Assembly: GCA_016215405.1 (NCBI GenBank)
Contig: JACRJQ010000007.1
Span: 71,297-135,296 of the forward strand
Length of the DNA stretch: 64,000 nucleotides
From: Candidatus Tayloriibacteriota bacterium
GTDB taxonomy: Bacteria > Patescibacteriota > Minisyncoccia > Phycocordibacterales > UBA6065
Reading direction: 5' to 3'
A model generated the notes under the pieces. That model saw only the letters and a list, made by a program, of their open reading frames with translations, was not told where the DNA came from and searched no databases. Positions within the stretch are counted from its first letter, which is position 1; the number at the start of each line of letters is the position of its first letter. Shown one piece after another: positions 1-64,000 of the stretch. The position numbers were made by a program, and so were the translations under genes.

Positions 1-14
1 TGAGCTATTACGCT

Positions 15-464
15 TTGGGCGCGAGAGATACGATATGGCTCCCTCTCGCCTACGTCATAGGCTCGGCGGCGGTCACCGCCCTCTCCTTTAGATACGGGAC
101 CGAGGGATGGGGAGCCCTCGAGAAATTCGCTTTGGGTATCGCGTTCATAGGCGCGATACGCTGGATATTCTTCGACAACGTCCTCTTCACCCTCCTCGCG
201 AACCTCGCTATCGGCCTCACGACCTACCTAAGCCCCATCAAAGACCTCATACAGAACCCTGAGCAGGAAAAATACAAGCTCGTCGCGTGGACGGTATTCT
301 TCGTCGGCGCATCCCTTAACCTCCTCGCGGTGCCGTCTTGGACCTTGGCGATCTCGACGATGCCTATCGCGGTGTTCGTCGTGAACGCGCTCGTGTTCGG
401 GCTCGTCGCTATAAACATGCTGCGAGCGAAGAAAGGACCTCCTCAGGCGCCTGCTGTACAATAA
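15..464 (+). CDS. hypothetical integral membrane protein (about 4 TM helices)
   Basis: 149-aa ORF with several hydrophobic helices; no recognisable family; N-terminus may lie outside the window. Confidence 0.4.
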   Translation: MGARDTIWLPLAYVIGSAAVTALSFRYGTEGWGALEKFALGIAFIGAIRWIFFDNVLFTLLANLAIGLTTYLSPIKDLIQNPEQEKYKLVAWTVFFVGASLNLLAVPSWTLAISTMPIAVFVVNALVFGLVAINMLRAKKGPPQAPAVQ

Positions 465-468
465 GGGG

Positions 469-1320
469 ATGAAAACAATCGCCATATACCACAAAGACTG
501 CAATGACGGCACGACCGCGGCTGCGGTCGTATTGCGCAGATACCCGGACGCGCTCGTGTTCCCCCTCTCTCACGGCTACTTTCCCGAAGAGGTGGAAGAG
601 ATCATCGCGAAGGCCGAGAAGGGCGACAGGATATTGACCGTCGATTGCGTCATGGGCGTGAAGGAGTTCCTCGCAAAGGGGTTCAAAGTGACCTCGATCG
701 ACCACCACATCGGCGGCAAGGAGGAGTATTCAGCGATCGCGGGATCGAACCCTGATTTCACTTACATATTCGACAACGACAAATCCGGAGCCTCCCTCGC
801 GTGGTCTGTATTGTTCCCCGGCGAGCCTGTCCCGGAGCTCGTACGGCTCGTGGAAGATTCCGACATATGGAAATGGCGCTACGGTGAGGATACGAAGAGC
901 GTCAACAGCTATATATTCTTGCTCGCCAATAAGCCCGAGAGAGTCCTCCCTCTCCTCGACGGGCCTCTCGACGACGCCAAGAGAGAGGGCGGCGCCATAT
1001 CGCGCTACTCGGACTATATGGTGGACTGGGCCGTAAGGACGATAGACCCCGTCACCCTTAAGATAGGCGGGCGCGAGGTCTTCGCATACAATCTCACCTC
1101 TTACAAATCGGAAGCTGGGAACACCCTCTCGAAAGCCAAAGACCAGGCCGTGGGCATATTCAATATCGACGGAGGAGAGGTCAGGATAAGCTTCAGGAGC
1201 CTCGACGCCCATTCGCCTTCCGCCCTCGACCTGGCGAAGGCGCTTGGAGGCGGGGGCCACAGGAATGCGGCGGCCGCGAGGATGACGCTCGGCGAATTCC
1301 TCAACCTTCTCTCAAAATAG
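469..1320 (+). CDS. DHH/DHHA1 family phosphoesterase (NrnA-like oligoribonuclease/pAp phosphatase)
   Basis: N-terminal DHH-like region (YHKDCNDGTTAAAV, DHH motif at IDHH) and C-terminal DHHA1-like GGGGH motif; 283 aa. Confidence 0.65.
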   Translation: MKTIAIYHKDCNDGTTAAAVVLRRYPDALVFPLSHGYFPEEVEEIIAKAEKGDRILTVDCVMGVKEFLAKGFKVTSIDHHIGGKEEYSAIAGSNPDFTYIFDNDKSGASLAWSVLFPGEPVPELVRLVEDSDIWKWRYGEDTKSVNSYIFLLANKPERVLPLLDGPLDDAKREGGAISRYSDYMVDWAVRTIDPVTLKIGGREVFAYNLTSYKSEAGNTLSKAKDQAVGIFNIDGGEVRISFRSLDAHSPSALDLAKALGGGGHRNAAAARMTLGEFLNLLSK

Positions 1321-1322
1321 CA

Positions 1323-1350
1323 AAACTCTGGGCTCTAGGGCCCAGAGTTT
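1323..1350. terminator. intrinsic terminator hairpin (aactctgggc-tcta-gcccagagtt), bidirectional position
   Basis: perfect 10-bp stem followed by a T-run; lies after the DHH gene (+) and downstream of the small minus-strand gene ending at 1371. Confidence 0.5.
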
Positions 1351-1370
1351 ACCTTAACCGTCCCCCCGGT

Positions 1371-1523
1371 TCAGCTTATCGGGTTGCGACCCTGGATGAT
1401 CCGGATGAGGAACATAATGATCGCCGCCACGAGAAGGACATGTATGAATCCTCCGAGGGTGTATGACGTGACGAAGCCTAGGACCCAGAGTATTACGAGT
1501 AGAGTTGCGATTGTTACTAGCAT
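1371..1523 (-). CDS. small membrane protein, lmo0937/DUF-like (about 50 aa; below the ORF-track size cutoff)
   Basis: minus-strand translation MLVTIATLLVILWVLGFVTSYTLGGFIHVLLVAAIIMFLIRIIQGRNPIS; two TM helices with the GG..H signature of this small-protein family. Confidence 0.45.
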   Translation of the reverse strand: MLVTIATLLVILWVLGFVTSYTLGGFIHVLLVAAIIMFLIRIIQGRNPIS

Positions 1524-1899
1524 TATGCGTTTCTTAACCTTGTAATGGGAGTTTGCCCGTTATTACTACGAGGCGTCCGCTCAAAAACGCTCACCTCTCT
1601 CGCCGAGGCCGCGTGCCTATAAACGCCAAAACCCCCGAGCGGGGGTTAAGGCTAGCTTCGTGCCGGATGAGATCCGGGGACCTGTCGAGGGAAATCGACA
1701 GACCCAGAAGCGTAATTCCCTTGCAGCACTATTTTTGATCTTTTGAGATTGATATGTTGAAAGAGCTTCTAGATGTAATACGCCTCTTCCTGTCGAAATG
1801 TCGCTAGACGAACTCTGCGATCTGTATCCTGATAAGATACCCTCCTCGTTCTGTGTCGGGGCCCTCAGGCCGAGCAGACGCAGAGCTTCGTCCGACCGC

Positions 1900-2682
1900 T
1901 TATTCGACAGAGGATGCGTCTCGCGCGCCAGTAGACGTCGACGCCTCGACCGAGGCCTCGTGCCGGGCCTCAAGGACGGCCCTGAGGGCGTTCACGAGCC
2001 TCGCTTGAGCGTTCGACGAGAGAGCGGCGGACGCCTCGGTCCTCGCTATCGCGCCGGCAGTCGCAGTAAGGTCCGTCTCGATATCCTCCGTATTCTCGCC
2101 GGTGACGAAGAGGGCCGCCCACCACGGACGGTCTATCTCTATCTCGCCTCCGGCATAGACCGTGGCGCGGGTCGACACCGTCACCGGGACGATGCCGATG
2201 AATTTCGCCGGTTCCCTATACCAAACGGAGACCTTCTCTGGGCCAGACTCAATCTTCAAGACGTTATCGTCAGACGCGACGACGGACCTCGCATACGCCT
2301 CGAAATCCGCGGTAGCCGATACCTCCATAGGATCGAGCGTCTCCGACGGCTCTTCCCCTTCTACGTCGCCTTTCGTCACGACGACCGTGCCGCTCTTAGC
2401 CGAGACAGAGGCGCCGGCAGCGACCCCTTCATCGGTTGCGGGCGTCGTGGTCGCTGTAGACGCTTCCGTGCCCGAGCTCTCGCCCGATCGAGCGTTAGAA
2501 GGGCCCGCTTCCGTCCGTAGACCCCCATCGACCGTCGAGGTCGCTTGGACGACCCGCGCGTTAAGCCCGCTCTCTGCCCTGACGTCAACCTGGCCGACGA
2601 TCCCCGCCGCCGACGCGCCCTGCGCGGACGCGAAGGCTCCGAGAGCGAGAGAGAACGCTCCCAATCGCTTGATAGTGTCCAT
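1900..2682 (-). CDS. secreted Ala/Ser/Thr-rich hypothetical protein
   Basis: 260 aa; N-terminal signal peptide (LALGAFASAQGASA); low-complexity surface-protein-like composition; hairpin plus T-run at 1628-1652 on the minus strand. Confidence 0.5.
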   Translation of the reverse strand: MDTIKRLGAFSLALGAFASAQGASAAGIVGQVDVRAESGLNARVVQATSTVDGGLRTEAGPSNARSGESSGTEASTATTTPATDEGVAAGASVSAKSGTVVVTKGDVEGEEPSETLDPMEVSATADFEAYARSVVASDDNVLKIESGPEKVSVWYREPAKFIGIVPVTVSTRATVYAGGEIEIDRPWWAALFVTGENTEDIETDLTATAGAIARTEASAALSSNAQARLVNALRAVLEARHEASVEASTSTGARDASSVE

Positions 2683-2775
2683 AGATATGATGTGTACTTT
2701 ATGGTTAAAACGACTCCGACTTCTTACCTATGAGATACTACGAAAGCAGCTCGGTATTGTTTCGCGGACGAGCCC

Positions 2776-3693
2776 CTACTCTTTGACGCATGTCCTACCG
2801 TCTCTACCGATGTCGAACCTCCTCTCCTTCACTGCGATATCGCCCTGGACGAGCGACACTTCTAACCCTCCTCCGACTCTCACTTCCTCCGTCCAATATT
2901 GATCGAATATGAAATTGCCGAGGGAATAATATATAGGCTTTCCGGCGTAGACCTCGCTCTCTTGGACGATGTGAGGGTGAGAGCCCACGACCAGGTCGGC
3001 GCCAGCGTCTATGAATCGGTGCGCGAGCGCCTTTTGATACTCGTTCGCGGGAAGGTATTCGTCTCCCCAATGCGCGTACACGGCGACGAGGTCGCTCGAC
3101 CTCCTCGCTTTCCAGATAGCGTCTATCGTCTTTTGCGGGTCGTTCTCGCCCAAAAATTGGTTAAACCCCACGAAAGAAAGCCGGTTGCCGCCCTTAACGA
3201 CGGTCGCTGATATGTCTCCTATAGGATCGCCAAAATGCGCGATCCCGCTCTCACGAAGGAGGGCCTTCGTGCTCTCTACGCCCTCTCTGCCGAAATCCCA
3301 TATGTGATTGTTGCCGAGGCTCACGAGTCCGACGCCTGCGCCCGAGAGCGCCTCTATGGCGCCCTTTGAAAAAGTGAAGGTCGTATTGCCTGGCTCGCCG
3401 GGCACGGTCTCTAGCGATATCGAATCGTGAAAGGTGACAGGCCCTTCGAGATTTCCCACTACGAGGTCGAAGCCGGCCAGGTAGTCCTTCGCGCACGAGA
3501 AAAGGTGGTCGTACCCCCGCGACTCTCCTATCTTTCGCAGGGTACGATCGAGCATGATGTCGCCCACGAATAGTATCTTCGTCTCGCCGCCTCTCTCTTC
3601 GCCCGAACGCCCTGACGAGAGGACGGCGAAAGCGATTCCCGTTCCGATCAATATGAGGATAAGGGCCTTTTTTACCTTCGTGTTCATAGCCAT
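2776..3693 (-). CDS. CapA/PgsA-family metallophosphatase (poly-gamma-glutamate capsule synthesis-like)
   Basis: Motifs GDIMLDR, GNNHIWDFG, YAHWGDEY and GADLVVGSHPH characteristic of the CapA family; N-terminal TM anchor. Confidence 0.75.
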   Translation of the reverse strand: MAMNTKVKKALILILIGTGIAFAVLSSGRSGEERGGETKILFVGDIMLDRTLRKIGESRGYDHLFSCAKDYLAGFDLVVGNLEGPVTFHDSISLETVPGEPGNTTFTFSKGAIEALSGAGVGLVSLGNNHIWDFGREGVESTKALLRESGIAHFGDPIGDISATVVKGGNRLSFVGFNQFLGENDPQKTIDAIWKARRSSDLVAVYAHWGDEYLPANEYQKALAHRFIDAGADLVVGSHPHIVQESEVYAGKPIYYSLGNFIFDQYWTEEVRVGGGLEVSLVQGDIAVKERRFDIGRDGRTCVKE

Positions 3694-3727
3694 CGATTTA
3701 TCGAAAAGGCGTCCTCGACGGCAGGAC

Positions 3728-4645
3728 CTAGACCTTCAGATATCTTCGTACCGCGAGATAGCTCGATATAGCGCCGAGAAGGATGCCTACGCCTATGATA
3801 AGGGCTGACACCTGGGCGAAATTGGCGGTGTAGTAGTCGAAAAGGCTGAATCCGCTGAAGAAGGTCTCAGTGATGGACGACACCCAGTACGTCACCGGAT
3901 AGAAGACGACGAGCGTGGCGAGAGCCGACACGACGCCGTACATGACGCCCGAAATCACGAACGGCCCGCGGATGTAGCGGTTAGACGCGCCCACGAGCCT
4001 CATCACCGATATCTCCTCTCGGGCGATGTAGATGGCGAGGCGTATGGTGTTGAGCGTGATGAGGATGGATATCGCGATAAGGACTATCGTTATAGCGAGG
4101 CCTATCTTCCTCGATCCGTCGATCATCCTCGTAAGAGAGTCGATAGCCGCCTTATTCTGATAGTAATTAACCTTGTCTATGAATTGGCCGTTCTCGCCGG
4201 ACTCCGAATCGAGGAATTTCGCGATGCCTTCATACTGCGAGGTCTCTTTCGCCCTTATGTTGAGGATCGCGCCAAGAGGGTTCTCTCCGAGCTCTTCGAG
4301 GGCCTGAAGGGTTATCTCGTCGTTCTCATGCTGAGCCTTGAAATTCTCGAGAGCCTGGTCGCGCGAGACGTATTCGACCTGAGCGACCTCGGGAAGAGCC
4401 TCGACCTTGTTCCTGAGCGCGAGTATCTCCTCCTCGTCGGCCGAAGGCGCGAAGTAGACGTTCACGTCGACCTTGGAGCGTATCTCGTCGAGAGACGAAT
4501 TGAGGAGAGCGCTCGCGAACATGAGAGAGCCCAGAACGAAAAGGGTCAACGTCATGATGAGGACCGAAGAGAGCGACACGAAGCCGTTCCTCCAGAACGA
4601 CACGAAGCCTGATTTTATGATGCGTCGGGTGTTGAGCCAGAACAT
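3728..4645 (-). CDS. ftsX: cell division ABC transporter permease FtsX
   Basis: 305 aa; 4 TM helices with a large periplasmic loop; immediately downstream of ftsE. Confidence 0.8.
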   Translation of the reverse strand: MFWLNTRRIIKSGFVSFWRNGFVSLSSVLIMTLTLFVLGSLMFASALLNSSLDEIRSKVDVNVYFAPSADEEEILALRNKVEALPEVAQVEYVSRDQALENFKAQHENDEITLQALEELGENPLGAILNIRAKETSQYEGIAKFLDSESGENGQFIDKVNYYQNKAAIDSLTRMIDGSRKIGLAITIVLIAISILITLNTIRLAIYIAREEISVMRLVGASNRYIRGPFVISGVMYGVVSALATLVVFYPVTYWVSSITETFFSGFSLFDYYTANFAQVSALIIGVGILLGAISSYLAVRRYLKV

Positions 4646-4656
4646 GGTGTTATCGA

Positions 4657-5337
4657 TTATATAGCGTATCTTCCCTCCTTGTCGTCGCGAACGAGCCTCC
4701 CCTTCTCCATGGTGATGACCCTCTTGCCTATGTTCTCTACTACGCCTTTATTGTGCGTCGTAAGGACGACCGTCGTGCCGAGGTCGTTTATCTTCTTCAG
4801 TATCTGGACGATCTCGTACGTATTGACCGGATCGAGGTTTCCCGTCGGCTCGTCCGCGATAATGACGTCCGGCTGGTTCACGATGGCGCGGGCGATCGCC
4901 ACGCGCTGCCTCTCTCCTCCCGAAAGCTCCCTCGGAAAGCTCCAGATCTTCCTGCCGAGGTCTACGAGGTCGAGCACATGCGGCACGTCCGACGCTATCT
5001 CGTCGTCGGAGCGTCCCGCCGCCTCCATGGCGAATGCGATGTTCTCGAATACCGTCTTGCCGGGAATAAGCCTGAAATCCTGAAAGACCGTGCCAAAGCG
5101 ACGGCGGTATTCCGGGACGTGCTTATCCTTGAGCTTGTGGACGTTCACGGACTCGAAAAGGACCGATCCTTTGGTCGGTTTGTCCTCGGCGAGGATCATC
5201 TTTATAAGGGTCGTCTTTCCCGCGCCGGAATGCCCTACGATCGAGACGAATTCCTTCGGCTCTATCTTGAGGGTCACGTCTTCGAGGGCGACCGTGTCGT
5301 CCGAGTATATTTTGGTTACTTTATCGAAATAGATCAT
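4657..5337 (-). CDS. ftsE: cell division ATP-binding protein FtsE
   Basis: Walker A GHSGAGKTT, ABC signature LSGGERQRV, Walker B VIIADEPT. The ORF-track 5' extension is arginine-rich junk; the start is reassigned to MIYFDKV. Confidence 0.9.
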   Translation of the reverse strand: MIYFDKVTKIYSDDTVALEDVTLKIEPKEFVSIVGHSGAGKTTLIKMILAEDKPTKGSVLFESVNVHKLKDKHVPEYRRRFGTVFQDFRLIPGKTVFENIAFAMEAAGRSDDEIASDVPHVLDLVDLGRKIWSFPRELSGGERQRVAIARAIVNQPDVIIADEPTGNLDPVNTYEIVQILKKINDLGTTVVLTTHNKGVVENIGKRVITMEKGRLVRDDKEGRYAI

Positions 5338-5419
5338 AGAAGGTCGTATTGGGGACGGCAGAGCATCCGATGCCAGAAAGCGGCATGCATGTATTCTATC
5401 ATATCCCATACCCCTTATT

Positions 5420-6289
5420 TTAAAGGGTTTTCTCGGCTTCGATGAAGATATCGATGTCCCCCTCGAGCACCGCGTCGACGTTCGACGTCTCGACGTCGGT
5501 CCTGTGGTCCTTGACCATCTTATAGGGGTGCAGAACGTAAGAGCGTATCTGATTGCCCCATTCGATGTCGGTAGTCTTGGAGATATACATGCCCTTCTCT
5601 TTGGCCTGGCGCTCCTCTTCTTGCCTCTTATAGAGCTTGGCTTGGAGGATGTCCATGGCGCGCGACCTGTTATCCGCCTGAGAGCGCTCAGAATCCACAT
5701 GGACAGCGATCTTCGTCGGAAGATGCACGAGCCGGACCGCGGTCTCGCGCTTGTTCACGTTCTGGCCGCCGGGACCGGACGACCGCGCGAATTCGAGCCG
5801 TATGTCGTCGGGATTCACGACGAATTTCTCGGCCTTCTCGAACTTCGGGATCACCTCTACGAGCGAGAACGAAGTATGGCGCTGCGACTTCGCGTTAAAG
5901 GGTGATATGCGGACGAGCCGGTGCACGCCCGATTCGTTCTTGAGGATGCCGTAGGCGCCCTTCCCCTCTATCTCGACCGTGACGTTCCTGTAGCCGCCGT
6001 GGTCGTTCTGGTTCTGATGGAGGAATCTCAAAGACCACCCCTTGCGGTCGAAGTACCTCATATACATCTCGAAAAGGATGCGCGAGAAGTCTTCGGCATC
6101 GTCGCCTCCCGCGCCGGAGAATATGGTCATTATGGCGTTCCCTTTCTCGTACTTTTCGACCTCCGCCATCTCGGATTTGAGCTGATTGAGCTCCTTGAGG
6201 ATCGATTGCGCTCGGTCCTTATTCTCCCAGAACTCGGCGTCGGCCATAAGGACCTCTATCTCCGCTATCCTTTTCTGCTTTTCTGACAT
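5420..6289 (-). CDS. prfB: peptide chain release factor 2
   Basis: SPF tripeptide anticodon motif (RISPFNAKSQRHTSF) and GGQ motif (SGPGGQNVNK); 289 aa; no upstream frame that would indicate a programmed +1 frameshift. Confidence 0.85.
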   Translation of the reverse strand: MSEKQKRIAEIEVLMADAEFWENKDRAQSILKELNQLKSEMAEVEKYEKGNAIMTIFSGAGGDDAEDFSRILFEMYMRYFDRKGWSLRFLHQNQNDHGGYRNVTVEIEGKGAYGILKNESGVHRLVRISPFNAKSQRHTSFSLVEVIPKFEKAEKFVVNPDDIRLEFARSSGPGGQNVNKRETAVRLVHLPTKIAVHVDSERSQADNRSRAMDILQAKLYKRQEEERQAKEKGMYISKTTDIEWGNQIRSYVLHPYKMVKDHRTDVETSNVDAVLEGDIDIFIEAEKTL

Positions 6290-6336
6290 GGCCTAAATAT
6301 ACCATCAAACAGAGCCCGTGCCGCCGATTTTAGGTA

Positions 6337-6370
6337 TAAAAAAGGGCCGACGCGAACCGCGCGTCGGCCC
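6337..6370 (-). terminator. intrinsic terminator (minus strand) between the nfi/tRNA region and prfB
   Basis: gggccgacgcg-aaccg-cgcgtcggccc hairpin followed by a T-run when read on the minus strand. Confidence 0.4.
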
Positions 6371-6619
6371 AGAAGCCCCTGAAGATGGTTCCGGAACTGA
6401 CTCATTATGGCTAGATCAGCTCGCAAACCCGAACACCATAAAGGGAGAGGTCTTGCCCGTGCAGAACTGCCCGTGACCCCAGTTTCATCGAAGAGCTTTA
6501 CCGCGCGAAGACTCGCATCCGTCGATCGATCGAACCTTTCCTGACGGATGAAGAGACGCCGCTGCAGTCAAAATATCATAAACGGAAAATTAGAAAAGTC
6601 AAGGCCCGTGTAGATATTT

Positions 6620-6648
6620 TTGCAAAAAAGGAGGAAATGGCCTATAGT
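6620..6648 (+). promoter_or_regulatory. sigma-70-like promoter for the tRNA-Thr pair
   Basis: TTGCAA, 17 nt, TATAGT, about 28 nt upstream of tRNA-Thr(GGT). Confidence 0.4.
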
Positions 6649-6675
6649 AGGCTTTGTCTTTTAGATTCCGTATCA

Positions 6676-6748
6676 GCCAACTTAGCTCAGTCGGTAGAGC
6701 ACGTCATTGGTAATGACGAGGTCTCCGGTTCGATCCCGGAAGTTGGCT
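6676..6748 (+). tRNA. tRNA-Thr (anticodon GGT)
   Basis: Cloverleaf GCCAACT/AGTTGGC acceptor, D-arm GCTCAGTCGGTAGAGC, anticodon loop TTGGTAA, T-arm TCCGGTTCGATCCCGGA. Confidence 0.85.
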
Positions 6749-6788
6749 CAGGCACGATCGCCCCGACCGAAGGTCGATGGTTCGCCGC

Positions 6789-6861
6789 GCCACCTTAGCT
6801 CAGCTGGTAGAGCAATACTTTCGTAAAGTAGAGGTCCCCGGTTCGATCCCGGGAGGTGGCT
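6789..6861 (+). tRNA. tRNA-Thr (anticodon CGT)
   Basis: Acceptor GCCACCT/AGGTGGC, anticodon loop TTCGTAA, T-arm CCCGGTTCGATCCCGGG. Confidence 0.85.
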
Positions 6862-6950
6862 CAGAAAACTAAAAGCCGCTTTTGCGGACTTTTAGTTTTC
6901 TGAGCCACCTAAGAGCGATCGAATCGCTCTGTCCCGGGATCGAAGAGGTT
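6851..6950. repeat. tRNA 3'-flank mirror element (hairpin incorporating the acceptor 3' strand, plus an antisense copy of acceptor and T-arm)
   Basis: aggtggctcagaaaactaaaag-[ccgcttttgcgg]-cttttagttttctgagccacct is a 22-bp perfect inverted repeat; a downstream gagcgatcgaatcgctc hairpin follows; then cccgggatcgaa is the reverse complement of the tRNA T-loop/stem. Confidence 0.6.
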
Positions 6951-6963
6951 CTCCTATATTTCT

Positions 6964-7115
6964 GAGGGATTCCTATTCCGAAGAAATGGGAAACCTGTAC
7001 TGCGGCTGTAAGCCGAGATTCTCGGGAGGAATCGAAAGGGTTCCCTGTTGTCTTCGAGGACTTCTATCCGAGAAAACTGAAACCTATACTGCCGCCGTAG
7101 GCAAAGACCCTCGGA
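6964..7115 (+). repeat. two imperfect tandem repeats of about 62 nt (period 89)
   Basis: gagggattcctattccgaagaaatgggaaacctgtactgcggctgtaagccgagattctcggg versus gaggacttctatccgagaaaactgaaacctatactgccgccgtaggcaaagaccctcgga. Confidence 0.5.
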
Positions 7116-7292
7116 TCGCATCCTGAATTATTTTGCTTTCGTAATACCTCCAAGCGGCCTGTCGTTAACTTCCCTCCCGCTTAAGCTTTTATACCCATCA
7201 TGAAAGACGTCTTCTGGGCATTCTTCTCCCTTTTCTATTGCATCACGATGGCGATCATCGAAAGACTGAAAGGCAAACACAGAAAATAGCCG

Positions 7293-7961
7293 CTAGAGAG
7301 GCTCCCCTCTCCTCGATCGGTTCACGAGGATGTGCGCCTGCCGCGTAGGTTCGGGAAGCCGATACCCGCGGATGCACGACCTCGCTATCTCGAGCGCCTC
7401 TTCTCTCTCGATCCCATATCCCGGGGACACGAGGATCGGATTGGCCCGCGCCTTCGATCTAAGGGCGTAGCCGATGGTCTCGCCCGTCTTCGGGTCGAGG
7501 ATCCTCTCTGTCTCGCCGACTTGCCCGGGCTCTCTATACGCGCCATACAGGCGCGACTTCGCGCAACCGATAGTTGGAATGCCTGTAAGCACGCCGAGAT
7601 GCGAGGCGATGCCCAACCGCCGCGGATGAGCTATGCCCTGGCCATCGACCATGATCAAGTCTGGCTTTTGACCAAGCCCCTCCAGACATCTCAGAAGGCC
7701 GGGGATCTCCCTAAAGGAGAGCAATCCGGGTATATACGGGAACGAGGCCTTGACCCTGACCACAGATCGATCGAGAGGCTCGAGCGACGGATACGAAAAG
7801 ACGATCATGCCGGCATAGAGATCATCCCCGAACCTGTCGGCGGACGCGTCTGCGCCCGCTATCGTCTTTGGCGGTTGCGCCAAAGGGCCGAGGACGACCT
7901 TCTCGGCGAGCCTCTTTTGCATCTCTATGGCCCTCTTCGGCGCGATATTCCATTCTGTCAT
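7293..7961 (-). CDS. nfi: endonuclease V (deoxyinosine 3' endonuclease)
   Basis: 222 aa; conserved VDGQGIAHPRRLGIASHLGV and GCAKSRLYG regions typical of Nfi. Confidence 0.85.
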   Translation of the reverse strand: MTEWNIAPKRAIEMQKRLAEKVVLGPLAQPPKTIAGADASADRFGDDLYAGMIVFSYPSLEPLDRSVVRVKASFPYIPGLLSFREIPGLLRCLEGLGQKPDLIMVDGQGIAHPRRLGIASHLGVLTGIPTIGCAKSRLYGAYREPGQVGETERILDPKTGETIGYALRSKARANPILVSPGYGIEREEALEIARSCIRGYRLPEPTRQAHILVNRSRRGEPL

Positions 7962-8019
7962 GGCGTCAAGAATCGGTTATAGGTAATATTACGACGTACG
8001 CCCTCCGCCCGTATCCGCA

Positions 8020-8616
8020 TTGAAACAAACGGCTGGGCAGAGGCGTAATACACTAGGCATGAGCATACAGACACGTACTATTCCCGCGGAGACCATAGAG
8101 CGCGCTAAAAAAGGCGACCTCTTCGCCTTCGAGGAGATCGTGGCGGAATTCGAAAAGCCTCTCTGGAACTATCTAGTGAGGCTTTCTGGCAGCCGCGACG
8201 ACGCGGAGGACCTCATCCAAGATACGTTCGTAAAGGTGTACAAGCACATAAAGACGATCGACCCGTCGAAGAACATCAAGTCTTGGATCTATACCATCGC
8301 CACGAACACCGCTTACGACTATCTGCGAAAAAAGAAGAGAGAGGCGCTGGTAGAGCTCGACGACGAGCACGAAACAAACGGCGACAGCGTCTCGTATAAT
8401 TCAATAGCGATAGAGGAAAACATGGAATCCAAAGACGTTGCGGCCGCTATTGAACGGCTGGACGCTTTGTATAAGGGCCCGATCCTCCTCTATTACAAAG
8501 ACGGCTTTAGCTACGAAGAGATAGCGCAGATGCTCTCCATACCGATAAACACCCTCAAGACCCGGCTCTCCAGAGCGAAAAAGCAGCTTGCGACATTACT
8601 TGTCAATTACCAATAG
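8020..8616 (+). CDS. RNA polymerase sigma-70 factor, ECF subfamily
   Basis: Region 2 (DLIQDTFVKVYKHI...WIYTIATNTAYDYLRKKKRE) and region 4 HTH (SYEEIAQMLSIPINTLKTRLSRAKKQL); the true start may be the internal MSIQTRT. Confidence 0.8.
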   Translation: MKQTAGQRRNTLGMSIQTRTIPAETIERAKKGDLFAFEEIVAEFEKPLWNYLVRLSGSRDDAEDLIQDTFVKVYKHIKTIDPSKNIKSWIYTIATNTAYDYLRKKKREALVELDDEHETNGDSVSYNSIAIEENMESKDVAAAIERLDALYKGPILLYYKDGFSYEEIAQMLSIPINTLKTRLSRAKKQLATLLVNYQ

Positions 8617-8617
8617 A

Positions 8618-8998
8618 ATGACTCAAGAAAAACTCAACTTCGAACATCCGGTAGCATCCCTCGCGGACGAGCCATTGCCTTCGCACCTCCACGGCAAGAT
8701 AATGAAGCGCGTATTTTTGGCAGGATACGGCAAATACCTCTACCTCTCGGCAGGCGTGCTCTTCCTCAACCTCTCAGTCCTCGGAAGCCAGCTCTGGAGG
8801 GTATTCGCCCATCCGCAGAACCTCGCCGCCCTAAAATCGCTCTTCGGGAAATTCGATCCGTCCGTCCTCACGACGATCATGCCTGTAGAGTCCCTCGTCG
8901 CGACGGCCCTCTCGACCACCATATCCGCATACCTAACCTTCGTCTTCATAAAGCTCTATCGAGACTGGAAATCGTACGGAGCGGCCCAGAGCGCCTAG
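8618..8998 (+). CDS. putative anti-sigma factor / small membrane protein cognate to the ECF sigma
   Basis: Directly follows the sigma gene with a stop/start overlap; one TM segment; the ORF-track start at 8588 overlaps the sigma gene and is reassigned to ATG 8618. Confidence 0.4.
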   Translation: MTQEKLNFEHPVASLADEPLPSHLHGKIMKRVFLAGYGKYLYLSAGVLFLNLSVLGSQLWRVFAHPQNLAALKSLFGKFDPSVLTTIMPVESLVATALSTTISAYLTFVFIKLYRDWKSYGAAQSA

Positions 8999-9012
8999 CC
9001 ACCAGAGAGACG

Positions 9013-9046
9013 AAAAAGCCGGAGCATAACGCCCCGGCTTTTTCGT
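9013..9046. terminator. bidirectional intrinsic terminator
   Basis: aaaaagccggagcataacgccccggcttttt, a hairpin flanked by an A-run and a T-run, between convergent genes. Confidence 0.5.
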
Positions 9047-9064
9047 CTCGCGCCCTACTCCGTC

Positions 9065-9262
9065 CTACTCTTGGGTCCCAGAGGCGCCCTCATCCTGACC
9101 GTTCCCTCCCGGGAGGTTTACCTCGAGGGACGCACCGGCATCGGGACCGCTGTCGATGGGGGCGCCGCCGCGGCGATCGACTATAAACCAGACTATGAAG
9201 CCCACAACTACCACGAGAAGCACCACGAGAATGGCGTTCGCAGTCGAATCGTTATTATTCAT
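9065..9262 (-). CDS. small hypothetical membrane protein (65 aa)
   Basis: single hydrophobic helix (AILVVLLVVVVGFIVWFIV); weak call. Confidence 0.3.
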   Translation of the reverse strand: MNNNDSTANAILVVLLVVVVGFIVWFIVDRRGGAPIDSGPDAGASLEVNLPGGNGQDEGASGTQE

Positions 9263-9424
9263 GCGTGTTATCGATAACCTTCCTAAATGGAAGCTACAGA
9301 TAGTACGTAAGCGCCGCAGGAGAGGTGTCAGGGCGGGACTCGGTCACAGGTCGTTTTCTGCTGAAAACGCCCGCCACCCCGCCTCGCGCTTTACGGATAT
9401 GCTCCCAGCATATCCTCACGCTCC

Positions 9425-9487
9425 GGCTTTCGAGTCCCTACTCCGCAAAGCAAAAAGCGTCCGAGAATGGACGCTTTTTGCTTTATG
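9425..9487. repeat. tRNA 3'-flank mirror element downstream of tRNA-Asp
   Basis: 16-bp perfect hairpin aaagcaaaaagcgtcc/ggacgctttttgcttt adjacent to the tRNA 3' end; ttcgagtccc at about 9429-9438 is an antisense copy of the tRNA-Asp T-loop/stem. Confidence 0.5.
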
Positions 9488-9562
9488 CGCGAGTGACGGG
9501 ACTCGAACCCGCGACCTCTTCCGTGACAGGGAAGCGCTCTAACCAAACTGAGCTACACCCGC
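9488..9562 (-). tRNA. tRNA-Asp (anticodon GTC)
   Basis: Minus-strand cloverleaf GCGGGTG...CTTCC-CTGTCAC-GGAAG...GCGGGTTCGAGTCCCGT-CACTCGC-G. Confidence 0.85.
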
Positions 9563-9640
9563 ATGCTGGGATATTTAAGCATAAACGGCCTTAAAAATCG
9601 AGAGTCTATCGACCCTTCGCTTAAGATCGCTTACCGCTTG

Positions 9641-9714
9641 TGTCGGGGGAGGGATTCGAACCCTCGACCCCAGGCTTATGAGTCCTGTGCTCTAACCAAC
9701 TGAGCTACCCCGAC
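9641..9714 (-). tRNA. tRNA with CAT anticodon (elongator Met or Ile2/lysidine)
   Basis: Acceptor GTCGGGG/CCCCGAC, anticodon loop CTCATAA, T-arm GAGGGTTCGAATCCCTC; an A31-G39 mismatch in the anticodon stem. Confidence 0.75.
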
Positions 9715-9941
9715 GGTTTTCATAAGATATCACGGCAAGGCCCCTTTTCCAAGATTTATTTGACAATTTATACCGTTTATTATTTGAAATACGATCTGAA
9801 AGAAAGCACATCCTACCCCCGTACTAACAGGGTGTACTTCCGATGATGGCAAATCAGGCGCCCCTCTGGGCGCCTTTGCCATTGAAACAAAGGGCTAAAA
9901 TAGGGTGTATTATTAAAGACTATCAATAAGCTAACAATTCT

Positions 9942-10427
9942 ATGAATAGGAATTCTTGGATCGCGGTCGTAGTTATCGTCATCCTCATCGTCCTCGGCAT
10001 ATTCATGTTCCGATCGGACGACGCGGCCGCGCCAGGCGAAGGCGACGCGACGAGCACTCCCCTCTCCGGAACGACGACCGTAAGGCCCTACGGCCAGGTG
10101 ACCCTCAAGCTCGGCGAAACGGCGGCGTTTCGAGGGATAACGTTCAGGCCGACCTCGATAATCGAAGATTCTAGGTGCCCTCAGGACGTCCAGTGCATCC
10201 AAGCCGGCACGGTGCGCGTGAACGTCGAATCGGAGCTCGACAGCGGCGTAACGCGCCAAGACGCTATCGGCCTTAACGCGACCTCGACGATCGACACCTT
10301 CCGGATATCGCTCGTCCGCGCCGAGCCTGCGACTTCGGCCGGTAAGACGATACCGAACTCCGATTACAGGCTCACGTTCGAGGTGAGACAAGGAGCCGTG
10401 ACGGATAGCGAGCTTATAGGAAAATAG
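9942..10427 (+). CDS. hypothetical secreted/membrane-anchored protein
   Basis: 161 aa; N-terminal TM/signal anchor (IAVVVIVILIVLGIFMF); no family recognised. Confidence 0.5.
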   Translation: MNRNSWIAVVVIVILIVLGIFMFRSDDAAAPGEGDATSTPLSGTTTVRPYGQVTLKLGETAAFRGITFRPTSIIEDSRCPQDVQCIQAGTVRVNVESELDSGVTRQDAIGLNATSTIDTFRISLVRAEPATSAGKTIPNSDYRLTFEVRQGAVTDSELIGK

Positions 10428-10450
10428 CGAGCCCGACTCCAAAGCCGCCC

Positions 10451-11221
10451 TCAGGCGGCTTTTCGCTGTCCGATCTCGAAATCGAGATAGACCGGAGAGT
10501 GGTCGGAGACGACATCGGGAAGGACTTTGAAGTCTTTCACTTCTATGTCCTCCGATACGAAGACGTAGTCAGCAAACCGATGCGGCTTCTTGTAGACCTC
10601 CGTGCGGGTCGAAGCGATGCCGTATTCCTTTATGAGATTCCTCATTCCCGCCCTTTCGATCACGCGTATGCTCTCCGTATCGGGTAAAAGGTTGAAATCC
10701 CCCATGAGGATCTTCGGACAGTCGAACAGGGACATGAACCTCACGATGGCCTCTGACTGAAGGAGCCTCTTCGAGCTATCGCCCTTCCCCTCAGGACGGT
10801 GTGTGAGATGGGCATTGAGGACGAGTAGGCTCTTTCCCTTCATCTCGATCTCAAGCCACTGGAGCTTTCTGTTATGGTCGCCCTTGCCGTCATAATCGCC
10901 TCCATGCCAGTCGCCGCGGGCCACGAGAGCCTCTCCGAAGCTTATGACCTTGATATCTGGCCTCATAAAAGCCGAGAGGCCATATATGTCCCGAAAGGTC
11001 GGACAGAAATAATCCTTATAGGGGGTAAGGAGGGCCGAAAGCGTCTGGTTAAGGGAGAAATCGGGTTTCTCGTATCCGCCGATGGCGACGAACTCCTCTT
11101 CCTTCTTCGAGTTATAGACCTCTTGAAAAAGCCAGAGGTCTACGTCGCGATAGCGATTGAAAAATCCCGAGAAACGATCCTTCATCCTGCCGCCCCAGGC
11201 GTTAAGCGTCACGATCTTCAT
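10451..11221 (-). CDS. endonuclease/exonuclease/phosphatase (EEP) family protein
   Basis: 256 aa; MGDFN and SDHSPV catalytic motifs typical of EEP-fold enzymes. Confidence 0.7.
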   Translation of the reverse strand: MKIVTLNAWGGRMKDRFSGFFNRYRDVDLWLFQEVYNSKKEEEFVAIGGYEKPDFSLNQTLSALLTPYKDYFCPTFRDIYGLSAFMRPDIKVISFGEALVARGDWHGGDYDGKGDHNRKLQWLEIEMKGKSLLVLNAHLTHRPEGKGDSSKRLLQSEAIVRFMSLFDCPKILMGDFNLLPDTESIRVIERAGMRNLIKEYGIASTRTEVYKKPHRFADYVFVSEDIEVKDFKVLPDVVSDHSPVYLDFEIGQRKAA

Positions 11222-11386
11222 AGGGAAAGTATAGCAAAAGACGCCTTACTGGACGTTTGTCATACATCTTGCGGAAGGGTTTGAATTATCATGAATCGCT
11301 AAGTCTTTTGCTGCAGAAGCCAGCAAAAGCCCAAGTGTTCGCGATCCCGCCTCGCCCGTCTCGCTTCGCTCGACATGGCTGCGACC

Positions 11387-11477
11387 TTCAAATCCAACCC
11401 GACGAACGTCTCAGGCGTTCGTCTCCCGCAACAAGCATGAAAAAAACCGCTATCAATAGCGGTTTTTTTCATGCTTG

Positions 11478-11484
<7 letters not shown>
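11387..11484. repeat. tRNA 3'-flank mirror element downstream of tRNA-fMet
   Basis: Perfect palindrome gcaacaagcatgaaaaaaaccgctat/atagcggtttttttcatgcttgttgc includes the tRNA 3' end; an antisense acceptor copy cccgcaaca; a gacgaacg...cgttcgtc hairpin insertion; an antisense T-arm copy ttcaaatccaaccc. Confidence 0.55.
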
Positions 11485-11551
<67 letters not shown>

Positions 11552-11641
11552 ATAGTTACTACGTAACTCCCTTAACAAAGGGGTAACGAGCATTATACCA
11601 GAGCAAAAACCCCTAATCAAGCCCGTCTGCGAGCCACAGGG

Positions 11642-12223
11642 CTATATATGATAGAACTCCGAGAATACCTGCTTATATTTGTCTATGACCGCTTTGGCCT
11701 CTCTTTCATTCAAAGGGTAGCTCGACCCGTCGTGAGCAATGCGATTCCTCACTCCATGGGCCTCTTGGGCGAGCTGGAGGGTGAGGAAATCACCTTTGGC
11801 GATCCCTCGGAACTTCTCAGCCATAGTATCCCCTTGATAGCCCATCTTATCGAGCATGCTATCGAGCATGATATCGGCCTCGAGGATAGCGAGCCTCCAG
11901 TCCGAAGGATTGTTCGAATTGATGTGGGCCACGACCTTCTGCCACTTCTCGACCATCTCCGTATCCTGGCCCGGCTGGTTCGCCGCATCCTTCGCCTTAA
12001 GGGCTTCGAACTCCTCCTTCTCCTTCTCTTCGAGCTGCTTTATGCGGATATGGGAATAGACTATTACAAAAAAGAGGAAGAGCGACACGATGATCGCGAT
12101 AGGCTTCAGTATATCGAGGAAGGCTATGAGCCTATTGAGAAGCGCTACTATATCGAAATTCTTGAAGAATTCGAAGATCCTCAAGAACAGGTATTCGAGA
12201 TTGAGAAAGTTTACCGCGTCCAT
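11642..12223 (-). CDS. hypothetical membrane protein (operonic with gatCA)
   Basis: 193 aa; N-terminal hydrophobic segment then a charged helical region; ends 4 nt from the gatA start. Confidence 0.5.
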   Translation of the reverse strand: MDAVNFLNLEYLFLRIFEFFKNFDIVALLNRLIAFLDILKPIAIIVSLFLFFVIVYSHIRIKQLEEKEKEEFEALKAKDAANQPGQDTEMVEKWQKVVAHINSNNPSDWRLAILEADIMLDSMLDKMGYQGDTMAEKFRGIAKGDFLTLQLAQEAHGVRNRIAHDGSSYPLNEREAKAVIDKYKQVFSEFYHI

Positions 12224-12227
12224 CCCT

Positions 12228-13643
12228 CTATTCTACATCTTCTCCCAGGAACTTCTTCCCCAGTTCGAAGAGCGCGTCCTCGCGGCCATGGGGCGAGACG
12301 AGATGAATGCCGATAGGAAGCCTCTTACCCTCGACCTCCTTTGTCCCCGCAGGGATAGATATGGCCGGGGTACCAACCAGGTTCGCCGTAACCGTAAATA
12401 TATCTTCGAGATACATCGCGACAGGGTCCGACGCCTTCTCCCCTATCTTGAACGCAGGAGCCGGCGCGGTCGGGGTGAGGATGACATCGGCTCTTTCGAA
12501 CGCCTTGGCGAAGTCGTCTTTGAGAAGCTCGCGGACGGCGGACGCTTTATTGTAATACGCGTCGTAATAGCCTGACGAGAGGACATAAGAGCCGAGCATG
12601 ACGCGGCGACGCGCCTCAGGACCGAATCCCTCGCCGCGAGAAAAGAGATAGTCCTCGAGCAGGTTCGAGCCTTCCTTATGGAGCCCGTACTTTATGCCGT
12701 CGAAACGCGCGAGGTTTGTCGACACCTCGGCCGGCATGAGGACGTAATAGACCGCGAGCGAGTACCCTATGTTAGGGAGCTCGATATCGACGATCTCATA
12801 GCCGAGCGACCGAAACCTCTCGATGGATGCCTCGAAGGCCTTCATGACTTCGGGATCGATGCCGTCGCCTTTGAGGAAATGGCGCGGAACACCTATCTTC
12901 TGTGGACGCTTACCCGCCATAGGCACGTCTAGAGATGTCGAATCGTAGCGGTCCTTGCCCTTTATGGCGTTAAAGAGTATCTCTGCGTCGGAAACGGTCT
13001 TCGAGAATGGGCCTATGACGTCGAGCGACGAGCCCATGGCCATGAGGCCATGGCGCGAGACGGAGCCGTAGGTAGGCTTCAGGCCCACGATGCCGCAGTG
13101 GCTCGCAGGCTGGCGGATCGAGCCGCCCGTATCGGAGCCCAGGGAGGCTAGGGCGAGGTCTGCCGCGACGGCCGCTGCCGAGCCGCCGGACGAGCCGCCA
13201 GCGACCCTCGAGAGGTCGTGAGGATTCTTCGTGACGCCGTAGGCGGAGTTCTCGGTCGAGCTCCCCATCGCGAATTCATCCATATTCGTCCTGCCGAGGA
13301 GCACGGCGCCGGCATCAACGAGCTTTCGTATCGCGGTCGCGGTATAGGGCGCGACATAGCCTTGGAGGATCTTCGACGCAGAGGTCGCGGCCTTGCCTTC
13401 GAAGAGCATGTTGTCCTTGATCGCTATCGGTATGCCCGCGAGCGAGTTCCCCTCGCCTACCTTCTTTTGCGCCGCATCCGCCTGAGCCATGACGTCGCTA
13501 TATACCTCGAGATAGGCATGGATGTCTCCGTCGCGTTTCTTTATCTCGTCGAGATACGCCTGGCAGAGCTCTCGTACCGTGAAATCGCCTCTGACGAGGG
13601 CTTCGTGCGCCTTCTTTATGGTGAGCTTCTTGAGGTCGATCAT
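12228..13643 (-). CDS. gatA: Asp-tRNA(Asn)/Glu-tRNA(Gln) amidotransferase subunit A
   Basis: 471 aa; amidase signature GGSSGGSAAAVAA and a Ser-cisSer-Lys triad context. Confidence 0.9.
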   Translation of the reverse strand: MIDLKKLTIKKAHEALVRGDFTVRELCQAYLDEIKKRDGDIHAYLEVYSDVMAQADAAQKKVGEGNSLAGIPIAIKDNMLFEGKAATSASKILQGYVAPYTATAIRKLVDAGAVLLGRTNMDEFAMGSSTENSAYGVTKNPHDLSRVAGGSSGGSAAAVAADLALASLGSDTGGSIRQPASHCGIVGLKPTYGSVSRHGLMAMGSSLDVIGPFSKTVSDAEILFNAIKGKDRYDSTSLDVPMAGKRPQKIGVPRHFLKGDGIDPEVMKAFEASIERFRSLGYEIVDIELPNIGYSLAVYYVLMPAEVSTNLARFDGIKYGLHKEGSNLLEDYLFSRGEGFGPEARRRVMLGSYVLSSGYYDAYYNKASAVRELLKDDFAKAFERADVILTPTAPAPAFKIGEKASDPVAMYLEDIFTVTANLVGTPAISIPAGTKEVEGKRLPIGIHLVSPHGREDALFELGKKFLGEDVE

Positions 13644-13644
13644 A

Positions 13645-13959
13645 TTATTGGGACGATCCGAGTATCTTCTTTACCTTGACGTACTTGCCGTCTTTGTTGA
13701 CCTCATGCTTCGGAGCGAGAGCGATGAGCTTGTCCGTGTATATCCCTCCTTCGTGGGGAGCCCTATCCTCGCGCAGGACGTTTCGGTTCGCCGACATGAC
13801 GGGGCCATGGTCTACGCCCTTCGCCTCCTTCAGCTTGTCCACATAGGCGAGTATCGCCGTCATATCGGCCTGCATCTTCGCGATCTCCTCCTCGGAGAGC
13901 TTGAGGCGAGAGAGGTTTGCGAGCTTTACGACTTCTTCGCGGGTTATCATGGGACTCAA
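13645..13959 (-). CDS. gatC: Asp-tRNA(Asn)/Glu-tRNA(Gln) amidotransferase subunit C
   Basis: About 100 aa; EEVVKLANLSRLKLSEEEIAKMQADM is typical of GatC; immediately upstream of gatA. Confidence 0.8.
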   Translation of the reverse strand: MSPMITREEVVKLANLSRLKLSEEEIAKMQADMTAILAYVDKLKEAKGVDHGPVMSANRNVLREDRAPHEGGIYTDKLIALAPKHEVNKDGKYVKVKKILGSSQ

Positions 13960-14016
13960 TATAGCAAATGACCGCCTAAATCGCGAGACAGGACGAGAAA
14001 TCTCTCCTATAAGCGG

Positions 14017-14517
14017 CTAATCGAGGCACAGGCACGCTCCATACATGCCGTCCGCGGTCGCTTGCGCCGAGCACGCGATATAAGGGGAGGTCGCCGGCCT
14101 CGTTAGATAGAGATGGAGGACCGCCCGCGTAGCGGGGGCCGTGCATCCTCCGTACGTGCCTACGCGGTAATAATAGGACTTGTAGGCGCTGGTATTCTCC
14201 GGGTCTCGGATAGGCGAAGCGAGATAGCCTCCCGAGACCAGATTCGACATAAATCCCGCCCCCGCGGTATAGCTTTCGGCCCAGCCGTCCCCTCGGTCGG
14301 GCGTCGCCGGGGGATACACGTTCCCGCTGTCGTTTAGATAGAGCGATATCGCCGTCCTCAGCGACTGCATGTCGGCGAGCCTGCGCGCATCGCGAGCCCT
14401 CGAGCGCGAAGCGTTGAGGCTAGAGAGGACCACGGCGGAAAGCAGGGAGATTATCGACACGACCACGAGAAGCTCGATAAGGGTGAATCCTCTTTTTTTG
14501 CGTAGCAGACTATTCAT
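14017..14517 (-). CDS. type IV pilin / pseudopilin (prepilin-type N-terminal methylation domain)
   Basis: KKRGFTLIELLVVVSIISLL class III signal peptide; C-terminal Cys pair. Confidence 0.8.
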   Translation of the reverse strand: MNSLLRKKRGFTLIELLVVVSIISLLSAVVLSSLNASRSRARDARRLADMQSLRTAISLYLNDSGNVYPPATPDRGDGWAESYTAGAGFMSNLVSGGYLASPIRDPENTSAYKSYYYRVGTYGGCTAPATRAVLHLYLTRPATSPYIACSAQATADGMYGACLCLD

Positions 14518-14518
14518 C

Positions 14519-16546
<2,028 letters not shown>

Positions 16547-16560
16547 CTATAAAGCGAGGT

Positions 16561-17091
16561 CTAGTAGGATACTTTGAGGGCCCTCTCCACCCTTCCCTTA
16601 TCGGTCGTATCGCACGTGTTATACCCTCGGGAATCTATCTCCGTCTTTATGATCCCAGAAGGAGCGGTCTTGGTGACGGTCACGATCGCGCAGTATGCCG
16701 CGGGAGAGTTCGGTATCGTGAGCGAGAATTGCGTAACGGCGGAATTGCTCGTCCTGGAGAGATAGTTGGTGACGTTTATCGTCTGCGGCGTCCCGATGGT
16801 ATCGACGCAGTCGGGGTTCGAAGGCGACGGAGAGTGAGTGGACGACGACGTGGCGAATACGCCCGTACCCTTGAAATCCCAATAGAGAGCGCACTCGGCC
16901 CCCGTGTCGGCCGCATAGAAGGCGAATTGGGATTCGCGCCCCGAGGAGGAAAGGAGGAGCTCCTTTACCGTGAGGTTGAATATGGAAAGGCCGATCGAGA
17001 GGAGGACGCTTCCGGTGAGCACGGCGAAAAGGAGCGCGAAGCCCTTCTCCTCCCTGATCCCTGAAGCCGGATGTTTGATGGGATATCTCAT
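16561..17091 (-). CDS. pseudopilin-like protein (minor pilin)
   Basis: EKGFALLFAVLTGSVLLSIGLSIF N-terminal hydrophobic helix resembling a degenerate prepilin signal; Thr/Ser-rich. Confidence 0.45.
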   Translation of the reverse strand: MRYPIKHPASGIREEKGFALLFAVLTGSVLLSIGLSIFNLTVKELLLSSSGRESQFAFYAADTGAECALYWDFKGTGVFATSSSTHSPSPSNPDCVDTIGTPQTINVTNYLSRTSNSAVTQFSLTIPNSPAAYCAIVTVTKTAPSGIIKTEIDSRGYNTCDTTDKGRVERALKVSY

Positions 17092-17092
17092 A

Positions 17093-17719
17093 TCAGAAAT
17101 TGAACATATACTCCTTCACGGTAAAGGTCTTAAGCGGGGTGAAGAGCGTGGTCGTCCAAGAGACCGTCACAGATACCGCCGCCTCCTTCGATGACGCCCT
17201 GTCGTCTATGGAGACCGTCCTCGTGAAAGGAGTGGTCCTCCATGTCGAGCACGAGCCTGAGCAGTATCCGTAGACGCTGTTCGCGTTATCGAACGAGAGC
17301 GCGGGACAGACGCCCGACGGGCAGGACGTCACCGCGTTCGGATTCGTGAAATCGGTATAGCGCGCGTCTATGGCGCACCTCTCGCCGAGGCCGGTGTCTT
17401 TGCACGCGGTGAGAGGGTTGAGCCAGGACGTATTGGTGATGCGGTTCGAATCTCGTATGTTCCTCACGTATTCGACCGCCTCTTGGGCGAGATAGAAGGC
17501 TGTTATCTGGTCGCGGGCATAGATGGCGGAACCTACTCCCTTTTGGGCGATGATGAGGGGGCCCGTGATCGCGAGGGAAAGTATGGAGATCGCGACCATA
17601 GCCTCTATGAGCGTGAATCCGCGCCGCGGACCGATCGCGGATTTCGAGCTAAAGGCCGTGAAAAGCAAAAGGGCCTTTCTTCCCGCTATCTTTTTCCCGG
17701 CTCTCGATTCTTTGTTCAT
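17093..17719 (-). CDS. prepilin-type N-terminal domain protein (minor pilin)
   Basis: RRGFTLIEAMVAISILSLAI motif. Confidence 0.65.
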   Translation of the reverse strand: MNKESRAGKKIAGRKALLLFTAFSSKSAIGPRRGFTLIEAMVAISILSLAITGPLIIAQKGVGSAIYARDQITAFYLAQEAVEYVRNIRDSNRITNTSWLNPLTACKDTGLGERCAIDARYTDFTNPNAVTSCPSGVCPALSFDNANSVYGYCSGSCSTWRTTPFTRTVSIDDRASSKEAAVSVTVSWTTTLFTPLKTFTVKEYMFNF

Positions 17720-17728
17720 GGTTCTTCT

Positions 17729-18340
17729 TTAGGAGTCTATGGCCCTCTGGGAGATGGTCGTCTGGATGTTGAACTCGGACTTCGTCTTGCCAGTGCCCGC
17801 GTCCCCCTTAAGCGTCATCACCACCTTAGGCTGTAGCCCGTCGTTCGCCGCCGTGCCCGTCACGTAGAAGCGCAAGAGGGTTATGTTTATGTCGCTCGCC
17901 GTTATGTCCGTCGTCGAAGGTATCGTACCGTATACCCTTTTCTGTATCCTGCCAGAGACGAGGCTATATTCTATCTGATCGTTAGCGTCGGCAGAGTTAT
18001 AGTTCCCGTCGCCGTCGATATCGCGGTTCGCCTTATAGCGGAAGACCGAGCCTCCAGACTGGCAGCTCCCCGACCCGTCGCAGACGTAATTGAAGCCGAC
18101 GCGGGTGTCTCGGGCCATCGACTCCAGCGCGAAATTGAGGTTCGTCATGACTGACTTCAGCGTATGGGTCTTTTTGTTCGCCTCGACGATCGAGAACACG
18201 GAGCCGGTCGCTATGAGCATGACCATCGCGAATATGGAGACGGATACGAGGACTTCGACGAGCGTGAAAGCCCGCTCTCCCTTCCCTGCCTTAGATCGTA
18301 GATTGATGTTGTTCATACTAGTTGCATACAGCTCCCGCAT
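17729..18340 (-). CDS. prepilin-type N-terminal domain protein (minor pilin)
   Basis: GERAFTLVEVLVSVSIFAMV motif; the start is probably the internal MNNINL. Confidence 0.65.
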   Translation of the reverse strand: MRELYATSMNNINLRSKAGKGERAFTLVEVLVSVSIFAMVMLIATGSVFSIVEANKKTHTLKSVMTNLNFALESMARDTRVGFNYVCDGSGSCQSGGSVFRYKANRDIDGDGNYNSADANDQIEYSLVSGRIQKRVYGTIPSTTDITASDINITLLRFYVTGTAANDGLQPKVVMTLKGDAGTGKTKSEFNIQTTISQRAIDS

Positions 18341-19022
18341 CCACCGATACGGATATCTGACCTGTCGACTCTACGGTCACCTTCCTCTTCGTGCCCGACG
18401 GCGACGACACGCAGATCTCGGCCTTTCCGTAGCTCGTCCCCTGTATGCCGCCGGCGCGGATATAGGCGTCTGGATTAGGTCTCACGAAGGAGATATCGAC
18501 GACCGAGTTCGAGCAGTTTCCATCGACGCAGACCTTGCTTATGGCGTTACCCTTCTGTATGCGGAAGGTCTCGACGGATATGTCGCTGCCGTCGTAGACG
18601 TGGTTCGGCACGCCTCCGGACTTCACGTCTTCGAATATGAAATAGGTCGAAGGGTTGGTGAGGTCGAAATGTATCCCGTATCCCGAATCGAACTTGGTGG
18701 CGTCGGCCGAGGTCTGCCTCACGATGATGCCGTAGAACTGGGCCTGACGGACGGAGAGCGCGACCTCATAGGCGAGGTTCGTGAGGATGACGGTGCCGTT
18801 GAATTTGGAATGGTTGAAGACCGCGACCGTCGTTATGAGAGAGAATATGCTAATAGACACGAGGAGCTCGACCAAGGTGAAACCGCCTCCTGTCGCCTTT
18901 TTAGCGAGACCCTCGTTCCTTCCTGCTGAAAAGACGCTCCGCTCGCGCCGTCGCGCCGCGCAAGGTTTTCTAAAAAAGGGCTCTCGCTTGCCTAGGAAGA
19001 TGGGACGCATAGTCCTCATCAT
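18318..19022 (-). CDS. prepilin-type N-terminal domain protein (minor pilin)
   Basis: GGGFTLVELLVSISIFSLIT motif; the long leader suggests an alternative start. Confidence 0.6.
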   Translation of the reverse strand: MMRTMRPIFLGKREPFFRKPCAARRRERSVFSAGRNEGLAKKATGGGFTLVELLVSISIFSLITTVAVFNHSKFNGTVILTNLAYEVALSVRQAQFYGIIVRQTSADATKFDSGYGIHFDLTNPSTYFIFEDVKSGGVPNHVYDGSDISVETFRIQKGNAISKVCVDGNCSNSVVDISFVRPNPDAYIRAGGIQGTSYGKAEICVSSPSGTKRKVTVESTGQISVSVDAGAVCN

Positions 19023-19825
19023 TATACAGCCAAAAACGAAAGGATGGCCTGGATATCTATGCGGAAAAGGAGCGACAGGAGGAATCCGACTATCATGAAA
19101 GGCCCAAAAGGTATCTCGCTTTTAAGCCCGAGGCCTCGCCTCGACCTGATCTTTTGGATCGCCATAGCCGCGAAAGCGAAGGCCGCTCCCGTCCAGAAAG
19201 ATAGAAGGACCGAAGCGACGCCTGCAGAGAGGCCCAACGCCCAGCCGATCGAGAGCGCGAGCTTCGCGTCGCCTAATCCCATCCACGTGCCCTTCGAGAC
19301 GAGCCAGAAGAAGCCGAAGAAGGCGAAGAGCGCGGGGCCCGCCGCGAGGCGCCCGAAGTCCAAGGTTCCCGTCGCTGCCCACTCGACGCCCAAGAGCGCG
19401 AGAGCGACGGCCGCGGCGCCGTAGGAGAACTCGTCGGGGATGATCTTGTGCCGAAGGTCATAAGCCGTTATGGCGATATAGAGGAATAGAAGCGCGGCGA
19501 GCAAGGCGAAAGAGGCGACGCTGAGCGCGCCCTGCCCGGGAAGCGCCCAAAGGTACGCGGCGAGTGCCGCGAGCCCGCCGGATATCTCGATCGCGGGATA
19601 TTGCCAAGATATCTTCGAGCGGCAACCCTTGCACCTGCCTCCCTGAAAGAGGAACGAGAAGATCGGGACGAGCTCGTACCAAGAGAGCGTCTTTCCGCAG
19701 GAGAAGCACTTCGACCTGCCGCGCGAGATCGACGCGCCTGTATCGAAGCGCAAGACGACGACGTTAAGGAAGCTCCCGATGATGGCGCCGAATACGAATA
19801 TGGAGGCGAAGATGAAGTGGTCCAT
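19022..19825 (-). CDS. pilD: prepilin peptidase (A24 family)
   Basis: 267 aa; N-terminal Zn-binding CxxC...CxxC (CFSCGKTL...CKGCRSK) and polytopic membrane domain. Confidence 0.85.
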   Translation of the reverse strand: MDHFIFASIFVFGAIIGSFLNVVVLRFDTGASISRGRSKCFSCGKTLSWYELVPIFSFLFQGGRCKGCRSKISWQYPAIEISGGLAALAAYLWALPGQGALSVASFALLAALLFLYIAITAYDLRHKIIPDEFSYGAAAVALALLGVEWAATGTLDFGRLAAGPALFAFFGFFWLVSKGTWMGLGDAKLALSIGWALGLSAGVASVLLSFWTGAAFAFAAMAIQKIRSRRGLGLKSEIPFGPFMIVGFLLSLLFRIDIQAILSFLAV

Positions 19826-20223
19826 TAGCGCTGGGACTTGTAGTTCGCGAGGGATCCCGAGGAGGCGCTCGTGCAGGTAGCCGAATCGTTCGGTATACCG
19901 GCTTCGAGCTTTACCCCGATGCAGTAGTTCTTGTTCGAGTTCGCGGGCAAGTATTCATACGCCGTGCCCAAAGGATCTCCTGGAAGCGACGGCAGATATT
20001 TCTCTGTGACGAGGGTGTTAAGGCTCGCGGGATATACCTTATTGACGTCGAAGTAGAGCGCGAGACCGAGCTCGATCTCCTTCATGTCGCTTATCCTCTT
20101 CGTGTCGCGCGCCTTCCCTCTCGACGCGTTCGTCGCGCCGATGACGACCGAGGTGAAGATGCCTATGATGGCGAGGACTATGAGGAGCTCGACGAGGGTG
20201 AAGCCCCTTTTGTTTGTTTTCAT
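19825..20223 (-). CDS. type IV pilin
   Basis: KRGFTLVELLIVLAIIGIFT prepilin signal. Confidence 0.8.
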   Translation of the reverse strand: MKTNKRGFTLVELLIVLAIIGIFTSVVIGATNASRGKARDTKRISDMKEIELGLALYFDVNKVYPASLNTLVTEKYLPSLPGDPLGTAYEYLPANSNKNYCIGVKLEAGIPNDSATCTSASSGSLANYKSQR

Positions 20224-20286
20224 AGAGCGATTATATCAAAGCAAAACCGCCCGCAAAAGCGGGCGGTTCGCCATATCGCTAGGATA

Positions 20287-20733
20287 TTACGGGCAGGCGA
20301 CGGTCGACGAGGAGTACGTCGTAGCCGCGAGACCCTTCGAGTTTCCGGTCGAGTCGACGCACCATGCGACGCTCGTGCCTTCAGCGGTCTTGAGAGCGGA
20401 GAACGCTATCCAGCCAGCCGAGGTCGAGTTGCAGCCGTAGTTCGAAGCGCCGAGAGCCGTAGCCGAGTAGGTAACGCCAGCGGCGGAACCTGCTGCGAGA
20501 ACGCCCTTCCATACGTTAGGGTCTCCACAGACCGTTGCGTAGCTGTTAGGCGAAGCGTTGTCATAGACGAGCTCTGCCTGAGCGCGGATGTTGTTAAGGT
20601 TCGCCTTAACAGCGGCGTTAGCGCCCTTTGCGCGAGCCGTGTTAAGCGATGCGAGCACGACAGACGAGAGTATGCCGATGATCGCGATCACGACGAGGAG
20701 CTCGATGAGGGTGAAACCCTTGTTCTTGTTCAT
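20287..20733 (-). CDS. type IV major pilin candidate
   Basis: NKGFTLIELLVVIAIIGILSSVVL; Ala/Ser-rich 148 aa with a C-terminal Cys pair; long 5' UTR. Confidence 0.8.
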   Translation of the reverse strand: MNKNKGFTLIELLVVIAIIGILSSVVLASLNTARAKGANAAVKANLNNIRAQAELVYDNASPNSYATVCGDPNVWKGVLAAGSAAGVTYSATALGASNYGCNSTSAGWIAFSALKTAEGTSVAWCVDSTGNSKGLAATTYSSSTVACP

Positions 20734-20854
20734 ATCTGATCTAAAAACTGATAAATAACCTGCTAATACCGATTCCCGCTCCGCTCAAATGCTCGAACCT
20801 TCCGTATCAAGCGCTTGGGCGGGCCGGGAATACGTCCGAAATCCGATAGTTCGG

Positions 20855-20870
20855 CTACTACATTATACAA
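20855..20870 (-). promoter_or_regulatory. candidate extended -10 promoter for the pilin gene
   Basis: minus-strand TGTATAAT about 125 nt upstream of the pilin ATG. Confidence 0.3.
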
Positions 20871-21033
20871 AACCCTTATTTTTAAGCTTAATTCCTATGT
20901 GGATAAGTGGGCGCTCCGCAGGTTAGCCTGATTTTTCGCTGCGGAGTACAAGTATCCCTCGGAGGTAACTCCTCGGGCATGTCCTCGCTCAAAACCAGGC
21001 TAATCTGACTCCGCTTAGGTGGAATGGAGATAG

Positions 21034-21067
21034 AAAGCCCCGATTCGCATAGCGAATCGGGGCTTTC
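21034..21067 (-). terminator. intrinsic terminator after pilC
   Basis: aaagccccgattcgc-ata-gcgaatcggggcttt perfect hairpin, T-rich 3' on the minus strand. Confidence 0.5.
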
Positions 21068-21092
21068 TTGCCGTCTCTCCTCTCTCGCCTCG

Positions 21093-22301
21093 CTACGAGA
21101 TATTCGACGAGATGTTGTAGATCGGGATGAGCACGGACGCGAGGAGGAAGCCGACGCCGAGGCCGAGGAGCACGATCATGGCAGGCTCGATGAGGTCGAC
21201 CATGGTATCGACGGCGTTCACGACCTCTCGACTATAGAACGTCGAGAGCGTCTTTAGGATCTTTCCGAGCTCTCCGGACTCCTCTCCCACTTTGATCATC
21301 TGGATCATGATGCCCGGGATGATCTTCTTGTCCGAGAGGGCGTCGGAGACGGATTTTCCTCCCTTGACCGATTCGGTGGCGTCTTCGAGGACCTTCTTGT
21401 ACATCTCGTTGCCTACGACGCCGGCGGTGAGCTCGAGGGCGCGGACCATAGGGATGCCCGAGACGAGCATCGTGTTCATGTTATCCGAGATGCGCGACAG
21501 ATAGAGCTTCTGATAGAGGTTCTTCACGAACGGTATCTTCGTCTTCGCGTCATCGACCGAGAATTTTCCGGTAGGCGTCTTCGAGAACCTGTAGAAGAAG
21601 AATCCGCCGATGATGAGCGCCACGAGTATGAACGCGCCGTAGTCGACGAAGAACTGCGACATGCCGATGACGATCTTGGTATAGATAGGTATCTCCTGGC
21701 CCGATTCGGTGAGTATCGTCGATATCTTAGGGATGACGATTGTGAGCATGAGGGCCATGACGACTATGAACGTGAATACGACGAACGCGGGATAGATGAG
21801 GGCGTTTCGCGCCTTCGAGTTCACCTCGTAGGTCCTGTCGAGATACTCGGCGAGGAACACGAACACCTCGTCGAGCTTTCCGGATTCCTCGCCCGAACGG
21901 ACCATGTTCACGTAGAAATCGCTGAATATCCTCGGGTGCTTGCTCATCGCCTTGGATATAGAGCTTCCGGCCTGGAGATCGTCTGCGACTTCGGTAAGAG
22001 CCTTCGCCAAGGTGGGATTCTCCGCTTCGGAGGCGAGGAGGCGGAATATGCGGAGCGCCGAGACTTGCGCCTCGAAGAGGGTCGCGAGCTGGCGCGAGAG
22101 CACGACGACGGATTTCGTCGAGACCCGCGAGAAGAGCGCGAAGTCGCGCGAGAGGATCGACTGCTTGTCGGCAGGGTTTATGTCCCGGATGACGAGGCCT
22201 CGCCTCTGCAGCGAGGTTATGGCGACGTCGAGGGAGATCGCGTCGATTGACCCTCTCGTCTCACCTCCCTTGTCGTCTACGGCGTTGTAATTGAAAAGCA
22301 T
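21093..22301 (-). CDS. pilC: type IV pilus assembly platform protein PilC (GspF family)
   Basis: 402 aa; duplicated GspF domains, 3 TM. Confidence 0.9.
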   Translation of the reverse strand: MLFNYNAVDDKGGETRGSIDAISLDVAITSLQRRGLVIRDINPADKQSILSRDFALFSRVSTKSVVVLSRQLATLFEAQVSALRIFRLLASEAENPTLAKALTEVADDLQAGSSISKAMSKHPRIFSDFYVNMVRSGEESGKLDEVFVFLAEYLDRTYEVNSKARNALIYPAFVVFTFIVVMALMLTIVIPKISTILTESGQEIPIYTKIVIGMSQFFVDYGAFILVALIIGGFFFYRFSKTPTGKFSVDDAKTKIPFVKNLYQKLYLSRISDNMNTMLVSGIPMVRALELTAGVVGNEMYKKVLEDATESVKGGKSVSDALSDKKIIPGIMIQMIKVGEESGELGKILKTLSTFYSREVVNAVDTMVDLIEPAMIVLLGLGVGFLLASVLIPIYNISSNIS

Positions 22302-22307
22302 GTTCGT

Positions 22308-23375
22308 TTAGATGAGCCTCTCGAGGACCCTTGGGTTAGGCGAGTAGAGGTAGGCGTTCTCTGACGTTATCTCTCCCTTCCTCACGAGCTCGGCGAGCGA
22401 TCGGTTCATGTCGATCATGCCGTGCTCGAGGCCGGTCTCGATGACCGTGTTTATCTCGTGGACCCTCTTTTCGCGGATGAGGTTCGACACGGCGGCGTTC
22501 GCGATGAGGAGCTCGTAGGCCGGTACGAGGCCGCCGGAGATCCTCGGCACGAGGCGCTGGGAGAATATGCCGGTGAGGGTCGAGGCGAGCTGGATCCTGA
22601 TCTGGTCCTGCTGCTGGCCTGGGAATGAGTCGATGATTCGGTTTATGGTTTGAGAGGCGTTGTTGGTGTGGAGGGTCGAGAGGACGAGATGGCCCGTTTC
22701 CGCCGCGGTCACCGCGGTGCCCATGGTATCGATGCCTCTCATCTCGCCGATGAGGATCACGTCGACGTCCTGGCGAAAGGCGCTTCGAAGGGCTGTCGAG
22801 AAGTCGATTGTATCGACCCTCACCTCTCTCTGGTCGATCACGCACTTCTTCTGCTCGTAGATATATTCGATCGGGTCCTCGATGGTGACTATATGCTCCG
22901 CTCTCGTCTGGTTGATCCTCTCGACCATAGCCGCGAGAGTGGTCGTCTTTCCGTGTCCTACCGGGCCCACCACGAGGAAGAATCCCTGTTGCTTTTCGCA
23001 GAAGGTCTCAAGTATCGGCGGCAATCCGAGCTCCTCGAAGGTCCTTATCTTCTTCGGTATGAGGCGGAAGGCGAAAGAAACGGAGGACTGCTGGAAATAG
23101 CCGTTGCCTCGGAACCTCGCCTTCTCCTTGTAGTTATAGGAAAAATCTATCTCTTTGTTTCGCAAGAAGAGCTCTCGGTCTTCCGGCGAGAGGATGACCG
23201 ACATGAAACCGAGCGTGTCTTCCCTGCTTATGACCTTGCGGTTCATGAGGGGGATGAGGAATCCCGCCACGCGGATGGTCGGATATCGCCCCTCCGAGAG
23301 ATGAAGGTCGGAAGCCGACTCTTTCATCACGGTCTCTACGAGATCTTCGAACTCTTTTTTGTAGTCGGTAGCCAT
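22308..23375 (-). CDS. pilT: twitching motility ATPase PilT
   Basis: Walker A GPVGHGKTTT, Asp box, His box; 355 aa. Confidence 0.9.
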   Translation of the reverse strand: MATDYKKEFEDLVETVMKESASDLHLSEGRYPTIRVAGFLIPLMNRKVISREDTLGFMSVILSPEDRELFLRNKEIDFSYNYKEKARFRGNGYFQQSSVSFAFRLIPKKIRTFEELGLPPILETFCEKQQGFFLVVGPVGHGKTTTLAAMVERINQTRAEHIVTIEDPIEYIYEQKKCVIDQREVRVDTIDFSTALRSAFRQDVDVILIGEMRGIDTMGTAVTAAETGHLVLSTLHTNNASQTINRIIDSFPGQQQDQIRIQLASTLTGIFSQRLVPRISGGLVPAYELLIANAAVSNLIREKRVHEINTVIETGLEHGMIDMNRSLAELVRKGEITSENAYLYSPNPRVLERLI

Positions 23376-23404
23376 TTATTTTTAACGGGCTCTCGGCCCT
23401 TAGC

Positions 23405-23805
23405 TTATTTCTGGCCTTTCTTGGCCTCGTATATCTTCTCCACCTCGTGAAGCACCTCAGAAGGGATGGTGGCCGCCTTCACGATGTAGCCGTCGACGTT
23501 GAGCTCCTTCGCCCTCTCTATGTCCGAAGACTGGCTCTGGTTCGTGAGCATGACGACGATGGCGTTATCCGCGAGCTTTTCCTGCCTCATCGTCTTGAGG
23601 AGCTCGAGGCCGTCCATATAAGGCATGATGATGTCGAGAAGGACGATATCCGGCTTCGCTCCTCCGCGCAGCTTCTCGAGGGCGGGAAGCGAGCCGACGG
23701 TCGTCTCGACGTCGTAGCCTGAGTTCGCGAACTTCAAGGAATACATGCCGAGGAGGAATTTATCGTCGTCTACTATGAATACCTTTATGTTTTTCTTCTC
23801 CATGG
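23405..23805 (-). CDS. single-domain response regulator (CheY-like receiver)
   Basis: KVFIVDDD...DIVLLDIIMPYMDG...K receiver motifs; start reassigned to MEKKN to avoid overlap with pilB. Confidence 0.8.
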
Positions 23806-23838
23806 GATTTGTGGTTTTTAGTATATCACAGGCGGACT

Positions 23839-25548
23839 CTAGAGCTTGTTCACCTCGCTCCAAGGGACCTGTCCCTGGAAAGCCTTGAGCATAGCGTCCT
23901 CTTTCATGGTTATCATCCCCTTCGTTCGAGCGATCTTGTACATCTCTTCTTCGGTGGCGCCCTTAAGTATCGCCCTTTCGAACTCGCGGTCCATCTCGAT
24001 AACCTCGGATACCGCCATTCGGCCGCGTACGCCGTTAGGGCACGTGGCGGAGGCCTGCGCCTCGAAGACCGATTTCGGTATCGCGATCTCCTTTCTGAAC
24101 TCCGCCGGGAGGTCGGAGAACTGTTTTTCGAGCATCATCTCTATAGAACCCTCGACAGGGACCTCCTTTCCGCCATCGCAGATGCGCGAGACGAGGCGCT
24201 GGGCCATTGTAAGGACGAGGGTCGGCGCGATGAGATACGGATCGACTCCCATGTCTATGAGTCGGGGCACCACGCCCATTGAGGTGTTGGTGTGGATGGT
24301 CGAGAGCACCAAGTGTCCGGTGAGCGCGGCCTGGATCGCGAGCTGGGCGGTCTCCTTGTCTCGGATCTCTCCCACCATGATGATGTCCGGGTCCTGACGG
24401 AGGGTCGTCCTGAGGCCAGACGCGAACGTATAGCCGATCTCGGGGCGCACCTGAGACTGGTTCACGCCCTCCATGTTGTATTCGACCGGGTCTTCGAGGG
24501 AGAGCACGTTCTTGGACTCGTCGTTTATCTCCTTGAGCATCGCGTAGAGGGTCGTCGACTTACCGGATCCGGTAGGGCCGGAGATCAGGATGAGGCCGTA
24601 TGGGCGGACCATCGCCTTACGAAGCAATTCGAGGTTTCGCGGAGAGAACCCGATATCGTCGAGCGATCGCACTCCTTTTTCCTGGTCGAGGATACGCATC
24701 TCGATCTTCTCGCCATAGTAGGCCGGGAACGTGGACACGCGGAAATCGACCTTCCTCCCCTCTATCCTCGCGGAGAATCGGCCGTCCTGAGGCTTCCTCT
24801 TCTCGTCGAGCTTCATGTTCGAGAGGATCTTGATGCGCGCGACGACCGCGTCATGGACCTTTACTGGCAGGACAAGGGACGTATGCAGGTCGCCGTCGAC
24901 GCGGAAGCGCACGCGGACCTTGTCGGAGAGCCTCTCCACGTGGATATCCGATGCGGAGCCCTCCACGGCGTAGCGCAAAATGGTCGCCACTATCTTCGTG
25001 ACAGGCGCGTCCTCTATGATGCGCGTCTCGCTTCCGGGCGTAGGGGCTGTCGCGACCTTCTCCTCGGCGTCTACGTCCGCGATATCCGTCTCGAGCTCGG
25101 AAAGGGCTTTGGTCACCTCTCCGGAAAGGCCCTTATAGAGGTCTATGGCCGCCTTGAAGTCCTCTTCCGATATGAGGAAGACCTTGAACGGCATGTTGAT
25201 CTTCGACGCGATGAAGTTAAGGGCGTCGCGGGCGTCTATGTCGTCAGGGTCGACGACTCCGACTTCGAGGACATTCTGCTTTACGGCCATCGGCACGAAC
25301 TGATAGTGGAGAGCCGACTCCTCGGGGATGTACTTGAGTATATCGAAAGGTATCGTCTGGTCTTTGAGCGACCGGACAGGGACGCCGAGGGCCTCCCCTT
25401 TCGCCGCGAGGATATCGGCGTCCTTCCAACCGTGCTTTTTCAGCACGAGCTCGATAGGCTCGCCGGTGAGGCGCGACTCCTCCGAGAACGCCGCTGCGTC
25501 CTTCTTGTCTATCGCTTTCTTTTGTAGAAGGGTTTCGAGTACGCTCAT
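23839..25548 (-). CDS. pilB: type IV pilus assembly ATPase PilB (GspE family)
   Basis: 569 aa; Walker A GPTGSGKSTT, tetracysteine motif, N-terminal GSPII domain. Confidence 0.9.
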   Translation of the reverse strand: MSVLETLLQKKAIDKKDAAAFSEESRLTGEPIELVLKKHGWKDADILAAKGEALGVPVRSLKDQTIPFDILKYIPEESALHYQFVPMAVKQNVLEVGVVDPDDIDARDALNFIASKINMPFKVFLISEEDFKAAIDLYKGLSGEVTKALSELETDIADVDAEEKVATAPTPGSETRIIEDAPVTKIVATILRYAVEGSASDIHVERLSDKVRVRFRVDGDLHTSLVLPVKVHDAVVARIKILSNMKLDEKRKPQDGRFSARIEGRKVDFRVSTFPAYYGEKIEMRILDQEKGVRSLDDIGFSPRNLELLRKAMVRPYGLILISGPTGSGKSTTLYAMLKEINDESKNVLSLEDPVEYNMEGVNQSQVRPEIGYTFASGLRTTLRQDPDIIMVGEIRDKETAQLAIQAALTGHLVLSTIHTNTSMGVVPRLIDMGVDPYLIAPTLVLTMAQRLVSRICDGGKEVPVEGSIEMMLEKQFSDLPAEFRKEIAIPKSVFEAQASATCPNGVRGRMAVSEVIEMDREFERAILKGATEEEMYKIARTKGMITMKEDAMLKAFQGQVPWSEVNKL

Positions 25549-25560
25549 TTGTAGCGGCGC

Positions 25561-25896
25561 CTAGAACGCAGAGCTCGTCGTGGTCGATCCTGCGAAGGGC
25601 GCGAACGGATTAGGCCTGCCGGGAGTCTCTGGGGCGAGGGTCTTGCTGAAGTCGGTGAGGCTCGACCAGATAGGGTCTCGGAACAGGGAGTCGTCGAGCT
25701 TGAGGCGCTTCAATTCGAAGAGCGCGGAAAGGAGGTCCCCCTCGACCGCCTGCTCCTGGCCAGAAGCCGACGACGTGAGAAGCCCTGTGTCGGGGATCCT
25801 GTCGCGCTTTATATAGGCATAGCCGGCGAAGAGCACGAGCCCTATGGCGATGAGCGCTATGATGAGATTCCTCGCGGTGTGTGATCTCTGTTGCAT
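25561..25896 (-). CDS. hypothetical pilus-assembly protein in the PilP position
   Basis: 111 aa; N-terminal TM anchor; located between pilO and pilB. Confidence 0.4.
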   Translation of the reverse strand: MQQRSHTARNLIIALIAIGLVLFAGYAYIKRDRIPDTGLLTSSASGQEQAVEGDLLSALFELKRLKLDDSLFRDPIWSSLTDFSKTLAPETPGRPNPFAPFAGSTTTSSAF

Positions 25897-25897
25897 A

Positions 25898-26467
25898 TTA
25901 TTTGAGCCAATAGGTCTTTACGGACACGTTGTAGTCGTAGAGGTCGCTCTGATTCGACGACGCGAACTGTATGCCTGTGACGTCGATGATGCGCAGGCTC
26001 TGCTCAAGGTCGCGGAGGAACGCGAGGAAGGTGTTATAAGGAGCCGTCGTCGAGAACGAGAGCGTGAGGGTGCCGTAGGCGGTCGAATCTCGGCCGATGG
26101 TATCGCCGTCTCCCCCAGGCTCGGCCCGGAAGTTCCTGATCCTCATGCCGTAGCTTTTAGCCATCTCGTCGACGTCGATCACGAGGCGGACGTTGTCGAT
26201 GTTGTTCGGGAGGAGCTTCTCGAGCTTCTCGAGGTTCGACCTCGGCATCTCGTTGAACTTCTTGAGGAGCCTCTCCTTCTCCTCTTGGTACTCACGCGAG
26301 TTGGTGAGCGCCCGGTCGTAGTCGGCCTTCTTCGAGAGGAGCTCCTTTATCGAGAGCTCTTTCTCGGTCGCGTCGGGAGCGGAGACGGAGGAATAGGTCG
26401 GATCGATGTATCCGAAGAAGAGCCCGAAGGAAGCTATTACGAGGATTATGGATACGATGTTGCTCAT
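25898..26467 (-). CDS. pilO: PilO-like pilus assembly protein
   Basis: 189 aa; N-terminal TM, coiled coil; in pilMNO order. Confidence 0.55.
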   Translation of the reverse strand: MSNIVSIILVIASFGLFFGYIDPTYSSVSAPDATEKELSIKELLSKKADYDRALTNSREYQEEKERLLKKFNEMPRSNLEKLEKLLPNNIDNVRLVIDVDEMAKSYGMRIRNFRAEPGGDGDTIGRDSTAYGTLTLSFSTTAPYNTFLAFLRDLEQSLRIIDVTGIQFASSNQSDLYDYNVSVKTYWLK

Positions 26468-27144
26468 TGTCGTTGTGTCGTAGAGGTCGCGAACGGATTA
26501 GGATTCCCTTGGGCCGCCGGAGTGCTCGACGCCTGCTGCGCTGCTGGAGCGACGCTCTTCGAGAGACCGCCCGAATAGAGGAGGAGCGTAGGGTCTATCG
26601 TCGTCGAGACGCTAAACGAGACCGTGCCCGCGGACTCGAGCGTCATGTCGCCTATGATCGTGTTCTTGAGATACTTCTGGCTGTTGAGGATGTCGGACTG
26701 GAGCGCGACCGAGGCATAGCCCTGGGCCTGTCCCTTCATCTCCACCTGTATCTGGTCAGGCGCGAGGTAGGCGAAGCTGAAGTCGCGGAAACGCACGCTT
26801 CGAAGAGTGATCTTCGAGAGGAAGTCGAAGAGAGGCGTCGCCGAGACGTGGGTGGAGAACAGCTTCTTCGACGTCTCGATCCTACTGTCGAGGCGAGTCA
26901 CCTGCTGGATGAAAGCGGGATCAAACGCCTCTTTCGCGAGGTCGAAGGACGCCTTCCTCTCCTCTATCTGCTTTACGAGGAGGCTCTTATAGAAGAAGGC
27001 TCCTCCGGAGAGGGCGAGCGCGAGGATAAAAAGGATGGTCGCGATGAGCGCGAAGAGATTGATAGCCGCCGGAGCGGAAGACATGCCCGGCTGGGCGACC
27101 ATCGGCTTCTTCGGTATGAACGATGATTGGAATCGAGGATCCAT
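26464..27144 (-). CDS. pilN: PilN-like pilus assembly protein
   Basis: 226 aa; single TM after a short cytoplasmic N-terminus; follows pilM. Confidence 0.55.
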   Translation of the reverse strand: MDPRFQSSFIPKKPMVAQPGMSSAPAAINLFALIATILFILALALSGGAFFYKSLLVKQIEERKASFDLAKEAFDPAFIQQVTRLDSRIETSKKLFSTHVSATPLFDFLSKITLRSVRFRDFSFAYLAPDQIQVEMKGQAQGYASVALQSDILNSQKYLKNTIIGDMTLESAGTVSFSVSTTIDPTLLLYSGGLSKSVAPAAQQASSTPAAQGNPNPFATSTTQRQ

Positions 27145-27198
27145 AGTGCGATAGTACCCGATTATTATACTACCCCGACCTTCTAACTGCTATCCACA

Positions 27199-28320
27199 CT
27201 ACTCGGATTCTTGGAGCTTTCGAAGGGCGATGCCTATGGCGACGGCGAATTCCGGCCCAGCGACGCGCAAGACCGGTTCGAGGAATGCCGGGGCCTCGGT
27301 CTTCGAGAACGGATCGCCGAGGACGACCTCCGTCTGGAAGCGCGTCCGGGCGAGGTCGAGGAAGCCCTTAAGGAGGGATCCTCCGCCGGTAAGGACGACT
27401 TTGGATACGCTCCTGCCGTACTTCTTCTCGAACGCCCCTATGACGCGATTCGTCTCCGCGAACACGTAGTCGAGGTTAAGCGTGACGATCTCCTTGATGT
27501 TCTTGTGCTCCGGCTCGCTCGAAAGCCCGATGGTCCTCTTTATATGCTCCGCCTCCCCCACCGCGAGCCCCAAAGACCGCGAGAGCGCGAGGGTTATCTC
27601 TTGCGAGCCGCGATTGACCGTATGCGAGGCGCGCAGGATACCTCTCTCGATAACGTAGAGCTTCGTCGAGCCGGCACCCATGTCGAAGACCATGACGGAC
27701 TCCAGGTTCTGGTCTATGACCGACCGCATCGAGCTGAATATCTCGATCTCGTAGAAAGACGACTGCAGCCCCGTGCCCTGAGAGATCTGATTGAGCCTGT
27801 TGAGGACGTCGTTGTGGATGACGACGAGAAGTATCTCTATGCCCTTCTCCTTCGGAGCCTCTCCTGCGACGGGCGCCTTCTCGAACTCGGAAAAGGAGTT
27901 CTCCTGCTTCGGGATGACCCACCAGTCGAGAGCGACCTCGGTGATAGGGACCGGGATATATTTGCGAGCCTCGATTGGGATCATCGTCGCGAGCTGCTTC
28001 TGGTCCATCTCCGGCATGCGGATGAAGGAGAGGAGCGAGGACGAGGACGCGATCGATATGCCCGCCGCGCGGGTCGTCACGTTGGACTCCTTGAGGAGGT
28101 CCCGCAGAGCGTCCGTTATCTTCTCGTTCGGCAGGTTCGTGGCGCGGCCGATCTCGATGCCGGCATAAGGTCCCAAGGCAAGCTCGCCGTACGTCTCGAG
28201 CACCGCTTTGCCTCCCTTCTTGCGCAGTTGGACCACCTTTATAGACGACGAGCCGATGTCTATCCCGAGCACGCTCTGGCTTTGAGGCTTGAGGATGTTT
28301 TGAAAAAAGGAAAAAGCCAT
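27199..28320 (-). CDS. pilM: type IV pilus assembly protein PilM (actin-like ATPase)
   Basis: 373 aa; LGIDIGSSSIKVV phosphate-1 motif. Confidence 0.85.
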   Translation of the reverse strand: MAFSFFQNILKPQSQSVLGIDIGSSSIKVVQLRKKGGKAVLETYGELALGPYAGIEIGRATNLPNEKITDALRDLLKESNVTTRAAGISIASSSSLLSFIRMPEMDQKQLATMIPIEARKYIPVPITEVALDWWVIPKQENSFSEFEKAPVAGEAPKEKGIEILLVVIHNDVLNRLNQISQGTGLQSSFYEIEIFSSMRSVIDQNLESVMVFDMGAGSTKLYVIERGILRASHTVNRGSQEITLALSRSLGLAVGEAEHIKRTIGLSSEPEHKNIKEIVTLNLDYVFAETNRVIGAFEKKYGRSVSKVVLTGGGSLLKGFLDLARTRFQTEVVLGDPFSKTEAPAFLEPVLRVAGPEFAVAIGIALRKLQESE

Positions 28321-28383
28321 ACGGGATTCAGTATATCACGGCGATATAGCCTTTATATTCCCTTTAACCCCCTCGCGTAGCAT

Positions 28384-29076
28384 ATGCCCATGACGAAAAG
28401 TAAAGGCAAAGCCTTCTCGATGGCGATCTCCGCGATATTCGAATATGCCCTCGATACCATCGCCCCGCCGGACCCGCTCGTCCGAAAGATAGAGCGCATG
28501 GGAAGCGCCGAGTTCGCGAGGCTTACAGAGCCCTCCAGCTCAAAAGACCGGATCGCCAGCGTGACAGCCCTCTTCTCCTATAAAGACAGGCTCGCCAGGG
28601 CCGCCATACTCGAAGTCAAATCGTACGGCAACAAGAAGGTCGCCCACATCCTCGGAGAGGCCGCCTACGAATATCTTCTCGCCGAGCTCTCCGACCTCGA
28701 GCTTTTCGAGAATTTCGACCGACCCATCCTCACGGCCATCCCTATGACGAGAAGGTCCCTGCGAAAGCGCGGTTGGAACCAGTGCGACCTCATAGCCCGA
28801 GGCATAGCCCTCGTCGACGAAGCGAGGGTTATCGACGTGAGGACGGACCTCCTCGAGAAGGTCAAAGAGACGAAAGACCAGGTCGGCAGGACGCGCAAAG
28901 AGAGGCTCGAGAACCTCAAAGGCGCGTTCGCGGCGAAGCGACCAGAAGAGATACGAGGCCGCAACGTGATCGTCCTCGACGATATAGCGACGACGGGAGC
29001 GACCCTCGGAGAAGCGAAGCGCGCGCTTCTGCGCGCGGGAGCTAAAAAGGTCTGGTGCGTGGCCCTGGCGCATTAA
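28384..29076 (+). CDS. comF: ComF family protein (phosphoribosyltransferase domain)
   Basis: VIVLDDIATTGATL PRTase motif; RGWNQ; divergent from the pilus operon. Confidence 0.7.
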   Translation: MPMTKSKGKAFSMAISAIFEYALDTIAPPDPLVRKIERMGSAEFARLTEPSSSKDRIASVTALFSYKDRLARAAILEVKSYGNKKVAHILGEAAYEYLLAELSDLELFENFDRPILTAIPMTRRSLRKRGWNQCDLIARGIALVDEARVIDVRTDLLEKVKETKDQVGRTRKERLENLKGAFAAKRPEEIRGRNVIVLDDIATTGATLGEAKRALLRAGAKKVWCVALAH

Positions 29077-29094
29077 AAGGGTCGCGCCGCCTAC

Positions 29095-29124
29095 TTGACT
29101 TTTATGTATTAATCATGGTATAAT
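29095..29124 (+). promoter_or_regulatory. near-consensus sigma-70 promoter with extended -10
   Basis: TTGACT, 18 nt, tgg-TATAAT, about 80 nt upstream of the 29206 ORF. Confidence 0.55.
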
Positions 29125-29205
29125 TAACAGGAAAGCAGTCGGGAACGTCCCTAGTACCCTCTGCGAATTCGGCCACAACGGTCGAATAGTCAGTTCGTTA
29201 ACGTC

Positions 29206-29679
29206 ATGAAAAATCCGTCCGTAATCCTCGCCACGACCTCCCTCCTCACGCCCGAGCGGTTCTCGCAGATCGCCCTCTGGCACGCCATCCGGCTCGTCCG
29301 GCGGCACGAAGGAGAGTTCACCAAGCAAAGGCTCGCGAAGTCGGCCGATAAGATCGCCCGGCTCAAGCAAGCCTTCGACTTGGGGGTCACCGAAGGAGAC
29401 CTGGTCTCGTTCGCCCTCGGAGTGATCGAATCGAACCTGGACGAGGCGGTCCCGAGCAGAAAGAAGCTCGGCGACATCGCCCTCATCCTGTCGGTCCAAT
29501 CATTCCGCGAGAACGGCCACGTCAAAAAAGTCACGCGCCGCGATATCGGGGCCTCGCTCTGCGAGCTTCAGGACCTGGTGCCGCAATCGAAAAGCGTGAC
29601 GCTCGACGAAGCCTGCAAGTTCGCAGCGCTCGTCGTCTACAAGGCGGTCCTCGTGACCACCTTGGAACGGAGCTCCTAG
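29206..29679 (+). CDS. hypothetical protein
   Basis: 157 aa, no family recognised; driven by the consensus promoter above. Confidence 0.45.
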   Translation: MKNPSVILATTSLLTPERFSQIALWHAIRLVRRHEGEFTKQRLAKSADKIARLKQAFDLGVTEGDLVSFALGVIESNLDEAVPSRKKLGDIALILSVQSFRENGHVKKVTRRDIGASLCELQDLVPQSKSVTLDEACKFAALVVYKAVLVTTLERSS

Positions 29680-29796
29680 CTCCACATCCGAAACGGGTTG
29701 CCCTTCGCAGAGATGCGAAGAAGCCTAAAGGGGTAATTGATCCTCCCGACCACAAGTCGGCCTGGAGCAGAACAAGAACCCTCCCTCTTTCGGGTT

Positions 29797-29829
29797 CCGG
29801 CCGCCATTCTCACGAATGGCGGCCGGTTT
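29797..29829. terminator. bidirectional intrinsic terminator
   Basis: ccggccgccattc-tcac-gaatggcggccgg followed by tttt. Confidence 0.5.
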
Positions 29830-29832
29830 TCG

Positions 29833-30183
29833 TTATCGAGAGAGCATCGAGAAGATAAGGCCCACCGAAACGGACGCCGCGTTCGCGACGAACGATACGA
29901 AAAGCGCATCTTTGATCTTGAGGCCGAGGAGTTGTTTATAGACCAGGGCCTCGATAGCGACTATCACCGCTTCGCCCAGGGTCGAATACCACGCGAAACC
30001 GAAGAATTCCGGCAGCACGAACCACAGGTACGGAAGCGTGAGAGACGAAGCGAGGATAGCGGCGAGGAGAGACGCGCCGCGCGCGCCCTTTTCATAGACG
30101 AAAGCGCAGAGAGCCCAGACGATCGGGGCTTCGACCGCGAGCGTGAGGAGGAGCGCCCCGAGAAAGAGCGTCTCGTATCCCAT
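29833..30183 (-). CDS. hypothetical membrane protein
   Basis: 116 aa, 3-4 TM helices. Confidence 0.45.
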   Translation of the reverse strand: MGYETLFLGALLLTLAVEAPIVWALCAFVYEKGARGASLLAAILASSLTLPYLWFVLPEFFGFAWYSTLGEAVIVAIEALVYKQLLGLKIKDALFVSFVANAASVSVGLIFSMLSR

Positions 30184-30833
30184 TAGCAGCTCTTGCGCAG
30201 CCCGATGAAACAGAGGATCTTCTGCCAGAGGCCGGCCTTAGCCTGACTCTTCGCAGGAGAGACATCGACGGGAGACGAGCTCGACATGAGGCTAGTCGTC
30301 GCCTGCGAGCTCGAGGCTGAGGCCGGAGCCGGACCGGAGAAATCAAACGGATCGTTATAGAACTCGCTCTTCCCCGGCTTCTCATCGGCTCGAGTCTGTA
30401 CAAGCTTCGACTTGTAGGCGGCGATCCTGCCCTCGGGCGACCTCACGAGTGAGAATTCTATGTCCTCCTTCGAGAGAGGGCTCGCCTCGTCGATGTATCC
30501 GCTCATAGGGCCGACGTTCTCGATCACCCTGTTCTCTTCGACGACGCTCTCGGGCTCAGCCTTCGACGTCCAGTAGACGCTTAGCTTGTTGAACTTGTAG
30601 CCCTTTTCGAGGCATGCGCCGTCCTTTACGCGGTAAGACTTCACGACCTCCCCTCCCGGGCTAAACTCTCGGGCGACGAGCGAGATCTCGGGAAAATCGG
30701 CGAGGTTCACGAATTTGACGCACCTCTCGAGCATCTTCGATCCCGGCGGGATGATATCGGCCGATGCGAACGACGGCGCGAGGGCGATGAGGGCAAGAGC
30801 GAAAAGAGACGATGGGACGTATTTCATACTCAT
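30183..30833 (-). CDS. hypothetical secreted protein
   Basis: 216 aa; signal peptide ending ASA; C-terminal Ser/Ala-rich tail. Confidence 0.5.
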   Translation of the reverse strand: MSMKYVPSSLFALALIALAPSFASADIIPPGSKMLERCVKFVNLADFPEISLVAREFSPGGEVVKSYRVKDGACLEKGYKFNKLSVYWTSKAEPESVVEENRVIENVGPMSGYIDEASPLSKEDIEFSLVRSPEGRIAAYKSKLVQTRADEKPGKSEFYNDPFDFSGPAPASASSSQATTSLMSSSSPVDVSPAKSQAKAGLWQKILCFIGLRKSC

Positions 30834-30919
30834 ATATTAAGCGCGCTTCTATGTCGCTAATAGTAGCAGGTATAAGGAGAGGTATCGAGGGCGGGGTTCG
30901 AACGCGAGCCTTCATTTGG

Positions 30920-31005
30920 CGGAGACGGAGAGAATTTCGGTCCTTACAGGACCAGTACCCCGATTGGCGCGAGTACGCGGCTCAATCGGGCTTCGAATCT
31001 CTCAC
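30920..31005. repeat. 86-bp direct repeat, copy 1 (duplicated tRNA-Ser mirror element)
   Basis: Identical to 31076-31161 by eye. Begins with ggagacggagaga, antisense of the tRNA-Ser 3' end; ends with ttcgaatctctcac, antisense of the T-loop/stem; two internal hairpins. Confidence 0.8.
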
Positions 31006-31075
31006 ACCCCTATCGATGATTCGGTCACAGGTTTTCGCTTGCTAGCGAAACCCGCGACCCCGCCTCGCGCCGTCG

Positions 31076-31161
31076 CGGAGACGGAGAGAATTTCGGTCCT
31101 TACAGGACCAGTACCCCGATTGGCGCGAGTACGCGGCTCAATCGGGCTTCGAATCTCTCAC
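31076..31161. repeat. 86-bp direct repeat, copy 2 (tRNA-Ser mirror element)
   Basis: Same 86 bp as copy 1, period 156. Followed by a gcaggcgtaccacgcctgc hairpin and a sense-strand ctcgtctccgcca. Confidence 0.8.
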
Positions 31162-31227
31162 GCAGGCGTACCACGCCTGCTCGTCTCCGCCAAACAAAAA
31201 ACGGCACTTTCGTGCTCGTTTTTGTAT

Positions 31228-31319
31228 TGGCGGAGACGGAGAGATTCGAACTCTCGAACCAGTTTTACCCGGTTAACACCTTAGCAAGGTGCCGCTTTCG
31301 ACCACTCAGCCACGTCTCC
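31228..31319 (-). tRNA. tRNA-Ser (anticodon GCT), CCA encoded
   Basis: Type II tRNA. Acceptor GGAGACG/CGTCTCC, anticodon loop TTGCTAA, long variable arm, T-arm CGAGAGTTCGAATCTCTC, G73 plus CCA. Confidence 0.85.
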
Positions 31320-31461
31320 CTCGTACTAGCTTTGGAGCAGAGAGACAATACCATATCGACGCTCGATTTTCTACGTTTTTCAGCGAAGATTGATAAAACA
31401 GAGAGCGAGTGATAGGGTTTGCGAGAATTCAGTCACAGCAACATCGAAACAGGAGGCTACC

Positions 31462-31947
31462 ATGGCTCAAGAGACCTATCAGACGGTCGAGTCGCTTTGG
31501 AACGAGGAGGGTCGCGGCATGAGAGCGGTGTGGAGCGCAGACCCAATGCATTTCCGGACGCTCACGAATCAGACAGCTACCGCGCACCTCCTCCTCTCTT
31601 CCACCAGGCAAAAGACTCGCGGGGTCCGCGCGATCATCTTCGACGAGAGCGAGGGCAAGAAGGTCGATTACAGGTTCGACGAGGATTCTCCTCTGGCCTG
31701 GACCGACAGGGAGCTCGCGACGGCGTTCGACCGGGTCCGAAACTCGAAGAACCTCGCCACTGACCCTGACTTCGCTCGCGAATGCGGCGCAGACGTCGCT
31801 ATCCGCGGCAAGTTCGCCCGCAAAGGCAGAGAGCTCGTCATCTTCTGCGAGGAAATGGAGGGAGACCCTCCCAAAAAGAGAGCGTTCTCGATCCTCGTCA
31901 CGGACGAAATCGCAGGGGCCGTGGGAATGCTCCTGCCGAAGCTCTAA
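31462..31947 (+). CDS. hypothetical protein, paralog A of a tandem pair
   Basis: Start reassigned to MAQETYQ with an AGGAGG SD; shares the GKFARKG...V.FC...G...V.DEI C-terminal block with the next gene. Confidence 0.55.
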   Translation: MAQETYQTVESLWNEEGRGMRAVWSADPMHFRTLTNQTATAHLLLSSTRQKTRGVRAIIFDESEGKKVDYRFDEDSPLAWTDRELATAFDRVRNSKNLATDPDFARECGADVAIRGKFARKGRELVIFCEEMEGDPPKKRAFSILVTDEIAGAVGMLLPKL

Positions 31948-32056
31948 GCCCTTCATGCACTTTCCGCCCCGCGTCCGCGCGGGGCTTTGATTTGAAAAAG
32001 GGCCATCCCTCTGATAAGGTCACCCAGAAACTCAAACCAACGGGAGGATACAGACC

Positions 32057-32497
32057 ATGAACGAACAGACCGAAACGACGCCCATCGACTGGAAAGAAGG
32101 AGCGAGATACAAAGCGACCCTCGCAGAGGACGTGAACCACAAAGGGCTCACCGTCACGACCTTCGCGGCGCATCTTATGATCGAGCGCGCGGAGGACGGG
32201 TTTTCGACCCGCCTCGTCGCGTTCGGCGAGAAGAGCAAGAGGTCCGCGGACGGCCTACTCAACTTCTCGCGAGACGAGCTCCTCACGGCGCTCGGCCTGC
32301 CGCGCGAGGCAGATTCGACCGACCGGCGATTCGCCGAATCAGTCGAAGCGGAATTCGCCTTGCCCGGGAAATTCGCCCGCAAGGGAGGCGTCCTCGCCGT
32401 CTTCTGCAAAGCGGAAGACGGCACCGAGCGGCGCTACTACTTCGTCATCCCTGACGAGATTAAGCCCGCCCTTTCCCTCTATCTCAACCATCGCTGA
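32057..32497 (+). CDS. hypothetical protein, paralog B of a tandem pair
   Basis: 146 aa; GGAGGA SD; C-terminal LPGKFARKGGVLAVFCKAEDG...VIPDEI is homologous to paralog A. Confidence 0.55.
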   Translation: MNEQTETTPIDWKEGARYKATLAEDVNHKGLTVTTFAAHLMIERAEDGFSTRLVAFGEKSKRSADGLLNFSRDELLTALGLPREADSTDRRFAESVEAEFALPGKFARKGGVLAVFCKAEDGTERRYYFVIPDEIKPALSLYLNHR

Positions 32498-32559
32498 TCC
32501 CCAAAGGATCGATATCCGACCGCGAGCGCCAAGCTCGCGGTTTTTGCTATCATACCCCC

Positions 32560-33366
32560 ATGACAGAATCTCGGTTCAAGGCCCTCATATGGGACTATTA
32601 CAAAAATGCCGGCCGGCACGGATTACCGTGGAGAAAGACCAAAGATCCTTACCGTATCCTCGTCTCCGAAGTGATGCTCCAGCAGACCCAGGTGCCGCGA
32701 GTCCTCGCGAAGTACCCCGAATTCCTCTCCCGCTTCCCCACCACGAGATCGCTCGCCCGAGCGAAGGTCTCAGAGATCCTTAAGGTGTGGAAAGGGCTCG
32801 GATACAACCGTCGGGCGCTCGCCCTCAAGCGCGTATCGGAGATCGTCTCGATCGAGTTCAAAGGAAGATTTCCGAAAGAGGCCCACGAGCTGGAATCTCT
32901 GCCCGGCATCGGCCCGTCTACCCGCGGCGCCATCATGGCCTTCTCGTTCGGGCTCCCCACCACATATATAGAGACGAACATCCGCGCGGTCTTCCTCCAT
33001 TTTTTCTTCAAGGGCAAGAAAGGCGTCGACGACAAAGAGATACTACCTCTCGTCGAGAGGACTCTCGACCGCGAGAGGCCGCGCGACTGGTACTACGCCT
33101 TGATGGACTACGGCGTCTATCTCAAGCGGACGCTCCCTAACCCCTCGCGCGCTTCGAAGCATCACGCGAGGCAAGCCTCCTTCAAAGGATCTAACCGCGA
33201 GGTGCGCTCGAAGATACTCTCGTACGTCCTTGAAAAGCCTCGTACGCAAAAAGAGATCGAGAGGTACATAGGAAAGACGCCGCACGACATAGACAAGAAC
33301 ATACGAGATCTCGTAAAAGAGGGATTCCTCGCGAAGGCGGGAAAGACGCTCTCGGCGCGCTCCTGA
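32560..33366 (+). CDS. MutY-like HhH-GPD DNA glycosylase lacking the Fe-S cluster, with a C-terminal winged-helix-like extension
   Basis: N-terminus LPWRKTKDPYRILVSEVMLQQTQV...LGYNRRA matches the MutY/EndoIII family; HhH-GPD motif LPGIGPSTRGAIMAFSF; zero cysteines in 268 aa. Confidence 0.65.
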   Translation: MTESRFKALIWDYYKNAGRHGLPWRKTKDPYRILVSEVMLQQTQVPRVLAKYPEFLSRFPTTRSLARAKVSEILKVWKGLGYNRRALALKRVSEIVSIEFKGRFPKEAHELESLPGIGPSTRGAIMAFSFGLPTTYIETNIRAVFLHFFFKGKKGVDDKEILPLVERTLDRERPRDWYYALMDYGVYLKRTLPNPSRASKHHARQASFKGSNREVRSKILSYVLEKPRTQKEIERYIGKTPHDIDKNIRDLVKEGFLAKAGKTLSARS

Positions 33367-33430
33367 GAAACCCCGCAGCAAAGGGATTCGTATTATGGTG
33401 AAACGCCTCTTAACCGACTAAAGGAACCAT

Positions 33431-34006
33431 ATGAAAATCGTCCTCATAGCAATACTCTGCCTCGTCGTCGTCGGAGGAGTCGTCTATGCCCTGACATCGA
33501 CCCAAAGCTACGAAACCGACGGCGAAGGGATCGTCTGCACCATGGACGCAAAGCTCTGCCCTGACGGATCGTATGTCGGGCGGACAGGGCCTGATTGCCA
33601 GTTCGCGGCATGCCCCGACGGAAACGCGACTTCGACGGCGACCTCGACCGGCGCGACGACGAGAGCGGCCGGGGCGCGACAAGCAGACGCGGCGACGATC
33701 GAGCTTGCGCCCGCTTCGACCGTCTCGCTGCCAACATCGGCTTCGGTAGCGTACACCGGCCTCGGATTCTCGCCGCGCGAGGCAATGGTCGCTCTCGGCG
33801 GAAAGGTGACCTTCACCAACAAGTCGAGCTCCAACCTGTGGGTCGCCTCCGACCCGCATCCGACGCATAACGGCTATCCAGGCTTCGACCAAGGCCGATC
33901 CGTGCCGCCGGGCGGATCGTGGACCTTTACGTTCGAGCGCGAAGGATCGTGGACGTATCACAACCATATAATATCGACGCACAGAGGGACCGTCGTCGCG
34001 CGATAG
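33431..34006 (+). CDS. hypothetical secreted protein
   Basis: 191 aa; signal/TM anchor; C-terminal beta-rich domain (KVTFTNKSS...SWTFTFEREGSWTYHNH), possibly cupredoxin-like. Confidence 0.45.
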   Translation: MKIVLIAILCLVVVGGVVYALTSTQSYETDGEGIVCTMDAKLCPDGSYVGRTGPDCQFAACPDGNATSTATSTGATTRAAGARQADAATIELAPASTVSLPTSASVAYTGLGFSPREAMVALGGKVTFTNKSSSNLWVASDPHPTHNGYPGFDQGRSVPPGGSWTFTFEREGSWTYHNHIISTHRGTVVAR

Positions 34007-34075
34007 AGATATAAAGAGGAGTATAAAACGAAACAGCGCTCGAACGAGCGCTGTCTGAAAGTCGGGAGATGCCCG

Positions 34076-34366
34076 TCACGTCTTCGGAGAGGCCCACTGA
34101 AGGCGCTTCTCGATGACCATGAAGCAGACGAGGGCGAGCAATCCTCCTACGATGAGCGCCGACCAGAAGCCGAGGCCGAAGTAGGAGGCGATCGCCGAGA
34201 GACAGGACCAGCCGGAGAGGAACCCAAAGCCGAGGATATCCTCCTTGCCCTGGTCGTCGCCTCCCCTCAGAGAAGAGACAAGGAGGCAGAGTTTGATGAG
34301 GCAGGCGAAGAACGAAAGGCCGAAGAATACTAAGGCCTTGTGGGACATAAGCCATTCGATGAGCAT
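34076..34366 (-). CDS. small hypothetical membrane protein
   Basis: 96 aa, 3 TM; last gene of the flotillin operon on the minus strand. Confidence 0.35.
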   Translation of the reverse strand: MLIEWLMSHKALVFFGLSFFACLIKLCLLVSSLRGGDDQGKEDILGFGFLSGWSCLSAIASYFGLGFWSALIVGGLLALVCFMVIEKRLQWASPKT

Positions 34367-34539
34367 GGTGAGTGCGGTGGTTGCGGAGCCGGGAAGTCGG
34401 ACACCAGCGAGAACTATACCGACCCCTAAAAATTAGTCAAAGGCCCCTCTTCCCGCTCTCTATATATAAAAGAAAAGGCGCGGGGATCTTTCGATTCCCG
34501 CGCCTCGCAAATTTGACACTACTTACTTGTTGCTTTTCG

Positions 34540-36384
34540 TCAGCTGACCGTCGGAGTATCGGTCGCACCAGGCGCCGCAGGGGCGCCATTCGCCGACCGA
34601 GCAGCCGCAGCGATCGTCGTCGGATTGAGTCCGACGTTCATGCCGAGCATCTTCTGGAGACCCGAGCCATCCATCTTGAAGAAGGACAAGAGGGGCTTCA
34701 CATCGACGCCGCGAGCTTCGCACTGAGTGAAGAAGTTCGCGATCGCCGTCGGGATCGACGTGGCCAGAGTCTGGAGGGCATCCCCCGTCGTCTTGCCGCC
34801 GCCGAGATCCGTGATGTTGATCGTGCCGATCTTGCCAAGGCCGATGCCCATGGGTCCGAAGACCTCCTTGGCGATCGCCGCGCCCGCTTCGCCGCCTTTT
34901 TCGAGGAGGCCGGGCAAACGGTCGAGGATCAGGATGAGCTGACCGCGCTCGTCCATCTTTTGGAGCGCTTCGGCGAGCTTTTCAGTGCCGGTCGCTTCCG
35001 CCAGAAGGGCGTTCTGCTTGCCCTCCGCGATGGCGTTAAGCCGCAGGCGTTCGCCCTCGGCTGTCGCCACGAGCTTCGCCTTGTCGCCTTCCGCCGCCGC
35101 CAGGAGCTTCGCCTTGTCGCCTTCCGCCGTAGCGAGCGCGACAGCGCGATTGCCCTCGGCCTGAGCGCCGAGAGTGACCTTGGTCGCCTCAGCCTCGGCG
35201 TTCGCCTGGAGCTTGCGCTTTTCGGCTTCGCCTTGACCGGTGGTGACCGCTGCCTTCCGTTGGCCTTCGGCCTGGATGGCAGCGCGTTCGGCTTCGAACT
35301 GGGCAGCCTTCTGCCCGGCCTCAGCGCGAATGAGGATCGCCTTGCTTTCCGCTTCGGCGGCGACGATGACCGTCGCGTCGAGCTCCTTTTCCTTGCGCTT
35401 GCGCTCTTGCTCTTCCACGCCGACGCGCGCCTCGGCATCTGCCTTGTCGCGGTCTGCCTGGGCGATCTTGAGCTGCTTTTCCATGCTCGCCTTAGCGAGC
35501 TCGCCCGCCAGATTCGCTTCCGCGTTTTTGGCGTCGACGAGCCCCTTGTTCGCTGCGACTTGAAGCGCGAGCTGGCGCTGGGCTTCTGCGATCTTCGCGT
35601 CGTTCTGGGCCTTCGCCTCCGCGGCTTCGCGGGCGGCGTTGCTCGTCTTGACGCTCGTTTCCTTCTGCGCTTCCGCGACCCTGATCGCCGTCTCCTTCTC
35701 GGCTTCGGCGACCTGGATGTTGGCGTCGCGCATCGTGTTGGCGATCTCCTGCTTGCCGAGGGCCTCGATGTAGCCGTGCTCGTCCGAGACGTCCTGGATG
35801 ACCAGGGTGAGGATCTGCAGGCCGAGCTTGCGGAATTCTTCCGCCGACTCCTTGACGACCATCTCATTGAACGTCGCGCGCTCCCGAAGGAGCTCGTGGA
35901 CCTCCAATTTTCCGATGATCGACCGGATGTGGCCCTTGAGGATCTGCCCGACGAATTCATTGATCTCCTGCGGCGATTTGCCGAGGAAAGCCTGAACCGC
36001 GTTGTGCTGGTCCTCCGGGGCGTTCGAGATGCGGCACGTGGCCACGCCTTCGATCGAGACCCGGACGTTCTTGGCGCTCGGGATCTTCGCCTCCTTCACA
36101 TCCACCTGGAATGCCGCCATCGACATCTCCTGGTAGCGTTCGAAGAGGGGCCACAAGATCGAGCCGCCGCCCGTTACGGTGCGGAAACCGCGCTTGTGGA
36201 CCTTGTTGTCGGCGTCGATGTAGGAGTATTTCATCCCATAGAAGACGCCGATGACGTTCGGAGCGACGCGTTTGTAGCGCGACGAGACGACGTAGCCGAG
36301 GAACACGAACGCGAGGACGATTGCCACCGCGATGATCGGAGTCGTGAACGACCCCGCGCTGACTTCTGCGATAATAAGATTCAT
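34540..36384 (-). CDS. flotillin-like SPFH/band-7 protein (FloT/YqiK family)
   Basis: 614 aa; N-terminal TM, SPFH domain, long Ala/Glu-rich coiled-coil (EA repeats). Confidence 0.85.
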   Translation of the reverse strand: MNLIIAEVSAGSFTTPIIAVAIVLAFVFLGYVVSSRYKRVAPNVIGVFYGMKYSYIDADNKVHKRGFRTVTGGGSILWPLFERYQEMSMAAFQVDVKEAKIPSAKNVRVSIEGVATCRISNAPEDQHNAVQAFLGKSPQEINEFVGQILKGHIRSIIGKLEVHELLRERATFNEMVVKESAEEFRKLGLQILTLVIQDVSDEHGYIEALGKQEIANTMRDANIQVAEAEKETAIRVAEAQKETSVKTSNAAREAAEAKAQNDAKIAEAQRQLALQVAANKGLVDAKNAEANLAGELAKASMEKQLKIAQADRDKADAEARVGVEEQERKRKEKELDATVIVAAEAESKAILIRAEAGQKAAQFEAERAAIQAEGQRKAAVTTGQGEAEKRKLQANAEAEATKVTLGAQAEGNRAVALATAEGDKAKLLAAAEGDKAKLVATAEGERLRLNAIAEGKQNALLAEATGTEKLAEALQKMDERGQLILILDRLPGLLEKGGEAGAAIAKEVFGPMGIGLGKIGTINITDLGGGKTTGDALQTLATSIPTAIANFFTQCEARGVDVKPLLSFFKMDGSGLQKMLGMNVGLNPTTIAAAARSANGAPAAPGATDTPTVS

Positions 36385-36438
36385 GGTTCTGAACTGGATT
36401 TCTGAGTTTTTGGTTAGACTGAAGTGAACTGAACTTGA

Positions 36439-37047
36439 TTACACGGCTTCGACGACCAATTGGCCGCCTGCGTTTGATTTGACCTTGACCCTCCGGCCGA
36501 ACGAGATCGGTTGCCCGCTCTCCGTCCGAGCCGAGAAGGTCGAGTAGCTTCCTTGGACCGTGACGCCGACTTCCCCGATCCCGTCTTGGGGGATGCCGAC
36601 CGTGACCTGGCCGAGCTGCCCTACGGCATTGTTCGTATCGATGGCTGAGTTCGACTGCTGGCGATACATCGCCCGCAGCATGCTCCAGCCGACGAGTCCG
36701 AACACGACACCGGAGCAGAGGCCTCCGGACACGCTCGCCGCCGACGAAAAGCCGTTGTGGCTCATGATGGCGCCGATGCCGCCGAAACCGACGAGAAAGA
36801 TCGCGATGACCTTGAATGAGAAGATGCTCACCGTGGTATCGCCGTCATGTCCGTCGCCTGCAGAAGCGTCGTGCCCGCCGTCCCCATCATGTCCGAGGCC
36901 GCCGAAAAGGGCGGACACTGCGAGATAGATGAAGCCGAGGAGCCCGATGCTGATAAAGACCGTCGTCTGTCCGGTCTGCGTTATTGACTCCCAGAGATTT
37001 GAGAGCATGGTATTTGTCCTTGGTTGAGGTTTGACTGTCCTAAACAA
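36439..37047 (-). CDS. NfeD-like membrane protein (flotillin partner, YqiJ-like)
   Basis: TM helices plus a C-terminal OB-fold-like beta domain (GQVTVGIPQDGIGEVGVTVQGSYSTFSAR); immediately upstream of flotillin. Confidence 0.7.
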   Translation of the reverse strand: MFRTVKPQPRTNTMLSNLWESITQTGQTTVFISIGLLGFIYLAVSALFGGLGHDGDGGHDASAGDGHDGDTTVSIFSFKVIAIFLVGFGGIGAIMSHNGFSSAASVSGGLCSGVVFGLVGWSMLRAMYRQQSNSAIDTNNAVGQLGQVTVGIPQDGIGEVGVTVQGSYSTFSARTESGQPISFGRRVKVKSNAGGQLVVEAV

Positions 37048-37175
37048 GTAGTGGTGTCGATGAACACCTGGTTCCGAATACTACATATATTTGTGTATAA
37101 GTCAAGTTTATTGCCGAATAAACAAAAGCCCTCACCTACTTGGAGGGAGGGCCGCATTGAGCCATATACCAGACC

Positions 37176-38702
37176 TTAGGCTCGAACCGCCTTCTGAGCG
37201 GCGTCGTGGAGCTCCGAACCATCTTCCGCGAGAAGAGCAAGAAGTCGCAGCTCGCTATGAGTCGCGATCCGGACGGCCTTCTCGGCGACCCTTCTCTCTA
37301 GATCGTCCGGGCAATCCATATCCTCGTTATCCTCGTCACGGATGACAAGGGAGAGCTCGACTAGTTCGAATACGGACACAGAAAGGCAGAAGGCAGACTC
37401 GAAGGCGTGCAGGCTGAGAGCCTGGGGACAGGAGCCGTCCTTCAGGCACTCGATCACCTTCCCCCGAGACAAGCCGAGGCGATTAAACGCCGCCGCAGCC
37501 GCCTTGATCCGTTCATCGTCATCGTTCAACAGCTCGCAAAGATCGAAGACGTCGTCGAGACCGCGAGAGGCTGCCGCAACCTTGGCGAAGGCGAGTTCCG
37601 CGAGCTCCTCTGTAGCCTCGTCGTCCTCGCAAACGGATTTCCACGAATCACGGCTCTCCCCCTCGCGGCCCTGGAGGGCCTCGAAGACGAGCTTCTCCGC
37701 CTTCGAGGAGCCGGCCGCGGCTTTGTGGAGTTCGACGAGGTCGTCGAGGTCTCCCGCTGCTGCGATTGCTTTAGTGGCTATGGTGAGCTCGAACGGGCTA
37801 TCTTCGTCAGCCCTCTCGAAAAGCTCTTTCCATTCCGAAAAGGAGGCGTCGATCTTGGATATCTCGACGGTCGCCTTGTCGAGCACTTCGAACATCTCGC
37901 GGCTCTCGGCATAATCGCAGACATCTGTCCACTGAGAGAACGTGCCCGCCGTGACGGCCATCTTCTCGAGAGCGAGGCTCGCCAGAGCTTCCGACACATC
38001 CTCGTCATAGGTCCGTTTCCAGTCTTCGAAATCCGCCTCGAACGCTTTGATCGCGCTTAAGACAGACGTTTCGGACTCGTCGCCGTCCGGGATTTCCCGA
38101 TAAACCCTGACGAGCTCGTCGAGGCTCTTCGCGCTCTCGATCGCCTTCTTAAGGGCGACGAGCTTGAAGGCTTCTCCCGCGCCCTCCTTCGAATAGAGGG
38201 AGAGCCACTGGTCGAAGGCAACGGACAGCCTTATAAGCTCCGCTTCCGCCTTGGCAGCGATACCGGAAGCCGGCTCGCTTTCGGACGAGCGGGAAAGGAC
38301 CGTGGCCCACTCCTCGAACGTCTTCGCCGTTTCGGACATCTTCGCCGTCGCGTGCGATTTAAGCGACGCGTCGGCGGCGTCGAGGCAAAGGACGCGCGAC
38401 CAGTCGCTGAACGACTTAGCCGTTTCCTTTATCTTCTCGAGAGCCTTTTGGCCGAGCCTGCTGTCCTGAGAGACCTCGTTATGGACCGTGATCCAGTCGT
38501 CGAGGCTCCTCGCCAGCTTGGAGATCTTGTCGATCGTCTTCCCTTCGAGGACGCTCCCTGTCTCGGTATTGACATAGATGCGGATGCACTGACGAAGGGT
38601 CTCCGCTCCGGCCAACACGTCGACCTGCTGAACTTTTTTCGAGGGCTCGATGTAATCTTCGCCCGAGATGACACATTTGATCCGATGAAGCCATTTGAAC
38701 AT
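37176..38702 (-). CDS. acidic tandem-repeat protein of unknown function (about 10 repeats of roughly 35 aa with an F..W core)
   Basis: Recurrent KAxxTAKSFSDWSRV / AKTFEEWATV / VAFDQWLSLY / AFEADFEDWKRTY / AGTFSQWTDV / DASFSEWKELF units; no TM, D/E-rich. Confidence 0.55.
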   Translation of the reverse strand: MFKWLHRIKCVISGEDYIEPSKKVQQVDVLAGAETLRQCIRIYVNTETGSVLEGKTIDKISKLARSLDDWITVHNEVSQDSRLGQKALEKIKETAKSFSDWSRVLCLDAADASLKSHATAKMSETAKTFEEWATVLSRSSESEPASGIAAKAEAELIRLSVAFDQWLSLYSKEGAGEAFKLVALKKAIESAKSLDELVRVYREIPDGDESETSVLSAIKAFEADFEDWKRTYDEDVSEALASLALEKMAVTAGTFSQWTDVCDYAESREMFEVLDKATVEISKIDASFSEWKELFERADEDSPFELTIATKAIAAAGDLDDLVELHKAAAGSSKAEKLVFEALQGREGESRDSWKSVCEDDEATEELAELAFAKVAAASRGLDDVFDLCELLNDDDERIKAAAAAFNRLGLSRGKVIECLKDGSCPQALSLHAFESAFCLSVSVFELVELSLVIRDEDNEDMDCPDDLERRVAEKAVRIATHSELRLLALLAEDGSELHDAAQKAVRA

Positions 38703-38817
38703 GATCTTGTCCCCTGGTTGGTTGTTGCTGATTCAAAGAAATTCTTTCTCACATAATCTTAAACTTGTCTTTTTGTCAATGATATAAACGATAAGGCTGC
38801 TATAGAATAAAGACTGT

Positions 38818-40983
38818 ATGGACCTAATCTCTCCCATCGAAAGCCACTTCCGTCTCTTGGGACCCCAGAAGAGCGCCCTAAGGAAGCTCGGCATATCGAC
38901 CGTCGAGGACCTTCTCTACCACTTCCCCGTCCGATACGGCGACACTGCGGAATCGCGCAACATCGCGAGCCTCAGGAAAGGCGATGAGGCCGTCGTATAC
39001 GGCAAGATCTCGAGGCTCAAGACGTCGAAAGGGTTCCGCACCAAGATCGCGATGGCGGACGGGGTCGTCGTCGACGATACCGGCTCCATAAAGTGCGTCT
39101 GGTTCAACCAGCCCTACCTCGCGAAGATGATCCCCGACGAGGCGCTGGTCCGCGTCGAGGGGAAGGTCTCGGAGAGGAAGAAAGACGGCGAGCTCTACCT
39201 CTCGAATCCGAAGATCGAGAGGGTCGACAAGCTCCCGACCGCCGTAGGCGACTCTCTCTTCGGCTCGGACGGAGGGATTCACACGCTCTATCCCGTCTAC
39301 CCGGAATCGCGCGGAATAACGTCTAACTGGTTCTATCACGCGATACAAAAGGCGTTCAAAAGCGGCATCCTCGACGCGCTCGAAGACCCTCTGCCTCCTG
39401 AGATACTAGAAAGATACAGTCTCCCTACGCTGCGCACAGCGCTCGTCTGGATGCACGCGCCCCAAAAGGACGCGGACGCCCACGCCGCCCGAAAGCGGTT
39501 CGCCTTCGAAGAGGTGTTCTTCATACAGCTCGAACGGCAGAGGGAGAGGAGGGAGTGGAAAAAGAACCCCGCGTTCGTTATAGAGCCGAAGCCTGAAGTC
39601 ATAGAGCGCTTCGTCTCGCGCTTTCCCTTCCCTCTCACCTCGGCCCAGTCAAAGGCCATATCCGACGTGCTCGACGATTTCAAGAAAGGCAACGCTATGG
39701 CGCGCCTCCTCGAAGGCGACGTGGGCTCCGGCAAAACCGCCGTAGCGGCGGCGACCGCGCACGCCGCTATCATGACCCGGCCCCGCGGCCAGGATTACGG
39801 GTCGCTCCAGGTCGCCTATATGGCGCCGACCGAGATCCTCGCGGCCCAACACTTCGAGTCTTTCATCCAGTACTTCGAGCACACGGGGATATCGATCGGC
39901 CTCATCACCGGCTCCGGCTGCAGGAAATTCCCATCCAAAGTAAACCCTAGAGGGTGGACCGACATATCGAGGACGCAGCTCCTTAAATGGGTGGGTAACG
40001 GAGAGATCCCTATACTCATAGGCACCCATGCCCTCATCCAAAAGTCGGTGAAGTTCAAGAACCTCGCCTACGCCATCGTCGACGAGCAGCACCGCTTCGG
40101 CACGGCCCAGAGGCAAAAGCTCGTCCGCAAAGACGAAATCCACCCCCACCTCCTCTCCATGACCGCGACGCCTATACCGCGCACGCTCGCCCTCACTATT
40201 TACGGCGACCTCGACATCACGCTCCTCGACCAAATGCCCCACGGGCGAAAGCCCATCGTCACCGAGATCGTGCTTAAAACCAAGCGCGACGAGATGTACG
40301 AGAAGGTCCGACGCGAATTGAGGCTCGGACGGCAGGCCTACGTCATATGCCCCCGCATAGACGAGCCGGATCCAGCCAAAGAGATGGCCGTATTGGCGAA
40401 ATCCGTCAAAGAAGAGGCCAAAAGGCTCCAGGATTCGGTCTTCAAGGAGTACGAGATAGGCATCCTGCACTCCAAGATGAAGGACGCGGAAAAAGAAAGG
40501 GTGATGGCGGAATTTAAAAAGGGCTCGATCCACATCCTTGTCGCCACTTCGGTCGTCGAGGTGGGCGTGAACGTCCCCAACGCGACGGTCATCCTCATCG
40601 AGGGCGCCGAGAGGTTCGGGCTTTCTCAGCTTCACCAGCTGCGCGGCCGCGTCGTGCGCTCGAACCATCAGGCATACTGCTTCGTCTACGCCGAGACCCA
40701 GAGCCAAAAGACTATCGACCGTCTCAAAGCCCTCACCACCGCGAAGAACGGCTTCGAGCTCGCCGAATTCGACCTGAAATTCCGCGGCGCCGGAGAGCTC
40801 TACGGCAAAAGGCAGTGGGGCATCTCGGACGTGGGCATGGAGGCGATAAAGAACATAAAGATGGTCGAGGCAGCGAGGACGGAGGCCGTACGCATCGTAG
40901 AGTCAGACGGCTCGCTCGCGAACCTGCCTCTCCTGCGCGCGAAGCTCGACGAGCGCAAGAGCCAGAGGATACACTTCGAATAG
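38818..40983 (+). CDS. recG: ATP-dependent DNA helicase RecG
   Basis: 721 aa; wedge domain, Walker A GDVGSGKT, DEQH box, helicase C motifs. Confidence 0.9.
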   Translation: MDLISPIESHFRLLGPQKSALRKLGISTVEDLLYHFPVRYGDTAESRNIASLRKGDEAVVYGKISRLKTSKGFRTKIAMADGVVVDDTGSIKCVWFNQPYLAKMIPDEALVRVEGKVSERKKDGELYLSNPKIERVDKLPTAVGDSLFGSDGGIHTLYPVYPESRGITSNWFYHAIQKAFKSGILDALEDPLPPEILERYSLPTLRTALVWMHAPQKDADAHAARKRFAFEEVFFIQLERQRERREWKKNPAFVIEPKPEVIERFVSRFPFPLTSAQSKAISDVLDDFKKGNAMARLLEGDVGSGKTAVAAATAHAAIMTRPRGQDYGSLQVAYMAPTEILAAQHFESFIQYFEHTGISIGLITGSGCRKFPSKVNPRGWTDISRTQLLKWVGNGEIPILIGTHALIQKSVKFKNLAYAIVDEQHRFGTAQRQKLVRKDEIHPHLLSMTATPIPRTLALTIYGDLDITLLDQMPHGRKPIVTEIVLKTKRDEMYEKVRRELRLGRQAYVICPRIDEPDPAKEMAVLAKSVKEEAKRLQDSVFKEYEIGILHSKMKDAEKERVMAEFKKGSIHILVATSVVEVGVNVPNATVILIEGAERFGLSQLHQLRGRVVRSNHQAYCFVYAETQSQKTIDRLKALTTAKNGFELAEFDLKFRGAGELYGKRQWGISDVGMEAIKNIKMVEAARTEAVRIVESDGSLANLPLLRAKLDERKSQRIHFE

Positions 40984-41805
40984 CTACCTCTCCGCGAGCC
41001 TATCGAGCCGGCCCGCTTCTGCGGCGTACATCTTCCCGACCTCGCTCGCCGTGAGCGCTTTCGTGAATATGCGCACGTTATCTATCTTGCCGTCGAAGGT
41101 GGTGCCCGCGGTGCATGCGTCGGCGCCTATGCTGTAAGGGTTGTCGTTTATGCCGTTCTCGCTCGTATAGCTCCACGTCCCTTGGCCCTTGAGGACTCCG
41201 TCGAGGTATATCTTTATGCGAGTGTTGCTAAGTCCGGTCGGATGCTCGTGCGTGAGAACGGCGTTATACCACCTATCCGTCGCTATCGGCCCGCCGGAGG
41301 CGTTGTTATAGACGGTCCCGTAGAGATTCGCGTTGTCGTGATAGATCCCCCATTCATAGCAGTTATCGGAAAATATCCTCCTTGTGCCCGAAAGCGAGTC
41401 GGCTTTGAACCAGAGCGAGAGCGTGCTCGGGCCGTGTATCGTATCGAACGCTATCTGGTTAGCGATCCTCACGGAATCGTCCGACCCGTCGAAATCGATC
41501 GAGCAGCCTCCTCCGTAAGGCACGTCCGAAGAAGACCAGGTCGGCCCGTTCGTAAGGACGCCGTTGTTATTGAATCCCGACCGGTCTGTCGCCGTAGCGC
41601 CCGAACAATTGTCGAGATCGAGCACGGCGACCGCCGCCTCTCCCGCGAGCCTCGATGCTTGGGCCTCGAATTGCCTGCCTGCGGCGACGCGCGCCTTGTC
41701 CCTCGATGAGTTGAGGGATGAAAGGACGACAGACGAAAGGAGCGATATGATCGATATCACCACCAAAAGCTCTATGAGGGTAAAGCCTGAGCGCTCCCGC
41801 TTCAT
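40984..41805 (-). CDS. type IV pilin-like protein with a LamG/concanavalin-A-like lectin domain
   Basis: MKRERSGFTLIELLVVISIISLL prepilin signal, then LSLWFKADSL...DGKIDNVRIF LamG-type beta-sandwich motifs. Confidence 0.75.
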   Translation of the reverse strand: MKRERSGFTLIELLVVISIISLLSSVVLSSLNSSRDKARVAAGRQFEAQASRLAGEAAVAVLDLDNCSGATATDRSGFNNNGVLTNGPTWSSSDVPYGGGCSIDFDGSDDSVRIANQIAFDTIHGPSTLSLWFKADSLSGTRRIFSDNCYEWGIYHDNANLYGTVYNNASGGPIATDRWYNAVLTHEHPTGLSNTRIKIYLDGVLKGQGTWSYTSENGINDNPYSIGADACTAGTTFDGKIDNVRIFTKALTASEVGKMYAAEAGRLDRLAER

Positions 41806-41898
41806 ACACGACGATAATATCATGTTTTAATCGAGGAACAGGGCGATTTTGAATTATATGCAATCTGGTTTAGTATAACGATTGCCTTTCTCTTAGAC

Positions 41899-41972
41899 GC
41901 GCCTATAGCTCAGTTGGTTAGAGCATCGAGCTTATACCTCGAGGGTCCTTGGTTCGAGTCCAAGTAGGCGCA
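41899..41972 (+). tRNA. tRNA-Ile (anticodon TAT)
   Basis: Acceptor GCGCCTA/TAGGCGC, anticodon stem TCGAG/CTCGA with loop CTTATAC, T-arm CTTGGTTCGAGTCCAAG. Confidence 0.8.
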
Positions 41973-41980
41973 CCGACATA

Positions 41981-42005
41981 AAAAATCCGCCTCGGGCGGA
42001 TTTTT
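41981..42005 (+). terminator. intrinsic terminator after tRNA-Ile
   Basis: aaaaatccgcc-tcg-ggcggattttt. Confidence 0.6.
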
Positions 42006-42116
42006 ACCCGGTGCGAGACGGAACCGAAGGCGTTTCAACCGACAGCGAAAACGATCCTCAGCCACATAGAAGAAGCGGTAGCGAGGGTTTATCAAGCGAG
42101 GCTCTTCTCTGAAAAG

Positions 42117-42554
42117 TTGGTATACTATCGTCCAAACCCCCCTTCCGAAACCTCAGCCATACCTACCATGAAAAAAGTGATCGCGTTCTTTGTCGTGATC
42201 TATGAGAATCGTCTCGTCGCGATGCGACGGGGCCCTTACGTAGGACTGCCCCAAGCGGTCCTATCCTATACGGAGGAGATCAGCACCTGCGCCGAACGCG
42301 CCGTCGGCAGATGCGCCATCCTCCGTTCGCTCGGGCGATGGGTCGACCTCGGCGGCGAGGACGGAGAATGGGACGGAGAGCCTGTCTCTTTCCGGATCTT
42401 CTTCTTTCCCAACGCCGAAGCGATGATCGCTCCGACCCACCCTGACGCCACCCTCGTCGACATCGACGCCCTCTCCGGAGAGCCCGACGTCTCGATCCAC
42501 CTTTTGAGGCGTCTCGGGTGGAGGGCTCCCTCGCAGGTAGCACTGAGCGCCTGA
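42117..42554 (+). CDS. hypothetical protein
   Basis: 145 aa; possible internal start at MKKVIAFF; no family recognised. Confidence 0.4.
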   Translation: MVYYRPNPPSETSAIPTMKKVIAFFVVIYENRLVAMRRGPYVGLPQAVLSYTEEISTCAERAVGRCAILRSLGRWVDLGGEDGEWDGEPVSFRIFFFPNAEAMIAPTHPDATLVDIDALSGEPDVSIHLLRRLGWRAPSQVALSA

Positions 42555-42632
42555 CGCCCTTTCATACGCGCGACCCTCTCAATGCCGAAGCCGCCTCGAG
42601 TAAAGGCGGCTTCTCTATTTTCTTATGTATCC

Positions 42633-44567
42633 TTACGGCTGGTGCTCTATGTCTTTCTTCTTCTTCGGTATCACTCCATGAGCGACGAGTATCTTCTCGA
42701 AATCGTCCCTCTCGATGGTCTCTGCTTCCATGAGCCTCTCCGCGATCGCGTCGAGAAGCTTCCTGTGGGTCTTGACGGTCTTCTCCGCTTTCTCCATACC
42801 TTCCGTCATTATCGACTTCACCTCGGCGTCTATCTCGGCGGCGACCCTCTCCGAATACTCGCCCTCGTCGACGCCTTTGCCGAAGAGCACCCGCCCGCCC
42901 GCGCTCTCGAGTGCGACAGGGCCCATCTTCTCCGACATGCCGTATTTAGTGACCATGTCGCGCGCGAGCGCGGTCGAGACCTGAAGATCGTTCGAAGGGC
43001 CGGTCGTAAGGTCCCCGAATATCATCCTCTCCGTGACATAGCCGCCGAGAGAGACCGCGATGTCGTCGAGGAATTCCCTCTTGGACTGGAGCTTCCTGTC
43101 TTCGAGAGGCAGATGGAGCACGTACCCGGCCGCCCTACCTCTCGAGATTATCGATATCTTATGCACCGGATCCGCGTAATCGAGGACCGAGGAGACGACC
43201 GCGTGGCCCGCCTCGTGGTACGCGGTTATCTTCTTCTCTTCCATAGAGAGGAGATGGCTCTTGCGCTCGGGGCCGAGCATGACTTTTTCGATGGCGCGGA
43301 TAAGGTCGTACTGAGAGACCTTCGTCCTGTTCTCGCGCGCGGCGAGTATGGCGCCCTCGTTCATGAGGGAGTAGAGGTCTGCGCCCGAGAACCCAGGCGT
43401 CCTCTCTGCCACGACGCGCAGGTTCACATCCTCGGCGAACGGCTTCTTACGGGCATGTATCTTGAGGATCTCCTCACGGTCGTTTCGGTCGGGGACGTCT
43501 ATGGTGACGCGACGGTCGAATCGTCCGGGCCTTAGGAGCGCGGGGTCGAGGACATCGGGCCTGTTCGTCGCCGCCATGACGATGACCTTCTCGTTCGGCT
43601 CGAAGCCGTCCATCTCGACGAGTATCTGATTGAGGGTCTGCTCCCTTTCGTCGTTGCCGCCTCCCATGCCTACGCCGCGCGAGCGCCCCACGGCGTCTAT
43701 CTCGTCGACGAATATGATGGCGGGTGCCGCCGCCTTCGCCATCTTGAAAAGGTCGCGCACGCGCGAAGCGCCGACGCCCACGAACATCTCGACGAACTCG
43801 GATCCCGAGATCGAGAAGAACGCGACGCCCGCCTCGCCCGCCACCGCTCGCGCGAGGAGGGTCTTACCCGTTCCCGGAGCGCCCATGAGGAGGATGCCCT
43901 TCGGTATGACCGCCCCCACGTCGAGGAACTTCTTCGGGTTCTTGAGGAAGTCTACGATCTCCATGAGCTCCTGCTTCGCTTCTCTCGCGCCCGCGACGTC
44001 CTTGAACGTCACCTTCTGCTTCTTGTCCTGGGGCAACGTTATGCGCGCCTTCGACTGGCCGAAGGAGAATGCCTGCATGCCCGCGCCCTTGACCTGCCGC
44101 GAGAGGAGCCAGATGAAGAATCCTATGAATACGAGCGGGATGAGGAACGGCGCGAGGTTGAGTATCCAATAGCCTGCGCCGCCCGGCTCCTTGACGTCGA
44201 TCTTCACCGCCGCGATCTGCGACGGCAGGACGCCGTAGTTCGTGAGGGTGGACGTGAGAGCGTTGTCAGACTCTTTTTTTGAGCTCTTGATCGTGCCGTC
44301 GGCATAGGTCGCTTTGAGGCTGTCTCCGTCGACCTCGATGGACGTCACCATGCCCTTCGAGACATCGACCGAGAGCTCGGAGAGCGACACGAGGACCTTC
44401 TCCTCCTGCGACGACGTGAGGATCGAATAGAGTGCGATGAGGAGGAAGAATATGAGAAGCCCCGTACCGAAGCTGCCCAGGAATCGCCCTAGGTTCTGGC
44501 GCGGGTCCCCTTTCTTTTTGCCTCCGCCCTTGCGAGGCTCGCGTTGTATTTGAAATTGAAGTGGCAT
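42633..44567 (-). CDS. ftsH: ATP-dependent zinc metalloprotease FtsH
   Basis: 644 aa; 2 TM, AAA+ Walker [17 protein letters not shown] zinc-binding motif. Confidence 0.95.
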
Positions 44568-44644
44568 GAAAAGGATTATAGCAGAAACAGGCCGAAATGA
44601 AGCGCTTATTATCGATATGGATTCTAATGTGTTAGCATCTCCGT

Positions 44645-45091
44645 ATGGCCTTGGCCGACAACAAAAAAGCGCGATTCGACTACGAGATAATCGAGACCAT
44701 CGAGGCCGGGATCGAGCTTTTAGGCATGGAAGTTAAGTCCATAAGGACCCACGGAGCGACTTTAGACGGCGCCTACGTAACAATACGAGGCGGAGAGGCG
44801 TATATGATGCAGATGTCCGTGCCTCCCTACCAGCCGACGAACTCGCCGAAGGAGTATGACCCCTTGAGGATCCGCCGGCTCCTCCTTACGAAGAAGGAGA
44901 TACGAAAATTGGCCGATATCGAGGCCGGCAAAGGGTTGACAATAGTGCCAATTAAGGTGTATAATAAAGGGAAGAAGGTCAAGATCGCCATCGGGATCGC
45001 CCGTGGCAAGAAGACCTTCGACAAGAGAGAGTCGATAAAGAAGAGAGAGACGGACAGAGAGTCGAGAAGGACATTGAAATACGAAGAATAG
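44645..45091 (+). CDS. smpB: SsrA-binding protein SmpB
   Basis: 148 aa; NKKARFDYEI...GMEVKSIR N-terminus typical of SmpB. Confidence 0.9.
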   Translation: MALADNKKARFDYEIIETIEAGIELLGMEVKSIRTHGATLDGAYVTIRGGEAYMMQMSVPPYQPTNSPKEYDPLRIRRLLLTKKEIRKLADIEAGKGLTIVPIKVYNKGKKVKIAIGIARGKKTFDKRESIKKRETDRESRRTLKYEE

Positions 45092-45105
45092 TCGGTCGCA
45101 ATAAC

Positions 45106-45495
45106 GGGGATGATCGGCCTAGACATGCGATTCCCTTCCCTTTGCGCGCGATAGAGCTCCGACAACTCTTTAAACTGCCGGAAACCACAAATGCTAAATC
45201 CGTTAAATCGCCGTTTACGGCTAACGATTTTTCATTCGCTTACGCAATAGCCTAAGCGACATCGCACTCCTCGCATTCCTGGCGCGGGAGAGAGCGGTGT
45301 TATAGATCCAGGATAGAGCCCGACCCGCTTCGGTCCCGCTCGAAAGGCTTCGGCCTCATGAAGCTCGGCGCCCGCGCGTTCTGGAACTCTTAGAGCGCGT
45401 CCGCTTAAATCCGCCTTCGGCGGAAAGACTTCCTACATCGCGTAGACACAATCGGAAATTTCGCTTGCACCCGAGTTCGATTCTCGGCATCTCCA
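45106..45495 (+). ncRNA. ssrA: tmRNA (ssrA), one-piece; encoded tag ANDFSFAYAIA
   Basis: Begins GGGGAUGAU 15 nt after smpB. The 5' GGGGAUG pairs with the 3' CAUCUCC including a G3-U70 wobble and A73 discriminator (alanine identity). T-arm CCGAGUUCGAUUCUCGG precedes it. An in-frame GCU AAC GAU UUU UCA UUC GCU UAC GCA AUA GCC UAA (45220-45255) resembles the E. coli ANDENYALAA tag. Confidence 0.75.
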
Positions 45496-45590
45496 CAAAG
45501 CAAGTCGCCCGCAAGGGCGGCTTTTGCTTTGTGGAGATGAGTCGTGCCGGGGGGGGCACGACGTCCGAGAATCGAAGCCCGGTTGAGCAT
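45488..45590. repeat. tRNA-like 3'-flank mirror element downstream of tmRNA
   Basis: catctccacaaagcaag-[tcgcccgcaagggcgg]-cttttgctttgtggagatg long hairpin including the acceptor 3' strand; then gtcgtgcc-gggggg-ggcacgac hairpin; then ccgagaatcgaa, antisense of the tmRNA T-arm. Confidence 0.5.
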
Positions 45591-45808
45591 AATTTATGAG
45601 CAAAGCGAAGTAAATTATCCAACCGCGGGTACTGGTCCTGTAAGGACCGATAAGCGCACTCGCGATCTCGGCTCCACTGCACCATCACCCTTATCCGCGA
45701 TTGGTATCATATATGATACCAATCGTAATCTAACGGTCTGAGGGATCGCGCGTAACCGATGCTCAGACAAATGTATTACACTAAAATGCGAGAACATAAC
45801 ATCCACAT

Positions 45809-46084
45809 ATGACAAAAAGAATATCGATTATCGTCGCGGTCGTGGTCGCATTGCTCATGGTCCCGCTCGTCGCCATGCAGTTTACCGAAGAGGTGCAGTG
45901 GACCGGATCGGACTTCGCCGCCATGGGAGCTCTCCTCTTCATAACAGGCCTTATCCTCGACTTCGCCGTAAGGAAGGCCGGGACGACCCCGCGCAAGATA
46001 GGCTTCGCGGCTGCCATCCTGCTCGGATTCGTCTATATCTGGGCAGAGCTCGCCGTCGGCATCTTCACGAACATCGGAAGCTAG
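45809..46084 (+). CDS. small hypothetical membrane protein
   Basis: 91 aa, 3 TM. Confidence 0.45.
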   Translation: MTKRISIIVAVVVALLMVPLVAMQFTEEVQWTGSDFAAMGALLFITGLILDFAVRKAGTTPRKIGFAAAILLGFVYIWAELAVGIFTNIGS

Positions 46085-46103
46085 AGCGCGTCGAGGGCGG
46101 CGC

Positions 46104-46499
46104 ATGCTAAGATGGCAGAACATGACAAAGAGCCGTCCGAGAAAGGTCCTGGGAAGCTTCCTCGTCTTTTTGGGCTTTTGGCTCTCTCCTCTCTCGCCTT
46201 GGAACGACGTCTTCACGAACGTCCCTATCGCCTATGCGTTCGGCTTCGTCTTCTCGTTCTTCTACCCGCCCCTCTTCTTCCCGCTCGTCGTCATAGGCTA
46301 TTGGCTCACTAACGCCCTCGGGTTCGTCCTCATGCATTACGGATACGCGCACCTGCATTCGCGGCACGGCGCGTATTCTTTCCGAAAGCACTGGAAGACA
46401 TACGCTCTGGCGACCACGCTCTACACCCTCCTTATCGTCGTCCTTATCTGGTACGGCATACTGCCGTCTGCCCAAGAAGTCGTGGGATTCTTCAGATAG
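46104..46499 (+). CDS. hypothetical membrane protein
   Basis: 131 aa, 4 TM, aromatic-rich. Confidence 0.5.
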   Translation: MLRWQNMTKSRPRKVLGSFLVFLGFWLSPLSPWNDVFTNVPIAYAFGFVFSFFYPPLFFPLVVIGYWLTNALGFVLMHYGYAHLHSRHGAYSFRKHWKTYALATTLYTLLIVVLIWYGILPSAQEVVGFFR

Positions 46500-46517
46500 C
46501 GCCCTTTTTTTCAAATA

Positions 46518-46553
46518 AAAGCGGCGCGCTATGTTTCCGTGCGCGCCGCCGCT
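46518..46553. terminator. bidirectional intrinsic terminator
   Basis: aaaagcggcgcgc...gcgcgccgcttgt GC-rich hairpin between convergent genes. Confidence 0.5.
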
Positions 46554-46568
46554 TGTGCGAAACAGGCT

Positions 46569-47513
46569 TCAGCCGCTTCGGCCGGATGAAAGCTTCGCCT
46601 TTACCTCCTCTTGGCTCGGGACAACCACGTCCCAGGCGAGCCCGAGAGCTTCGAGGAGCCTGATGAGCAGGTAGCTTACGTCAGGCTGCCACCAAAAGAG
46701 ACCGTGCTTCGCGGAGCGCTCGAAGGCGTGATGGTTGTGATGCCATCCTTCCCCGAACGCGAGATATCCGAAGAACGCGTTGTTCCTGCTTTGGTCCTTG
46801 GACCTGAACGGCCGAGATCCGAAGATGTGGCAGACCGAGTTGATGCTCCACGTCGTGTGATGGACGAAGAACACGCTCGCGAGGCCGCCCCAGAGAAATC
46901 CGAGGAGAGCGCCCGTCCACGTCCCTTCGATGAGGAAGCCCAGAGCCGCCGGAAAGATGAGGCCCAAGGCAGACCACAGGGCGAAGTGGCGGTTCACGAA
47001 CGACACGTGCCTGTCTCGCATGAGGTCAGGTATGTAACGGGCGTGATCCGAGCGCGAGTCCGAGAGCATCCATCCTATATGCGAATGGACGAAGCCCTTA
47101 AGCGCTCCGAGAAACCCCGACCTGCCTGCGTTAGGCGAATGGGGATCCTCTTCGGTATCGCTGTGGACGTGATGCCTGCGGTGGTCCGCTACCCAGACGA
47201 AAGGCTTGCCCTCGATCGCCATGGAACCCATGACTGTAAGGACGACCTTTACCCACGGGACCGTCTTGAACGACTTGTGGGTCAAGAGGCGGTGAAAGCC
47301 GACTGTGATGCCCAGGATCCGCATGGCCGATAAGGCCGCGAAGAGCCCGAACGATACGAGGTCGATCCCTTTTCCCCACGAGAGGATGATGGCCGCGACG
47401 AGGCCAGCGAAAGGGACGATGACGGTCGCGAGGACGGCGCCTTTGGGGGCGCTGACGTTTACTTCATTCATAAATGAGCTGGAGTTGAAGGTGTATTTTC
47501 GTGAGTATAGCAC
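46569..47513 (-). CDS. acyl-lipid/acyl-CoA fatty acid desaturase (membrane, di-iron)
   Basis: Three His boxes HRLLTHKSF, HRRHHVHSD, HHNHHAF; the start is likely the internal MNEV. Confidence 0.85.
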   Translation of the reverse strand: MLYSRKYTFNSSSFMNEVNVSAPKGAVLATVIVPFAGLVAAIILSWGKGIDLVSFGLFAALSAMRILGITVGFHRLLTHKSFKTVPWVKVVLTVMGSMAIEGKPFVWVADHRRHHVHSDTEEDPHSPNAGRSGFLGALKGFVHSHIGWMLSDSRSDHARYIPDLMRDRHVSFVNRHFALWSALGLIFPAALGFLIEGTWTGALLGFLWGGLASVFFVHHTTWSINSVCHIFGSRPFRSKDQSRNNAFFGYLAFGEGWHHNHHAFERSAKHGLFWWQPDVSYLLIRLLEALGLAWDVVVPSQEEVKAKLSSGRSG

Positions 47514-47582
47514 GCGCCCTCCCCTCCCATTCCCAGGGCTCCTGCCATAGACTAGGCATAGTACCTTGCATCACAAGGTACT

Positions 47583-47933
47583 ATGCGATATGCTTTGCAT
47601 ATGAAGGAAATTAACATCGAAAAGACGAAGACGGAGATGCGGCGCGGGATGCTCGAATACTGCATCCTCCTCATCATCTCGAAGGGATCGGTCTACGCGA
47701 CGGATATACTCAACAAGCTCAAAGAGGCGAACCTGATCGTCGTCGAGGGCACGCTCTATCCCCTGCTCTCGCGGCTGCGCTCCGAAGGGCTCCTCGACTA
47801 CGAATGGGAAGAGTCGAGGTCCGGGCCGCCGCGGAAGTACTACACCCTCACGGCCCGCGGCAAGGAGAATCTCTCAGAGCTCAAGGCGACGTGGAAATCC
47901 CTCTCGGCATCGGTTAGCACACTTATGAACTAA
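47583..47933 (+). CDS. PadR family transcriptional regulator
   Basis: GMLEYCILLIISKGSVYATDILNKL...EGTLYPLLSRLRSEGLL winged HTH of the PadR family. Confidence 0.85.
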   Translation: MRYALHMKEINIEKTKTEMRRGMLEYCILLIISKGSVYATDILNKLKEANLIVVEGTLYPLLSRLRSEGLLDYEWEESRSGPPRKYYTLTARGKENLSELKATWKSLSASVSTLMN

Positions 47934-47937
47934 ATAT

Positions 47938-49599
47938 ATGAAGAAAGCATTTCAGATAAGCATAGCGGGCACCCTGTTCTCCATCGAGGAGGACGCCTAT
48001 CAGCGCCTCGACGGCTATATATCGCAGGTAAAGAGGCACTTCGCGCAGACCGCAGGATCGGAAGAGATCGTCCGAGACATAGAGGCGAGGATCGCCGAAC
48101 AGCTCCTCGACGCGAAGAGGGCCGTCGTCTCGATCATGGAAGTAGACGCGGTCATCGCCACGATGGGCAAAGTCGAGGACTTCGAAGACGGTATCGGGGA
48201 CGAAGCATCCCCCGAGGCCGAATCGAAGCAGAAGAAGCTCTATAGGGATTCCGACGACAGGGTCATAGCGGGCGTCTGCTCCGGCCTCGCGCGCTATTTC
48301 GGGACGGACCCTCTCTGGGTGCGCATCGCCTTCGTCGTCCTCATGTTCGTCCTCAACGGGTTCCCTCTATTCGCCTATATCGTCTTGTGGATAGTCATGC
48401 CCGAAGCGAAGACGGCCGCGCAGAAGCTCGAGATGTCGGGAAGCCCGGTCAACCTCGAGACCTTAAGCGAGAACATAAAGGAGAAGGTCGATAAAGCAAG
48501 CCAAAGGCACGGCTCGACCATACGGCGCATCCTCTCCGCGCCCTTCATCGCCCTTAAGGCGATAGCGACGTTCGTCCGCAAGGCCCTATTCCCTCTCGTG
48601 CGCATAGCGTTCGGCCTCGCTCTCGGCGTCATGACCCTCGGCGCCATCCTCGCGAGCTCGTTCGGAGCGCCGTTCTTCCTTACCTCTCCGGAGAGGCTCG
48701 CGGATTTCCCTATAACAGAGGCAATCCCGCTCGCCGCCCTCTACGCCGCGGTCATGAGCGCCTACTTCGTCGTCGTGATACCGGCAGCGCTCCTCTTCGC
48801 CTTCGCGCTCTACGTGCTCCGAAAGAAGACCGTCCTAAGCGGAGGCGCTATCGCCGGATTCCTGGGGCTCTGGCTCGTATCGATAGTCAGCCTCGGCGCG
48901 TCGGCGGCCGTCTCTGTCGCGTCATACGAGAGCTATACGAGGACGAGCCCCCTCTTCGAGATCGAGACGCGCGACATAGCGATCGAAGGCCCTCTCACCG
49001 GCCTTTACGCCTCCTTCGGGCAGAAGGTGACTATCGTCCGAGGCGACGAGGTGTCCCTCACGGCCACAGGCAGGAGGAAGGACCTCGATTCGGTGAGCGC
49101 GGAGAACAGGGACGGCGTCCTCTCGGTCTCGCAAGGGCGAAAGAAGGACTCGTGCCTATTCTGCGACGCGAGGAATCCCGACCTCGTCCTCACGGTCCCA
49201 AGCCTCTCGTCCATAAAGGCGGGGCACGGATCGGCCGTCGAGTCGGAGTCGCTCTGGAAGTCTGACGGGCGCTTCGAGATCGAACTCCTCTTTGGATCGA
49301 AAGTTGATATGAAGATAGAGGCCGACAGCGTGGTCGCGAAGGCCGAGCACGGATCGCGCCTCAAGCTCGAAGGGACCGCGAAGACGGCGAGCTTCGAAGC
49401 GCTCTTCGGGAGCACCATAGACGCTCTCGGCCTTATAGCAGATGACGTCTCGGCCCGGACGGAATTCGGAGCGAGTATAACCGCCTCGGCGTCGAAGACC
49501 CTCGACGCGCGGGCATCGAACGGCGGCATCATCCGATACGACGGCGACCCGACGATCGAAAAGGGTGAAGACTTCGGAGGAGAGATAGACAAGATCTAA
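47938..49599 (+). CDS. PspC domain-containing membrane protein with a C-terminal beta-rich extracellular domain
   Basis: YRDSDDRVIAGVCSGLARYFGTDPLWVRIAFVV PspC motif; 4 TM; follows PadR (common pairing). Confidence 0.75.
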   Translation: MKKAFQISIAGTLFSIEEDAYQRLDGYISQVKRHFAQTAGSEEIVRDIEARIAEQLLDAKRAVVSIMEVDAVIATMGKVEDFEDGIGDEASPEAESKQKKLYRDSDDRVIAGVCSGLARYFGTDPLWVRIAFVVLMFVLNGFPLFAYIVLWIVMPEAKTAAQKLEMSGSPVNLETLSENIKEKVDKASQRHGSTIRRILSAPFIALKAIATFVRKALFPLVRIAFGLALGVMTLGAILASSFGAPFFLTSPERLADFPITEAIPLAALYAAVMSAYFVVVIPAALLFAFALYVLRKKTVLSGGAIAGFLGLWLVSIVSLGASAAVSVASYESYTRTSPLFEIETRDIAIEGPLTGLYASFGQKVTIVRGDEVSLTATGRRKDLDSVSAENRDGVLSVSQGRKKDSCLFCDARNPDLVLTVPSLSSIKAGHGSAVESESLWKSDGRFEIELLFGSKVDMKIEADSVVAKAEHGSRLKLEGTAKTASFEALFGSTIDALGLIADDVSARTEFGASITASASKTLDARASNGGIIRYDGDPTIEKGEDFGGEIDKI

Positions 49600-49602
49600 T
49601 GA

Positions 49603-49632
49603 AAAGCCGTCAGCCTCTGGCTGACGGCTTTT
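49603..49632 (+). terminator. intrinsic terminator after the PspC-domain gene
   Basis: gaaaagccgtcagcc-tctg-gctgacggcttttc perfect hairpin plus T-run. Confidence 0.6.
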
Positions 49633-49661
49633 CATTTGACTTAGGCCGTCTGGTCCTTACT

Positions 49662-50126
49662 ATGGAAGGCGACATGCAAAAACAACCACCACTGCCGCTC
49701 CCCCCGTTCTTCAAACGAACCGATATCGAAACGCTCAAAACGCTCCGCAGCGAGGCCGCCGGATTCCTCCGATGGGCAGAGAAGCGCGACATATTCATCA
49801 TCCAGGTCCTCATCGGGACGAAAAAGGTCCCGGCGATGACGTCGCTCCTCTTTATCCTCTATAAGTCTGGAGGAAAGCCTATGCTCCTCGTGCACAAGTC
49901 GCCGCCAAAGCTCGTCCGGGACGTCTCGACCTGGCTTCTCGCGAGCAAAGACGGGATCGACTGGCAAGACTCGGTCCAAGACCGCATCGAGGACTCGGCC
50001 GTATCGCTCTCCCGAAAGATGCGCATCCCCCAAAAGGAGCTCATCCTATCCTTCGAGATCGGCAAAAGGGCCGAGGTCGAGGACATCGTGAGCGAAGCAG
50101 GAGCCTTCATCATCAAGTTCCGCTGA
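49662..50126 (+). CDS. hypothetical protein
   Basis: The ORF-track start lies inside the terminator hairpin; reassigned to MEGDMQ; no family recognised. Confidence 0.4.
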   Translation: MEGDMQKQPPLPLPPFFKRTDIETLKTLRSEAAGFLRWAEKRDIFIIQVLIGTKKVPAMTSLLFILYKSGGKPMLLVHKSPPKLVRDVSTWLLASKDGIDWQDSVQDRIEDSAVSLSRKMRIPQKELILSFEIGKRAEVEDIVSEAGAFIIKFR

Positions 50127-50259
50127 CCGCCGCGAAGCATCCGCACACTAGCGCCCGCCGACATTCCGGCGGGCTTTCCTTATCCCGGCTAGATGCGAAC
50201 CATTTGCATTTAAAATCGCCTCCTGTATAGTAGGCGCCATACAAGCTAAGCGATACACC

Positions 50260-51069
50260 ATGCTCGCACTCGCCTTCATATCAGCGCTCGCTATCAGCCT
50301 CGCCTCCCTAGGCGGGGTCATCTTCGCCTCGAAGAGGCTATCGGGCTTCATGTCATACCGCCTCCCCTTCCTCGCCACGTTCTCGATAGGTATATTCGCC
50401 GTCATCACGTGGGGCCTTTTCGAAGAGGCCATCGGGCATGGAGAGGCTCTAGTCGTCGTCCTTTCGGTCATAGGAGGAGCGGTTCTCGTCAATCTGTTCT
50501 CCAAGCTCATCCCGGACGCGCATCACCATCACGACCCTGATACCGGACACGCCCACTCGAAGATCGACGCGAGAAGGCTCCTCTTGGGCGACGCCGTCCA
50601 CAACATAAGCGACGGCCTCCTACTCGTACCGGCGTTCCTCGCCGACGTAAAGCTCGGCATCGCGACCGCGGCAGGGATCTTCATCCACGAGCTGGTCTCC
50701 GAGGTCTCGGAATTCTTCATATTGAAAGAGGCCGGATATACGACGAGGCAAGCGCTCACCAGGAATTTCATCGCCTCCCTCACCATATTCATAGGCGTCG
50801 GGGTATCCGCCTCCCTAGCCTCGGTCGAAGCCCTCGAAGCGCCCCTCATCGGCCTTGCCGCCGGAGGGTTCCTCTATGTAATCCTGCGCGACCTCATGCC
50901 CCATACGGTCTCCTCGATCCGAGAGAAAGGCCACGGCGATAAGCACATCCAAGCCCTTATCCTCGGCATCCTCGTCATGCTCGGCATACAGACCGTCATC
51001 CCGCATTCCGAGGCGCATGAAGCAGACGTAGAATCGAACCGATATGAAACGACTCAAACCGTCCGATAG
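50260..51069 (+). CDS. ZIP family metal (zinc) transporter
   Basis: 269 aa; His-rich loop HHHHDPDTGHAHS; HNISDGLLLV and HELVSEVSEF metal-binding TM motifs. Confidence 0.85.
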   Translation: MLALAFISALAISLASLGGVIFASKRLSGFMSYRLPFLATFSIGIFAVITWGLFEEAIGHGEALVVVLSVIGGAVLVNLFSKLIPDAHHHHDPDTGHAHSKIDARRLLLGDAVHNISDGLLLVPAFLADVKLGIATAAGIFIHELVSEVSEFFILKEAGYTTRQALTRNFIASLTIFIGVGVSASLASVEALEAPLIGLAAGGFLYVILRDLMPHTVSSIREKGHGDKHIQALILGILVMLGIQTVIPHSEAHEADVESNRYETTQTVR

Positions 51070-51457
51070 ATACGCGGCCATCCTCCGCGAAAAGGGAGAG
51101 AAGGCCACAAAGGCGCGCATAGGGCTCCTTGTCGCCCTCGAGCGCGAGCGCTTTCCCATATCCATAAAGGAGCTCGGCACGAAGGTGAAGGCTCCGGATC
51201 CGAGCACTCTCTACAGGTCGCTTAAGGCTCTCGCGGAAAAGGGCCTCGTCCGAGAGATAATGACGGACAAAAAAGAGGCGCGCTACGAGATAGCGATAGG
51301 ACGCGCCCACCACCATCACGTGGTATGCACTTCCTGCGGGCTCATGAAAGACGTACGGGTCTGTCCCGAAAAGGCGATCGCGCCCGCCTCCCTCGGATTC
51401 TCGAAGATAACAGGGCATACCCTCGAATTCTTCGGGATATGCAAAAGCTGCGCCTAA
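51044..51457 (+). CDS. Fur family transcriptional regulator (likely Zur)
   Basis: Winged helix plus HHHHVVCTSCG...CKSC metal sites; overlaps the ZIP gene end. Confidence 0.8.
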   Translation: MKRLKPSDRYAAILREKGEKATKARIGLLVALERERFPISIKELGTKVKAPDPSTLYRSLKALAEKGLVREIMTDKKEARYEIAIGRAHHHHVVCTSCGLMKDVRVCPEKAIAPASLGFSKITGHTLEFFGICKSCA

Positions 51458-51472
51458 TCGTACTATAGACGC

Positions 51473-52627
51473 ATGAAGACATTCATCATATCCGCGCTCG
51501 CGCTCGCCTCGATCGCCCTGCCCACTTACGGACAGGAATTCGTCGAGGACACCCACGAGACAATAAAGGCGCGCGTCGTCGAGGTGCTCTATCAAGGCAC
51601 CGAAGAGATAGCCGGCACCGATAGCAGCCACACCGTGCAGACCGTCGCCGCGGAGCTCTTGTCGGGAAGCGATAAGGGCGAGAGGATCGAGATACGAAAC
51701 GACTATGTGATGCTCGACGAAGGCGATACGTTCTATCTGACCCGCACCGTGCCGTGGGACGGCGGAGAGCCCCAGTACATGGTCTCTGAGCCGAACAGGC
51801 TCCCTTTCCTCGCGTTCCTTGGAATACTCTTCGTGGCGCTCACCGTCCTATTCGGCGGCAAACAGGGCATCCGGGGCCTCGCCTCTCTCGCGGCGAGCCT
51901 ATTCCTCATCGCTTTCGTCCTTTTGCCTGGGATCATGAAGGGCTACTCTCCCGTCGCGGTCTCGATCGGCGTATCGGCGCTTATCATCGTCCTCGGCTCG
52001 TACGTGACGCACGGGTTCAACAAGACGACCACAGCGGCGGTCATGGGCATGATCGCGACCATCCTCCTTATCGGATTCTTCGCCCATTGGTCCATAGGCG
52101 CCGCACGGCTCACCGGCATGAGCGAGGAAGAGGCCGTCTACCTAAGCTTCAACTCGGCGGGCACGCTCGACCTCGCAGGGCTCCTCCTCGGCGGAATGCT
52201 CATCGGCCTTCTCGGCGTCCTGTATGATGCGGCCATAAGCCAGGCTATCGCCGTCGAGGAGCTCCACAGGGTTGCTCCCCACCTCTCGCGAAAGTCCATA
52301 TATAAGAGGGCTACGAGGATAGGCCGCGAGCACATAGGAGCGCTCGTCGACACCCTCGCCATCGCCTACGTCGGCGTCTCCTTGCCCTTGCTCCTCCTTT
52401 TCTATTCTTCCGCCTTCGAGCCGGCGCACATCATAATGAACCGCGAGATATTCGCCTCCGAGATCGTCCGAGCCATCGTAGGCTCCATCGGCCTCATCCT
52501 CACCGTCCCTCTTACCACCCTCATATCGACCTGGATGCTCATAAAACGCTCCGGTCACGCCGATCCCGCCACCCTCGCCAAAGAAGAGGAATCCCTAAAG
52601 CACGCAGGACACCATCACCATCACTAG
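51473..52627 (+). CDS. YibE/F-like polytopic membrane protein with a C-terminal His-tail
   Basis: 384 aa; signal peptide, extracytoplasmic N-domain, about 8 TM; ends GHHHHH. Confidence 0.5.
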   Translation: MKTFIISALALASIALPTYGQEFVEDTHETIKARVVEVLYQGTEEIAGTDSSHTVQTVAAELLSGSDKGERIEIRNDYVMLDEGDTFYLTRTVPWDGGEPQYMVSEPNRLPFLAFLGILFVALTVLFGGKQGIRGLASLAASLFLIAFVLLPGIMKGYSPVAVSIGVSALIIVLGSYVTHGFNKTTTAAVMGMIATILLIGFFAHWSIGAARLTGMSEEEAVYLSFNSAGTLDLAGLLLGGMLIGLLGVLYDAAISQAIAVEELHRVAPHLSRKSIYKRATRIGREHIGALVDTLAIAYVGVSLPLLLLFYSSAFEPAHIIMNREIFASEIVRAIVGSIGLILTVPLTTLISTWMLIKRSGHADPATLAKEEESLKHAGHHHHH

Positions 52628-52714
52628 GGCTTTTTTCTTCTTACCCTCCGCCGAGTCTTCGAAGGCGAGTTCCGCAGCCAAGAGAGCGCGGATCGACCAA
52701 AAGAAAAGATCCTT

Positions 52715-53116
52715 CTATTTTTTCTCCTCCAGATCGAGGCACACCGAATTCATACAATACCTCTTCCCCGTCTCGGTCGGCCCGTCGTCGAAGACGTGCC
52801 CGAGATGCGAGCCGCAGCGCGCGCAGACGGTCTCGACCCTCTTCATGCCGTGAGCATCGTCGGCCACCTCCCGCACCGCTCCCGGGAGCGCTTCGTCGAA
52901 GGACGGCCAGCCCGTACCCGAATCGAATTTCGCATCGGACGAGAAGAGAGGGTTCCCGCACGCCCTACACGCATATGTGCCGTTCGCATCCGAATGGAGA
53001 AGCTTTCCGGAGAAAGGCGCTTCGGTTCCCTTTTGTCTCAGCACCCGATACGCTTCGGGCGATAGCTCCTTCTTCCACTCTTCCTCGCTTTTCGGTATCT
53101 GTCTTTTTATATCCAT
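52715..53116 (-). CDS. msrB: peptide-methionine (R)-S-oxide reductase MsrB
   Basis: CxxC...CxxC zinc site and catalytic RCGSHLGHVF motif. Confidence 0.9.
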   Translation of the reverse strand: MDIKRQIPKSEEEWKKELSPEAYRVLRQKGTEAPFSGKLLHSDANGTYACRACGNPLFSSDAKFDSGTGWPSFDEALPGAVREVADDAHGMKRVETVCARCGSHLGHVFDDGPTETGKRYCMNSVCLDLEEKK

Positions 53117-53127
53117 ATCCTAGAGGC

Positions 53128-53673
53128 TTATGCCTGTTGCGCCTTTAAAAGAGAGTAAAAGCTCTGCTCGACTTTTTTAAGCTTGGGATTGATGACGACC
53201 TCGCAATACTGGTTATCCGGATTGCGGCCATAGTAGTCCCTGTGGTAATCCTCCGCCTCGTAGAACGCCCCGAGAGGCTCTACCGAGGTGACGATGGGCT
53301 CTCCCGAAGGGCTCGAATCGTTCAAACCGCGTATAAAGCTCAAGGCCTCCTCCTGTTGCTCTGGCGTCGTATAGAAGATCGCCGACCGATACTGCGGCCC
53401 TACGTCGCTTCCCTGCCGGTCCTTTGTCGTCGGGTCATGAGTGCCGAAGAATACGGTGAGAAGGTCGGAGAACGAGACGAATTTCGGGTCGAATTCTATC
53501 TTCACCGCTTCGGCATGGCCCGTCCTGCCAGAGGAGACCTCTTCGTAGGTGGGATCCTCCTTCGTTCCCCCTGTATATCCAGGAACCACAGAGGAGACGC
53601 CCTTAAGCAGTTTGAAAACCGCTTCGGTGCACCAGAAGCATCCTCCCGCAAAGACGGCGATCTCTCTTTTCAT
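53128..53673 (-). CDS. msrA: peptide-methionine (S)-S-oxide reductase MsrA
   Basis: AVFAGGCFWCTEAVF catalytic motif. Confidence 0.9.
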   Translation of the reverse strand: MKREIAVFAGGCFWCTEAVFKLLKGVSSVVPGYTGGTKEDPTYEEVSSGRTGHAEAVKIEFDPKFVSFSDLLTVFFGTHDPTTKDRQGSDVGPQYRSAIFYTTPEQQEEALSFIRGLNDSSPSGEPIVTSVEPLGAFYEAEDYHRDYYGRNPDNQYCEVVINPKLKKVEQSFYSLLKAQQA

Positions 53674-53789
53674 ACTTATATTACGGCGTAGGAAATGATA
53701 ATGGACGCCTCTTTAGTATAGCCCGAATCCTTTGATTTTTAAGCGTAAAAATGCTTTAATCCTCATACATTAGCGTAATCTTAAAGACT

Positions 53790-54302
53790 TTGAGCAAAGA
53801 CAGGACACGAATAAACCACCAGATAAGGGCCGCAGAGGTGCGGGTCATCGGATCCGAAGGAGAGAACTATGGCGTCATGACCGTCTCGGCGGCCCTCGCC
53901 AAGGCTCACGAGGTAGGACTCGACCTTATCGAGATCTCCCCTAACGCGAATCCGCCTGTCACGAAGATCGCCGATTACGGGAAGTACTCGTACGAGGAGA
54001 ACAAGAAGCAGAAGGCCCAGAAGGCGAAGGCACACGTGATAGAGATCAAGACCCTCCAGGTCAAGATCGGCACGGGCGAGCACGACCTCGAGCTTAAGGC
54101 GAAGAAAGCCTCTGAATGGCTCAAGGAAGGCCATAGGATAAAGATCGACCTCTTCCTCCCGGGACGCTCCAAATACATGGATCCTAAATTCCTCCAAGAA
54201 AGGCTCGAGAGGCTCTTCACGTTCGTTACCGAAGACTTCAAAGTGGCCGAAAAGCCCCAGAAGAGCCCTAAGGGACTCACCACTATCATCGAAAAGGCCT
54301 AA
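53790..54302 (+). CDS. infC: translation initiation factor IF-3
   Basis: RINHQIRAAEVRVIG N-terminus; TTG start (a non-ATG start is typical of infC). Confidence 0.9.
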   Translation: MSKDRTRINHQIRAAEVRVIGSEGENYGVMTVSAALAKAHEVGLDLIEISPNANPPVTKIADYGKYSYEENKKQKAQKAKAHVIEIKTLQVKIGTGEHDLELKAKKASEWLKEGHRIKIDLFLPGRSKYMDPKFLQERLERLFTFVTEDFKVAEKPQKSPKGLTTIIEKA

Positions 54303-54376
54303 AGCCTTTACAAAACGGCCGAATCTGTTAGACTGCTTGGCAACAGCCTTCGGGCTCTTATTTTTTCCCTAAAGTC

Positions 54377-54565
54377 ATGAAAACTAATAAGTCTTTCGCA
54401 AAAAGGCTCAAAGTAACGAGGAACGGCAAGGTCCTCGCGAGGCGCCCTGGCCAGAACCACTTCAACTCGAAGGAATCGGGCCGCTCTCAGATAAAGAAGG
54501 GCACCACCACGGCTTTCCACATGACCCACAAGGAGAAGTCCCGATTCCTCTCAGGCCTCCGATAA
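54377..54565 (+). CDS. rpmI: 50S ribosomal protein L35
   Basis: 62 aa, basic, infC-rpmI-rplT order. Confidence 0.8.
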   Translation: MKTNKSFAKRLKVTRNGKVLARRPGQNHFNSKESGRSQIKKGTTTAFHMTHKEKSRFLSGLR

Positions 54566-54583
54566 TCTTTAACGAATAAACAC

Positions 54584-54928
54584 ATGGCACGAGTAAAAAA
54601 AGGAGTAAACGCGCTTAAGACCAGGAAGAATATCCTCAAGGCAGCAAAGGGCTTCAGGTTCCGCCGATCGACGAACGAGCGCGCAGCCTACGAAGCGCTC
54701 ATGCACGCAGGCGCATATGCGTTCGCCCACCGACGCGACAAGAAGGGCGACCGCCGAAACCTTTGGATCGTAAAGATCAACGCCGCTCTCGACGCGAAGG
54801 GCATCTCCTACTCGAAGTTCATGGGCCAGGTAAAGAAGATGGGCATCCAGGTAGACCGCAAGATCCTCGCGGACCTCGCAGAGAACAACCCAGAGACCTT
54901 CGACCGATTCGTCGCTCAGATCAAATAA
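54584..54928 (+). CDS. rplT: 50S ribosomal protein L20
   Basis: MARVKKGVNALKTRKNILKAAKGFR N-terminus. Confidence 0.9.
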   Translation: MARVKKGVNALKTRKNILKAAKGFRFRRSTNERAAYEALMHAGAYAFAHRRDKKGDRRNLWIVKINAALDAKGISYSKFMGQVKKMGIQVDRKILADLAENNPETFDRFVAQIK

Positions 54929-54930
54929 AC

Positions 54931-54958
54931 AAAAACCGCCATTCGGCGGTTTTTGTTT
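54931..54958. terminator. intrinsic terminator (bidirectional position)
   Basis: aaaaaccgcc-attc-ggcggtttttgtttt. Confidence 0.6.
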
Positions 54959-54962
54959 TCCG

Positions 54963-55274
54963 CTATACTAACTCGTAGACATCCAAGGCTATTTCTTCGT
55001 AAGGATGGACCTTTTTAATAGCCGAGATCACTTTCTCCTCGATCTCTTTATCACACGTAACCTCTATCCTCTCTTCCTCTACAGATTCAAGCGAGCCAAC
55101 TTTACCGATATGAGGATTCGCGCCTTCATCAGGCCTAAATCTGCCAATACCTCGTATAGAGAAGCTGCAGAAGGAATATTTGCCGAGTCTGCCTCCTCCT
55201 GCCGTGCCAATAGCCTCCCTTACAGTATCAGCATGAGACAAAGGGACATACACCACGATCTTTCTTTGCGCCAT
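54963..55274 (-). CDS. hypothetical protein (small alpha/beta protein)
   Basis: 103 aa; possibly a PII/Nif3-insert-like fold; no confident family. Confidence 0.4.
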   Translation of the reverse strand: MAQRKIVVYVPLSHADTVREAIGTAGGGRLGKYSFCSFSIRGIGRFRPDEGANPHIGKVGSLESVEEERIEVTCDKEIEEKVISAIKKVHPYEEIALDVYELV

Positions 55275-55276
55275 AT

Positions 55277-56641
55277 CTAAAGACTATACTCTTTGTTCTT
55301 CTCCGGAACAATCGCGTTAACGCCAAGCTCAGCGCGAAGGCGCTGGGCGAGGAACGACGACGATTTGGTCTCCCCCATCGCCACGAAACAGGTGGAGAGC
55401 TTGGGCTGGGCGTGAGATACGAACTCGACGAGGTTGTTCGAGTCCTTATGCGACGAGAAGCCGGATATCTTGTCTATGCGCGCGCGGATCTTCACGTAGG
55501 CGCCGTCTATCACTATCTTCGAAGCCCTCTCCTCTATGAGGCGGCCGAGAGATCCCGGCACCTGGTAGCCGACGAGGAGTATGGTCGCATTGGGATCCGA
55601 GAGGTAATTCCTCTCGTGATGGAGGACTCGTCCGCCCACCGACATGCCGGAGCCTGCGATTATGATCTTTGGCCCCTTTACCCTGATGATGCTCTCGGAC
55701 TCTTGATGGCTCGAGACGACGCGCAGGCCTGGAAAATCGAATATGTCGTCGCCTCCCCGTATCTCGCCTTTGACCTTATCGTTGAAATTCGACGTATGCG
55801 AGCGATAGACCTGCGTTATCTTTATCGCCAGGGGCGAGTCGAGGAATACAGGAACCTCCGGCAGGGTGCCCGATTCGATGAGGTTGTTTATGGCATAGAG
55901 GATGACCTGCGTCCGCTCCATGGAGAAAGCGGGGATGACGACGGTCCCTCCCCTCTTTACTGCGTTGACGAGCACGTCGCGGAGCTTCGCGTCCCGGACG
56001 TCCTTCGGCTCGTGATTCCGGTCGCCGTAGACCGACTCGATGACCATGTAATCGGCGTCCGTCACATATTCGGTATCGCGCAACAAAGGCGTCGGCGAAT
56101 TGCCGAGGTCTCCCGTAAAGGCAATCTTCTTCCCGGCCCCTTTAAGGGTAAGCTCGACGATAGCCGACCCGAGTATGTGCCCGGCGTCTCTCATGTACGC
56201 CGATACGTCTTTGGTGACCTCGAACGCCTCGTGATACGGATAGGTCCTCCACAAAAGGAGGGCTCGGGCTATGTCGTCGGGGCCGTACAGAGGGTCATGC
56301 CCGCTCTCGCGCGCCTCCCTCGCGAGGAGGGCCTGAGCGTCGTCGAGCATTATCGCCGCGAGCTCTTTGGTCTCGGCCGTCGAATGTATGGTCCCGCTGA
56401 AGCCTTCCTTCACGAGCTTGGGGATCCTGCCGATATGGTCCATATGGGCATGGGTTATGAAAAGATGGGACACCTTCGTCGGATCGTATGGAAAGGCCGA
56501 CCGGTTCTCGTCCATAGCGAAATGCGATCCCTGCACGAGGCCGCAGTCGACGAGGATGTCCGTCTCGGGCGTACGCAAAAGGAAATTCGCTCCGGTCGCG
56601 TTCGCTATGCCGCCGCAGCCTGTGAGGGTATATCCTTTCAT
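55277..56641 (-). CDS. MBL-fold beta-CASP family ribonuclease/metallo-hydrolase
   Basis: HAHMDH zinc motif, beta-CASP and C-terminal RMMBL-like region. Start reassigned to MKGYTL (the ORF-track extension is Arg-rich); ATGA overlap with the upstream gene. Confidence 0.7.
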   Translation of the reverse strand: MKGYTLTGCGGIANATGANFLLRTPETDILVDCGLVQGSHFAMDENRSAFPYDPTKVSHLFITHAHMDHIGRIPKLVKEGFSGTIHSTAETKELAAIMLDDAQALLAREARESGHDPLYGPDDIARALLLWRTYPYHEAFEVTKDVSAYMRDAGHILGSAIVELTLKGAGKKIAFTGDLGNSPTPLLRDTEYVTDADYMVIESVYGDRNHEPKDVRDAKLRDVLVNAVKRGGTVVIPAFSMERTQVILYAINNLIESGTLPEVPVFLDSPLAIKITQVYRSHTSNFNDKVKGEIRGGDDIFDFPGLRVVSSHQESESIIRVKGPKIIIAGSGMSVGGRVLHHERNYLSDPNATILLVGYQVPGSLGRLIEERASKIVIDGAYVKIRARIDKISGFSSHKDSNNLVEFVSHAQPKLSTCFVAMGETKSSSFLAQRLRAELGVNAIVPEKNKEYSL

Positions 56642-57030
56642 CTCTTTCCGATCGATCTCCTGTAGACCAAGAACACCGCGATCGCGCCGAGCGTGTCCAT
56701 CACGAGGTCGATAGAGGTGTCGAGGGGGTATTCGCTGTCCGTTACGAACGTGAAACCGAAAGCGATCTCGTAGAGCTCCCACGCGACTCCCACGGCTATG
56801 ACGCCGACGACGAGGCTCCGCAGGGTCGTAAGCGAGAAGAGCCATGCGCCGAGGTTCGTTCGCGATACCCATAAGAGGAACAGGGCCGTCCAGACGCCGC
56901 CGAGGAAATGCATCATGACGTCATACCAGCCCAGAGTCCAGTAGAGCCCCTTATACGAAGCGACCCAGTGAAGAGCCGCGACAAGGACGAGAGAGGCGAA
57001 CGAGGGCGCGAAATAGCGGTTCCAGAACAT
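56638..57030 (-). CDS. hypothetical membrane protein
   Basis: About 130 aa, 4 TM; translationally coupled to the MBL gene. Confidence 0.45.
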   Translation of the reverse strand: MFWNRYFAPSFASLVLVAALHWVASYKGLYWTLGWYDVMMHFLGGVWTALFLLWVSRTNLGAWLFSLTTLRSLVVGVIAVGVAWELYEIAFGFTFVTDSEYPLDTSIDLVMDTLGAIAVFLVYRRSIGKR

Positions 57031-57649
57031 GGATAAAAGTATAGCATGGCGAGGCTCTCCTCCTTCCGATATCCGACCGAGACGGATCGAGACGAGGGAA
57101 CGCAAAGCCCGACGCTCTCGCGTCGGGCTTTCCGGGGGCTATTCGAAGATTGTCCCTAGTATTAACTAGGTGGGTGACCGCAGCCTTGAACCAAGGTTCG
57201 AGGCTATAGAGGCCTCCCTAAAAAAATGTTATAGAGTTAATCTTGCGAATAACCCATAGTCATTATATTCCTCTCTTCCCTCGCCGCAATCCCCAGGCTC
57301 GACTCTGAAACGGAAAAACAGAACGGTAAATAGATACGATGCTCCGCAGACAAAGTTTCATAGGAGACGAAAGCCGTCCGCCAGAGGCGGACGGCTTTAC
57401 CGGATTAGGGATCGGTCGGGCTTGGTGAGGCCTCTTCATAGAGAGGGACCTGGAGAGGAATCCGTCAGAACTCTGGGGCGCTCATCGGAACTCCTCTACG
57501 CGAAGGTCCTGATGAATGATATATGCCTGCGAGCTCGAGATGATCCTTAGATACAATTATACGCTCATTCCGTCAAGATTCAATGCTTTCGTGCATAACA
57601 TGTGCACAAAGCGTGCGCAGGGCGTGGATAACCCCTCGTTTTCTGGGGA

Positions 57650-58258
57650 TTATTCGAGAATACCGTCGAGATTGACGTCGTAGATGATCTTTTCTTGGAC
57701 GTGCTTGTAATCGACGATCTCCCCTTTCGAGAACCAATGAGGGATCTCCTGCTCGGCCTCCTTGGGCGAACCGGAGGCGTGGATGAGGTTTCGCACCGAG
57801 CGGCCGTCGGAATCCGCCATCCTGTATGAATCGAGGACGAAATCCCCGCGGATCGTCCCGACATCCGACGAGAGAGGCTCCGTCGAGCCTACGAGCTTGC
57901 GCACGACCTCCACCGAGTGTGCGCCCTCGAGGACCAAGGCGACGACCGGCCCGGACGTCATGTATTTCTTGAGCTTCGCGAGGATGACTTCGGTGACCTT
58001 TATCGGATCTTCGCTTACCGGATGCTTGAGGCCCTTATCGGCATAGGACTTTATCGTCTTTTCGCCCGTGATCCTCCGCCACTCTGGATCGAGCGTATAG
58101 TGCTTTTCTACGAAATCGGACGAGAGGACCATCATCTTCGTCGCGACGACCTTAAGGCCGATCCTCTCGAACCGCCCGATGATCTCGCCTATGAGGCCTC
58201 TCTGAACTCCGTCGGGCTTTATGACCGCGAGCGTTCGCTCTTGTTTTGGATGCTTCAT
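57650..58258 (-). CDS. ndk: nucleoside diphosphate kinase (long form with insertions)
   Basis: LAVIKPDGVQRGLIGEII and NLIHASGS (active His) motifs; 202 aa versus the usual about 140. Confidence 0.85.
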   Translation of the reverse strand: MKHPKQERTLAVIKPDGVQRGLIGEIIGRFERIGLKVVATKMMVLSSDFVEKHYTLDPEWRRITGEKTIKSYADKGLKHPVSEDPIKVTEVILAKLKKYMTSGPVVALVLEGAHSVEVVRKLVGSTEPLSSDVGTIRGDFVLDSYRMADSDGRSVRNLIHASGSPKEAEQEIPHWFSKGEIVDYKHVQEKIIYDVNLDGILE

Positions 58259-58332
58259 CCGTGCTCGAAGCAGGTCCCGCTCGTACGCCGACTGAGCTTT
58301 ACTGCCTCTCGGAAATTAGGGATATGCGGCTA

Positions 58333-59106
58333 TTATAGCGCAGTCAGGACTTCGCACCCTCTTTCGGTGACGACGACCGTGTGTTCGAAATGCGCGCTGC
58401 GCTTACCGTCCCTCGTCCTGTATGTGTATCCGTCCTTGTCGAGGACGACCTTGGCGGAGCCTTCGTTCACGATAGGCTCGATAGCTATGACCATGCCCGG
58501 GACGAGAGGCTCTCCCTCGCCGGCCCTGCCGTAGTTGGGCACGAACGGGTCTTCATGGACCTTGTAGCCTACTCCGTGGCCCGCGAGCTCGTCGACGATG
58601 GTGAGGCCGAACGATCTCACGTGCGCCTCGACCGCTTCGCCTATGTGACCTGTCGTATGCCCCGGCTTTACCGCCTGTATACCCTTTGCGAGAGCCTCCC
58701 TCGTAGCCTGTAGGAGGGTCTGCGCCGCTTTGTCTATCTTTCCCACCGGCACGGTCACGGCCGCGTCGGTTATGAGGCCCTTATGGACGAGGCCGAGGTC
58801 GAGAGTCACCGTGTCCCCTTCCTTGAGAATCACAGGATCCTCGTTCGGGATGCCGTGCACCACCGCGTCGTTCACGGATATGCAGATCGAGGCCGGATAG
58901 GGCCTCTTGGCGCCGCGCGGACGATATCCGAGGAAAGCAGCCTTATCTCCGCCTTCCGCGATGAGCCGTGCCGTCATATCGTCGAGATCCTTGGTCGAGA
59001 CCCCCGGACGCACAGCCTTCGATACTTCGCTCAATATGAAAGCGTGCCTCTTGCCGCCTTCGCGCAAGACCGCTATGTGCTCTGGAGTCTTAAGCTTTAC
59101 AGCCAT
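58333..59106 (-). CDS. map: type I methionine aminopeptidase
   Basis: 257 aa; metal ligands D..D..H..E..E in conserved context. Confidence 0.9.
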   Translation of the reverse strand: MAVKLKTPEHIAVLREGGKRHAFILSEVSKAVRPGVSTKDLDDMTARLIAEGGDKAAFLGYRPRGAKRPYPASICISVNDAVVHGIPNEDPVILKEGDTVTLDLGLVHKGLITDAAVTVPVGKIDKAAQTLLQATREALAKGIQAVKPGHTTGHIGEAVEAHVRSFGLTIVDELAGHGVGYKVHEDPFVPNYGRAGEGEPLVPGMVIAIEPIVNEGSAKVVLDKDGYTYRTRDGKRSAHFEHTVVVTERGCEVLTAL

Positions 59107-59163
59107 GGCTCAAGATTACCTTTTTGATGCGAAAAAGCCAGCTTCGATGAGCCGGCCTTCGTC

Positions 59164-59757
59164 CTACAATCCGAGCGCCTTGAGGATGTCTGCGTGCACC
59201 TTCTCTACGGTCTGGTGGCCGTCTATCTCAAGGAACCTGCAAGTCGGGCTCTTCTTGAAGTAGTGTACCGACGGCATGACGTCCGTCTCGAACCAGCGGA
59301 GGCGCTCTGCTATCTTTTCGTGCTTATCATCGTGCCTACCCCTCTTTAGGAGCCTGTCTGTCACCTCGGGCACCGGCACGTCGAGAAAGACGATCGAGGG
59401 CTTTTCGCGGGCGTAGAACTGGAGAGCCTGGTCGAGGATAGGCGCCTCGTCCGCCCTGCGGGCGACGCCGTCGAAGACCATATGCTCCTTACCGGTGGCG
59501 ACCTCGCTCATGAGGAGATTCGACCAGGCCCAGATAGGGATCGACGCAGGCATGAGACCGCCCTTGTCCATGATCTCGGCGGTGAGCTTTGCCGTGTGAG
59601 TCCCGTTCGCCTTCATCTTGCGGAGCTCAGCGCCGGTCTCGACATAGACGACGCGATTCGCCGGATCGAGCTCTTTGAGCTTCTTGATAAGGAGCTCCGC
59701 CTGGGTGCCTTTGCCCGAGCCGGAGCGGCCAAAGAATACAGCTGTGATTGGTTTCAT
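59164..59757 (-). CDS. adk: adenylate kinase
   Basis: P-loop GRSGSGKGTQ; secY-adk-map order. Confidence 0.9.
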   Translation of the reverse strand: MKPITAVFFGRSGSGKGTQAELLIKKLKELDPANRVVYVETGAELRKMKANGTHTAKLTAEIMDKGGLMPASIPIWAWSNLLMSEVATGKEHMVFDGVARRADEAPILDQALQFYAREKPSIVFLDVPVPEVTDRLLKRGRHDDKHEKIAERLRWFETDVMPSVHYFKKSPTCRFLEIDGHQTVEKVHADILKALGL

Positions 59758-59865
59758 GCTATCAAGTGTATCCGCAAAACAGAGATTAGAGAATCTTTTG
59801 CAAAACCGCTTTTTATCGTGAAAAGAAAAGCCCGCGCCCTAGGGCGCGGGCTTTTCTTTTGAGGG

Positions 59866-61137
59866 CTAGTACTCCCTCATCGAGAGCTGAGCGTCGAGCT
59901 TCTTTACGACGTCGAGGACGACGGAGACGGCGATGAGGAGGGACGTTCCGCCGATAGCGAGGGTCGTAAGGCCCGTAGCGGTGCGAAGGATGAGCGGAAG
60001 GACCGCGATCACGCCGAGGAAGAGGGCTCCGACGAGGGTTATCCTCGTCACTATCTTCGAGAGATACTCTGCGGTCGACTGTCCCGGGCGCACGCCTGGG
60101 ATGAACGCTCCCGACTTCTGGAGGTTCTCCGAGATCATGTGAGGATCGAAGGTGACCGCCGTGTAGAAGTAAGTGAAGATGAATACGAGGAGGAAGTAGG
60201 CCGAGTTGTAGAGGAGGTGGTTATTGAGGAACGAGAGCCCTACCGAAGAGACGCTCTGGAGGACCTGGTTCGAGGATGCCGCGAAGAAGTTGAATATCAT
60301 CTGAGGGAAGAGGAGGATCGAGAGAGCGAAGATGATAGGGATCACGCCGGCCTGATTGAGGCGGAGCGGGAGATAGGTCGATACGCCGCCGTAGACCTTC
60401 ATGCCGCGGACCTGCTTAGCATAGGTGACAGGGATCGGCCTCTCGGCTTCCGTGATGAATACGACCGCGTAGATAACCGCGAGGGCGAGGGCGATGAGGC
60501 CTATGTACACAGGGAGCTGCGAAGGGTCGTAGGCAGCGAGGGCGCCGGAGACCGCCTGAGGAAGGGACGCTACGATACCGGCGAAGATGATGAGAGACGT
60601 GCCGTTGCCGAGGCCGAACTCGGTGATGAGCTCGCCGATCCACATAAGGAGGGTCGAGCCTGCGGAGATGACGAGGACGTTCATGATGAGGCCGAAGGCG
60701 TCGAGGTCAGGGATGATGCCCTGGCGCTGGAATATGACGATGAAAGAGAAAGCCTGGAGAAGCGCGAGAGGGAATGAGAGGCGCCTCGAATACTGGGCGA
60801 ACTTCGCGCGGCCGGCCTCCCCTTCCTCCTGATACATCGCCTTCATGCGAGGGATCATGATGGTGAGGAGCTGCATGATGATCGAAGCCGTGATGTAAGG
60901 GCCCACGCCGAGCATCACGATAGAGAGGTTAGAGAGCCCTCCTCCCGAGAAGATGTTGAGGAGGCCGAGGAACTGGCTGTTCTCGATGAGGGACGCGAGG
61001 CGGACCACGTCTATGCCCGGGATCGGTATCGCGGCGAGGAGCCTGAACGCGACGAGCGCGAGGACGACGAAGAGTATCCTCTTTCGGAGGCTCTTGTCTC
61101 GGAATGCCTGGGAGATCTTGGCGAAGAATGCGTTCAT
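59866..61137 (-). CDS. secY: preprotein translocase subunit SecY
   Basis: 423 aa, 10 TM. Confidence 0.95.
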   Translation of the reverse strand: MNAFFAKISQAFRDKSLRKRILFVVLALVAFRLLAAIPIPGIDVVRLASLIENSQFLGLLNIFSGGGLSNLSIVMLGVGPYITASIIMQLLTIMIPRMKAMYQEEGEAGRAKFAQYSRRLSFPLALLQAFSFIVIFQRQGIIPDLDAFGLIMNVLVISAGSTLLMWIGELITEFGLGNGTSLIIFAGIVASLPQAVSGALAAYDPSQLPVYIGLIALALAVIYAVVFITEAERPIPVTYAKQVRGMKVYGGVSTYLPLRLNQAGVIPIIFALSILLFPQMIFNFFAASSNQVLQSVSSVGLSFLNNHLLYNSAYFLLVFIFTYFYTAVTFDPHMISENLQKSGAFIPGVRPGQSTAEYLSKIVTRITLVGALFLGVIAVLPLILRTATGLTTLAIGGTSLLIAVSVVLDVVKKLDAQLSMREY

Positions 61138-61239
61138 GTTCTCAGTGTTACTCTCTTGTAAATAAGCCTATAAAATCTATACCCTTTCTAATCTCGTGTC
61201 TATTCGACGAAACATCCCGTTTGAAGCGGGATGTTCGGT

Positions 61240-61680
61240 TTAAGCGTGGACCTTTCCTCCTGCCTTCTCTACCTGAGCCTTTGCAGAAGCCGATATCTCG
61301 ACTCCCGAGACCGTGACCTTCTTGGTGATCTCTCCTGCGAGGACCTTTATCCTCGGAAAGTTCCCTTCGGTCTTCTCTACGAGGCCCTTTTCGACGAGAG
61401 TCGCAGGCTCTACCCTCTCTCCGGCCTTGAAGGCCTTCTCAATCTCTGAGAGCGACACAGGCACCGCGCGAGGGGCGAAGGACTTGAAGGAATTGACTCC
61501 TCGTCCTCGCATCTTCGGGATCCTCTTTATGAAGTCTCGGAGCTCAGGGCGCTTCTTGTTTCCGGCGCGCGCCTTCTGTCCCTTCGTGCCGCGGCCCGAA
61601 GTCTTGCCGCGCTTTCCGCCTCGGCCTACGAGAGGCTTCTTGGCGTTCGGAGTCTTGCGTGCGATGTTGTTGAGTTGCAT
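61240..61680 (-). CDS. rplO: 50S ribosomal protein L15
   Basis: Gly/Lys/Arg-rich N-terminus (GRGGKRGKTSGRGTKGQKAR). Confidence 0.9.
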   Translation of the reverse strand: MQLNNIARKTPNAKKPLVGRGGKRGKTSGRGTKGQKARAGNKKRPELRDFIKRIPKMRGRGVNSFKSFAPRAVPVSLSEIEKAFKAGERVEPATLVEKGLVEKTEGNFPRIKVLAGEITKKVTVSGVEISASAKAQVEKAGGKVHA

Positions 61681-61691
61681 ATTGGTAGCTA

Positions 61692-62327
61692 TTACTTGGA
61701 CTCCTTAGGCGGGCGGACGAGATCGAGGCTCTGGAGGGCCATGATGGTAGCGCGGGCGATGTTGAGCTTGTTCTTCGAAGGCGAGACGATCTTCGCAGCC
61801 ACGTTCTTGAGGCCTGCGAGCTCGAGCACGTTTCGGGCGGACGAGCCTGCTACGAGGCCTCGGTCCTTCACCGGTCGGATGACGACGCGCGCGGAAGAGT
61901 ACTTGGCGAACGACTCGTGAGGGATAGACATGTCCTTGGTCGCATTGACCTTGATCATGTGCTTCTTCGCGTTTCGGGTCGCCTTGTCGATGGCGAGGGC
62001 GGTGTCGCCTCCCTTTCCGAGGCCTACGCCTACCTTGCCTTTCCTGTCGCCCGCTACGAGAGCGACCGAGAACGAGAATCGACGGCCGCCGGACACGGTT
62101 CGAGCGACGCGGCGGATGTTGAGCATGACCGAGTCGAACTCAGGCTTCGCGCGAGGGGCGCGAGAATCTCCTTTTCGAGGGCCGCGGCCGCCGCCTCGGC
62201 CACCCCTGTCTCCGCCTCGAAAGCCTCCGCGATCGGATCGAGGGAGGTCTCCCGGGCCTGGAGCCTGCGCTGCCGGAGCTGGCGCTGCCGTAGGTGCCGT
62301 AACGTTCTTGTTTTCTTCAGGATTCAT
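61692..62327 (-). CDS. rpsE: 30S ribosomal protein S5 with an RGG-rich N-terminal extension
   Basis: Core GRRFSFSVALVAGDRKGKVGVGLGK; about 60-aa N-terminal low-complexity extension. Confidence 0.9.
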   Translation of the reverse strand: MNPEENKNVTAPTAAPAPAAQAPGPGDLPRSDRGGFRGGDRGGRGGGRGPRKGDSRAPRAKPEFDSVMLNIRRVARTVSGGRRFSFSVALVAGDRKGKVGVGLGKGGDTALAIDKATRNAKKHMIKVNATKDMSIPHESFAKYSSARVVIRPVKDRGLVAGSSARNVLELAGLKNVAAKIVSPSKNKLNIARATIMALQSLDLVRPPKESK

Positions 62328-62336
62328 AGTAATTGA

Positions 62337-62684
62337 TTAGAATTTGAGACCGCCTTCTCGCGCGCTCTCGGCAAGGGCCTTTACCCGTCCTCGATAGCCG
62401 AAGCCTCCTCGGTCGAACACGACGGTCGTTATCTTGAGGGCGTGAGCCTTCTCGGCGATCGCCTTTCCGACCTTGGATGCGACCTCTGACTTCTTGCCCT
62501 TCATGTCGAGGGAAGACGCCGACGCGAGGGTGACCGCCTTCGAGTCGTCGATGAGCTGAGCGTACATGAATTTGTTCGAGCGGAATACCGCGAGGCGAGG
62601 CTTCTCTGCCGTGCCCGAGATGCGCGTGCGGATAGCGACGTGCCTTCGTACCCTCTTTATCTTCTTGATGTTTGAGTTAGCCAT
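62337..62684 (-). CDS. rplR: 50S ribosomal protein L18
   Basis: 115 aa; conserved L18 C-terminus. Confidence 0.9.
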
Positions 62685-62700
62685 GGTGATTCTTTAGAGA

Positions 62701-63228
62701 TTACGCGGCCTTCTTGCCCTGCTTCCTGCGGATGACCTCGTTGTCATAGCGGATGCCCTTGCCCTTATAGGGCTCTGGCTTCTTGAGGGCGCGCACCTTC
62801 GAAGCGAACTCGCCCACGAGCTCGTTCGAGACGCCTGTGACCGTGATGACGTTCTTCTCTGCGGTTACCTTGAGCTCCTTTGGTATCTCGACGGAGATAG
62901 GGTGGGAGAAGCCGAGGGAGAGGTCGAGCTTCGCGCCCTTTACGTCGGACTTGAATCCGATACCCTCGATGACGAGCTTCTTCTGGAAGCCTGCCGTCAC
63001 GCCCTTGATCATGTTCTTGAGGTGGGACGCGTAGGTGCCGAGGAGCATGTACGCCTCTGGCCTGTGGAGAAGGACGTTCACCGCGCCGTTCTCTACTTTG
63101 AATTCGATTCCTGGCTTGAAATCGCGGGAGATCTCGCCGAGAGGGCCTTTTACGGACACAGTCTGCCCTGCGACCTTGACCTCGGTCTTCTCAGGGATGA
63201 TTATCGGCTTTTTTGCTACTCGTGACAT
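62701..63228 (-). CDS. rplF: 50S ribosomal protein L6
   Basis: 175 aa; duplicated L6 domains. Confidence 0.9.
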   Translation of the reverse strand: MSRVAKKPIIIPEKTEVKVAGQTVSVKGPLGEISRDFKPGIEFKVENGAVNVLLHRPEAYMLLGTYASHLKNMIKGVTAGFQKKLVIEGIGFKSDVKGAKLDLSLGFSHPISVEIPKELKVTAEKNVITVTGVSNELVGEFASKVRALKKPEPYKGKGIRYDNEVIRRKQGKKAA

Positions 63229-63251
63229 AGGAGTGTGGTTATTAAAAAGTA

Positions 63252-63641
63252 TTACCAGATCTGGAAGAGGACCTCGCCGCCGACCTTTTCCTTTCGCGCC
63301 TCGTCGTCCGAGAGAACGCCCTTCGGAGTGGAGATGAACGTGGAGCCGTAGCCCTGCTTTACCTGGAAGATCTCGGTATAGCCCTTATAGAGCCTCTTCG
63401 AAGGCTTGGATACGCGCTTTACGTCCGTTATGCGGCACTTTCCGTCGTTATAGATAAGGCCGATCTCGAGGGTCTTCTGGATGGCCTTGCCCTTCTTAGC
63501 TGCCGGCTTTACGTAGCCTTTGCGAGCGAGAGCAGAGGCGACCGCCTCGACGAAATTGGTAGCAGGGACCGTGACCGACTCCTTTCGTGAAGCCGATCCG
63601 TTCTTGATGGTCGTTATAAGATTCGAAATTGGGTCTCTCAT
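63252..63641 (-). CDS. rpsH: 30S ribosomal protein S8
   Basis: 129 aa; MRDPISNLITTIKNG N-terminus. Confidence 0.9.
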   Translation of the reverse strand: MRDPISNLITTIKNGSASRKESVTVPATNFVEAVASALARKGYVKPAAKKGKAIQKTLEIGLIYNDGKCRITDVKRVSKPSKRLYKGYTEIFQVKQGYGSTFISTPKGVLSDDEARKEKVGGEVLFQIW

Positions 63642-63714
63642 GTGATTTAGCGTCTAGGGTCGGGCTGTTGCTTTCGTGTATCGCCCCTCCCCTACTGCCT
63701 AAATTAATAATGTT

Positions 63715-63900
63715 CTACCAGGACGATTTCTTTATGCCCGGGATAAGGCCATCGTTCGCGAGCTCCCTAAAGCAGATTCGGCACATACCGAAATCCCTCA
63801 TAAAGCCGTTCTTTCGGCCGCAGCGGAAGCAGCGTCGAACGATCCTCGAAGAGAACTTCGGTTTCTTGTTCGCGCGCGCTATAACTGAGGTTTTTGCCAT
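63715..63900 (-). CDS. rpsN: 30S ribosomal protein S14 type Z (zinc-binding)
   Basis: 61 aa with CxxC...CxxC. Confidence 0.85.
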
Positions 63901-64000
63901 TGAATTGCTAAGGGAAAAATAAAAAGCCCTGAAAAAGCTTGTTTGGGCATACTAGCAAACGATTTAAGGGGTGTCAAATATTAGAGCCTGCGCCGCGACG

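Follow-up and report, generated by a model that had tools for sequence, protein, structure and literature searches.

A perfect 87-nt repeat beside tRNA-Ser(GCT) and a family of structured elements located 3' of tRNA and tmRNA genes in Patescibacteria

Why should a tRNA-Ser(GCT) gene be followed by two identical sequences whose ends resemble its own 3' end? We have analyzed this question in a stretch of 64,000 nt (hereafter the window), for which a first-pass annotation had described two perfect 86-bp repeats with a period of 156 located 3' of the tRNA gene. The repeat and its period have been confirmed by a repeat search of the window, and the true length is one base longer: a perfect direct repeat of 87 nt at 30919-31005 and 31075-31161 (spacing 156, 100% identity). 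The two sequences are copies of an unannotated family of structured elements located 3' of tRNA and tmRNA genes of Paceibacteria-type Patescibacteria, in the same orientation as these genes. We hold this family membership, together with the architecture described below, with high confidence; function is treated separately and with more reserve.

Architecture of the tRNA-Ser(GCT) locus

A 53-nt piece inside the repeat occurs at only two sites in the 64-kb window (0 expected), and the 18-mer TTGGCGGAGACGGAGAGA occurs three times with spacings of 156 and 155 nt, in copy 1, copy 2 (89% identical) and the tRNA-Ser 3' end. TRF called no tandem array at this locus, because the shared part is just 87 of 156 nt. 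The last ca. 23 nt of the tRNA gene (T-loop, T-stem 3' strand, acceptor 3' strand, G73 and CCA) are the template copied by the element. An origin of the whole unit from the 3' half of the tRNA itself had been proposed; the match to the gene is, however, limited to the arms, with GCGGAGACGGAGAG at one end and TTCGAATCTCTC at the other, and the central ca. 60 nt are a conserved core common to elements next to 16 other tRNA types and tmRNA. Antisense of the tRNA 3' end including CCA had been reported at the start of both repeats; the complement of CCA (TGG) stands before copy 1 alone, copy 2 being preceded by GTC. Likewise, TTCGAATCTCTC, previously read as antisense of the T-loop and T-stem, is on the plus strand the sense sequence of the tRNA in inverted orientation (inverted repeats I4 and I5). 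The two internal hairpins of the earlier description (GGTCC-TTACA-GGACC and CCCGATTG...CAATCGGG) are present, as are a GCAGGCG-TACCA-CGCCTGC hairpin at 31162-31180 and CGTCTCCGCCAAA at 31182-31194.

On the host strand, an A/T-flanked hairpin is followed by the inverted acceptor 3' strand (with CCA), a hairpin (P2), the inverted T-stem 3' strand and T-loop, the conserved core, and, in direct orientation, the 3' strands of the host's T stem and acceptor stem. Pairing of the mirrored with the direct arms therefore re-creates the acceptor stem (P1) and T stem (P3) of the host itself, giving a tRNA-like acceptor/T minihelix with P2 in place of the D and anticodon arms and with the core in the T-loop. 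The locus is compound, consisting of a complete proximal element (31075-31194, i.e., copy 2 and 31162-31194), a remnant of a second module and a nested identical 87-nt unit, with the following features.

31228..31319, minus: host gene tRNA-Ser(GCT) with encoded CCA (ARAGORN; Rfam RF00005, 60 bits)
31196..31223, no strand assigned: A-tract, hairpin and T-tract, AAAAAACGGCAC-TTTC-GTGCTCGTTTTT (terminator scan; inverted repeat I1 with 22-nt arms)
31182..31194, minus: mirror of the acceptor 3' strand and CCA, minus reading TTTGGCGGAGACG, equal to the P1 5' strand of the proximal element (inverted repeats I1 and I3)
31162..31180, minus: hairpin P2, minus reading GCAGGCG-TGGTA-CGCCTGC, between the acceptor mirror and the T-stem mirror (folds)
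31075..31161, minus: repeat copy 2 (repeat search; model R1, 67.2 bits, E = 3e-13; fold)
31155-31159, minus: copy 2, P3 5' strand GAGAG
31148-31154, minus: copy 2, mirrored T-loop ATTCGAA
31115-31146, minus: copy 2, hairpin P4
31110-31114, minus: copy 2, linker GUACU
31095-31109, minus: copy 2, hairpin P5 with GUA triloop, then GAAAUU
31084-31088, minus: copy 2, P3 3' strand CTCTC
31075-31083, minus: copy 2, P1 3' strand CGTCTCCGC
31006..31074, minus: remnant of module type B, minus reading GCGCGAGGCGGGGTCGCGGG, hairpin, ACCTGTGACCGAATC (motif searches; blastn of tRNA-downstream regions; sequence of relative L019)
30919..31005, minus: repeat copy 1, with P3, P4, P5 and P1 3' strand as in copy 2 (repeat search; model R1, 67.2 bits)
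30886..30903, minus: far end of the B-type module, minus reading GTTCGAACCCCGCCCTCG (sequence; compared with the Asp locus)

In copy 2, P1 (GCGGAGACG/CGTCTCCGC) and P3 (GAGAG/CTCTC) are both found in the minimum-energy folds, and the earlier view that copy 2 and its flank form an acceptor-stem-like helix, GGAGACG/CGTCTCC followed by G and CCA, has proved sound. This region folds far better than shuffled sequences do (z = -7.3 on plus and -6.2 on minus). Copy 1, which ends with CGTCTCC-G-CCA, has no P1 5' partner and folds more weakly (z = -2.6 / -3.4). It runs into CCAAA (30915-30919, minus), is without the partner P1 5' strand or P2, and is nested within the B-type module, whose far end GTTCGAACCCCGCCCTCG could, judging from the sequence, pair with GAGGCGGGG (31054-31062, minus reading). 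The B motifs of 31006-31074 are found also after tRNA-Asp and tRNA-Met in the window and after tRNA-Ser in relative L019.

On either strand the hairpin at 31196-31223 resembles a terminator, and it lies at the tip of a long palindrome composed of the tRNA 3' end and its mirror; the segment from tRNA 3' end through hairpin to mirror has a folding energy of -58 kcal/mol (z = -8.9). The features of an intrinsic bidirectional terminator (31203-31216 plus a T-run, with the A/T stem extended to 31196-31223) belong to this hairpin alone, the repeats being excluded. There is no credible gene between the repeats, where the only frame is a mechanical 122-aa ORF (30916-31284, GC3 0.54) running through the repeats and the antisense tRNA, and a sigma-70 scan of the locus gave no promoter. 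With cmscan at E up to 10 over 30800-31450 no tRNA match was obtained on the repeats, and ARAGORN found the genuine tRNA-Ser alone. The element departs from the tRNA cloverleaf in that P2 loops have 3-5 nt and ca. 60 nt interrupts the T-loop.

In an independent Logan short-read assembly (SRR12113407), one contig stops 30 nt into copy 1, as would be expected of a k=31 assembler (k assumed) at a real repeat, and another begins within the tRNA. The latter break is not accounted for by the repeat.

Members of the family in the window and across Patescibacteria

The proposal that the repeats represent a duplicated "mirror element" is borne out by the presence of the same architecture after other tRNA genes and tmRNA in the window, as listed below.

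6901..7116, plus: member after the tRNA-Thr(GGT)/tRNA-Thr(CGT) pair, with acceptor mirror TGAGCCACCT, P2, T mirror TCCCGGGATCGAA and two diverged cores
9300..9486, minus: B-type element after tRNA-Asp, with hairpin, acceptor and T-arm mirror, and GCGAGGCGGGGTGGCGGG ... ACCTGTGACCGAGTCCCGCC
11300..11476, minus: element after tRNA-Met, with perfect hairpin, acceptor mirror TGTTGCGGG, P2, T mirror GGGTTGGATTTGAA and B-like GCGAGGCGGGATCGCGAA
45531..45677, plus: member after tmRNA, with acceptor mirror GTGGAGATG, P2, T mirror CCGAGAATCGAA, core and direct copy CTCGGCTCCAC (R1, 71.1 bits, E = 4e-14)

The Thr member is a tandem pair (72.5%, blastn), of which 6931-7030, a sequence outside the seed alignment, is matched by R1 with 42.6 bits (E = 1e-7) and 7032-7116 with 16 bits. 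The cores of the tmRNA and Ser elements have an identical P5 and a nearly identical P4 base, and the arms of the Ser, Thr and tmRNA elements are host-specific; the minihelix described above is formed also by the Thr and tmRNA elements. All five R1 copies in the window adjoin tRNA or tmRNA genes on the 3' side, and behind tRNA pairs (Thr-Thr and Met-Asp) the element is found behind the last gene only. P2 hairpins at other loci fall into recurring classes with loops GGG/TGGGA, TAAAY or CTGC.

A core scan of metagenomic sequences gave at least 120 stretches, and model R1 detected 134 cores in 100 of the listed metagenome loci. For 78 of these 134 listed cores a tRNA or tmRNA gene is located within 400 nt upstream, representing 16 tRNA types and tmRNA, and the gene is co-oriented with the core in 78/78 cases. 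Among first units adjoining a host in the listed loci, 30/69 mirror the final 9 nt of the host without any mismatch; the final 14 nt of the host are copied directly without mismatch in 25/69 and with at least 12/14 positions identical in 37/69. The direct repeat varies in length from about 11 to more than 50 nt, and there is no constant target-site duplication. The architecture recurs in the GTDB relatives L019, L027, L028 and L031; viral contigs gave two matches, one of which (L153) has the tRNA-Ser(GCT)/tRNA-Ser(ACT) arrangement of L027 and is without obvious phage features. Since presence, module type (by lineage) and copy number all vary, a dispensable element with fast turnover is indicated. 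Average core identity is 0.59 within and 0.52 between contigs, with a few near-identical pairs; general concerted evolution of the cores was rejected on the basis of this slight difference.

The first-pass annotation had named occurrence of the unit at many non-tRNA loci as the sign of a generic MITE. This is not found in the window; elsewhere it is found in part, for one dispersed subfamily, and among the matches listed 28 inner copies in other genomes have no tRNA called upstream.

Rfam 15 contained no matching family when the window, the locus and a typical metagenomic copy were searched at gathering and relaxed E-values, and the matches at or above threshold were tRNA, tmRNA and one group I intron only. 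Weak matches to plastid psbI-rps4 UTR, mir-9465 and permuted tmRNA (the last with 16 bits against a threshold of 47) were rejected as antisense tRNA or palindrome. Group I introns at position 35/36 of tRNA-Asn and tRNA-Asp of Patescibacteria have been reported without mention of these elements (PMC13011429), and such introns probably account for at least the intron-bearing host in L033. No description of the elements was found in our literature search, and the repeat family is thus apparently undescribed to date.

Probable strand, proposed role and rival explanations

On the host strand, the core consists of hairpin P4, GUACUG, hairpin P5 (closed by U.G and with a GUA triloop) and CGAA. Paired states occupy 94.7% of P4/P5 cells against 62.7% after shuffling, and the covariation score in the alignment, which was fitted to model R1, is 0.703 against 0.171 for shuffled alignments (0/500 shuffles reach 0.703) and at most 0.118 for slid controls. 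Both-sided changes were observed in 13 of the 15 P4/P5 pairs, and P5 is Watson-Crick in 384/385 cells of 77 distinct cores. P4 and P5 are thus helices with compensatory substitutions, as in structured RNAs generally; since such changes in hairpins can also result from quasipalindrome correction of DNA, the covariation is weaker evidence for RNA than usual. Strong conservation across many hosts and genomes extends to the unpaired GUAC(U/C)G, to the GUA triloop and to the basal U.G pair of P5, and holds in the 30 R1 matches outside the search pattern. Three other readings of the core were rejected: a hammerhead-like one (CUG...GAAA), with an incomplete core and no Rfam match; an anticodon-arm mimic, because the loop-closing pair covaries and leaves a GUA triloop instead of a 7-nt anticodon loop; and an SRP Alu UGUAAU motif, without a match in Rfam.

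On balance, we lean slightly toward explaining the whole as a tRNA-like acceptor/T-arm mimic that is probably transcribed on the tRNA strand. For the narrower claim that the element is an RNA of the tRNA strand, we regard the evidence as moderately favorable. The P5-base pair is U.G in 118 of 131 rows (C-G in 4 and U-A in 2) and on the opposite strand would become a C.A mismatch, and the summed folding energy of P4 is -1469 kcal/mol on the tRNA strand and -1272 kcal/mol on the opposite strand. The 3' strand of P3 runs directly into that of P1, as it does in a true tRNA, and the direct copy is often trailed by its own hairpin and T-run (L035, L053, L057, L074, L041 and L126). The strand test on P4 is balanced (G.U 49 against A.C 41), and the G.U excess in P3 (53 against 12) is confounded by base composition, the 5' strands being G-rich.

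RNA from the tRNA strand would be produced by co-transcription or by read-through of the hairpin. Because the element is tRNA-like, tRNA-processing enzymes are predicted to excise it, RNase P acting at the 5' end of P1 and 3' trimming at the copied acceptor end. The released RNA may serve the last tRNA of the unit as a processing handle, or may imitate the acceptor end of that tRNA; we regard this assignment of role as quite doubtful. A processing handle would not require arms identical to the neighboring gene, which counts against that role, and against read-through, the hairpin between tRNA and element resembles an efficient bidirectional terminator, which fits convergent transcription equally well. 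Gene conversion and quasipalindrome correction templated by hairpins would keep the arms identical to the neighboring gene: one hairpin consists of the tRNA tail and the mirror, the next of the mirror and the direct copy. Changes in copy number, including the perfect duplication here, may be due to recombination or template switching between copies of the tRNA tail and at TTCGAA/CGAA borders.

An extended form of this explanation, which we offer tentatively, is that most tRNA units and tmRNA in Paceibacteria-type CPR are followed by a small RNA mimicking the tail of the individual tRNA, with arms kept by hairpin-templated correction. Such an RNA would have the host's acceptor and T stems, with the elbow replaced by the conserved two-hairpin module, and would be freed by the tRNA-processing machinery. 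It might act in 3'-end maturation of tRNA; alternatively, enzymes, toxins or recombinases that recognize tRNA acceptor ends might be misled by it as a species-specific decoy.

A serious rival, which we consider possible rather than probable, is a selfish or neutral non-autonomous DNA repeat (MITE/REP-like) without an RNA role. In this view, the hairpin 3' of tRNA genes is where a palindromic cassette first lodges; it then spreads when templates are switched, or recombination takes place, at TTCGAA, the universal palindromic T-loop sequence, and the host-matched arms and hairpins are kept by quasipalindrome correction. This accords with the variable presence at the orthologous tRNA-Ser locus, where the element is absent in the close relatives L006, L008, L011, L012 and L013, and with the perfect arrays of two copies here and 4.0 tandem copies of 88 nt in L037. 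It accords also with near-identical cores at separate loci of one genome (L048, L098 and L041), of which those of L098 are 99% identical at two different tRNA-Ser genes and have host-specific arms at each, and with a "Tyr-type" unit of ca. 220 nt dispersed at non-tRNA intergenic sites (four copies in the 9.5-kb contig L041, and more in L039 and L126). The direct copy runs a variable 0-41 nt into the host trailer, which fits homology or microhomology and not a fixed site, and no associated gene is present near the element at 80 loci. The conserved unpaired motifs GUAC(U/C)G, the GUA triloop and the P5-base U.G, however, go beyond what mechanical correction would preserve, and the strict co-orientation with the host and the confinement of window copies to tRNA/tmRNA neighborhoods also speak against a selfish repeat; we know of no transposase for the element.

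It is less probable, and in our judgment improbable, that the locus encodes a small RNA on the other strand, transcribed toward the tRNA gene and ending at a bidirectional terminator common to both. The 3' end of such an RNA (TTCGAAUCUCUC, hairpin, CGUCUCCGCCA and trailer) would be an exact copy of the tRNA 3' end and an acceptor-end mimic. The symmetric A- and T-tracts of the hairpin agree with this, as does the slightly better fold of copy 2 plus flank on the plus strand (z values above), and the mirror adjoining the hairpin is the more exact copy, including the discriminator base, CCA and trailer. The mismatch expected at the P5 base and the lower stability of P4 on that strand argue against it, and P2 interrupts the 3' strands of the T and acceptor helices, unlike in tRNA. 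Hairpin-less variants (L068, L069 and L044), moreover, abut the tRNA on its own strand. The profile of -10-like signals outside the distal end was flat, in a test of low power, whose positive control, the region upstream of host tRNAs, likewise gave a weak signal.

That the repeats are attL/attR-type scars, left by repeated site-specific integration and excision at the 3' end of tRNA-Ser, is a possibility raised by the first-pass annotation and is very improbable. Integrases classically target the 3' ends of tRNA and tmRNA genes, T-loop included; the tRNA 3' end is present in the three direct copies noted above, and the sequence downstream of tRNA-Ser differs from relative to relative. The two paralogous genes at 31462-32497 have, as suspected, been inserted, since in relatives the 5' end of tRNA-Ser directly adjoins mutY. 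The absence of an integrase at the Ser locus has been confirmed, and neither a recombinase nor an enriched neighbor gene was found at about 100 other loci. When proteins within 4 kb of the element were clustered for 80 loci, only housekeeping genes, each at a few loci, were obtained, and no transposase, integrase or reverse transcriptase. The integrase reading is unlikely because the unit has just 87-156 nt (the inter-repeat segment being ca. 130 nt and non-coding), nearly all tRNA types serve as hosts, and the inverted copy, P2 and the covarying hairpins are left without explanation; a shared core at 16 tRNA types and tmRNA and a variable end point of the direct copy also disagree with it. 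Finally, the perfection of the repeat and the breaks of Logan contigs might raise the suspicion that the repeat was duplicated or mis-joined during assembly, or that the copies are tRNA-Ser pseudogenes in decay, but this is extremely improbable, as the flanks of the two copies differ and are individually meaningful, 87 nt is below typical read length, multi-copy arrangements occur in many independent assemblies, the D, anticodon and variable arms of tRNA have no counterpart, and the 5' arm holds the CCA complement, a sequence not expected in a duplicate of the tRNA.

Should the elements prove to be functional RNAs, they would represent a new tRNA-like class tied one-to-one to tRNA genes in very small bacterial genomes, and would bear on termination, processing or protection of tRNAs in these bacteria. 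If they are selfish DNA, the strategy is unusual, the neighbor's tail being taken as arms and the universal palindromic T-loop serving as a landing or copying point. In practice, the elements break short-read assemblies at tRNA loci, their tRNA-end duplications could be mistaken for att sites by island-finding software, and they mark currently unannotated intergenic DNA in CPR genomes; the covariance model R1 obtained in this analysis can be used for their annotation.

Comparison with known systems

tRNA-like structures and acceptor/T-arm minihelices include the 3' TLS of plant viruses, mascRNA from MALAT1 and bacterial YrlA. The present elements are similar in that P1, stacked on P3, corresponds to an acceptor stem on a T stem, with the discriminator base present and, for copy 1, CCA as well, and could plausibly be excised from a longer transcript by tRNA-processing enzymes. 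Unlike these systems, the element sits directly behind a real tRNA or tmRNA gene and borrows its stem sequences, has one hairpin in place of the D and anticodon arms and a two-hairpin core interrupting the T-loop, serves many tRNA species per genome, and is not matched by Rfam models.

As in the att duplications of genomic islands and prophages, direct repeats of a tRNA 3' end bound an insert, tandems occur and tmRNA is among the hosts. The element differs in having neither integrase nor cargo, an insert of only ca. 130 nt, an inverted copy, a core found at nearly all tRNA types and a duplication of varying extent. Its short, non-coding, hairpin-rich, multi-copy and variably present nature is shared with REP/BIME, Correia/NEMIS, Rickettsia palindromic elements, ERIC and MITEs, as are its occasional intergenic dispersal (L041) and its capacity to double as a terminator. 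In contrast to those repeats, its arms are not fixed terminal repeats but copies of the neighboring gene's tail that change with the host, most copies are strictly linked to and co-oriented with tRNA/tmRNA genes, and neither a target-site duplication nor a transposase has been identified. With integron attC and the single-strand attP of CTX phage the element shares imperfect palindromes, bulged insertions and arrays beside a fixed site, but its arms are tRNA-derived, gene cassettes are absent and no recombinase of the IntI or Xer type was linked to it.

Quasipalindrome template-switch mutation (hairpin-templated correction) is a way in which mutations arise and not itself an element. The conserved loops and the shared core are left unexplained by it, but it would account for the perfect mirroring of the tRNA tail about the hairpin and for compensatory changes in stems.

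The duplicated element at tRNA-Ser(GCT)

A direct repeat of 87 nt, present at 30919-31005 and 31075-31161 with 100% identity and a spacing of 156, adjoins tRNA-Ser(GCT) (31228-31319, minus strand). This confirms the repeat that the first-pass annotation had noticed next to this gene, and every hairpin listed there was found in the sequence or its folds. Three occurrences of the 18-mer TTGGCGGAGACGGAGAGA, the complement of the tRNA-Ser 3' end, were found, 156 and 155 nt apart. No further occurrence of the 53-nt internal piece of the repeat was found in the 64 kb window (0 expected). Read from the tRNA, the parts are as follows.

31223-31196, minus: A/T-flanked hairpin
31194-31182, minus: 5' strand of P1, the acceptor helix, TTTGGCGGAGACG
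31180-31162, minus: P2, an inserted hairpin, GCAGGCG-TGGTA-CGCCTGC
31161-31075, minus: repeat copy 2, with GAGAG, ATTCGAA, hairpin P4, GUACU, hairpin P5 (GGUCC-UGUAA-GGACC, minus), GAAAUU, CUCUC and CGUCUCCGC
31074-31006, minus: remnant of the second module type (B), with GCGCGAGGCGGGGTCGCGGG, a hairpin and ACCTGTGACCGAATC
31005-30919, minus: repeat copy 1, then CCAAA
30903-30886, minus: far end of the second module, GTTCGAACCCCGCCCTCG

Because of the parts read in them, copy 2 and its flank are a complete element, i.e., a structured repeat whose arms copy the tail of its host tRNA or tmRNA gene in mirrored and direct form. Copy 1, identical over its 87 nt, is nested within an older element of the other type. 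The fold of copy 2 with its flank gives z = -7.3 on the plus strand and -6.2 on the minus strand, and copy 1 folds weakly.

An assembly artefact was rejected as the source of the repeats. In an independent assembly, Logan SRR12113407, whose contigs (L001, L002) derive from this organism or a very similar one, one contig stops 30 nt into copy 1 (window 30948) and a second begins within tRNA-Ser (window 31289). The stop in copy 1 is that expected from a k=31 assembler (a value assumed for Logan) at a real repeat; the 87-nt repeat does not account for the break at 31289, for which strain variation may be responsible.

Related elements in the window and in other genomes

For each tRNA transcription unit of the window, the downstream flank was read on the gene's own strand, and a common order was found 3' of the units: A-tract, hairpin and T-tract, reverse complement of the acceptor 3' strand, P2, and reverse complement of the T-stem 3' strand and T-loop. 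The parts match the adjacent gene behind tRNA-Thr(CGT), tRNA-Asp (where P2 is missing), the second tRNA-Met and tRNA-Ser, and the same layout lies downstream of the tmRNA gene. In the two-gene units Thr-Thr and Met-Asp, the element stands behind the last gene only. The B-type module, located at 9300-9486 (-), 11300-11476 (-) and 31006-31074 (-) and also in the retrieved loci L019 (5227-5500) and L062, has the conserved motifs GCGAGGCGGGGTCGCGRR and ACCTGTGACCGA; it is similar to a tRNA T-arm region that carries an insertion, and it may be an A-type core without P5.

Three other features of the window were recorded. A tRNA-Ile with anticodon TAT, which is uncommon in bacteria, lies at 41899-41974 (+), and its 3' flank holds only a hairpin and the short acceptor mirror GGTGCG, without a core. 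The release-factor gene adjoining the tRNA-Thr pair (5420-6289, -), with PCRF and RF-1 domains, has a called length of only 289 aa; a start-site or frameshift issue, as is typical of prfB, may be the cause. A 33-nt tandem repeat (35051-35129; 2.4 copies, 89% matches) lies inside a large Band_7/flotillin-like gene (34540-36384, -).

The search pattern for the core (P4, linker and P5), ATTCGAA, 25-55 nt, TACTG NNNN TGTAA NNNN CGAA, matches at least 120 metagenome stretches and only 2 viral contigs. R1, a covariance model from 52 cores (alignment A1), finds exactly five cores in the window, each co-oriented with its host: one at tmRNA (71 bits), two at tRNA-Ser (67 bits each), one at tRNA-Thr (42.6 bits, outside the seed) and a second, decayed one there (16 bits). 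Among the matches listed, R1 finds 134 cores in 100 metagenome loci; 78 of the 134 have a tRNA or tmRNA gene at most 400 nt upstream, on the same strand in 78/78, and the hosts comprise 16 amino-acid types and tmRNA. Of 69 first units, 30 have a perfect mirror of the final 9 nt of the host and 25 a perfect direct copy of its final 14 nt; at 6 loci the direct copy extends 9-41 nt into the host's trailer. In L033, two elements with Asn-like arms are preceded by a group I intron (4754-5001; Rfam, 76 bits).

The PilM neighbour served to retrieve relatives of the tRNA-Ser locus, 30 in all, from GTDB genomes. Every one is from Patescibacteria; several carry the labels Paceibacterota, Parcubacteria, Nomurabacteria or Wolfebacteria, and "uncultured Candidatus Saccharibacteria" is the label of many. 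The element is missing at the orthologous tRNA-Ser of L006, L008, L011, L012 and L013; L019 has the B type, and L027 and L031, which are more distant, have the A type, as does L028, where no tRNA is called. L032 has a core match elsewhere in its locus, and the sequence upstream of its tRNA-Ser(ACT) includes a unit-like 3' end. Since the empty L011 and the filled L019 have a downstream gene in common, the element sits between the tRNA 3' end and the old trailer.

Two paralogous genes without a Pfam match (31462-31947 and 32057-32497, +; 30% identity, E = 4e-14) lie between tRNA-Ser and a mutY-like gene. In L006, L012, L013 and L019, a few kb at most separate mutY from the 5' side of the tRNA (67 nt in L013, 115 nt in L019), so the pair is a lineage-specific insertion on that side, the outcome of the synteny comparison proposed earlier. 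Many related genomes (L022-L032, L043, L085, L095, L098, L105, L153) have a second serine tRNA, with anticodon ACT, which often adjoins tRNA-Ser(GCT) and looks like an intact class II tRNA; except in tRNA-Arg(ACG), bacteria seldom have A34.

Structure and strand of the core

RNAalifold on A1 predicted P4 and P5, with compensatory changes in 12/15 pairs. In the 134-sequence alignment, pairing cells amount to 94.7%, versus 62.7% shuffled and 34.8-47.5% in slid controls, and the covariation score is 0.703 (reached by 0/500 shuffled alignments), versus 0.171 shuffled and at most 0.118 slid. The outer positions of the P5 loop exchange U...A for C...G around an invariant GUA triloop, and the basal pair of P5 is U.G in 118/131 rows, C-G in 4 and U-A in 2. 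Conservation of the triloop and of the unpaired GUAC(U/C)G linker extends to the 30 R1 matches outside the search pattern. The P2 hairpins form a small number of recurrent classes, whose loops are GGG/UGGGA, UAAAY or CUGC. A motif like GTGAACGTAGTGAAC or GAGCGAAGCGAAC forms the tRNA-element spacer, directly after the host's 3' end, in the hairpin-less variants L068, L069, L044 and L091, and also occurs in the apical loop of P4 in many copies.

The element somewhat more probably works on the tRNA strand, because the conserved P5 U.G would read C.A on the other strand, P4 energy is better (-1469 vs -1272 kcal/mol, summed over 77 cores), variants exist without the hairpin between tRNA and element, a terminator-like hairpin follows the direct copy at many loci, the topology is tRNA-like with contiguous 3' strands, and host co-orientation is strict. 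Against this assignment, or neutral to it, are the A.C cells of P4, as many as the G.U cells, the hairpin between tRNA and element, which is a symmetric terminator-like palindrome, and a promoter scan that gave a flat profile and a weak positive control.

Turnover and possible function

Cores within one contig are mostly diverged, with a few pairs 91-100% identical, and no protein family travelling with the element was found. L098 has a near-identical core pair at two different tRNA-Ser genes, with arms that differ and are each host-specific, and L037 (4655-5005) has a perfect tandem array behind tRNA-Arg(TCG), with four copies of an 88-nt unit (core and T-stem arms, without acceptor parts). 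The 28 inner copies without an upstream tRNA are largely members of a ~220-nt unit, composed of its own degenerate tRNA-tail-like segment TTGTCGAACCnnCTCCAGCTCGGCGCAC, hairpin, mirror, P2, core and direct copy. In its "Tyr-type" form, which is intergenic with no tRNA, the arms resemble the tRNA-Tyr 3' end (CCGGCGCAC); the 9.5-kb contig L041 has four copies, three with such arms at 2649, 4506 and 6544, plus 2830, and further Tyr-type copies are in L039, L126 and L130. Since the ~220-nt unit is scattered intergenically, the family includes dispersed MITE-like copies, and therefore a selfish palindromic repeat acting only as DNA stays a live explanation. Quasipalindrome (hairpin-templated) correction could yield both the compensatory changes and the host-matched arms without selection on RNA. 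The membership tests rejected a tRNA gene, a known Rfam family, a plain tandem repeat and an integrase att scar, so that the integration and excision suggested in the first-pass annotation is not borne out.

As an RNA on the tRNA strand, the element would fold as its host's acceptor/T minihelix with the core replacing the T-loop, and tRNA-processing enzymes would release it from co-transcripts. Its arms may track the host through correction across two overlapping hairpins, of tRNA tail with mirror and of mirror with direct copy. Behind tRNA-Ser, the perfect repeat was probably duplicated recently, the repeated tails and the TTCGAA/CGAA borders serving as sites of recombination or template switching. 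As a guess, the element may act as an acceptor-end decoy or as a handle in the processing of a unit's last tRNA.

The observation is real and more general than was first seen: the Ser element belongs to a family with a shared architecture, host-matched arms, covarying helices and no associated gene. No description of this family was found in the literature, with incomplete coverage, and an earlier one is possible. In CPR bacteria, this family of structured elements that mirror tRNA tails is widespread and apparently unannotated, and its members may be either tRNA-like RNAs or selfish palindromic repeats.

Follow-up and report, generated by a model that had tools for sequence, protein, structure and literature searches.

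The NfeD-SPFH2 operon is a known core of prokaryotic flotillin loci, and the pairing of a flotillin gene with an NfeD gene upstream of it is a described rule for prokaryotic flotillins (PMC2636767). NfeD is the sole conserved genetic partner known so far for bacterial flotillins, and a conserved soluble neighbor of scaffold type would be a concrete candidate for a flotillin adaptor. The locus described here resembles yuaF-floT/yuaG of B. subtilis and yqiJ-yqiK of E. coli in that a small membrane protein, with a putative NfeD/OB-like domain at its C-terminus, is encoded directly upstream of a flotillin of ~600 aa that likewise combines an Ala/Glu-rich coiled coil with an SPFH domain and an N-terminal anchor. 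The present study follows up an earlier note, made from the sequence of a 64-kb stretch of DNA (hereafter the window), that had joined to such a pair a gene for an acidic repeat protein.

Gene layout of the locus

Within positions 34076-38702 of the window, the list of open reading frames (ORFs) contained all four minus-strand ORFs in the order and at the positions that the earlier note had given. The acidic repeat protein is encoded by a 508-aa CDS (37176..38702, minus strand) that is a 100% match to P0001 = HZA81_02860 of Candidatus Taylorbacteria; recG is divergent from it, the intergenic region being common to both genes. The NfeD-like ORF that follows, 202 aa in length, is open from a TTG at 37047, and the most likely start is the ATG at 37008, which has AAGGA 8 nt upstream and yields an NfeD2/YuaF-like membrane protein of 189 aa (36439..37008, minus strand). 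With this start, the gap between the repeat gene and the NfeD gene is 167 nt, not the 130 nt proposed previously. The flotillin gene (SPFH2, FloT-like, 614 aa; 34540..36384, minus strand) starts 54 nt past the end of the NfeD gene, and the two appear to be co-transcribed.

The NfeD-like ORF matched Pfam NfeD (PF01957) at E 0.01 with 16.5 bits, short of the 29.1 needed, and Pfam DUF1206 at E 1.1e-5, also below the cut-off. Its identity as an NfeD-like gene was borne out by 34-60% identity to the flotillin-upstream genes of seven loci (L001, L002, L005, L009, L010, L013, and L014), and the protein has TM-like segments, a His/Asp-rich loop (36838-36891, minus strand), and a putative C-terminal NfeD/OB-like domain. 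An NfeD-like gene also stands directly upstream of flotillin in L001, L005, L009, L013, L014, and the P0155 contig, and in L002 it is paired with a flotillin remnant. The flotillin ORF matched Pfam Band_7 (PF01145) at E 1.1e-23 and 84.7 bits, well over the 23.6 required, and NCBIfam FloT (NF058507) at E 4.2e-59 and 200.8 bits, under the equivalog cut-off of 700; it is therefore a member of the family and not a FloT equivalog. A hydrophobic segment (residues 3-37) forms the N-terminal membrane anchor ahead of the SPFH domain, and the long Ala/Glu-rich coiled coil that had been noted occupies residues ~220-480 and is conserved in five orthologues; overall, the protein is 46-54% identical to the flotillins of L001, L009, L013, and L014. 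The two genes appear to constitute a canonical NfeD2-flotillin (SPFH2) operon.

The fourth ORF, a two-TM protein of 96 aa (34076-34366, minus strand), had been listed with the other three genes. It lies in a unit of its own (34031..34440, minus strand), with a promoter-like site at 34413-34440 from the consensus scan and a terminator-like site at 34031-34056, and no homologue was found at any related locus; we therefore place it outside the module. An Rfam scan of 33900-38900 returned nothing meaningful, the single match (E 0.83) falling inside the flotillin CDS.

Transcription signals

Reading of the sequence upstream of the repeat gene identified a promoter-like site, TTGACA-17-TTATGT (38751..38779, minus strand), which the consensus scanner missed because its -10 element is weak and which is also present upstream of the closest orthologue (L010). 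Folding placed a terminator-like hairpin, GGCCCUCCCU...AGGUGAGGGC followed by UUUUGUUUAUU (37117..37153, minus strand), 23 nt past the repeat-gene stop, and a counterpart GC hairpin and T-run occupies the same place in L002, L005, L009, L010, and L013. Beyond the hairpin, the consensus scan found a sigma-70-type promoter-like site for the NfeD-flotillin operon, TTGACT-16-TAGTAT (37078..37105, minus strand), and the form TTGAC[AT]-16/17-(TG)TAnnnT is conserved before NfeD at all related loci. Such a terminator and promoter stand between the repeat gene and NfeD at every locus with DNA, so the description of the repeat gene as operon-coupled to flotillin was wrong; judged by these signals, the repeat gene is probably transcribed from a promoter of its own to a terminator of its own, separately from the NfeD-flotillin operon. 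A further terminator-like hairpin, GGCGCGGG...CCCCGCGCC with TTTTCTTTTAT (34466..34504, minus strand), was read past the flotillin stop. With a promoter and a terminator for each gene, whether genes stay adjacent in these genomes is a different question from whether they are co-transcribed.

Nearly all genes in these loci carry promoter or terminator signals of their own.

Alignment of the 5' UTRs of the NfeD-flotillin operon revealed a conserved leader box, TTCATCGACAC (37054..37064, minus strand), within a small GGTGT/ACACC inverted repeat, which may act as an operator or form an RNA hairpin. The degenerate form TYCWTYGAMAY has this box as its sole match in the 64-kb window, and its matches across 14 loci are confined to NfeD leaders; the idea that one leader motif ties the NfeD-flotillin operon to the repeat gene was thus rejected. 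The TTGACAC box was also considered as a second promoter and was dismissed on inspection, there being no consistent -10 element after it.

The acidic repeat protein

The 508-aa protein is soluble, with a pI of 4.6 and a net charge of -41. About ten repeats of roughly 35 aa had been proposed; tandem repetition was upheld, and the period and count were revised to 31 aa and to 11 units by sequence or 15 by structure. BLOSUM autocorrelation peaked at lags of 31, 62, and 96 (z = 5.8, 4.9, and 5.4), compared with a maximum z of 4.2 over 500 shuffles × 120 lags. In leave-one-out HMM tests, 7 of the 11 units scored above all 2000 composition-matched decoys, and the remaining four were outscored by just 1-12 of the 2000. 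These eleven sequence-detectable units span residues 47-394 (37521..38564, minus strand), with anchors at residues 67, 98, 129, 163, 194, 225, 255, 288, 319, 353, and 382, and in each the [FL]x[DEQ][WLV] core opens the second helix. The family consensus is LALEKMAELAKTF[DE]EW..VY, also given as GSELEKLALEKMAELAKTFDEWLEVYE and, for the tandem 31-aa units, as L..LA.eKM.elAkTF[DE][DE]W..VY; A15, F18, and W21 of the unit are conserved. The repeat signal also survived examination with a family-wide unit HMM, described below.

The AlphaFold (AF2) model has a pLDDT of 91.6 and predicts an alpha-solenoid of 15 helix pairs with a C-terminal capping helix (residues 20-507; 37182..38645, minus strand). 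A hydrophobic 19-mer at residues 436-455 was considered as a TM segment and rejected, as the model places it in a helix pair that is buried (pLDDT ~94); no true TM segment was detected in the protein, in agreement with the earlier note. The antiparallel two-helix repeats stack in the model in the manner of TPR/HAT-type families, and fold comparison returned as neighbors only TPR/HAT-like and designed solenoids. TPR and HAT repeats are characteristically 34 aa long, PPR repeats 35, and Sel1 repeats 36-44, whereas the window protein has a period of 31 aa, which is also the modal spacing across the family. The window protein matched none of the Pfam profiles for TPR, HAT, HEAT, Sel1, and PPR at E ≤ 1, ten of its relatives matched none at E ≤ 0.1, and PDB sequences gave no match at E ≤ 10. 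The resemblance to TPR, HAT, and other two-helix solenoids is accordingly one of scaffold-type fold, with a period of 31 aa and not 34, and not a demonstrated membership. As modeled, the solenoid is built like a scaffold for protein-protein interactions.

Ahead of the solenoid, a basic/hydrophobic helix, MFKWLHRIKCVI (residues 2-12; 38667..38699, minus strand), is predicted by AF2 with a pLDDT of ~65 and is followed by a linker of low confidence (residues 13-19, with residues 15-18 at pLDDT <50). The helix on its flexible linker is conserved in orthologues, flotillin-linked and unlinked alike, and is possibly a membrane-binding or partner-docking peptide. This conservation would suit a protein that belongs to a co-regulated membrane or envelope stress response and acts through an amphipathic N-terminal helix, alongside flotillin and without binding it; in model bacteria, stress induces the flotillin operons, and B. 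subtilis yuaFGI is sigma-W dependent. We regard this explanation as improbable, given that the NfeD leader box is absent upstream of the repeat gene, that the hydrophobic moment of the helix (0.57) is unexceptional against the protein's 95th percentile (0.68), and that a net charge as negative as that of this protein would oppose binding to anionic membranes.

The family of repeat proteins

No family match for the 508-aa protein was found in Pfam, NCBIfam, PHROGs, or PDB sequences, and word-indexed searches with the window protein or with a 35-sequence profile returned nothing but the repeat protein itself. An exhaustive HMMER scan alone brought the family to the surface, with 195 uncharacterized relatives at E ≤ 1e-3 among 50%-identity representatives, 61 of them at E ≤ 1e-10. 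The earlier statement that the protein has no recognizable family is thus true of curated libraries and not otherwise. Two metagenome scans with sub-family alignments yielded no relatives. The unit HMM matched 135 of the 156 family proteins retrieved, its key columns being W (84%), A (75%), and F (71%). Markers of an orthologous group are present, namely the N-terminal basic/hydrophobic helix, Cys39 in the first repeat, and a C-terminal AT.SE..(I/L)(I/L)ALLAE.., and each locus has one family member only. This previously undescribed protein of candidate-phyla-radiation (CPR) bacteria belongs to a sizeable, uncharacterized family built on a 31-aa "F..W" repeat, which is easily recognized and has about 200 divergent representatives that lack annotation.

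Conservation of the neighborhood

The repeat gene usually adjoins the flotillin/NfeD operon in CPR relatives. Among 13 family members with readable context, nine have flotillin at most one gene away, and three arrangements occur: repeat>NfeD>flotillin in the window, P0004/L010 (where NfeD is 60% identical to that of the window and the contig ends), P0017/L009, P0007/L002-4, P0028/L005-6, P0155, and P0144/L013; NfeD>flotillin>98-aa gene>repeat in P0008/L014; and flotillin>repeat in P0023, where NfeD was not called. L002 and L013 have no genes in common with the window beyond repeat, NfeD, and flotillin. The earlier note had named two observations that would jointly count against a flotillin link: the first, a promoter and terminator belonging to the repeat gene itself, does appear in the sequence, and the second, an absence of conserved linkage, does not.

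Because the neighborhood outlasts changes of gene order and of flanking genes among related CPR bacteria, we infer that the repeat protein works with the flotillin/NfeD assembly; as a cytoplasmic partner of bacterial flotillin it is plausible but unproven, and that it is a lineage-specific cytoplasmic solenoid adaptor of the assembly is a tentative reading to which we give slightly less than an even chance. Such a solenoid would dock from the cytoplasmic side on the flotillin oligomer, or else on the C-terminal domain of NfeD, and could then tether other proteins to the assembly. A three-component flotillin system in this CPR clade, in which a dedicated soluble 31-aa-repeat solenoid attaches to flotillin/NfeD on its cytoplasmic face, perhaps through its N-terminal peptide or its acidic groove, and links clients to the assembly, is a more doubtful proposition; if true, bacterial flotillins would have their first defined cytoplasmic adaptor, and this protein would found a new repeat family.

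The same neighborhood evidence would fit a repeat protein that serves flotillin/NfeD as client or cargo and not as adaptor, for example as a substrate sequestered or stabilized at flotillin assemblies, and flotillin microdomains reportedly confine and stabilize proteins (PMC11222466). Nothing separates a client from an adaptor in these data, but a long, rigid solenoid of 15 repeats would be more typical of scaffolds than of clients, and we hold a client role to be highly improbable.

Several findings weaken the case for a dedicated partnership. Four of the 13 are unlinked (P0152/L007, P0005/L008, P0006/L011, and P0002/L012), and two of their loci, L011 (recG, repeat, ..., cupredoxin-like) and L008 (repeat beside T2SS E/F genes), keep synteny with the window and lack only the NfeD-flotillin cassette. 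In L002-L004, all that is left of flotillin is an N-terminal stretch of ~113-135 aa, whereas NfeD and the repeat gene are both intact. A scan of genome contigs with flotillin as the query found one locus, in a Verrucomicrobiae MAG, with an NfeD-flotillin pair (48% and 34% identity) but no repeat gene in its vicinity. The C-terminal region of this partnerless flotillin is equally conserved, and a CPR-specific flotillin tail was consequently rejected as the docking site. Finally, L009, L011, L014, and the P0155 contig have recG, 68-73% identical, next to the repeat gene or a short way off, so part of the repeat-flotillin linkage is inherited within one clade.

The repeat gene, recG, and NfeD-flotillin could then be chance neighbors from the ancestor of this CPR clade, with inherited synteny and no functional coupling, the repeat protein serving as a general cytoplasmic scaffold in an unrelated role. 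This would account for the presence of recG in the neighborhood at five loci, though it has no plausible link to flotillin, for the retention of the repeat gene where the cassette is missing or flotillin has decayed, for the separate transcription units, and for the lack of linkage in distant members such as P0002. We nevertheless consider it rather unlikely, as the adjacency of repeat and flotillin genes outlives that of recG, being kept without adjacent recG in L002, L005, L010, L013, and P0023, withstands two different reorderings (L014 and P0023), and holds for repeat proteins that have diverged to 23-30% identity with the window protein, a divergence at which unselected gene order normally decays. 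The proposal that the protein is an undescribed flotillin accessory therefore stays a live hypothesis, favored by the conserved linkage and tempered by the unlinked members, the lineage with decayed flotillin, and the recG synteny.

Comparison with known systems

Unlike yuaFG and yqiJK, for which no such gene is described, the pair described here has a third gene, for a soluble acidic solenoid, conserved beside it, and its NfeD-like protein differs from YuaF and YqiJ in having a conserved His/Asp-rich loop. The third gene of the B. subtilis locus, yuaI, is specific to that species, is reported to be unrelated to NfeD (PMC2636767), and does not encode a repeat protein. In the FArhodopsin loci of streamlined marine bacteria, which have small genomes, a lineage-specific gene owes its name to an association with flotillin (PMC10308929); the partner there is a membrane rhodopsin and not a cytoplasmic repeat protein, and the organisms are unrelated. 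The nearest functional analogy is the PspA-YdjG/H-YdjI system, in which the B. subtilis SPFH protein YdjI recruits the soluble helical PspA to the membrane (PMC8581546). PspA is an ESCRT-III-like coiled coil and not a solenoid, is unrelated to the repeat protein in sequence and fold, and has in YdjI a partner that is not a classical flotillin, but in both cases a soluble, all-helical cytoplasmic protein has an SPFH protein encoded alongside it (PMC8581546).

Results

The window derives from a metagenome-assembled genome (MAG) of Candidatus Taylorbacteria (CPR), and the four minus-strand ORFs described in the earlier note were all found at exactly the coordinates it had given: the 508-aa repeat protein (37176–38702), a 202-aa NfeD-like ORF (36439–37047), a 614-aa flotillin ORF (34540–36384), and a small 96-aa ORF (34076–34366). 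The 508-aa ORF is identical to the NCBI protein HZA81_02860, which is carried by a 214-kb contig. The 614-aa protein is a flotillin, matching Pfam Band_7 (E = 1.1e-23) and NCBIfam FloT (E = 4.2e-59, with a score under the equivalog cut-off) and bearing a hydrophobic anchor at its N-terminus. The 202-aa ORF matched the NfeD profile PF01957 weakly (E = 0.01) and is 34–60% identical to the gene preceding flotillin in seven other loci; its start is most likely the ATG at 37008, which has AAGGA upstream. Together, these two genes are an NfeD2-SPFH2 pair, a pairing that is already well described (PMC2636767). Between the first two hydrophobic segments of the NfeD-like protein lies a His/Asp/Gly-rich loop, HDGDGGHDASAGDGHDGD (36838–36891, minus strand; residues 40–57). 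The presence of an equivalent H/D-rich loop in all NfeD orthologues, including the one from Verrucomicrobiae, suggests a putative metal-binding loop; we know of no description of such a loop in YuaF-type NfeD proteins.

The tandem repeat claimed for the 508-aa protein proved statistically real in autocorrelation and decoy HMM tests, with a period of 31 aa in place of the ~35 aa first proposed. Autocorrelation (BLOSUM62) peaked at lags 31, 62, and 96 (z = 5.8, 4.9, and 5.4; the largest z across 500 shuffles and 120 lags was 4.2), and 11 units align in register on an [FL]x[DEQ][WLV] core, with cores at residues 67, 98, 129, 163, 194, 225, 255, 288, 319, 353, and 382. In leave-one-out HMM tests, seven units outscored all 2000 composition-matched decoys and the remaining four were outscored by 1–12 of the 2000. 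The protein is strongly acidic (pI 4.6, net charge −41). AlphaFold produced a poor model without an alignment (pLDDT 59.7) and, when supplied with a 35-sequence alignment, a model with pLDDT 91.6 and pTM 0.71, in which a lower-confidence helix (residues 2–12) and a disordered linker (residues 13–19) precede 15 helix pairs (residues 20–491) and a capping helix. The sole hydrophobic 19-mer belongs to the folded core of this model.

The protein is without a curated family, having no match in Pfam, NCBIfam, PHROGs, or PDB sequences, and ten of its relatives likewise matched no Pfam family, yet it is no orphan: an exhaustive HMMER scan over 1.84 billion representatives recovered 195 relatives at E ≤ 1e-3, of which 61 reach E ≤ 1e-10. 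The unit consensus in the retrieved family is GSELEKLALEKMAELAKTFDEWLEVYE (W in 84%, central A in 75%, and F in 71% of units), with a modal spacing of 31. An orthologue-like subset of 330–510 aa shares a short basic/hydrophobic N-terminus, a Cys in the first repeat, and the C-terminal motif AT.SE..IIALLAE. Two deposited starts look wrong: that of family member P0004 (L010 1024–1122) appears 33 codons too long, as the promoter falls within the called N-terminus, and that of P0005 (L008 722–820) 33 codons too short, an in-frame upstream MAIAYWLHKF... bringing back the conserved N-terminal helix.

Genomic context could be read for 13 family members, each from a separate 50%-identity cluster, and in nine of these a flotillin gene lies at most one gene away, so that the proposed linkage is conserved, in three gene orders. 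The order repeat > NfeD > flotillin occurs in the window, P0004/L010 (NfeD 60% identical; the contig ends there), P0017/L009 (NfeD 42%, flotillin 53% identical), P0007/L002–L004, P0028/L005–L006, P0155, and P0144/L013; P0008/L014 has NfeD > flotillin > 98-aa gene > repeat, and P0023 has flotillin > repeat with no NfeD gene called. P0152/L007, P0005/L008, P0006/L011, and P0002/L012 are unlinked to flotillin. The linked repeat proteins are 23–30% identical to that of the window, no locus holds more than one family member, and L002 and L013 have these three genes and nothing else in common with the 64-kb window. In L002–L004 flotillin is cut down to an N-terminal remnant, and four contigs have both NfeD and the repeat gene intact; in GCA_002413065.1, which carries P0007, the remnant is frameshifted (~113–135 aa; L002 12260–12663, also L003 and L004).

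The main rival explanation, that the synteny is inherited and functional coupling absent, bears on this same evidence. The loci compared derive from related genomes, and L009, L011, L014, and the P0155 contig have recG (68–73% identical) adjacent to the cluster or close by, so the linkage is partly inherited synteny; we regard a purely inherited arrangement as less likely than an adaptor role. L011 (recG, repeat gene, ..., cupredoxin-like gene) and L008, where the repeat gene adjoins T2SS E/F genes that stand 12 kb off in the window, resemble the window locus lacking nothing but the NfeD-flotillin cassette. The only non-CPR relative of the pair recovered in a genome scan is on a Verrucomicrobiae chromosome (MAG OY760937.1, L001 9324–11830; NfeD 34%, flotillin 48% identical), where the flanking genes encode MatE and a sigma factor and the pair has a leader motif similar to that of the CPR pair; the repeat gene was not found at this locus. 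This relative, with the absence of the cassette from two syntenic CPR loci, suggests that the two genes may move horizontally. The flotillin C-terminal region, considered as a CPR-specific docking site, was rejected because it is equally conserved in the Verrucomicrobiae genome.

"Operon" was the wrong word for the coupling of the repeat gene to NfeD-flotillin, as a predicted terminator and promoter intervene. A GC-rich hairpin and then UUUUGUUUAUU occur 23 nt past the repeat-gene stop codon (37117–37153, minus strand), followed downstream by a promoter-like TTGACT-16-TAGTAT (37078–37105, minus strand) that a leader of ~70 nt separates from the NfeD ATG; the succession of hairpin/T-run, TTGAC[AT]-16/17-(TG)TAnnnT, and leader also occurs between the two genes in L002, L005, L009, L010, and L013. 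Judged by these predicted signals, the repeat gene is a separate transcription unit. The 54-nt NfeD-flotillin gap contains no hairpin/T-run or promoter-like signals, a separate hairpin and T-run lie downstream of flotillin, and the 96-aa gene has promoter-like and terminator-like sites of its own. Since almost every gene in these loci carries its own signals (as in L014), separate transcription weighs less against functional linkage. That the repeat protein is a membrane-stress protein co-regulated with flotillin and not interacting with it is a lesser, improbable rival reading.

The 5′ leader of every NfeD-flotillin operon carries a box of 11 nt, which reads TTCATCGACAC in the window (37054–37064, minus strand; consensus TYCWTYGAMAY; also L002 11331–11341, L009 3339–3349, L010 2354–2364, L013 6190–6200, L014 3947–3957), often within a short GTGTC/GACAC inverted repeat. 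The consensus has a single match in the 64-kb window and across the 14 loci matches NfeD leaders only; near-variants followed by TTTGGAAC occur in L005 and Verrucomicrobiae L001. The box could be an operator or RNA element.

Elsewhere in the window, two identical 87-nt direct repeats (30919–31005 and 31075–31161, plus strand; 156 nt spacing) adjoin tRNA-Ser(GCT) (31228–31319, minus strand), which fills a third slot at the same spacing and whose 3′ end shares the repeats' first ~16–20 nt. The repeats have no Rfam match and may have arisen as remnants of a tRNA or as att-like duplications. Directly adjoining this region are two neighbouring paralogous ORFs of 185 and 146 aa (31390–31947 and 32057–32497, plus strand) with a common C-terminal motif, GKFARKG..L.(I/V)FC.... 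ARAGORN also called a tRNA-Ile with anticodon TAT (41899–41974, plus strand), which is uncommon in bacteria, where AUA is usually read by a lysidine-modified CAT tRNA.

Discussion

With its fold class, family, signals, and neighbourhood established, we tentatively favour a role for the repeat protein alongside the flotillin/NfeD assembly, as a cytoplasmic scaffold or adaptor specific to this lineage; the caveats on linkage keep the evidence short of conclusive. Such an adaptor would contact the assembly, present a docking surface, and have clients of its own; that the repeat protein is itself a client, rather than an adaptor, seems more improbable still than the membrane-stress reading. The NfeD-flotillin core has been described before; as far as our searches reach, neither the 31-aa repeat family nor its recurrent occurrence next to flotillin has been described, and a repeat-protein neighbour of flotillin was not reported in the literature searched. 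In Bacillus subtilis, the SPFH protein YdjI carries soluble PspA to the membrane (PMC8581546), and this YdjI-PspA system is the nearest analogy to the partnership proposed here between the repeat protein and flotillin.

Follow-up and report, generated by a model that had tools for sequence, protein, structure and literature searches.

Genomic islands and prophages are reportedly found in the 3′ ends of tRNA and tmRNA genes, where the T-loop is one sublocation of the att site. Other sequences spread without a gene of their own. REP/REPIN sequences and MITEs are high-copy intergenic hairpin repeats that encode no protein and are mobilized in trans, for example by RAYT. CTX-phage attP(+) and integron attC are recombination sites that fold from a single DNA strand; both the recombinase that acts on them (XerCD or IntI) and its half-sites have been identified and do not vary, and CTX phage requires no element-encoded enzyme. 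Small RNAs can also arise from tRNA trailers, as with 3′ETS-leuZ of Escherichia coli, but such 3′ETS sRNAs are single loci. Finally, quasi-palindrome templated mutation proceeds by intrastrand template switching at inverted repeats. The sequence unit described below, which lies behind a patescibacterial tmRNA gene, resembles each of these systems in part.

The stretch of DNA analyzed here, which we call the window, comprises 64,000 nucleotides from a Candidatus Tayloriibacteriota bacterium. It carries an ssrA gene at 45106–45496 (+ strand), identified by ARAGORN, by RF00023, and by the adjoining smpB gene (44645–45091), which is located directly 5′ of it. This tmRNA is a canonical one-piece gene. 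RF00023 matches positions 45106–45498 with 86.5 bits (gathering score 47) over model positions 1–374 of 374, and ARAGORN calls a one-piece tmRNA with the tag AKSVKSPFTANDFSFAYAIA*. The tRNA-like domain is formed from the gene’s own ends, wherein 5′ GGGGATG pairs with the acceptor 3′ strand CATCTCC (45488–45494; discriminator A at 45495), the G3·U70 pair included. The T-arm, CCGAG-TTCGATT-CTCGG, occupies positions 45471–45487.

An alternative is that the locus encodes a permuted two-piece tmRNA, in which an acceptor piece is followed by an intervening hairpin and the start of a coding piece. The order of 3′ acceptor strand, hairpin, and 5′-like acceptor strand does resemble that of permuted genes, and the permuted model RF04321 gives a weak, partial match. 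However, its 22.3 bits fall below the gathering score of 47, and the match (45471–45540) covers only model positions 36–94 (59 of 213), aligning nothing but the T-arm, the acceptor strand, the hairpin, and an inverted copy of the gene’s 3′ part that we call the mirror. The one-piece model, by comparison, matches at full length, and a 5′ end and a tag ORF belonging to this gene lie upstream. Furthermore, the mirror carries A3, whereas the G3·U70 pair needs G3. What follows the acceptor piece is mirror, hairpin, and core, with no coding piece, whereas genuine permuted genes with an identical 3′ 24-mer (loci L148, L157, and L169) run straight into GGGGATGATCGGC. Ordinary tRNAs also have the identical architecture 3′ of them. 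The preliminary description had rejected the two-piece reading and named a search with RF00023 and the permuted covariance models as the way to check it; with that search done and the one-piece model ahead, we consider a two-piece gene almost inconceivable. A T-loop intron, whether group I, group II, or of the bulge–helix–bulge (BHB) type, was likewise rejected, as the gene is uninterrupted, no intron family matches, and, by reading, the sequences at the putative junctions are unable to form the 4-bp BHB helix. Known group I introns in Patescibacteria tRNAs reside in the anticodon loop, at position 35/36 (10.1101/2025.07.03.662931).

Downstream of the gene, every sequence feature listed in the preliminary description is present where it was placed, but the end point given there, 45590, is too early. 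The feature extends to about 45677, and the mirror as originally described is just the first half of a unit of ~180 nt (45497–45677). This unit consists, in order, of a bidirectional terminator, an anti-acceptor strand, a hairpin, an anti-T-stem/T-loop strand, a three-helix core, and a decayed direct repeat of the gene end. A long palindrome (45488–45539, +) opens the architecture, wherein the acceptor 3′ strand plus trailer (45488–45503) forms a 16-nt, 100% complementary inverted repeat with the mirror (45524–45539) around a TCGCCC-GCAA-GGGCGG stem. The palindrome had been portrayed as a 16-bp hairpin coming after the acceptor strand, but its 5′ arm is in fact the acceptor 3′ strand together with the trailer. 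Its center (45502–45523), a GCAA-capped GC stem flanked by A and T runs, is scored as an intrinsic terminator in either orientation.

The first part of the mirror, read from the sequence as TGT-GGAGATG (45530–45539, +), complements the acceptor 3′ strand, the discriminator, and the first trailer bases. The GGAGATG reported earlier is indeed present at 45533–45539, and it also occurs in the orthologous loci L186, L003, L128, L172, and L180. It is not, however, a copy of the 5′ acceptor strand as had been proposed, because it is the Watson–Crick complement of the 3′ strand: opposite U70 it has A3, and the true 5′ strand is GGGGATG. Moreover, the T-loop part of the mirror is antisense. Next is hairpin H, gtcgtgcc-gggggg-ggcacgac (45541–45562, +), whose 8-bp stem and G6 loop are apparent from the sequence and the predicted fold. 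This hairpin is placed exactly between the anti-acceptor and anti-T-stem strands, at the 65/66 boundary. Orthologues carry other, fully compensated stems here, and the tRNA-Thr, tRNA-Ser, and tRNA-Met units of the window have a different hairpin at the identical position. The second part of the mirror (45565–45576, +), CCGAGAATCGAA, is the exact reverse complement of 45476–45487 and complements the T-loop and the T-stem 3′ strand (gene positions 54–65), which agrees with the antisense T-arm noted earlier as ccgagaatcgaa. Family-wide, this anti-T segment is the most constant gene-specific part.

A conserved core, termed module A, occupies positions 45577–45650 (+) and is defined by a covariance model (R1), by covariation across the family, and by the predicted fold. 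Stem P1 pairs 45578–45585 with 45620–45628, and P2 pairs 45589–45597 with 45610–45618 and includes an internal GA/GAA loop. A UACU junction (45630–45633) leads into P3, GGUCC-UGUAA-GGACC (45634–45648), and the core ends with GA. All three stems are recovered in the predicted fold of the unit, and R1 matches 45565–45653 with 87 bits (E 1e-22). Beyond the core, an optional mini-hairpin, AAGCGCACUCGCGA (45652–45665, +; sequence and predicted fold), is inserted in the direct repeat, within its T-loop portion. Its loop is CACU here and UACU in most other copies, many of which carry the insert with compensatory variants. At the close of the unit (45666–45677, +), the 3′ end of the tmRNA is repeated directly in decayed form, as TCTCGGC and TCCAC around a three-position gap, aligned with TCTCGGCATCTCCAC at 45482–45496. 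A sigma-70 promoter was sought for the unit and none was found. The structured core, the direct repeat, and membership in a family found across Patescibacteria all go beyond the preliminary description.

Related units are located behind the genes for tRNA-Thr, tRNA-Ser (twice), tRNA-Asp, and tRNA-Met in the window. The earlier proposal of a shared architecture holds for tRNA-Thr(cgt), tRNA-Met (11477–11551), and tRNA-Ser, each of which is followed by terminator, anti-acceptor, hairpin, and anti-T-arm; the tRNA-Asp unit is degenerate. The region behind tRNA-Thr(cgt) (6863–7110, +; sequence and R1) begins with a palindromic terminator, continues with the mirror GAGCCACCT (6902–6910), a hairpin (6912–6930), and an anti-T strand (6933–6944), and has a core with a GCGGC/GCCGA variant of P3 followed by a second, degenerate core (R1 matches at 6933–7021, 30.6 bits, and 7025–7110, 16 bits). 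Two tandem units lie behind tRNA-Ser(gct) (30917–31227, −; sequence and R1). The first comprises a mirror (31192–31182), hairpin (31180–31162), anti-T strand (31159–31148), core, and direct repeat (31089–31074), and is followed by a module-B-like stretch, after which come an anti-T strand (31003–30992), a core identical to that of the first unit, and a direct repeat (30934–30917). R1 matches the two at 31090–31159 and 30934–31003, each with 63.9 bits.

The remaining two units were read from the sequence. Behind tRNA-Asp (9333–9486, −), a palindromic terminator is followed by a decayed anti-acceptor strand, the anti-T strand GGGACTCGAA (9438–9429), a core that differs from module A (“module B,” with CCTGTGACCGA at its end), and the direct-repeat remnant GTCCCGCC. 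Behind tRNA-Met (11267–11476, −), a 28-nt palindromic terminator precedes the mirror GTTGCGGG (11432–11425), a hairpin (11423–11401), the anti-T strand GTTGGATTTGAA (11398–11387), a module-B-like core, and a decayed direct repeat (11284–11267).

A 19-mer from the core is present in at least 117 stretches of Patescibacteria DNA, and R1 identifies 134 copies in 787 kb. Among 123 instances, 93 are positioned 80–600 nt downstream of a tRNA or tmRNA gene of about 19 kinds, on the same strand. The loci studied contain 177 tRNA genes. An antisense 12-mer of the gene’s own T-loop/T-stem (≤1 mismatch) occurs within 300 nt 3′ of 84 of them, and no such 12-mer lies upstream of any of the 177; the mirror pattern is thus far above chance. 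Only 26% of the other tRNAs in the same loci have a mirror. Family units are ~130–190 nt long and include both tandem and truncated examples.

The core forms a conserved fold that is read on the sense strand of the gene. In the alignment, 92.8% of cells are paired compared to 66.8% in shuffles, and double changes are seen at 26 of 27 pairs (35–57% in slid controls). The sense strand gives the better fold in 64 of 87 cores (p = 3e-7), and GU outnumbers AC in the core helices by 138 to 43. The unpaired GUACU and the UGUAA loop do not vary, and the stems around them covary. The tmRNA unit is predicted to fold into an acceptor-like helix, the hairpin, a helix P0, and a three-way core (−63.9 kcal/mol, z = −4.4). 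As a strict scan detects a terminator-like hairpin in the gene-to-core interval of just 23 of 80 units, most cores are probably co-transcribed with the tRNA; mirrors without any terminator exist as well. When inspected by eye, the core gave no support to a hammerhead-like, K-turn, or BHB reading. An H/ACA guide RNA was also rejected, as RF02484 scores 18.4 bits against 100 and the sole resemblance is the guide–hairpin–guide topology; H/ACA proteins are not known from bacteria.

The two copies of the gene end in each unit behave differently. When the direct repeat departs from the tRNA, the mirror agrees with the tRNA 22 times and with the repeat three times, and in locus L192 an acceptor strand of CACTTCC stands opposite a mirror of GGAAGTG. 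Mismatches between mirror and gene (11 GU, eight AC, and 30 other) reveal no wobble bias. The mirror is therefore kept complementary to the live gene, and wobble is not tolerated. The direct copy is a displaced older 3′ end that decays or preserves another allele. It is a perfect 18–19 nt from T-loop to gene end in about 17 copies, is decayed in the rest, and its identity normally ends at the gene end. Descent from a mature tRNA, as in a retroelement or primer-binding-site scheme, was rejected, as the mirror runs on into the genomic trailer rather than into CCA. CCA follows the direct repeat in eight of 38 cases, compared to about 10% in ordinary genes. A pseudo-tRNA minihelix composed of mirror and direct repeat was likewise discarded as a general selected structure, given that the anti-acceptor strand and the acceptor part of the repeat are both intact in only five of 62 copies, decaying independently, and that the mirror tracks the gene.

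These properties of the mirror invite the explanation that there is no element at all, and that a terminator hairpin has simply grown outward by template switching during replication, whereby the constrained end of the gene was copied onto the downstream arm, with the remaining sequence being unrelated intergenic DNA. The mirror does run through the genomic trailer to form one long perfect palindrome with the terminator, the complement is exactly Watson–Crick, and the tRNA-Ile(UAU) gene in the window has a terminator followed by a short partial mirror only. However, this explanation does not account for a hairpin at the same position of the mirror at every gene, for mirrors that lack a terminator, or for the restriction of the mirror to three of 64 metagenomic loci that share an identical tmRNA 3′ 24-mer. 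In addition, one of a few conserved cores, and also a direct repeat, invariably comes after the mirror. Growth by template switching alone is largely refuted by the core, which is a high-scoring family of 134 copies, and we consider it highly improbable.

Units occur in tandem and at many genes, and comparisons reveal that close relatives differ in whether they carry one. At the tmRNA gene, L186, L192, and L172 carry the element, and L187–L191, whose SmpB proteins are 76–79% identical to that of the window, lack it. The direct repeats of L186 and L172 carry the T-stem sequence CCGCC, which is the allele in use in the empty-site relative L187, and the live genes of L186 and L172 have CTCGG. In L186, both T-stem strands differ from the allele of the repeat. 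The tmRNA unit of L003 and the tRNA-Pro unit of L099 have cores that are 92% identical and homologous hairpins, with arms that differ and match their respective genes. Thus, one hairpin-plus-core lineage resides behind different genes with arms fitted to each; conversely, the tmRNA site carries different core families in different lineages. Among same-gene copies from different species (SmpB identity of 77–86%), all hairpins are maintained by compensatory changes and the junction sequences are kept. A search with the exact SmpB sequence for strain-level comparison returned the same organism only.

One rival explanation for this pattern is that the units are scars of integrase islands or phages (attL/attR remnants accreted in the manner of CIMEs), with the core being an attP arm region. 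Direct repeats from T-loop to gene end and tandem arrays are what such scars would leave, L003 carries a cargo ORF between two units, and a true island that encodes a large serine recombinase lies at the same tmRNA in L191. Against this, no integrase recurs within about 4 kb in the 117 loci, and a Pfam scan of 40 window proteins identified no mobility gene. All-against-all clustering of 1669 ORFs from the 117 loci revealed no recurrent neighbor other than housekeeping families. Neither the exact 19-mer nor a degenerate core pattern yielded a credible match among IMG/VR viral contigs. Moreover, the core covaries, has a wobble bias, and behaves as the fold of one strand rather than as a set of duplex protein-binding sites, att sites lack an inverted, gene-matched, hairpin-split copy, and a crossover in the T-loop would not produce an L186 T-stem that differs from the repeat on both strands. 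An origin as island scars is therefore quite unlikely in our estimation.

Searches for known families were also unproductive. Rfam 15 (gathering score or E ≤ 10) returned chance-level matches only for 45480–45810 and 45440–46200, and literature searches, in which the core sequence was also searched literally, revealed nothing on this element. It is apparently undescribed in the RNA family databases and literature searched. An IS200/IS605 omega-RNA or IS110 bridge RNA was considered and rejected, given that no tnpB/iscB or IS110 recombinase gene lies near the units (117 loci and the window) and that no omega-RNA motif in Rfam matches the tmRNA unit. Unlike the loops of IS110 bridge RNAs, the two arms of the element complement the same strand and each other.

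Our tentative preference is that the units may represent an insertion-derived, non-autonomous, protein-less element aimed at tRNA and tmRNA 3′ ends, with an old copy residing at the tmRNA gene of the window. A complete unit would begin with the gene’s still-used 3′ part, followed in most cases by a bidirectional terminator. Next would come an inverted copy of that 3′ part, interrupted by a hairpin where the T-stem meets the acceptor; then the three-helix core; and lastly a second, direct copy of the gene’s 3′ part from the T-loop (C56) to the gene end. Units might arrive by recombination in which the conserved tRNA or tmRNA gene provides homology on one side and a T-loop-like CGANUC adjoining the core provides the other. 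One possible route is transformation with DNA of relatives, and another is a trans-acting enzyme that recognizes the folded core as RNA or as single-stranded DNA. The gene would stay intact because the unit brings a replacement 3′ end and a terminator. Once an inverted repeat is present, the mirror could be rewritten from the neighboring gene by intrastrand templated copying (quasi-palindrome correction), which would explain why the mirror stays matched to the gene across substitutions and after a change of target.

Several observations argue against an insertion. No recombinase, transposase, or reverse transcriptase is linked to the units (117 loci and the window). The conservation of hairpins behind the same gene resembles the outcome of sustained purifying selection on resident copies, and a dead insertion would not be under such selection, although independent insertions of one circulating lineage, or homogenization of hairpins, could mimic this outcome. 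Nothing in the insertion model explains why the hairpin lies exactly at the T-stem/acceptor boundary. Finally, the probable co-transcription of most cores fits an RNA function, although covariation in a DNA hairpin can also come from templated correction without selection.

The main rival is a functional RNA that arises from the tRNA or tmRNA 3′ trailer and benefits the host. The hairpin, anti-T arm, and core would be co-transcribed or read through and freed by tRNA 3′ processing as a putative stable RNA, whose arm would complement the 3′ half of its own tRNA and whose common core would bind a shared protein or ligand. Such an RNA might serve as a per-tRNA antisense regulator, a surveillance RNA, an aid to processing or termination, or a protective structure, and the direct repeat could pair with the arm in cis and hold it closed. 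The sense-strand-specific fold with its RNA-like wobble bias, the invariant GUACU and UGUAA amid covarying stems, the compensated hairpins behind the same gene in different species, and the stable predicted fold of the tmRNA unit all speak for this possibility, as does the lack of a terminator-like hairpin before the core in most units. In addition, the hairpin takes the place of tRNA nucleotides 8–48, such that the arm and the repeat mimic the acceptor/T-arm half of a tRNA. However, the closing helices are not kept, as is evident from the independent decay of their two parts, and mismatches between arm and gene have no wobble preference. A good terminator precedes the mirror at the tmRNA, Thr, Ser, Met, and Asp loci, the units are patchily distributed among close relatives and among the tRNAs of the loci studied, and tandem and truncated units occur. 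On balance, we regard a trailer-derived RNA as a serious but somewhat unlikely explanation.

A further possibility, which we consider unlikely, is a self-retargeting system in which the hairpin-plus-core cassette is the constant part and acquires, through templated copying, an exact antisense of the 3′ end of its host gene. If this is true, then each unit would specify an RNA or single-stranded DNA that pairs a gene-specific 20-nt arm with one shared scaffold, and whose specificity is rewritten from the target rather than inherited. These molecules might be per-tRNA guides for a putative Patescibacteria protein that recognizes tRNA genes or tRNAs, and could function in homing, gene maintenance, or tRNA control.

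If the insertion reading is correct, Patescibacteria genomes would carry dozens of copies of an element linked to the cell’s most conserved genes. Each copy would be a natural inverted repeat held in register with a live gene and would give access to the mechanisms of templated correction and retargeting. Because the direct repeats retain older alleles, the units would also serve as markers of horizontal exchange at tRNA and tmRNA loci, and the conserved GUACU/UGUAA core would offer a handle to search for a partner protein. Annotation would require some caution, as the units mimic permuted tmRNAs and tRNA-like domains, and their pseudo-3′ ends may mislead gene callers and island finders.

Among known systems, islands that enter tRNA and tmRNA genes by a tyrosine integrase resemble the element in the target, which extends from the T-loop to the 3′ end; in the preservation of the gene by a replacement copy; in the displaced original 3′ end that is left as a direct repeat; and in tandem arrays. 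In contrast, the element is just ~130–190 nt long, has no integrase or cargo, contains an inverted, gene-matched, hairpin-split copy and a core that folds as a single strand, and is absent from the IMG/VR viral contigs searched. The alleles of L186 also imply an exchange upstream of the T-arm. REP/REPIN sequences and MITEs are similarly small, palindromic, numerous, located just 3′ of genes, and devoid of their own gene; they too often act as terminators and persist over long evolutionary times. Unlike these repeats, the element has arms that are copied from the neighboring gene and vary per locus, and it targets one gene class. It also lacks the fixed terminal inverted repeats and short target duplication of MITEs, the duplication being an 18–19-nt gene end. 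No REP-like GTAG motif was seen, nor was a RAYT-like gene in the window or the loci.

Permuted tmRNA genes of the RF04321 type present the T-arm, 3′ acceptor strand, hairpin, and acceptor-complementary strand in the same order, but the match spans a quarter of the model and a complete one-piece gene lies upstream. The element could, like 3′ETS sRNAs, release a stable RNA from a tRNA trailer through tRNA processing, but those RNAs have no conserved fold across tRNAs and no complementarity to their own tRNA. Quasi-palindrome mutation likewise yields an arm that is an exact Watson–Crick copy and moves several substitutions together; however, it is a process rather than an element, and it leaves the hairpin, the core, and the direct repeat unexplained. 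As in CTX attP(+) and attC sites, two inverted target-like copies fold on one strand and imitate a chromosomal site, and the structure is strand specific with bulged elements. Unlike those sites, the duplex of the element imitates only the right half of the site and varies with the gene it adjoins.

The tmRNA gene of the window is called by ARAGORN as a one-piece gene at 45106–45496 with the tag AKSVKSPFTANDFSFAYAIA, beginning 14 nt after the end of smpB, which is itself preceded by ftsH. It closes with a T-arm (CCGAG-TTCGATT-CTCGG, 45471–45487), the acceptor 3′ strand (CATCTCC, 45488–45494), and a discriminator A (45495). The preliminary description had weighed and dismissed a circularly permuted, two-piece tmRNA, and covariance models side with that dismissal: RF00023 (Rfam) aligns with the gene end to end at 86.5 bits (gathering score 47), whereas RF04321 (Rfam 15), run on 45440–46200, gives 22.3 bits, below the gathering score of 47, with an alignment limited to 45471–45540 (model positions 36–94 of 213). 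True permuted genes with an identical 3′ 24-mer, found in a metagenome scan (L148, L157, and L169), carry GGGGATGATCGGC about 17 nt after the acceptor piece and provide a positive control for the permuted reading. The segment GGAGATG (45533–45539), formerly taken for a re-created 5′ acceptor strand, pairs base for base, Watson–Crick fashion, with the 3′ strand; the gene's own 5′ strand reads GGGGATG and includes a G3·U70 pair. The window tmRNA is not two-piece, and we give circular permutation virtually no credence.

Behind this gene lies a unit that reaches past the extent first assigned to it, to 45677. A perfect 16-nt inverted repeat (45488–45503 with 45524–45539) encloses TCGCCC-GCAA-GGGCGG; the hairpin had been placed after the acceptor strand, but its 5′ arm is the acceptor 3′ strand itself plus trailer. 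The terminator palindrome spans 45497–45529, and its inner stem, together with the adjoining A/T runs, is scored as an intrinsic terminator in both orientations. Next comes the complement of the discriminator and acceptor strand (45530–45539), separated by a lone A from hairpin H (gtcgtgcc-gggggg-ggcacgac, 45541–45562), which is joined by GU to the anti-T-arm ccgagaatcgaa (45565–45576), which is the exact reverse complement of 45476–45487 and so complements both the T-stem 3′ strand and the T-loop. These inverted segments, split by H, form what we call the mirror. The core that follows, of a type termed module A, consists of helix P1 (45578–45585 with 45620–45628), helix P2 (45589–45597 with 45610–45618, with a GA/GAA internal loop), a UACU junction between P1/P2 and P3, and hairpin P3 (GGUCC-UGUAA-GGACC, 45634–45648), then GA. 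After a 14-nt mini-hairpin (45652–45665), the unit ends with the tmRNA 3′ end repeated directly but short of three lost bases (TCTCGGC-TCCAC, 45666–45677). Single-stranded 45530–45685 folds into exactly these helices (−63.9 kcal/mol, z = −4.4). Reading of 44900–45900 and a repeat scan recovered in place every sequence item of the preliminary description; the finding is real and its interpretation holds, and the tmRNA instance by itself is a decayed copy.

The mini-hairpin (AAGCGUACUCGCGG; loop UACU in most copies, CACU at the window tmRNA) is optional and, where present, interrupts the direct repeat between T-loop positions 59 and 60; it also occurs at L007, L021, L030, L035, L050, L055, L076, L098, L172, and L186, with compensatory variants AUG/CAU and GGG/CCC. 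Between the decayed repeat and the next ORF (45809–46084, + strand) sits a perfect 28-bp palindrome without spacer, CGATTGGTATCATA|TATGATACCAATCG (45698–45725), which is found once in the window and may be an operator.

As had been proposed, the same flank architecture recurs behind the window tRNA genes Thr(cgt), Met (11477–11551), and Ser(gct), each with a palindromic terminator, anti-acceptor, different 8-bp hairpin, anti-T-stem/T-loop, core, and direct repeat. Two units stand in tandem behind tRNA-Ser, each closing with TTCTCTCCGTCTCCGC(CA), and GGTACTGGTCCTGTAAGGACCG, which follows the tmRNA anti-T-arm, recurs there exactly (three occurrences in the window, none in shuffles). Behind tRNA-Asp the mirror is degenerate and the core is different (module B), ending in CCTGTGACCGA. 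A terminator and only a short partial mirror (GGTGCG), without a core, follow the tRNA-Ile gene at 41899–41974, whose anticodon, TAT (UAU), is a rare one. Thr(ggt) and Met 9640–9714 carry no unit, and each has another tRNA at most 80 nt downstream. A second, weak core behind tRNA-Thr (7025–7110) adjoins the first unit's decayed repeat and has the anti-T-loop AATCGAA without a matching anti-T-stem.

The P3 19-mer matches at least 117 stretches of a species-representative genome collection (L001–L117). Among the matches listed, all but one come from Patescibacteria MAGs, labeled by their depositors as Paceibacterota/Parcubacteria, Kaiser-, Nomura-, and Taylorbacteria, and in some cases Saccharibacteria; the window belongs to a Candidatus Taylorbacteria MAG, with whose SmpB its own is 100% identical. 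The sole other match among those listed, on a Niabella-labeled contig (L108, 2848), lacks both a neighboring tRNA and any core context, and is probably due to chance or a binning error. Same-strand tRNA or tmRNA genes of about 19 specificities precede 93 of the 123 listed instances by 18–591 nt, mostly 95–160 nt; choosing loci through one 19-mer biases P3 statistics and partly those of the family too. The remaining instances lie mostly at locus edges or beside genes that ARAGORN missed. When a 12-mer of each gene's own T-loop and T-stem was sought in antisense with at most one mismatch, it was present downstream of 63 of 85 non-operon-internal tRNAs followed by the 19-mer, compared to 20 of 77 other such tRNAs in the same loci, and upstream of tRNAs in these loci in no case. 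Among metagenomic loci that share the tmRNA 3′ 24-mer exactly (64, most of them from other phyla), only 3 have a mirror, which therefore is not a property of the window tmRNA sequence.

At least two further core families, modules B (..GCGAGGCGGGGTSGCGGG..CCTGTGACCGA) and C (AGACTGYTCCG..CGGGTCGGGCGAATGAG..GTGACCGA), both known from reading by eye only, occupy the slot of module A and end as it does, in ACCGA and then the rest of the T-loop. Cores other than module A are found in the window at 9333–9486, 11267–11476, and 31004–31073 (all − strand), and at L003, L013, L014, L034, L043, L128, and L172. At L035, L049, and L073, units stand behind an RNA-like sequence uncalled by ARAGORN (..cattcgaactt(c/t)gtccaa(t/g)acacaccgc), whose end does not match the unit's arms. 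In L001–L117, the discriminator of nearly all tRNA genes is followed by an encoded C, most commonly within N73-C-A-A, and only about 10% of the genes encode full CCA.

To describe the module A core we derived R1, a covariance model of 87 positions and 27 pairs, from 20 aligned copies. It scores 87 bits on the tmRNA copy, 63.9 bits on both Ser copies, and 30.6 bits on the Thr copy, in which P3 has changed compensatorily to GCGGC/GCCGA; the second Thr copy is weak. A search of 787 kb of Patescibacteria loci with R1 yields 134 copies (E ≤ 1e-3). In the alignment of these hits, which is fitted to the model and so leans toward structure, standard pairs fill 92.8% of cells (66.8% when shuffled), 26 of the 27 pairs show changes on both sides, and pairing falls to 35–57% with slid partner columns. 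Independently of R1, MAFFT and RNAalifold recover P1 as CG 35, AU 24, and GC 10. In 29 copies not picked via the 19-mer, P3 stem pairs change freely and in a compensated way, with the junction GUACU, the loop UGUAA, and the closing G-C as constant elements. Folding is more stable for the tRNA-gene strand than for its complement in 64 of 87 copies (p = 3e-7), and G·U outnumbers A·C in P0–P2 (138 vs. 43). The core, as judged from these patterns of substitution, is a real fold on the tRNA-gene strand; strand preference and wobble fit either RNA or sense-strand single-stranded DNA, and templated correction can in principle produce covariation in DNA hairpins. The UAC and GUA of the invariant GUACU and UGUAA (e.g., window 45629–45650) might form a 3-bp H-type pseudoknot, on which covariation is powerless because both motifs are invariant.

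The mirror behaves differently from the core. Its mismatches with the gene lack any wobble preference (G·T 11, A·C 8, other 30), in contrast to the core, and where gene T-stem and direct repeat differ, it agrees with the gene 22 times and with the repeat 3 times. The direct repeat runs from T-loop C56, normally to the discriminator plus C,; about 17 copies keep it perfect over 18–19 nt, and many others show it decayed. Mirror and repeat could pair as an acceptor/T-arm-like minihelix in which the hairpin replaces nucleotides 8–48. We rejected a maintained minihelix of this type, given that only 5 of 62 copies retain an intact anti-acceptor together with an intact acceptor part of the repeat, and that the two are lost independently. 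Copying of a mature tRNA was also rejected, since the mirror runs on into genomic trailer and not CCA; CCA follows the direct repeat in only 8 of 38 copies, as against roughly 10% for the ordinary genes of these genomes. We conclude that the mirror is an exact DNA-level complement of the adjoining gene, rather than an RNA helix tuned by selection.

Relatives were examined by fetching smpB-ssrA regions through SmpB homologues and scanning them with R1. Units occupy the same place in L186 (SmpB 86% identical, same tag peptide; 68.6 bits) and L192 (77%; 69.6 bits). In both, P1 and the junction are the same as or closely related to those of the window, and the terminator, H, and P2 stems differ with compensation, as does the P3 stem of L186 (GACCA/TGGTC). 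Acceptor CACTTCC of L192 stands opposite mirror GGAAGTG, so that the mirror has changed along with its gene. No unit is present at L187 and L188 (79%) or L189 and L190 (78%), where a plain hairpin or the next gene is found.

As the main rival to the insertion model favored below, the unit might act as a functional RNA derived from the tRNA trailer. Its RNA-like core, the invariance of single-stranded motifs, the retention of every hairpin between species at 77–86% SmpB identity, and the detection by strict scan of a terminator-like hairpin between gene and core in only 23 of 80 units speak for such an RNA. However, the supposed closing helices are decayed, the arm lacks wobble, occurrence among relatives is patchy, and good terminators precede the mirror in the window. 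On this sequence evidence, a functional RNA seems less likely than the insertion model, and growth of a terminator hairpin alone very unlikely.

Most informative among the relatives is the direct repeat. In L186 and metagenomic L172 the direct repeat is TCCGCCCATCTCCACA, a tmRNA end with T-stem CCGCC, an allele (GGCGG/CCGCC) in use in the empty-site relative L187, whereas both strands of the live L186 and L172 genes read CCGAG/CTCGG. The repeat is therefore a well-preserved fossil of a different allele, which would be hard to explain by evolution in place and easy to explain if the unit arrived with a donor's tmRNA 3′ region. Signs of movement from gene to gene are seen as well. The core family at the tmRNA site varies by lineage, with module A in the window and other variants in L128, L172, and L180. 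Tandem units are frequent, and at the L003 tmRNA, module B comes first, next a small ORF, and last module A. This ORF (6700–7020, − strand; ~90 codons, predicted membrane protein) may be cargo. Between L003 and a tRNA-Pro locus of another MAG (L099), cores are 92% identical, P2 loops identical, and hairpins homologous, with arms GTGGAGATG/CCGAGAATCGAA at one locus against GTCGGGGCG/CCGGGATTCGAA at the other; in nearest-neighbor analysis, same-tRNA pairs across MAGs are mixed with different-tRNA pairs.

We tentatively favor an insertion-derived, non-autonomous element specialized for the 3′ ends of tRNA and tmRNA genes. The data establish that the units bear a direct-repeat signature with fossil alleles, that some relatives have them and others lack them, that they form tandem arrays, and that they have many target genes. 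They also establish common hairpin-plus-core lineages with gene-matched arms and a conserved, strand-specific core; the element has no gene of its own. Such an element could enter by recombination, with homology supplied by the conserved gene at one end and, at the other, by the T-loop-like CGANUC that always comes after the core; alternatively, a trans-acting enzyme might recognize the folded core. Terminator and replacement 3′ end would keep the host gene working, and the mirror may be rewritten from the live gene via intrastrand templated copying. The position of the hairpin exactly at the T-stem/acceptor boundary is outside what this insertion model explains.

This tmRNA instance is of value in exposing a large and apparently undescribed family whose arms are copied in mirror image from the neighboring gene. 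Rfam holds no matching family for the unit, IMG/VR no credible copy of the core, and open-access papers and bioRxiv, searched also with the literal core sequence, nothing on the element. A classical island does occupy the same gene in L191 (SmpB 76%), where a direct tandem duplication of the final 44 nt of tmRNA precedes a gene for a large serine recombinase (2780–4444; Resolvase, Recombinase, Zn_ribbon_recom). Scars of integrase islands are nevertheless an improbable source of the units: the 117 loci share no recurrent neighboring gene family except housekeeping ones (EF-G, MiaA-like, YraN-like, and similar), and housekeeping functions account for the 40 scanned proteins of the window (LigA, RecG, type IV pilus, SecY, RNase J-like, EndoV, and others), with no integrase, transposase, TnpB, or reverse transcriptase among them. 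The one paper found on tRNA introns of Patescibacteria deals with position 35/36, in the anticodon loop (10.1101/2025.07.03.662931).
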